Shown: in pieces, positions 1 to 342 of the stretch | Layout of the letters: each line of letters begins with the position of its first letter | Position numbering within the stretch: the first letter of the stretch is position 1 | Origin: Escherichia coli | Lineage (GTDB): Bacteria > Pseudomonadota > Gammaproteobacteria > Enterobacterales > Enterobacteriaceae | DNA length: 342 bases | NCBI RefSeq assembly: GCF_003334385.1 | Contig: NZ_QOWN01000197.1 | Direction: 5' to 3' (one strand) | Program-made: the position numbers and the translations under genes | The notes under the pieces: model-generated | The model's input: the letters and a program-made list of their open reading frames with translations, nothing else | What the model was told of the DNA's origin: nothing | The model's database searches: none

Positions 1-1
1 A

Positions 2-127
2 GAGCAGGCGATGTTTACCAAAGGTCTGGAAATTCATGTCAGACAGCGCACGATGAAAAAAGAGATTGAAGCGCTGGATGATGCGGAAGCTATACTGGCG
101 TATAAAATCGGTATCACAGACGGCTGA
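2..127 (+). CDS. 3' end of a protein-coding gene, 5'-partial (alternatively a 38-codon small ORF if the in-frame ATG at 11-13 is the true start); product not recognised
   Basis: Frame 2 is the only + frame open across 2-127 (frame 1 stops at TGA 67-69, frame 3 at TGA 54-56). Translation: EQA-MFTKGLEIHVRQRTMKKEIEALDDAEAILAYKIGITDG, then tandem in-frame stops TGA(125-127) TAA(128-130). Codon choice looks enterobacterial (CTG, GCG, GAA, AAA, ATT common). There is no convincing Shine-Dalgarno in the 10 nt before ATG 11 (agagcaggcg), so the frame most likely enters from upstream of the window. Confidence 0.55.
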   Translation, partial: EQAMFTKGLEIHVRQRTMKKEIEALDDAEAILAYKIGITDG

Positions 128-128
128 T

Positions 129-158
129 AAAAAAGAGAGGGGCAAGCCATAGCCCCTT
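129..158 (-). terminator. Weaker terminator-like hairpin in minus-strand orientation (second or backup terminator, or 3' end of a short minus-strand transcript)
   Basis: Stem 137-143 (gaggggc) pairing with 152-158 (gcccctt), including one G:U pair, 8-nt loop aagccata. An alternative register is gcaag 142-146 with cttgc 156-160. On the minus strand the stem is followed by TC then TTTTTT (complement of + strand A-tract 129-134). No T-tract follows it on the + strand. Confidence 0.45.
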
Positions 159-219
159 GCTACAAATCTACAGCTAAATAATACCCTGGTTGAGGCAAAT
201 TATTCGGTAATAAAAATTT

Positions 220-241
220 AAGGAGGCACAATAGCCTCCTT
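220..241. repeat. Perfect 8-bp inverted repeat AAGGAGGC-N6-GCCTCCTT (stem-loop); function unknown, contains a consensus Shine-Dalgarno-like motif
   Basis: 220-227 aaggaggc is the exact reverse complement of 234-241 gcctcctt, with 6-nt spacer acaata (228-233). Because it is a palindrome, the motif AAGGAGGC is presented on both strands. The minus strand has AAA TTTTT immediately 3' of the stem (complement of 211-219); the + strand has no T-tract after it. Confidence 0.8.
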
Positions 242-257
242 CACCCCTGTCAAAGAT

Positions 258-284
258 AAAAAACCGGGGAGTGCGTGCTCCCCG
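258..284 (-). terminator. Rho-independent (intrinsic) terminator for a minus-strand transcript
   Basis: 7-bp GC-rich stem, 265-271 (cggggag) pairing with 278-284 (ctccccg), six G:C pairs, 6-nt loop tgcgtg (272-277). On the minus strand the stem is followed by G then TTTTTT (complement of the + strand A-tract 258-263) and ATCTTT. On the + strand no T-tract follows the stem, so it is unidirectional. Confidence 0.75.
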
Positions 285-315
285 AGAGCATGATACTTGT
301 GGTTGATAGTTATTT

Positions 316-342
316 TTATCCGGCGACAAAGATATTGAGATG
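316..342 (-). CDS. Possible 3' end of a minus-strand protein-coding gene (only 8 sense codons plus stop in the window); product unknown
   Basis: Minus-strand frame reads CAT CTC AAT ATC TTT GTC GCC GGA TAA (…HLNIFVAG-stop), with the stop at + coordinates 316-318. The stop lies 31 nt upstream of the strong minus-strand terminator stem at 284, the expected gene-end layout. The other two minus frames are also open here, so the frame is chosen from position relative to the terminator, not from coding statistics. Confidence 0.3.
   Translation of the reverse strand, partial: HLNIFVAG

Follow-up and report, generated by a model that had tools for sequence, protein, structure and literature searches.

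Among the closest described counterparts of the gene reported here are tail-fibre chaperones of Alteromonas phages. Protein gp27 of phage V22 is needed for a functional gp26 fibre and is absent from the mature complex; on size-exclusion chromatography it came off the mature fibre completely, and the fibre was still functional (PMC7289586). Together with gp9 of phage A5, it was modelled as a helical body with beta-hairpins, and both proteins were proposed to act as transient "caps", trimeric and similar to intramolecular chaperone domains (PMC10579305). In Campylobacter CJIE1, the gene 3′ of the H-fibre carries the domain DUF4376 as well, and its co-expression is required for fibre function (PMC7882524).

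Here, we analysed a 342-nt stretch of DNA, called the window throughout; positions refer to it unless a locus or a protein is named. Positions 2-127 belong to a 192-codon late gene in an Eib-carrying lambdoid E. coli prophage and form its 3′ end. Taken as a whole, this part of the window is best explained as the end of a gene for a two-module tail-fibre chaperone, a reading to which we assign a probability of roughly 80%.

Identity of the gene and its genomic context

Searches against complete E. coli genomes matched the window to chromosomal prophage DNA in 27 of them, with E. coli JNEC-KY176 as the best match (99.7% identical). Eight phage records matched at 85-88% identity, prophage P-EibA among them, and the plasmid collection searched with the window gave no match. 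Translation of the + strand from base 2 yields EQAMFTKGLEIHVRQRTMKKEIEALDDAEAILAYKIGITDG, followed by a stop. The initial annotation had preferred the end of a larger gene and proposed an inspection of the upstream sequence for the real start. This start was indeed found further 5′: in JNEC-KY176 the frame extends for 151 more codons upstream, giving a CDS of 192 codons. The features of this locus (L001) are, in gene order:

Upstream, in order: genes for minor tail protein L, a C40 peptidase, a tail assembly protein and gpJ
L001:6030-7529: fibre gene, "prophage tail fiber N-terminal domain", directly before the WP_016232115.1 gene
L001:7549-8127, + strand: full CDS (579 nt, 192 aa), WP_016232115.1, "DUF4376 domain-containing protein"
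L001:8001-8342: the window
Window 2-124, + strand: last 41 codons (residues 152-192) of the 192-aa DUF4376 gene, a putative tail-fibre chaperone/assembly gene
After the CDS: intergenic region of about 680 nt, then the gene for a YadA-C-terminal (Eib-like) adhesin
After the adhesin gene: a small ORF, an S6 autotransporter gene, then the bacterial genes ykgJ and potB

In P-EibA (AF151091), the counterpart of the window gene is ORF-191A, which lies in the same gene layout, and the copy in phage PhiR5_2 carries the annotation "tail fiber assembly protein". The gene has been annotated before, belongs to a known, widespread phage chaperone family and as such is nothing new.

Two further observations were made at this locus. 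The prophage cargo at L001:8809-14887 consists of the Eib-like adhesin (412 aa), a 156-aa ORF and a 1335-aa S6-family autotransporter peptidase (EaaA-like); its order is the same as in P-EibA, and it adjoins the potB/ykgJ chromosomal junction. Just 3′ of the gene start, A7 in JNEC-KY176 (L001:7545-7565) is replaced by A6 in PhiR5_2 (L003:4546-4566). This difference moves the usable start codon by 4 nt, so that the protein begins with MWKKISN in JNEC-KY176 vs MNVEKISN in PhiR5_2, with the protein body in frame.

Family membership and predicted structure

A Pfam scan of the 192-aa protein placed DUF4376 (PF14301) at residues 72-181 (model positions 2-101 of 106, E 4.9e-20, 72.4 bits); at an independent E≤10 it reported only this domain, and Caudo_TAP (PF02413) was not matched. 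PHROG 1141 (category tail) spans residues 2-191 at E 2.7e-78, whereas NCBIfam holds no model for the protein. Even the 41-aa window peptide alone matched PHROGs 15942, 11571, 7703 and 1141 at E 5e-16 to 2e-12. The peptide, regarded in the initial annotation as a C-terminus of some 40 residues that could not be assigned, thus falls in an annotated family with experimentally characterised members, which removes its novelty. The assignment also removes the idea of an unannotated small protein, although its importance is small.

The family is large. A collection of 5.8 billion proteins contained 387 relatives at E≤1e-5; almost all named ones were "DUF4376 domain-containing protein" entries from E. 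coli, Salmonella and Klebsiella, and a few relatives also carried Caudo_TAP. An exhaustive search of 50%-identity representatives yielded 1248 homologues at E≤1e-3. Compared by hhalign, a profile of 101 homologues matched V22 gp27 with a probability of 97.4% and E 1.1e-11 over 107 columns, corresponding to query residues 69-187 and taking in most of the window peptide; the pairwise BLASTP match between the two proteins was weak (E 1e-4 over 53 residues). In addition, L012:521-1267 and the proteins P0100, P0113 and P0118 join a lambda-Tfa-like (Caudo_TAP) N-terminal domain to a DUF4376 C-terminal module. As judged from their sequences, these apparent fusions show module shuffling between both chaperone families.

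An AlphaFold2 model of the 192-aa protein, built on the alignment of 101 sequences, reached a mean pLDDT of 97.1 and a pTM of 0.77. Its last eight residues are non-helical, and confidence drops only at the final two. The predicted elements and their positions in the window are:

Residues 2-10, 17-24 and 31-36: strands of the N-terminal part, followed by a helix at 42-52
Residues 69-89, 92-103, 105-119 and 128-138: helix, hairpin, helix and small strands of the middle part
Residues 141-174 and 179-184: long helix and short helix of the C-terminal part, followed by a loose end
Window 2-70, + strand: second half of the long helix 141-174
Window 23-58, + strand: motif residues 159-170 (GLEIHVRQRTMK), the family's most conserved C-terminal motif
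Window 83-100, + strand: short terminal helix 179-184
Window 104-124, + strand: variable C-terminal tail, KIGITDG here, KVGMADR or RVGWAQE in other alleles

The motif G-x-x-I-H-x-R-Q-R-x-M-K (G159 to K170) is 80-95% conserved across the 101 diverse sequences (G 83%, I 83%, H 81%, R 82%, Q 87%, R 86%, M 80%, K 95%), and K170 is among only four alignment positions that are at least 90% conserved. Residue 189 (window 113-115) deviates from the family: it is Ile here and Met in P-EibA-type alleles, but a near-invariant Trp in the family (93% of 101), where it sits in a Gly-Trp motif. Other E. coli prophage copies retain VGW.

Among predicted viral structures (BFVD), 45 fold matches were found at E≤0.001, mostly to DUF4376 or tail-chaperone proteins from myo-, sipho-, podo- and crAss-like phages. 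PDB sequence searches, with the single protein and with the 101-sequence profile, returned nothing meaningful and hence no sequence-related solved structure; the solved Peptidase_S74 intramolecular chaperone domains (K1F, T5 pb1) matched neither in sequence nor in fold.

Coding frame and translation signals

The + strand frame at 2-124, closed by TGA and TAA, is present as it was first described. It is free of internal stops in all 11 intact homologous CDSs, which come from different prophages and phages. One further copy, at L009:568-1246 in E. coli O170:H18, bears the annotation of a frameshifted pseudogene and lies in a decayed prophage remnant adjoining ompW/yciE. The codon-substitution pattern, proposed earlier as a check in orthologues, was taken from more diverged copies, since the alleles that are 85-99% identical over the window hold too few coding substitutions. 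It revealed purifying selection in the window frame: pN ranged from 0.06 to 0.31 and pS from 0.13 to 0.98 in the window part, dN/dS was 0.15-0.41 where computable, with similar values in the rest of the domain, and variable sites were distributed over the three codon positions as 19/13/34. The PHROG matches of the 41-residue peptide, the 11 stop-free CDSs and a pN well below pS put the coding call far beyond chance.

Three other features of this region required closer consideration:

Window 11-13, + strand: ATG, internal Met155 codon, no start
Window 125-127, + strand: TGA stop, position kept in close alleles
Window 128-130, + strand: TAA, second in-frame stop, absent from the 88%-identical alleles and best read as chance

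An ORF of 38 codons does run from the ATG at 11-13 to the stop and could in principle encode an independent small protein, which the initial annotation had held out as an alternative while pointing to the missing Shine-Dalgarno sequence (SD). That observation was correct: bases 1-10 (agagcaggcg) are without a GGAG, AGGA or GAGG core. In the matching genome the frame stays open for 151 codons upstream, one Pfam domain and one predicted helix (141-174) cross the ATG, and a pN/pS comparison found equal selection on either side of it. We looked for an own start signal and for conservation beginning at this codon and found neither, which leaves a separate 38-aa protein extremely improbable. Still less credit is due to a gene on the minus strand, where antisense ORFs exist at window 34-150 (38 aa) and L001:7864-8145 (93 aa). 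One antisense frame is stop-free in most orthologues, but an open antisense frame is the usual shadow of a coding region; the antisense translation lacks a family match, in contrast to the + frame with its Pfam and PHROG matches and over 1000 homologues, and the L012 copy has a stop in the antisense frame. These ORFs were rejected as shadow frames. The tandem stop raises a similar question at the other end of the peptide. TGA is the leakiest stop codon of E. coli, and a TAA placed directly after it might be a selected fail-safe against readthrough. However, the 88%-identical alleles read ...GAC AGG TGA AAA at the same site, and the TAA falls inside a recombinant patch (see below). From the composition of the 3′ flank, the probability that any one triplet there is a stop comes to ~0.06, so that about 6% of genes would have a second stop by chance, and only one of the nine CDSs of the locus, the window gene, has a tandem stop. 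Being unconserved and within chance, it was rejected as a selected feature, and we consider the fail-safe very unlikely.

Module co-variation and proposed function

All intact copies that we looked at follow a tail or tail-fibre gene, with at most a single small ORF separating the two. The order of fibre gene and DUF4376 gene was found in JNEC-KY176 and nine further loci, two of which have one small ORF in between. For nine loci, a small sample, we compared the last 110 residues of the fibre with the modules of the chaperone. Similarity of the fibre C-terminus followed the N-terminal module in all four related cases: in PhiR5_2, for instance, 100 of 110 fibre residues and 69 of 70 residues of the N-terminal module are identical, and L011 scored 113 for the fibre and 189 for the module. 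Where the N-terminal module was unrelated, similarity of the fibre tip was absent as well (5/5 loci), while the DUF4376 module there was 65-92% identical. Fibre C-termini thus co-vary with the N-terminal module, and the DUF4376 module does not. This split into a fibre-specific N-terminal and a generic C-terminal module is of minor practical use for swaps of fibres and chaperones in engineered phages or pyocins.

By analogy with the described systems, the 192-aa protein would act as a chaperone of the fibre encoded just upstream. Its N-terminal module (about residues 1-60, three beta-strands and a helix) may dock specifically on the tip of this fibre. The DUF4376 module (about residues 70-190) is predicted as a helical body that bears two small beta-hairpins, and would be a generic scaffold common to chaperones for unrelated fibres. 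Of this generic module, the window holds the last third, namely the second half of its longest helix with IHxRQRxMK, the short helix and the loose tail. The helical body probably has an oligomerising role: the scaffold may trimerise and keep three fibre chains aligned as their folding proceeds from the C-terminus. Once the fibre has folded, the chaperone would either leave or cap the tip transiently.

The protein might instead be a structural part of the distal tail fibre and remain on the virion as an adhesin or tip adaptor, as gp38 of T2/T6 or Mu Tfa do, in which case the window would encode the end of an anchoring domain. PHROGs 1141, 11571 and 1807 are labelled "tail fiber protein", and the N-terminal 60 residues are about 50% identical to "tail fiber component" genes of PB1-like Pseudomonas phages; the transient "cap" role proposed for the chaperones of A5 and V22 (PMC10579305) also fits such a part. 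These database labels are automatic, however, and V22 gp27 separates fully from the mature, functional fibre (PMC7289586). Furthermore, a conserved module that is independent of the fibre type is expected of a folding scaffold, unlike a receptor-binding tip. We therefore regard a structural component as distinctly unlikely and favour the chaperone.

Downstream hairpins and a mosaic patch

The stops run straight into the A-tract of a hairpin, as the initial annotation had stated: an A-run follows them, and the hairpin lies at 138-157. It is the first of three G+C-rich hairpins within 150 bp (138-157, 220-241 and 264-285), each with an A-run before it on the + strand. Given the T-runs on the minus strand, they resemble intrinsic terminators for minus-strand transcription only; every annotated neighbour is encoded on the + strand. 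Three terminator-like sites were found vs 0.3 expected in shuffles, with fold z-scores from -2.0 to -4.3. The stems are largely conserved in the alleles that are 85-88% identical, and the loops vary. Rfam gave no match, either in the window or anywhere in the 1-kb intergenic region.

Compared with the 88%-identical alleles (2015C-3121, PhiR5_2), the window contains a sharply bounded mosaic patch at 105-245. Its flanks are nearly identical to these alleles (104/104 at 1-104 and 96/97 at 246-342), whereas the patch itself is about 69% identical (100 matches, 35 mismatches, 10 gaps). The gene's final seven codons, both stops and hairpins 1-2 all fall inside it. This suggests a recombination exchange at the junction of the late operon and the eib region. 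A speculative and rather unlikely reading is that such an exchange altered the final seven chaperone codons, with loss of the Gly-Trp motif (Trp to Ile/Met), and that this change, together with two of the three minus-strand hairpins, marks the boundary of the late operon and eib as a specialised junction or insulator. If true, the chaperone would tolerate or exploit an altered C-terminal tip.

Comparison with described systems

Among the Eib prophages, ORF-191A of P-EibA and the other DUF4376 genes share with the window gene the order of fibre, gene, about 680 nt and eib. The C-terminal 120 residues of ORF-191A are closely similar (110/119 identical). In contrast, the N-terminal module (18/46 identical) and the fibre tip (20/77) differ, as do the seven C-terminal residues and the sequence around the stop.

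As in V22 gp27 and A5 gp9, a C-terminal DUF4376 module is encoded directly 3′ of a fibre gene, and predicted N-terminal beta-strands precede a helical body with a beta-hairpin (PMC10579305). The length is similar too, 195 aa in gp27 vs 192 aa in the E. coli protein. Identity amounts to only 22%, however, and neither the N-terminal module nor the cognate fibre is related. V22 and A5 are marine lytic phages, whereas the window gene belongs to a temperate lambdoid prophage of an enterobacterial host and would share their function by analogy.

With lambda Tfa and Mu TfaMu (Caudo_TAP, PF02413), the gene has in common its small size and its position right after an stf-like fibre gene, as well as the modular logic of a two-domain chaperone, and some relatives fuse Caudo_TAP to DUF4376. 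As the 192-aa protein itself does not match Caudo_TAP, it would be a functional analogue rather than a member of that family. Finally, the Peptidase_S74 domains of the K1F endosialidase and T5 pb1 resemble the AlphaFold models of DUF4376 chaperones in their trimeric helical core and beta-hairpin 'tentacles' (PMC10579305).

Follow-up and report, generated by a model that had tools for sequence, protein, structure and literature searches.

Among the closest described systems are the tandem terminators of phage lambda, reportedly described by Luk and Szybalski in 1982–83, which include the t'J sites beyond J and the tL2 cluster. In the moron model of Juhala and Hendrix, cargo genes equipped with their own promoter and terminator are said to be inserted beside tail-fibre genes. 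A further system is IpeX, a prophage small RNA that arises by processing of phage porin transcripts at their 3' end (DLP12 nmpC; PMC12197685). The stretch of DNA analyzed here (342 nt, hereafter the window) comprises the 3' end of tfa, the last gene of a prophage late/tail operon, and the first part of the spacer before eib, a cargo gene, and carries two copies of the 9-nt sequence GATAAAAAA. We consider it likely that these copies are the U-tract tails of evolutionarily unrelated leftward intrinsic (Rho-independent) terminators stacked between tfa and eib, and that their identity is coincidental.

The window was 99.7% identical to a lambdoid prophage in E. coli JNEC-KY176, and similar sequence was found in only 27 of 5426 complete E. 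coli genomes. The tfa gene was assigned from the ORF at 11–127 and from the RefSeq/GenBank annotation of identical or near-identical loci; its stop codon TGA (125–127) is followed by an in-frame TAA (128–130). The rest of the window is the first 215 nt of the tfa–eib spacer (approximately 680 nt, and approximately 800 nt in longer alleles), which ends at eib, encoding a YadA-like immunoglobulin-binding adhesin. The genes orf-156, orf-60, and eaa (autotransporter) follow 3' of eib, all on the plus strand, and together with eib they make up a block of cargo genes inserted after tfa. The prophage adjoins potB, and the host genes potA–potB, which lie on the window's minus strand, are oriented into the prophage. 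In a sequence that includes the host flank (L128 19892–22342), the prophage was observed directly after potA–potB, with a YkgJ-family gene between; thus, the truncated pot operon would be transcribed toward the prophage, antisense to eaa and eib. The accessible eibG literature contains no mention of a promoter, a terminator, or the sequence upstream of eib. The features discussed below are as follows (window positions; L numbers denote compared sequences).

1–127, plus strand: 3' end of tfa (tail-fibre assembly gene), encoding a DUF4376 protein; orf-191A of prophage P-EibA.
126–134, plus strand: copy 1 of GATAAAAAA, made up of the GA that ends the tfa stop and TAAAAAA; read on the minus strand, the T1 tail TTTTTTATC.
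138–157, minus strand: T1 hairpin, AGGGGC / 8-nt loop / GCCCCT, with CTC between the stem and T6; a leftward terminator candidate abutting the tfa stop.
210–241 (stem-loop 220–241), minus strand: T2 hairpin, AAGGAGGC / 6-nt loop / GCCTCCTT, then AAATTTTTAT.
252–342, minus strand: 3' two-thirds of unit A, non-coding, with the T3 hairpin and T-run at its 3' end.
255–263, plus strand: copy 2 of GATAAAAAA; its minus-strand complement supplies the T-run that follows the T3 stem.
264–285, minus strand: T3 hairpin, CCGGGGAG / 6-nt loop / CTCCCCGG, directly followed by T6; a leftward terminator candidate that closes unit A on its 3' side.
313–320, plus strand: TTTTTATC, an inverted copy of the 8-mer GATAAAAA; read on the minus strand, it is an A-run inside unit A.
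Right of the window, minus strand: the box of the unit, also written CTACGAAAATTCTG.

A terminator scan identified three sites in the window, all on the minus strand, compared with 0.3 expected in shuffled sequences. As the two GATAAAAAA copies each precede a GC-rich stem when read on the plus strand, the minus strand reads a hairpin and then T6. The predicted folds of T1, T2, and T3 each formed the stem-loop of an intrinsic terminator, and a U-tract was found where the T3 stem is directly followed by T6 and where the T1 stem is followed by CTC and T6. Sixteen homologues from genomes, phages, and viral contigs were aligned, and two alleles were distinguished for window 106–235. This segment, which contains T1 and T2, was only 66% identical between the alleles compared with 99–100% in its flanks; thus, T1/T2 and T3 have different histories. 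T1 has 6 bp (5 GC) with a fold of −12.6 kcal/mol, and its stem AGGGGC/GCCCCT is the same in both alleles, while its loop and flanks differ. T3 has 8 bp (6 GC) with a fold of −14.3 kcal/mol (z −2.55). T2 has 8 bp, with a fold of −16.8 kcal/mol in the window's allele and −9.5 kcal/mol in allele 2. Its tail AAATTTTTAT is weak as a U-tract, and allele 2 reads TAATTATCATT at this place; as the T-run is lost there, T2 is a weak or allele-specific terminator candidate. From these properties, we infer that T1, T2, and T3 are ordinary intrinsic-terminator candidates.

The initial annotation had reported GATAAAAAA at 126–134 and again at 255–263, and exactly two plus-strand copies were present in the window. 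The stem said to follow each copy immediately on the 3' side was found for copy 2 (stem 264–285), and not for copy 1, where GAG (135–137) intervenes. The observation that two minus-strand terminator candidates share the tail TTTTTTATC was reproduced, both being a GC-rich hairpin followed by T6. In the window's allele, copy 1 is composed of the GA of the TGA stop, the in-frame TAA, and the A-run. Only allele 1 has this copy; allele 2 has TGAAAAAAAG after the tfa stop and therefore lacks it. Copy 2 was kept in all 16 aligned homologues.

Two copies of GATAAAAAA specifically were obtained in none of 200 shuffles. The fair chance test, however, is for any repeated 9-mer and not for GATAAAAAA in particular, and at least one repeated 9-mer of any kind was present in 21.5% of 5000 dinucleotide-preserving shuffles of the window. 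Eight occurrences of the tail TTTTTTATC were counted in 100 kb of the same genome, several of them behind other hairpins (e.g., after serA), and ATC followed 18 of the 394 T-runs of at least five bases in 100 kb of that genome, where it is among the commonest triplets. The window contains three A6 runs. A second direct repeat, AAAAAAGAGA (10 nt, at 56–65 and 129–138), involves an A6 run, as GATAAAAAA does, and a further direct repeat, CAAAGATA (8 nt), is located at 251–258 and 327–334. The 9-nt identity of the two terminator tails looks like chance and is an unremarkable coincidence. This was the explanation favored in the initial annotation, and it was supported by the absence of any likeness past the 9-mer and by neither module being over-represented. 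A short exact repeat between the T1 and T3 tails is an ordinary finding; its significance is small, and a special explanation is unnecessary.

The location of GATAAAAAA next to tail-fibre and tfa genes would also suit an invertible segment, as such segments sit next to these genes in Mu, P1, and e14. GATAAAAAA(CC) could then be a protein-binding or recombination motif, for example a half-site of a Hin/Gin/Cin/Pin-type invertase, and GGTTTTTTATC resembles GGTTTTTGATAA, which we take to be the hix half-site. An invertase crossover site has 26 bp with two inverted 12-bp half-sites and an invertase gene nearby. In the window, copy 2 is followed on its 3' side by GGGGAGTGCG rather than by an inverted half-site, and no dyad was found beside either copy; copy 1 is missing in allele 2, no invertase gene was found in the 16 kb around the window, and all 16 homologues had the same orientation, with no inverted alleles. 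We give this explanation almost no credence.

In the preferred reading, the two tails belong to unrelated terminators. For T1, we surveyed 80 loci encoding relatives of the DUF4376 protein, of which 67 extended 120 nt or more past the stop, giving 23 distinct downstream sequences. In 17 of these 23, a terminator-like hairpin on the minus strand began no more than 45 nt from the stop, and the usual layout 3' of tfa relatives was a stop codon, an A-run, and a GC hairpin. Terminator calls on the plus strand were made in this interval in 8 of the 23 and mostly represented one hairpin read both ways. In P-EibC, the spacer of which is otherwise unrelated, CAGATAAAAATATGGGGGAAA...TTTCCC is present at the position of T1. 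Judged by this survey, T1 is one case of a positionally recurrent, putative leftward terminator at the tail-operon end. Such a predicted terminator abutting the stop would be a recurrent mark of the tail-operon end in the DUF4376 tfa family and may help in annotating prophages.

T3 is part of a different element. The full unit that ends in T3 (approximately 130–175 nt) has the box CTACGAAAAWTCTGYA on its 5' side, outside the window; an AT-rich middle part and ATCATGCTCTC follow, and the T3 hairpin comes before the T-run. Two nhmmer unit profiles matched the window at 341→253 (E 4e-20) and 340→252 (E 3e-19). The longer alleles contain an extra 117–120 nt just beyond the window, with a fourth minus-strand terminator candidate (T4), and carry the word ATACAGAATTTTCGTA twice at a spacing of 177 nt. 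Full-length alignment of unit A (box to T3) with unit B (box to T4) gave z values of 9.0 and 5.8 (p < 0.001); by this alignment, units A and B are tandem paralogues.

The 117–120-nt indel (L003 6349–6468, after the window-equivalent position of approximately 350) separates the long and short alleles of the tfa–eib spacer. It contains T4 and a perfect 9-bp palindrome, ATGCAATAC-AGAATTTTC-GTATTGCAT. The deletion end shows a GAT/GAT microhomology, with the 5' part of unit B fused to the 3' part of unit A. In one allele class, T4 is decayed to GGGGAGACGACAGA--CCCAG.

Units A and B lie upstream of eib in divergent orientation to it, and the diverged copies found outside eib prophages, in two other E. 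coli island contexts, were single. One of these (L104 2995–3140) is located next to ulaD in an integrase/IS1/IS91 island of E. coli DETEC-P1056, and the other (L250 1565–1715; also L302) is located in metagenome contigs downstream of an OmpC-like porin gene; a diverged copy was also seen in L224. The unit profile matched L104 with E 4e-33 and L250 with E 8e-35, both of which are among the sequences from which the profile was built. Both copies were observed 170–330 nt upstream of a same-strand lipoprotein gene (DUF4092-type signal ...LLTSC). The stem GGGGAG/CTCCCC was kept in the four unit lineages (decayed in one unit-B allele), while the loop was changed in each. A-runs were present in unit B, L104, and L250 at the position aligned to window 313–320. 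After the T-run, the unit lineages read ATC, CGC/CAC, CTTATC, and GCTTTATG; as only unit A has ATC directly after the T-run, this triplet is private to unit A.

For six unit copies, RNAalifold predicted the terminator hairpin as the sole shared structure, with no covariation. The substitution C281A (L001 8281) breaks a central G–C pair of the T3 stem in 5 of the 16 homologues and is uncompensated; together with the decay of T4 in one allele class, this makes selection on the hairpins look loose. Searches against Rfam 15 gave no match at E ≤ 1 in the window and only noise (E ≥ 3.9) for the whole long spacer. The eib upstream region carries a conserved, duplicated non-coding unit that apparently was not described before and may likewise help in annotating prophages. 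A tentative and rather unlikely idea is that this unit represents a new small-RNA family carried by prophages or islands, perhaps tied to the expression of surface-protein genes nearby; even then, the GATAAAAAA repeat would remain coincidental. The duplicated unit ending in T3 is the one item that might repay experiment, as a small RNA or a regulator of eib.

The minus-strand hairpins could also be explained without termination if they lay inside a gene for a small protein or, read on the plus strand, stabilized the 3' end of the late mRNA. An 84-aa minus-strand ORF with a hydrophobic stretch (L001 8472→8218) does read through T3 and T2, a 46-aa version of it stops just before T4 in the long alleles, and the indel length of 117 or 120 nt is a multiple of three. 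The 84-aa ORF was, however, broken or changed by 2-nt indels and wholly different in the PhiR5_2 allele class, and allele 2 did not retain its C-terminus. Units A and B have the conserved box in different reading frames, and a search of 5.8 billion proteins with the minus-strand ORF retrieved two near-identical fragments and no family. On the plus strand, each hairpin is preceded by an A-run and none is followed by a T-run, an asymmetry that points to the minus strand. We regard both the coding and the plus-strand explanations as very improbable.

T1 and T3 were also compared directly. The initial annotation had allowed for a local duplication or a shared sequence family behind the repeat; this does not hold for the T1–T3 pair, and it does hold for T3 alone, which has the tandem paralogue T4 and diverged copies elsewhere. 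When the two hairpin-plus-tail segments were aligned, as the initial annotation had proposed, the likeness stopped at the 9-mer, as expected under the chance reading: strict local alignment of the T1 and T3 segments recovered the 9-mer TTTTTTATC alone. Permissive alignment gave z values of 0.8–3.1 depending on the allele and partner, and these values are inflated because mononucleotide shuffles were used on T-rich sequence.

As tandem duplication did occur at the eib locus (units A and B), the T1 segment (126–254) might be a third, strongly decayed tandem copy that inherited the shared TTTTTTATC tail. The permissive alignment of T1 with T3 in the window's allele (z 3.1, p 0.003), with the scattered words CTNAA.AT.TTT, TCAACCA, and GTAT.AT, is consistent with this explanation. 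The signal weakened, however, when allele 2 (z 1.3 and 1.1) or unit B (z 0.8) was used instead, and two versions of the unit profile gave no nhmmer match at E ≤ 10 to window 126–254 on the minus strand. The layout of T1 is common to many unrelated tfa downstream regions. Moreover, the other units lack ATC after the T-run and T1 in allele 2 lacks GATA; therefore, the exact 9-mer is not ancestral to both. A third copy is thus improbable. We conclude from the alignments that T1 and T3 are not detectably related, with a small residual probability that the two segments share a very ancient ancestor.

Motif searches across genomes, which the initial annotation had proposed for detecting a dispersed repeat, revealed no dispersed repeat family and no over-representation of the T1 and T3 modules. 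The modules were found at 70–71 places in 27–28 of 5426 complete E. coli genomes, only at eib loci apart from one diverged unit copy. The plasmids searched gave no match to either module, and the matches in metagenomes were mostly further eib loci. Among 100,044 species representatives, CCGAGAGCATGATNNTTGT had 20 matches, all by chance in unrelated taxa and none a homologue. In viral contigs, the box pattern ATNCAGAATTTTCGTA retrieved 95 stretches, of which ten were eib loci and the others had no BLAST match to the spacer, and CTCCCCGAGAGCATGAT retrieved three new loci, of which the two inspected (L105 and L106) were chance coding matches in GC-rich phages.

The distribution bears on another explanation, in which GATAAAAAA marks the ends of a dispersed repeat or small mobile element (REP/BIME-like or MITE) with termini at 112–133 and 313–334. 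An imperfect 22-nt inverted repeat at these positions (I1, 73% complementary) brackets the three hairpins, and the T3 unit is present in two other contexts. REP, BIME, ERIC, and MITE-like elements occur in many scattered copies, whereas the present sequences were confined to eib loci in 27–28 of 5426 genomes. The left arm of I1 is in the coding end of tfa and is altered in allele 2; thus, I1 is probably a chance structure built on A/T runs. No target-site duplications were found, and no allele lacked the block between the I1 arms. We therefore consider a mobile element extremely unlikely.

In the preferred reading, the spacer from tfa, the last gene of the tail operon, to the cargo gene eib would hold a stack of three leftward terminators (four in the longer alleles). 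T1 would be a generic end-of-tfa terminator, the GAT in its shared tail arising from the TGA stop plus a T. T3 would be the terminator of the separate non-coding unit of approximately 130–175 nt that travels with the eib upstream region. RNA polymerase moving leftward would transcribe the GC-rich hairpin, then the U6 tract, and release. This mechanism was inferred from the anatomy of the spacer and from the recurrence in the survey of tfa downstream sequences. As tfa and eib are both on the plus strand, there is no annotated leftward gene for the terminators to end, and this is where the preferred reading is weakest. The polymerase may come from a weak promoter within the tfa–eib spacer, from spurious antisense initiation in the AT-rich cargo, or from host transcription reading in from potAB; if it came from a spacer promoter, the units would be small RNAs. 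The stack would keep leftward transcripts from running antisense into the tail genes.

One minus-strand promoter-like site was found in the spacer (L001 8544→8516), with a 9/12 match that was no better than in shuffles. A 13-nt inverted repeat, ATCAGATTGTGCT / AGCACAATTTGAT (92% complementary), was observed at L001 8477–8489 and 8504–8516, its right arm adjoining this sole promoter-like site. In six aligned sequences, the inverted repeat was invariant and the promoter-like site varied at one base. The inverted repeat could be an operator or a 5' stem-loop.

Further upstream features of eib were noted. Some alleles (L005 at approximately 2579–2600; also L062, L073, L078, and L079) carry an 11-nt tandem duplication, TTCAATGGTCA. 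A stem-loop is annotated approximately 100 nt upstream of eibA (L001 8668–8705, corresponding to AF151091 3777–3814; GGAAATTCCGAA...TTCGGAATTTC). It shares the word AAAATTC(G/T)G with the box of the unit, and the repeat finder reported the two as a 74% inverted repeat.

Of the known systems, IpeX was compared with the T3 unit, prompted by the porin context in L250 and the shared word TACGAAAAA. Both are prophage-borne, approximately 150–170 nt long, with a GGGG..CCCC hairpin followed by a T-run and TACGAAAAA near the 5' end. They differ in that the porin gene in L250 is followed by its own, separate terminator-like hairpin, and the unit lies approximately 330 nt further on. Homology to IpeX was rejected, as the unit HMM matched nothing at E ≤ 10 in the K-12 nmpC downstream region; pairwise comparisons of IpeX with the units gave z values from −1.3 to 3.6, with one of four tests marginal. 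An Rfam search of the K-12 IpeX region also gave no match, and neither IpeX nor the T3 unit is in Rfam. The prophage to which the window belongs also has an ompC-like porin gene inserted among its tail genes (L128 37851–39005); the region of approximately 200 nt 3' of this gene (L128 37642–37850) ends with GGGGCGCGTCTGCGCCCC and TTTTTTATG and resembles the porin-downstream sequence of L250.

T1 and T3 resemble the intrinsic terminators of E. coli and coliphages in their GC-rich stems of 6–8 bp, loops of 6–8 nt, and T6 within 0–3 nt. The lambda tfa–ea47 spacer was tried as a model and rejected, since its long hairpin lacks a T-run and the same scan makes no call in it. As in the lambda tandem clusters, several terminator candidates lie in tandem at a lambdoid operon boundary; unlike those clusters, T1–T3 are predicted from sequence and are all leftward, against both neighbouring genes. 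The likeness to morons lies in the eib–orf-156–orf-60–eaa cargo after tfa and in mosaicism that switches at the hairpins. The classic moron terminator is located downstream of the cargo on the same strand, whereas T1–T3 are located upstream of the cargo on the opposite strand. The mosaic structure of the tfa–eib spacer, as read from the aligned alleles, fits lambdoid moron boundaries.

What the first reader, a model, noticed from the sequence alone, without database searches (positions are those of the whole stretch)
128..315. Three consecutive hairpins in a convergent intergenic gap, all in minus-strand terminator orientation
Each of the three stem-loops (137-158, 220-241, 265-284) has an A-tract before it on the + strand, which is a U-tract after it on the minus strand, and none has a U-tract after it on the + strand. 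One terminator is expected for the minus-strand gene ending at 316; two more in the same orientation within 130 nt is more than simple termination needs. This could be redundant termination, a processed or structured 3'UTR, or a short separate transcript. The + strand gene ending at 127 has no intrinsic terminator of its own in the window.
Basis: seen in the sequence. Interest (0 to 1): 0.35.

Follow-up and report, generated by a model that had tools for sequence, protein, structure and literature searches.

The report
Leftward terminator hairpins after a prophage tail-fibre gene
The three hairpins are real, leftward-facing transcription stop signals between a prophage tail-fibre gene and the eib adhesin gene of E. 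coli; this is mostly ordinary, but no leftward gene exists for them to end, and the strongest one closes a small repeated unit that may be an unrecognised antisense-RNA and mini-peptide gene.

Summary
Three stem-loops at 138-157, 220-241 and 264-285 look like terminators only on the minus strand (3 found, 0.3 expected), and all three persist when the whole minus-strand RNA is folded.

The framing does not hold. The window is the end of a tail-fibre (DUF4376) gene plus the start of a 680-nt spacer before the co-directional eib gene, in P-EibA-like lambdoid prophages found in 27 of 5426 E. coli genomes. The supposed minus-strand gene ending at 316 is a non-conserved 31-69-codon ORF that RefSeq does not annotate.

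The hairpins are three different things.
- **hp1** abuts the stop codon. This design recurs: 20 of 28 distinct downstream regions of related genes have a reverse-facing terminator there, against 1.8 expected.
- **hp2** is weak and decays in the sister allele.
- **hp3** is the one canonical terminator. It closes a ~120-135-nt unit that is duplicated in sister alleles and has diverged copies in two unrelated loci. A conserved 17-codon hydrophobic mini-ORF lies antisense to it.

My best reading is that these terminators stop short leftward transcripts before they enter the tail operon. An Ibs/Sib-like antisense-RNA and mini-peptide pair is possible but unproven. Interest is low to moderate.

The parts
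1..127 (+). 3' end of a prophage tail-fibre / tail-fibre-assembly gene (DUF4376 protein, 192 aa in full). The stop codon TGA is at 125-127.
   Evidence: RefSeq annotation in 27 genomes. Matches PHROG 1141 'tail fiber protein' at E = 2.7e-78. It is orf-191A of P-EibA.
128..137 (-). A-run TAAAAAAGAG directly after the stop codon. On the minus strand this is the U-tract of hp1 (CUCUUUUUUA).
   Evidence: The sister allele keeps it as AAAAAAAGA, overlapping its own stop codon.
138..157 (-). hp1: a 6-bp GC-rich stem (AGGGGC/GCCCCT) with an 8-nt loop. It is a reverse-facing terminator abutting the tail-fibre gene.
   Evidence: The stem and A-run are kept while the loop is replaced (8 nt to 6 nt) in a sister allele that is only ~70% identical across this patch. 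The same design appears in 20 of 28 distinct downstream regions of related genes.
220..241 (-). hp2: an 8-bp perfect palindrome AAGGAGGC-N6-GCCTCCTT, which reads as Shine-Dalgarno/anti-Shine-Dalgarno on both strands. It is a weak terminator, because the minus-strand tail starts AAA before its U5 run.
   Evidence: In the sister allele the two inner pairs are lost (dG -6.4) and the tail becomes UAAUUAUC. Its function is uncertain.
258..285 (-). hp3 with its A-run (258-263, read as U6 on the minus strand). This is the one canonical intrinsic terminator: stem 264-271/278-285, minus-strand tail UUUUUUAU.
   Evidence: score +34. Homologous hairpins with different loops occur in L016 and in L134/L139, and as a tandem paralogue (hp4) in long alleles. 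A stem-breaking C281A variant exists in L001, L009, L014 and L015.
286..342 (-). Body of the repeated ~120-135-nt unit that ends at hp3; it continues beyond the window. This is the most invariant stretch of the locus.
   Evidence: 100% identity between alleles that differ by ~30% just to the left. Homology to L016 and L139 covers this stretch.
291..342 (+). Candidate 17-codon mini-ORF, ATG 291-293 to TGA 342-344, with the stop cut by the window end. It encodes MILVVDSYFYPATKILR and is fully antisense to the unit that ends at hp3.
   Evidence: The same ATG position is found in L016 (MIIVVVIFLYFYYLMTS) and L139 (MIFVVVILFFSH, or 17 aa with one T fewer). Differences in codons 2-5 are third-position synonymous or Leu/Ile/Phe. 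The only polymorphism inside the ORF among window-type copies is the synonymous CCG>CCA. There is no Shine-Dalgarno sequence at normal spacing, so the ORF is unproven.

Best explanation
The window is the right-hand end of the late (tail) gene block of a P-EibA-like lambdoid prophage, plus the first third of the long non-coding spacer before the eib gene. eib is an immunoglobulin-binding adhesin gene carried as extra cargo (a 'moron') with its own expression signals. The three hairpins are minus-strand intrinsic terminators of unequal quality and separate origin. They are not a redundant terminator for one convergent gene.

- hp1 travels with the tail-fibre gene. It is a reverse-facing terminator set against the stop codon, a design that recurs with unrelated sequences behind most relatives of this gene.
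- hp3 travels with the eib-side spacer, as does a fourth, paralogous hairpin in longer alleles. It terminates a short leftward transcript made from a ~120-135-nt repeated unit.
- hp2 is at best a weak back-up.

Together they would stop leftward, non-antiterminated transcription before it runs antisense into the tail operon. Such transcription could come from the small unit(s), from spurious or divergent promoters in the AT-rich eib control region, or from cargo and host DNA further right. Rightward late transcription meets no terminator and can read on towards eib.

Shown here: the structures, their orientation, their enrichment, their conservation pattern, the absence of a convergent gene, and the recurrence of the hp1 design. 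Inferred: that they terminate in vivo, and which transcripts they stop.
For: - Orientation and enrichment: 3 minus-facing and 0 plus-facing terminator-like sites in 342 nt, against 0.3 expected. The stems persist in the full-length fold. Minus-strand scores exceed plus-strand scores for every hairpin.
- Context: tail-fibre gene, then a 680-nt spacer, then eib (+), orf156 (+) and an autotransporter gene (+). In phage PhiR5_2, apart from two small unconserved 49-aa calls in the spacer itself, no minus-strand gene is annotated for about 20 kb to the right.
- hp1 is conserved as a structure. Its stem and A-run are intact inside a mosaic patch (window ~95-245) that is only ~70% identical between alleles, while the loop is replaced.
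- The hp1 design is general. Of 28 dereplicated downstream regions of related tail-fibre genes, 20 carry a minus-facing terminator within 75 nt of the stop, against 1.8 +/- 1.2 in dinucleotide shuffles. Only 8 carry a plus-facing one, and several of those are the same hairpins acting bidirectionally. This includes other eib-type loci whose next long ORF is co-directional (L027, L029, L051, L052).
- Longer alleles carry a fourth minus-facing terminator 150 nt further right, with the same GGGGAG/CTCCCC stem.
- hp3-type hairpins keep the stem and T-run but change the loop in three diverged homologues.
Against: - There are no transcript data, so no 3' end is shown.
- No convincing sigma-70 promoter was found for a leftward transcript in the window-type spacer: none in the window, and one 9/12 match further right, which is within chance expectation.
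- hp3 tolerates a stem-breaking C>A change in at least four loci, and hp2 decays in the sister allele, so selection on the array as a whole is not strict.
- Only hp3 passes a quantitative terminator score.
- Phage lambda itself shows no such terminator after its tail-fibre assembly gene.
- The 28 survey clusters are not fully independent; they contain roughly 9-10 distinct hairpin sequences.
- If the relevant leftward transcription were N-antiterminated pL transcription, intrinsic terminators would be largely ignored.
Confidence: 0.55

Rival explanations
1. hp3 and the conserved stretch to its right (286-344 and beyond) form a small gene pair of the type I toxin-antitoxin kind (Ibs/Sib-like). 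A tiny hydrophobic peptide would be encoded on the + strand just after the hairpin. A short antisense RNA on the minus strand, ending at hp3, would repress it. The window copy may be a decayed version.
For: - The unit is self-contained, and its homology ends sharply. It runs from the A-run/T-run of the hairpin to a distal motif CAGA(A/T)TTTTCGTA, in three diverged versions found in unrelated contexts: the eib spacer, an island next to an integrase gene and IS1 in L016, and a locus next to a porin gene in L139. It is also tandemly duplicated in long alleles.
- The ATG sits at the same position after the hairpin in all three versions. The peptides are MILVVDSYFYPATKILR, MIIVVVIFLYFYYLMTS and MIFVVVILFF.... 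Variable sites in codons 2-5 are 3 third-position sites out of 4, all synonymous or Leu/Ile/Phe. Mean hydropathy is 2.2-2.6 for L016 and L139, against 2.44 for IbsC.
- L139 has a promoter-like TTGTTA-17-CATAAT (with TG) on the antisense strand, 44 nt before the terminator. L016 has TTGTTT-16-GATAAT at the same place (read by eye). L016 also has a 10/12 promoter-like site on the peptide strand.
- ibsC/sibC has the same layout: A-run, hairpin (the reverse of the Sib terminator), then the start of a 19-codon hydrophobic ORF.
Against: - There are only three diverged members, and five further database scans found no others.
- There is no Shine-Dalgarno sequence at usable spacing; GAGAG ends 1 nt before the ATG.
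- ORF lengths and C-termini are not conserved, and L139 is 12 codons as assembled.
- The window-type peptide carries Asp and Ser in its hydrophobic run (hydropathy 0.82), and the window-type unit lacks the -35 element.
- The paralogous hp4 unit has no intact ORF.
- There is no Rfam match, including to Sib.
- The nucleotide conservation could be due to the antisense RNA alone.
Confidence: 0.2
2. The hairpins act on the + strand RNA, which is the read-through late transcript and/or a long eib leader. They would serve as 3' stabilisers or processing sites, and the A-runs would be incidental.
For: - The stems are equally stable, or slightly more stable, as + strand RNA.
- There is no + strand terminator, so + strand RNA must cross them.
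- The allele B change at the base of hp3 (C265T) gives a G.U pair on the + strand but a C.A mismatch on the minus strand.
Against: - The A-run directly 5' of a GC stem recurs in about 10 unrelated hairpin sequences behind this gene family. That is the exact mirror image of an intrinsic terminator and is hard to explain as incidental.
- In the 223-nt + strand fold, the centroid shows hp3 partly refolded and has a far weaker energy than the MFE.
Confidence: 0.1
3. The hairpins are evolutionary leftovers with no present function. They would be terminators of cargo genes or small units that have been lost or have decayed through the recombination typical of lambdoid prophages.
For: - The mosaic structure puts hp1/hp2 and hp3 on different recombination segments.
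- There is a 114-117-nt indel beside the window.
- A stem-breaking variant of hp3 occurs in several lineages.
- hp2 decays in allele B.
- The window-type unit looks degenerate compared with L016 and L139.
Against: - The hp1 stem and U-tract are preserved through ~30% local divergence.
- The strong orientation bias across many unrelated sequences argues for selection on at least the hairpin next to the stop codon.
Confidence: 0.12
4. One reading: these are redundant terminators, or a structured 3' UTR, of a minus-strand protein-coding gene ending at 316.
For: An open minus-strand frame does stop at 316-318, and one phage record (PhiR5_2, automatic annotation) calls a 49-aa CDS there.
Against: - The frame is 31 codons with a TTG start in the closest genome, and 49-69 codons elsewhere. 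Only the last 12 residues are shared, and frame-shifting differences lie within the indel.
- It matches no protein family.
- It is not annotated in any of the 27 RefSeq genomes or in the P-EibA record.
Confidence: 0.03

Closest known systems
Intrinsic (Rho-independent) terminators, including tandem and bidirectional ones between bacterial genes
   Same: A GC-rich stem of 6-8 bp, a loop of 6-8 nt and a U-run on the minus strand. There are several in series, as in tandem terminator sets.
   Different: They face against the only neighbouring genes. No gene lies upstream of them on their own strand. Only one of the three (hp3) has an ideal U-tract.
Moron boundaries in lambdoid prophages (cargo genes with their own promoter and terminator inserted after the tail genes, as described for HK97/HK022-type phages; from general knowledge)
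   Same: The location is the same: just after the last tail-fibre gene, at a mosaic junction, next to the cargo gene eib.
   Different: Classical moron terminators follow the cargo gene and face the same way as it does. These precede the cargo gene and face the opposite way.
Ibs/Sib type I toxin-antitoxin repeats of E. coli K-12 (ibsC/sibC inspected here)
   Same: The layout around hp3 matches: an A-run, a hairpin that is the terminator of the antisense RNA, and then the start of a tiny, very hydrophobic ORF (17 codons here, 19 in ibsC). The unit is a short repeat of about 120-140 nt found in tandem and in dispersed copies.
   Different: There is no sequence or covariance-model similarity to Sib. 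There is no Shine-Dalgarno sequence. The window copy is less hydrophobic and lacks a recognisable antisense promoter. Nothing has been tested experimentally.
Prophage-encoded small RNAs of pathogenic E. coli (AgvB, AsxR, Esr41, STnc100, Pas RNAs)
   Same: These are short transcription units ending in intrinsic terminators, carried in non-coding spacers of lambdoid prophages.
   Different: No Rfam family matches the window or 22 related loci. The Pas RNAs sit near the Q/lysis region rather than after the tail fibres (bioRxiv 10.64898/2026.05.13.724894).

Membership tests
Intrinsic (Rho-independent) terminator, minus strand | A GC-rich stem of at least 5 bp with a short loop (3-8 nt) | tested here: met
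   All three hairpins have 6-8 pairs, 5-6 of them G-C, and loops of 6-8 nt. dG is -12.2 to -14.8 kcal/mol.
Intrinsic (Rho-independent) terminator, minus strand | A U-rich tract immediately 3' of the stem | tested here: inconclusive
   hp3 has UUUUUUAU directly after the stem, so the feature is met. hp1 has CUCUUUUUU, with the run starting 3 nt after the stem (1 nt in the sister allele). hp2 has AAAUUUUU in this allele and UAAUUAUC in the sister allele. Score d is +34, -25 and -40 respectively (formula recalled from memory).
Intrinsic (Rho-independent) terminator, minus strand | RNA 3' ends map to the U-tract in vivo or in vitro | not testable with these tools
   No transcript data were available.
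   The frame ending at 316 is 31-69 codons, is not conserved and matches no family. It is not annotated in the 27 RefSeq genomes. Both flanking genes are on the + strand.
Type I toxin-antitoxin pair (Ibs/Sib-like) | A small hydrophobic ORF conserved in position and frame | tested here: inconclusive
   The ATG sits at the same position in three diverged homologues, and changes in codons 2-5 are synonymous or conservative. However, length and C-terminus vary, the window peptide has a hydropathy of only 0.82, and there is no Shine-Dalgarno sequence at normal spacing.
Type I toxin-antitoxin pair (Ibs/Sib-like) | An antisense RNA with its own promoter and terminator overlapping the ORF | tested here: inconclusive
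   A terminator is present in all copies. A promoter-like site is present in L139 and, by eye, in L016. None is recognisable in the window-type unit.
Type I toxin-antitoxin pair (Ibs/Sib-like) | Similarity to the Sib RNA family model | tested here: not met
   There is no Sib/QUAD match even at E up to 5-10, and none at the gathering score in 20 loci.
Type I toxin-antitoxin pair (Ibs/Sib-like) | The peptide is toxic when over-produced, and the RNA counteracts it | not testable with these tools
   This needs an experiment.
Known prophage small RNA families (Rfam 15) | A covariance-model match | tested here: not met
   The window at E up to 10 gives only three chance-level hits. There are 0 gathering-score hits in 20 related loci.
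Dispersed palindromic repeats (REP/BIME-like) | Many copies scattered in intergenic regions of the host chromosome | tested here: not met
   Every sub-segment is found only together with the tail-fibre/eib cassette, in 27 of 5426 genomes, plus one diverged copy of the hp3 unit. There are no hits in 100,044 species-representative genomes.

The most novel reading that the evidence does not exclude
The hp3 unit (window 258 to about 430 in full loci) and its relatives in L016 and L134/L139 form a previously undescribed, rare family of Ibs/Sib-like type I toxin-antitoxin or antisense-RNA/mini-peptide modules. They are carried in horizontally acquired DNA of E. coli. The copy in the window is a partly decayed member whose terminator now doubles as an insulator for the tail operon.
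Probability: 0.2. Interest if true: 0.5.

Novelty: new member of a known kind. Interest (0 to 1): 0.3.

Why it matters
- **Annotation.** The locus should not be read as a convergent gene pair. The small minus-strand ORF called in some phage records is probably spurious.
- **Phage biology.** A reverse-facing terminator set against the stop codon of the last tail-fibre gene recurs with unrelated sequences in most relatives (20 of 28). This suggests selection to keep leftward transcription from cargo DNA out of the late operon. It also means late transcription can read into eib unhindered.
- **Small genes.** If the hp3 unit is a real antisense-RNA/mini-peptide pair, it would add a rare new family to the type I toxin-antitoxin-like elements of mobile DNA. 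That is modest but testable.

Tried and rejected
- **Minus-strand coding.** The 31-, 49-, 69-, 84- and 51-codon minus-strand ORFs are not conserved in frame or length and match no PHROG family.
- **Plus-strand 55-aa ORF.** This ORF spans all three hairpins and is annotated in PhiR12_5, but it is absent from the window's allele.
- **Known RNA families.** None matched.
- **Independent promoters between the hairpins.** None were found by scan. A perfect TTGACA at 253-248 on the minus strand has no -10 partner.
- **Covariation analysis.** This was not possible, because the window-type locus exists as only two or three alleles.
- **Convergent tail-fibre-assembly gene of an invertible segment, as an explanation for reverse terminators.** Clusters with a minus-strand ORF of about 160-180 codons (or larger) lying directly downstream mostly have bidirectional, plus-facing or no hairpins, not minus-only ones.
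- **Distal motif CAGAATTTTCGTAG as the end of a conserved ORF ('TEFS*').** The frames differ between homologues.
- **Homology of the core of the two tandem units.** This was not significant (z = 1.3); only the ends are similar.
- **Phage lambda as a precedent.** It has no terminator-like site after its tail-fibre assembly gene.
- **Searches for further relatives.** Species-representative genomes gave 0 hits in two scans. Plasmids gave only chance hits. Viral contigs gave only the same locus or random hits.
- **Literature.** The papers held on eib say nothing about this spacer. The original P-EibA paper is not held.
Full report
**What is in the window**

Positions 1-127 are the 3' end of a + strand gene with its TGA stop at 125-127. 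BLAST places the whole window in 27 of 5426 complete E. coli genomes, always on the chromosome and usually in several copies per genome. The match lies under a 'DUF4376 domain-containing protein' gene.

In the closest genome (99.7% identity) the gene order is: tail tip protein J, tail fibre, DUF4376 protein, a 680-nt spacer, a YadA-C-terminal-domain protein, a 156-aa protein, and an S6 autotransporter. All are on the + strand. This is the arrangement of prophage P-EibA of strain ECOR-9: J, lom, orf-401, orf-191A, eibA, orf-156A, orf-60A, eaaA. The DUF4376 protein matches PHROG 'tail fiber protein' families (E = 2.7e-78).

The window is therefore the end of the last tail-fibre gene plus the first 215 nt of the spacer before eib, an immunoglobulin-binding adhesin gene carried as cargo.

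**Checking the observation**

The three stem-loops are present: 138-157, 220-241 and 264-285. The consensus scan reports all three as terminator-like on the minus strand and none on the + strand, against 0.3 +/- 0.6 expected.

Folded as a 223-nt minus-strand RNA, the region keeps all three stems in both the MFE and the centroid structure (z = -3.9). The single hairpins have dG of -12.2, -14.8 and -14.3 kcal/mol.

They are not equal as terminators. I used a d'Aubenton-Carafa-type score, with the formula recalled from memory and modern energy parameters, so it is only a ranking.
- hp3 scores +34.
- hp1 scores -25, or -6 in the sister allele, because its U-run starts 1-3 nt after the stem.
- hp2 scores -40, because three A's precede its U5 run.
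- Every hairpin scores higher on the minus strand than on the + strand.

**The 'convergent gap' is not there**

The minus-strand frame that stops at 316-318 is 31 codons with a TTG start in the closest genome. Sister alleles carry a 114-117-nt insertion just right of the window (junction near 350). There the frame becomes 49-69 codons and shares only its last 12 residues, with frame-shifting differences inside the insertion.

This frame and the other small minus-strand ORFs match no PHROG family. None of the 27 RefSeq genomes annotates anything under 251-342. The P-EibA record does not either. Only one automatically annotated phage record calls a 49-aa CDS there.

A 55-aa + strand ORF spanning all three hairpins is annotated in PhiR12_5 but is absent from the window's allele. 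The spacer is non-coding apart from the mini-ORF discussed below, and both flanking genes point rightward.

**The three hairpins have different histories**

Two main alleles exist: A (the window) and B (for example L002). A sliding comparison gives this pattern:

| Window positions | Identity between alleles A and B |
|---|---|
| -210 to about 95 | ~100% |
| about 95 to about 245 (last 30 nt of the gene, hp1, hp2) | ~70% |
| about 245 to 350 (hp3) | 96-100% |
| just beyond 350 | 114-117-nt indel |
| from the indel up to the eib start | mostly 92-100%, with a second short indel |

So hp1 and hp2 sit on one mosaic segment, and hp3 sits on another.

Inside the divergent patch, the hp1 stem (AGGGGC/GCCCCT) and its A-run are intact while the loop is replaced (AAGCCATA becomes GCTCCA). 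hp2 keeps its outer six pairs, loses the inner two, and loses its U-rich tail; dG falls from -13.7 to -6.4.

hp3 shows a C>T change at the base of the stem in allele B, a different loop and spacing in P-EibA, and a stem-breaking C281A in at least four loci. Selection therefore looks real for hp1, relaxed for hp2, and moderate for hp3.

**hp1 is one instance of a general design**

I collected 80 viral-contig loci encoding relatives of the tail-fibre protein. I extracted the DNA after each stop codon and dereplicated it to 28 distinct downstream sequences.
- Twenty carry a minus-facing terminator-like hairpin within 75 nt of the stop. The A-run typically abuts or overlaps the stop codon, for example TAAAAAAAGAGGCTGC...GCAGCC, TAACAGACAAAAAGATGGGGGA...TCCCCCAT and TAAAAAGAAGGGGAGC....
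- Eight carry a plus-facing one, and several of these are the same hairpins acting bidirectionally.
- Dinucleotide shuffles give 1.8 +/- 1.2 minus-facing and 0.6 +/- 0.7 plus-facing.

The clusters are not all independent; they contain about 9-10 distinct hairpin sequences. The bias is still clear.

A convergent gene does not explain it. Several minus-only cases are other eib-type loci whose next long ORF is co-directional (L027, L029, L051, L052). Clusters with a minus-strand ORF of about 160-180 codons (or larger) lying directly downstream mostly have bidirectional, plus-facing or no hairpins. Phage lambda shows no such site after its tail-fibre assembly gene.

**hp3 closes a small repeated unit**

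In the long alleles a fourth minus-facing terminator lies about 150 nt to the right of hp3. It has the same GGGGAG/CTCCCC stem and a T6 tail.

Read on the minus strand, each of the two tandem units begins with TACGAAAATTCTG(C/T)AT and ends with the terminator, 116-124 nt in all. The ends are similar (overall z = 5.9), but the cores are not significantly similar (z = 1.3).

A weak BLAST hit led to a diverged copy in an unrelated E. coli island, next to an integrase gene and IS1 (L016). A metagenome pattern scan then found a third type next to a porin gene (L134/L139). L139 and L016 are 81% identical over 126 nt (E = 4e-21). L139 and the window type are about 82% identical over 64 nt.

In all three types homology starts at the A-run before the hairpin and ends at the distal motif CAGA(A/T)TTTTCGTA. 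The flanks are unrelated. A terminator alone would not be kept as a bounded module in unrelated places, so the unit probably contains a gene.

**What the unit might encode**

On the + strand, six bases after the hairpin, all three types have an ATG followed by hydrophobic codons:
- Window: MILVVDSYFYPATKILR (291-344, stop cut by the window end).
- L016: MIIVVVIFLYFYYLMTS.
- L139: MIFVVVILFFSH as assembled, or 17 aa if a T-run is one base shorter.

Among codons 2-5 the variable sites are three third positions, all synonymous, one of them with three states all encoding Val. The fourth is a first position giving Leu, Ile or Phe. The only polymorphism inside the ORF among all window-type copies is the synonymous CCG>CCA.

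On the opposite strand, L139 has a promoter-like TTGTTA-17-CATAAT with TG, 44 nt before the terminator. L016 has TTGTTT-16-GATAAT at the same place (by eye). Either would give an RNA of roughly 65-70 nt antisense to the start of the mini-ORF.

ibsC/sibC of K-12 has this same layout: A-run, the reverse of the Sib terminator, then a 19-codon hydrophobic ORF.

Several points count against this reading.
- There is no Shine-Dalgarno sequence at usable spacing.
- ORF length and C-terminus are not conserved.
- The window peptide has Asp and Ser in its hydrophobic run (hydropathy 0.82, against 2.2-2.6 for the others).
- The window-type unit has GATAAA and no -35 element.
- The paralogous hp4 unit has no intact ORF.
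- There is no match to Sib or any other Rfam family.
- No further members turned up in five more scans.

I treat this as a lead, with a probability of about 0.2.

**Most likely function**

The hairpins are minus-strand intrinsic terminators that stop short, non-antiterminated leftward transcripts before they run antisense into the tail operon. hp3, and hp4 where present, end the transcript(s) of the small unit(s) in the eib-side spacer. hp1 is the boundary terminator that belongs with the tail-fibre gene. hp2 adds little.

No + strand terminator lies between the tail-fibre gene and eib, so rightward late transcription can continue into the cargo gene.

The structures, their orientation bias, their conservation pattern and the absence of a convergent gene are shown here. 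Actual termination and the identity of the leftward transcripts are inferred. No convincing leftward promoter was found in the window-type spacer. In phage PhiR5_2, apart from two small unconserved 49-aa calls in the spacer itself, no minus-strand gene is annotated for about 20 kb to the right. This argues that the relevant transcripts start within the spacer itself.

**Comparison with what is known, and verdict**

These are unannotated members of a well-known class, intrinsic terminators, in a prophage cargo junction. They match no known small-RNA family and are not REP-like repeats: each sub-segment occurs only together with this cassette.

The reverse-facing terminator at the stop codon of the last tail-fibre gene is a tidy general pattern that I have not seen described. 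That statement rests on my own knowledge and on a limited literature search. The possible antisense-RNA/mini-peptide unit is the only part that could be new in kind.

Overall interest is low to moderate (0.3).

Noticed in passing
window 291-342 (+), continuing to 344 in L001:8291-8344: A 17-codon mini-ORF (MILVVDSYFYPATKILR) starts 6 nt after hp3. It is too short for the ORF lister and is cut by the window end. Much more hydrophobic homologues exist in L016 (MIIVVVIFLYFYYLMTS) and L139.
   Followed up: yes
just right of the window: junction at about window 350; L004:4350-4466, L002:5350-5463: Sister alleles carry a 114-117-nt insertion that holds a fourth minus-facing terminator (GGGGAG...CTCCCC + T6) and an 8-bp hairpin TGCAATAC-N9-GTATTGCA. 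The insertion is flanked by 3-nt ATC microhomology.
   Followed up: partly
window about 95-245, against the flanks: There is a mosaic patch. Alleles A and B are ~70% identical here but ~100% identical on both sides, so the last 30 nt of the tail-fibre gene were exchanged as a block together with hp1 and hp2.
   Followed up: yes
L001:8669-8708 (= L003:3777-3814, annotated stem_loop in AF151091): A perfect 12-bp inverted repeat, GGAAATTCCGAA-N16-TTCGGAATTTCC, lies about 100 nt upstream of eib. Related palindromes sit at the same place in other eib-type spacers (L035, L044). It has no T-run on either side, so it could be a regulator binding site. Phage PhiR5_2 carries the eib activator genes ibrA and ibrB about 20 kb downstream.
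   Followed up: no
window 220-241, minus strand: hp2 reads AAGGAGG-CTATT-GTG-CCT-CCT-TAA on the minus strand, which is a strong Shine-Dalgarno sequence, a GTG start and a 3-codon frame. This is not conserved in allele B. A similar AAGGAG...CTCCTTCAC palindrome, with no U-tract, occurs in another eib-type spacer (L035).
   Followed up: partly
window 126-134 and 255-263; 251-258 and 327-334: hp1 and hp3 share the same 9-nt lead-in GATAAAAAA. The octamer CAAAGATA is repeated on either side of hp3. In the minus-strand fold, 313-334 pairs with 243-262 around hp3, using several G.U pairs.
   Followed up: no
L016:252-290 (-): There is a JUMPstart RNA element (Rfam RF01707, 52.7 bits, E = 8e-10) in the E. 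coli island that holds the diverged copy of the hp3 unit. It is unrelated to the finding.
   Followed up: no
L037, L038, L047, L051 and L027 (first 40 nt after the stop codon): The commonest reverse-facing hairpin behind related tail-fibre genes (AAAAAGATGGGGGA...TCCCCCATGAAC) also has an ATG at the 3' foot of the stem, followed by a short ORF (for example MNCVDYVIIVKIYTMPGK). I did not examine whether this is more than coincidence.
   Followed up: no

Follow-up and report, generated by a model that had tools for sequence, protein, structure and literature searches.

The palindrome at positions 220–241 of the 342-nt Escherichia coli sequence analysed here (the window), which we call H2, is a terminator-like hairpin of an ordinary kind, located where two prophage modules meet, and is one allele-specific example of a well-known class. 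The explanation that we favour, with modest confidence, is that H2 is an intrinsic-terminator-type RNA stem-loop which acts, if at all, on leftward transcripts, and which forms the middle, haplotype-specific member of a tandem array H3-H2-H1. Most likely, H2 either serves leftward transcription in one haplotype, as an auxiliary terminator or a stabiliser hairpin, or is simply a neutral palindrome. What modest value the locus has lies in its context, where three to four predicted leftward-facing terminators are grouped between the genes for the tail fibre and eib, a virulence moron. This cluster suggests unannotated antisense or small-RNA transcription at the module boundary in the Eib prophages of Shiga-toxigenic and commensal E. 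coli.

Genomic context of the window

The window spans the boundary where, in lambdoid prophages of E. coli such as P-EibA, a tail fibre assembly gene (tfa) gives way to the long spacer located 5′ of eib. The eib product is a YadA-like immunoglobulin-binding adhesin. The window shares 99.7% identity with a prophage in the E. coli JNEC-KY176 chromosome and 85–88% with phages PhiR5/PhiR12 and prophage P-EibA (AF151091). According to the ORF list and the RefSeq/GenBank annotation of matching loci, positions 1–127 of the plus strand hold the last part of tfa (DUF4376; orf-191A in P-EibA), whose full 192-aa product matches PHROG phrog_1141 'tail fiber protein' with E = 2.7e-78. Its stop codon, TGA at 125–127, is followed in frame by TAA at 128–130. 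The A-run that corresponds to the minus-strand U-tract of hairpin H1 starts within the second stop of this tandem TGA TAA; in haplotype B, described below, the A-run begins immediately 3′ of the TGA. Position 127 is followed by the start of a spacer of about 680 nt before eib, and both tfa and eib are carried by the plus strand. At the right end of the window, positions 286–342 are the start of a nearly invariant block which runs towards eib, forms the eib-side module and is identical in all three haplotypes.

The gene order J-(lom)-stf-tfa-spacer-eib-orf156-eaa was constant in every copy examined. Among 5,426 complete E. coli genomes, 27 contain the segment, which occupies 70 places in total, and in the two genomes checked the extra place corresponded to a second Eib-type prophage with an identical gene order. 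It was not found in a search of plasmids. A search for other contexts showed that the exact H2 22-mer is confined to the tfa/eib junction, and the anchor GCCCCTTGCTACAAANCTA gave only five chance matches, in unrelated taxa, among species-representative genomes. ARAGORN returned no match. A fragment of 168 bp upstream of eibG suffices for eibG expression (bioRxiv 10.64898/2025.12.25.695649), and the window is therefore located outside the eib promoter. Apart from this promoter fragment, nothing about the tfa/eib spacer was found in the literature on eib loci.

The spacer itself is highly variable, with lengths of 463–662 nt and 38 distinct versions among 39 loci. An 11-nt tandem repeat, TTCAATGGTCA (about 6470–6482 in locus L001), occurs in one to three copies depending on the locus and constitutes a small VNTR upstream of eib. 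Closer to the gene, a 25-codon ORF, MRAARYQIFFIYPMLNCFICIQIIL, occupies positions 6721–6798 of the L001 plus strand; its ATG is preceded at 7 nt by the Shine-Dalgarno (SD) sequence CAGGAG, and it ends 10 nt before the eib start (6809). This ORF is located within the 168-bp fragment sufficient for expression, carries 1-nt indels in some alleles and has no family match in PHROG or NCBIfam. It could encode a leader peptide. Two insertions were also observed around the junction. In the metagenomic locus L068, an insertion at the equivalent of window position 178 or so, after GCTAA and between H1 and H2, replaces the remainder of the junction; its sequence, GGAAGGTGCGAACAAGTTCCTGATATGAG..., is probably that of an IS5 end. 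In L072 (2456–4763; strain S1-CAM-02-A), an IS21-family element with ISSso4-like istAB separates an intact from a truncated copy of the DUF4376 gene, just upstream of the junction.

Geometry and stability of the H2 hairpin

Read on the plus strand, H2 is made up of AAGGAGGC (220–227), the loop ACAATA (228–233) and GCCTCCTT (234–241). The sequence, inverted-repeat and terminator scans and folding all define a perfect 8-bp stem closed by a 6-nt loop, which we assign to the minus strand. A previous sequence-only reading of the window had placed a palindromic hairpin at 218–241, and its coordinates proved correct base for base. The predicted plus-strand fold has an energy of −13.6 kcal/mol (z = −5.1) and the minus-strand fold, with an outer helix, an energy of −16.8 kcal/mol (z = −4.0); in both cases none of 200 shuffles was as stable. 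One dominant fold makes up 57% of the ensemble. For the haplotype A stem-loop taken by itself, the values are −13.1 kcal/mol (plus) and −13.7 kcal/mol (minus). When the window was shuffled with preservation of dinucleotides, 2.5% of the shuffles contained a perfect 8-bp hairpin with a loop of 3–8 nt.

With 8 bp, five G-C pairs and a 6-nt loop, the minus-strand stem is of the kind found in intrinsic terminators. The 3′ tail, AAATTTTTAT (positions 210–219, minus strand), is an imperfect U-tract with three A's first. This tail, scored as AAAUUUUUAU, was accepted by the scan with its AAA opening, at a score of 2.26 compared to 5.56 for H3 and to about 1.5–1.8 for plus-strand tails, values which were taken as background. 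As its U-tract is preceded by AAA, H2 is expected to be a poor terminator. In the minimum-energy fold of the minus strand, moreover, the U-run is buried within the outer helix.

A tandem array of leftward-facing hairpins

The terminator scan detected three sites in the window, compared to 0.3 expected from shuffles, and all three are on the minus strand. H1 (128–157) abuts the tfa stop. It is composed of a stem-loop (157→138), AGGGGC-8 nt-GCCCCT, followed by CTCTTTTTTA (137→128). H3 (254–285), identified by the scan, by folding and by its tail score, is composed of a stem-loop (285→264), (U)CGGGGAG-6 nt-CTCCCCG(G), followed by TTTTTTATCT (263→254), and is the most canonical of the three predicted terminators. 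Folded as plus-strand RNA, the three hairpins are equally stable (−12 to −14 kcal/mol). Their tails differ between strands, with scores of 2.3–5.6 on the minus strand versus 1.5–1.8 on the plus strand, where they are not U-rich.

A 115-nt indel (5346–5460 in locus L002) is located some 10–15 nt past the right end of the window, after GCGGAT. Within it is a fourth terminator-like hairpin on the minus strand, GGGGAGCGTGCCGTCTCCCC plus a TTTTTT tail, which resembles H3, and the insertion is present in many alleles. It is bordered by direct repeats of ATACAGAATTTTCGTA, and locus L058 carries the deletion that recombination between these repeats would be expected to produce.

We read these elements as tandem leftward terminators because four hairpin/T-run modules share the same orientation and adjoin the tfa stop, and because H1 and H3 are conserved. 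Transcription would start in the AT-rich region of about 520 nt between H3 and eib, and would proceed antisense towards tfa. A leftward polymerase would meet H3 first, and those reading through would encounter H2 23 nt further on and H1 after another 62 nt, so that the array would leave little antisense RNA entering the tail-fibre operon. H1–H3 might also protect the 3′ ends of leftward RNAs ending there; the array may instead generate the 3′ termini of small, unannotated leftward RNAs. Within H2, the AAGGAGG motif would simply be the purine-rich arm of the stem, and GTG-CCT-CCT-TAA would be the end of the loop, the pyrimidine arm and the A-rich flank read in one frame. The structure, the direction of the T-runs, the setting and the lack of conservation of the ORF are observations; that leftward transcription exists and that termination occurs we infer.

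Several searches were directed at the minus strand. Neither an annotated nor a conserved minus-strand gene was found through the H2 site in matching loci. A minus-strand protein gene was considered and rejected: in loci L001, L002 and L003 the ORF is neither in the same frame nor of the same extent, and PHROG and NCBIfam gave no matches. The search for a minus-strand promoter yielded a single promoter-like match, 9 of 12, about 230 nt upstream of H3. Over H2, the best Rfam 15 hit was Plastid-psbA-2, with 14.1 bits versus a gathering score of 55.8 (E = 7.9), and nothing with E ≤ 1 was obtained from Rfam in the 1-kb context. Finally, a structured-sRNA test applied to the invariant block upstream of H3 and to the paralogous module in the 115-nt insertion gave z values of −1.8 to −2.7, which derive mostly from the terminators.

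Two haplotypes of the junction

Viral contigs and metagenomes, scanned with sequence anchors, and the annotated records provided 62 loci, 61 of them with a readable H2. The metagenome scan alone contributed 52 loci and revealed the same two haplotypes only, deeper divergence being out of its reach. The junction is a mosaic in which positions 1–105 and 264–342 are essentially identical everywhere and positions 106–262 exist as two haplotypes. The divergent block, which covers the last seven tfa codons, H1 and H2, is about 79% identical between haplotypes, has sharp breakpoints and is flanked by blocks of about 100% identity. P-EibA-type loci carry a private patch at 241–277 with a small extra hairpin, CCCTGTCAGGG.

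Haplotype A, to which the window belongs, comprises 13 loci (14 including L071) and has the full 8-bp H2. Haplotype B comprises 48 loci and reads AAGGAGAT-GCAACG-GCCTCCT(T/G) on the plus strand, with no GTG, no Pro-Pro-stop and no U-run. Overall, H2 is strong in 14 of the 62 loci and degenerate in the others. The haplotype B version (48/61 loci) has a stem of 5–6 bp with a mismatch, predicted at −4.5 to −8.7 kcal/mol, and a tail, (T)TAATTATCATT, devoid of a U-run; H2 is missing altogether from the minimum-energy fold of the four P-EibA-type loci. One H2 pair is broken in all B alleles. Of the two arm substitutions in haplotype B, one converts a G-C pair into G.U on the minus strand and into A.C on the plus strand, and the minus-strand RNA retains more of the stem (−8.7 kcal/mol with the G.U pair, versus −5.4 kcal/mol for the plus strand). 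Haplotype A loci show two SNPs in H2, in the loop and the flank, one of which extends the stem to 10 bp and removes the TAA. Both haplotypes retain the 6-bp core AAGGAG/CTCCTT, and 8 of the 10 bases between the core arms differ.

In haplotypes A, B1 and B2 alike, H1 and H3 keep both their stem and their U-tail. The H1 loop varies in sequence and length among haplotypes, with 99% of cells paired in the stem alignment, and the H3 core GGGGAG/CTCCCC is present in all of them. Thus a stem and tail maintained in homologues, as expected of a terminator, are seen for H1 and H3 but not for H2. Because H2 is weak and lacks a U-run in 48 of 61 loci, any terminator role that it has is not conserved. Pair counting over 16 distinct alleles, too shallow a sample for this purpose, revealed no two-sided compensatory substitution in H1, H2 or H3.

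H3 is itself affected by a common SNP, C282A, which breaks one G-C pair and shifts the predicted energy from −12.5 to −5.3 kcal/mol. It is present in 10 of 14 haplotype-A loci, where H2 is strong, versus 5 of 48 haplotype-B loci, where H2 is weak (Fisher p = 2e-5, the loci not being independent). This association may stem from redundancy among tandem terminators or from their turnover, or simply from linkage. In the window itself, H2 and H3 are both intact.

The SD-like heptamer and the GTG-CCT-CCT-TAA frame

The minus-strand 5′ arm of H2 contains the SD-like heptamer AAGGAGG (235–241), and the end of the loop, the 3′ arm and the flank together spell GTG-CCT-CCT-TAA (218–229). The sequence-only reading had described this as an SD (241–235), a 5-nt spacer, GTG (229–227), two CCT codons and TAA (220–218), and these elements read exactly so. 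Its statement that the same heptamer on the plus strand has no usable start codon is equally accurate, ATG, GTG and TTG being absent from the next 15 nt. The notion of a three-codon ORF, in contrast, is right for the sequence but not for its extent. The frame is open over all 41 codons from position 340 to the TAA and forms part of an 84-aa ORF in a matching genome; what had been read as three codons is the end of a longer open frame, which is not conserved.

The stem does occlude its own SD, as had been suggested, the SD being more than 99.9% paired. Calculated in a 70-nt context, the probability of being unpaired is at most 0.07 for each SD base and below 0.001 for the GGAGG core. Under the usual thermodynamic model, with an assumed start-codon term, the SD:anti-SD interaction (−11.7 kcal/mol) set against the opening of the structure (+16.8 kcal/mol) leaves an initiation balance of about +5 kcal/mol. 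The heptamer AAGGAGG is kept in 57 of 61 loci and is replaced by CAGGAGG in the other four. Once the arms of H2 are given, the SD follows automatically. With loops and flanks drawn at random, 30% then have a start codon 4–9 nt after GGAGG and 6% have an ORF of no more than 5 codons. The H2 hairpin exceeds the usual chance expectation; its translational features do not.

Comparison of orthologous junctions bears on the same point. GTG-CCT-CCT-TAA is found in only 9 of 61 loci, which supports the earlier opinion that it is most likely a by-product of the palindrome. Three further haplotype A loci have TTG instead of GTG, one has lost the stop and the 48 haplotype B loci have no such frame. The mini-ORF is thus not conserved. 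However, the pattern named beforehand as refuting a translated unit, compensatory changes which preserve the stem while destroying the SD, start codon or mini-ORF, is not matched exactly, because the haplotype B stem has become weaker instead of being kept by compensation, and the SD-like heptamer persists.

The suggestion that such a short ORF might have a regulatory role is not supported: there is no downstream gene on the minus strand, and the ORF is absent from most related prophages. On that strand, only H1 and then antisense tfa are located 3′ of H2, and a leader or attenuator would therefore have no target. A leader-peptide attenuator or arrest element combines a short ORF preceding a gene on the same strand with alternative structures, and this combination was not found. 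The formal parts of a bar-type minigene are present (AAGGAGG, 5 nt, GTG CCT CCT TAA), without an accessible initiation region or maintenance among related phages. As the mini-ORF is 23 nt downstream of H3, it would be carried only by read-through RNA. Judged from these features, the mini-ORF does not appear to be a functional unit, and the SD and GTG-CCT-CCT-TAA are probably unused for translation.

Alternative explanations

A serious alternative, though we think it less probable, is that H2 is a neutral palindrome that arose by chance or hitch-hiked in the fast-diverging segment 106–262, with only H1 and H3 as functional terminators. The small share of loci with a strong H2 agrees with this explanation, as do the location of H2 in the least conserved segment of the window, its imperfect U-tract and the lack of covariation. 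Moreover, the frequency of comparable hairpins among shuffled windows is not negligible when many windows are scanned. However, the AAGGAG/CTCCTT core has been kept in both haplotypes despite the extensive differences between its arms, the SNPs of haplotype A fall only in the loop or flank, with one of them lengthening the stem, and the orientation and spacing of H2 match those of the flanking terminators. We consider it unlikely that H1–H3 are plus-strand 3′ stabilisers, which would block 3′-to-5′ exonucleases on the late tail-fibre mRNA or structure a long eib 5′ leader. The quality of the plus-strand folds and the position of the hairpins directly 3′ of the tfa stop are compatible with such a function. 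In lambdoid phages, antiterminated late transcription (lambda Q) reads through terminators, and processed 3′ ends at stable hairpins are plausible in this setting. On the plus strand, however, each hairpin is preceded by an A-run and none is followed by a U-run, the haplotype B substitution in H2 is tolerated as G.U on the minus strand only, and Eib expression is independent of the window region.

The two remaining explanations are far less probable than a leftward terminator-type stem-loop. The mini-ORF could be a translated minus-strand element, either a bar-like minigene or a Pro-Pro-stop arrest leader, with its SD gated by the hairpin; we regard this as very improbable. A 7-nt SD, a 5-nt spacer, GTG, two Pro codons and TAA do make up a complete unit, the lambda bar minigenes are a precedent in lambdoid phages (PMC8012679) and a C-terminal Pro-Pro interferes with termination in E. 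coli (PMC3834316). Yet the unit is restricted to a minority of loci, its start or stop is mutated even within haplotype A, its SD is sequestered at a net cost of about 5 kcal/mol, it is preceded by the strong terminator H3 and followed by no minus-strand gene, and its frame is open upstream, so that it is not a discrete ORF. If, against this very low expectation, the SD-in-stem and the fMet-Pro-Pro-stop of haplotype A were a hairpin-gated bar-like minigene on read-through leftward transcripts, opening of the stem, for example by an upstream ribosome or polymerase, would load ribosomes onto the three-codon Pro-Pro-stop ORF. Ribosomes or peptidyl-tRNA(Pro) would then be sequestered by the minigene, which would thereby modulate translation in the host or what becomes of the antisense RNA. 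Least probable of all, H2 could act at the DNA level as a protein-binding palindrome, the operator of a dimeric regulator. An 8-bp inverted repeat with a 6-bp gap, 22 bp in total, has a suitable geometry, but one half-site is altered in 48 of 61 loci with no matching change in the other, the eib start is about 570 bp away, the 168 bp that suffice for expression do not reach the site, and the window contains no second copy of the half-site.

Comparison with known systems

Tandem intrinsic terminators are well known, as in the case of rrnB T1-T2, and tandem t'J terminators were reportedly described in the lambda b region by Luk and Szybalski in 1983. The array resembles Rho-independent terminators in its GC-containing stems of 6–8 bp, its loops of 6–8 nt, its T-rich tails and the presence of several such elements within 160 nt where an operon ends. 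It departs from them in the AAA at the beginning of the H2 tail and in the degeneracy of H2 in most alleles. Unlike the usual tandem terminators, moreover, the array faces away from tfa and eib, both on the plus strand, and termination here is predicted.

The lambda bar minigenes consist of an SD and AUG-AUA-stop and are toxic to Pth-deficient cells (PMC8012679, PMC2490762). Like them, the H2 unit belongs to a lambdoid phage and combines, on the leftward strand, a strong SD, a start codon and an ORF of 2–3 codons. Unlike them, it has its SD locked in a stem of −13.7 kcal/mol (−16.8 kcal/mol with the outer helix, in full context), uses a GTG start and Pro-Pro codons instead of Ile, is not conserved and shows no homology to bar; it is also located at the tfa/eib junction, whereas bar is located in the att region. 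In the YbeL-PP model, a Pro-Pro-stop ending impairs termination (PMC3834316). The peptide of the mini-ORF would likewise end in Pro-Pro-stop, but the nascent chain would have only three residues, no regulated gene is located downstream and its translation is hypothetical. Homology to the lambda tfa/ea47 junction was considered and rejected, as lambda has a different long hairpin there and no terminator-like match.

The morons of lambdoid prophages are said to have been described by Juhala and co-workers in 2000 as a gene with its own promoter and terminator inserted between phage modules. Moron terminators are normally located downstream of the moron gene and on the same strand. The eib genes (AF151091, Sandt & Hill) are examples of morons, and the window is located at the left boundary of the eib moron. 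Unlike moron terminators, H1–H3 are upstream of eib and in the opposite orientation. The mosaic breakpoints, at about 105 and at 243–263, coincide with the hairpin cluster.
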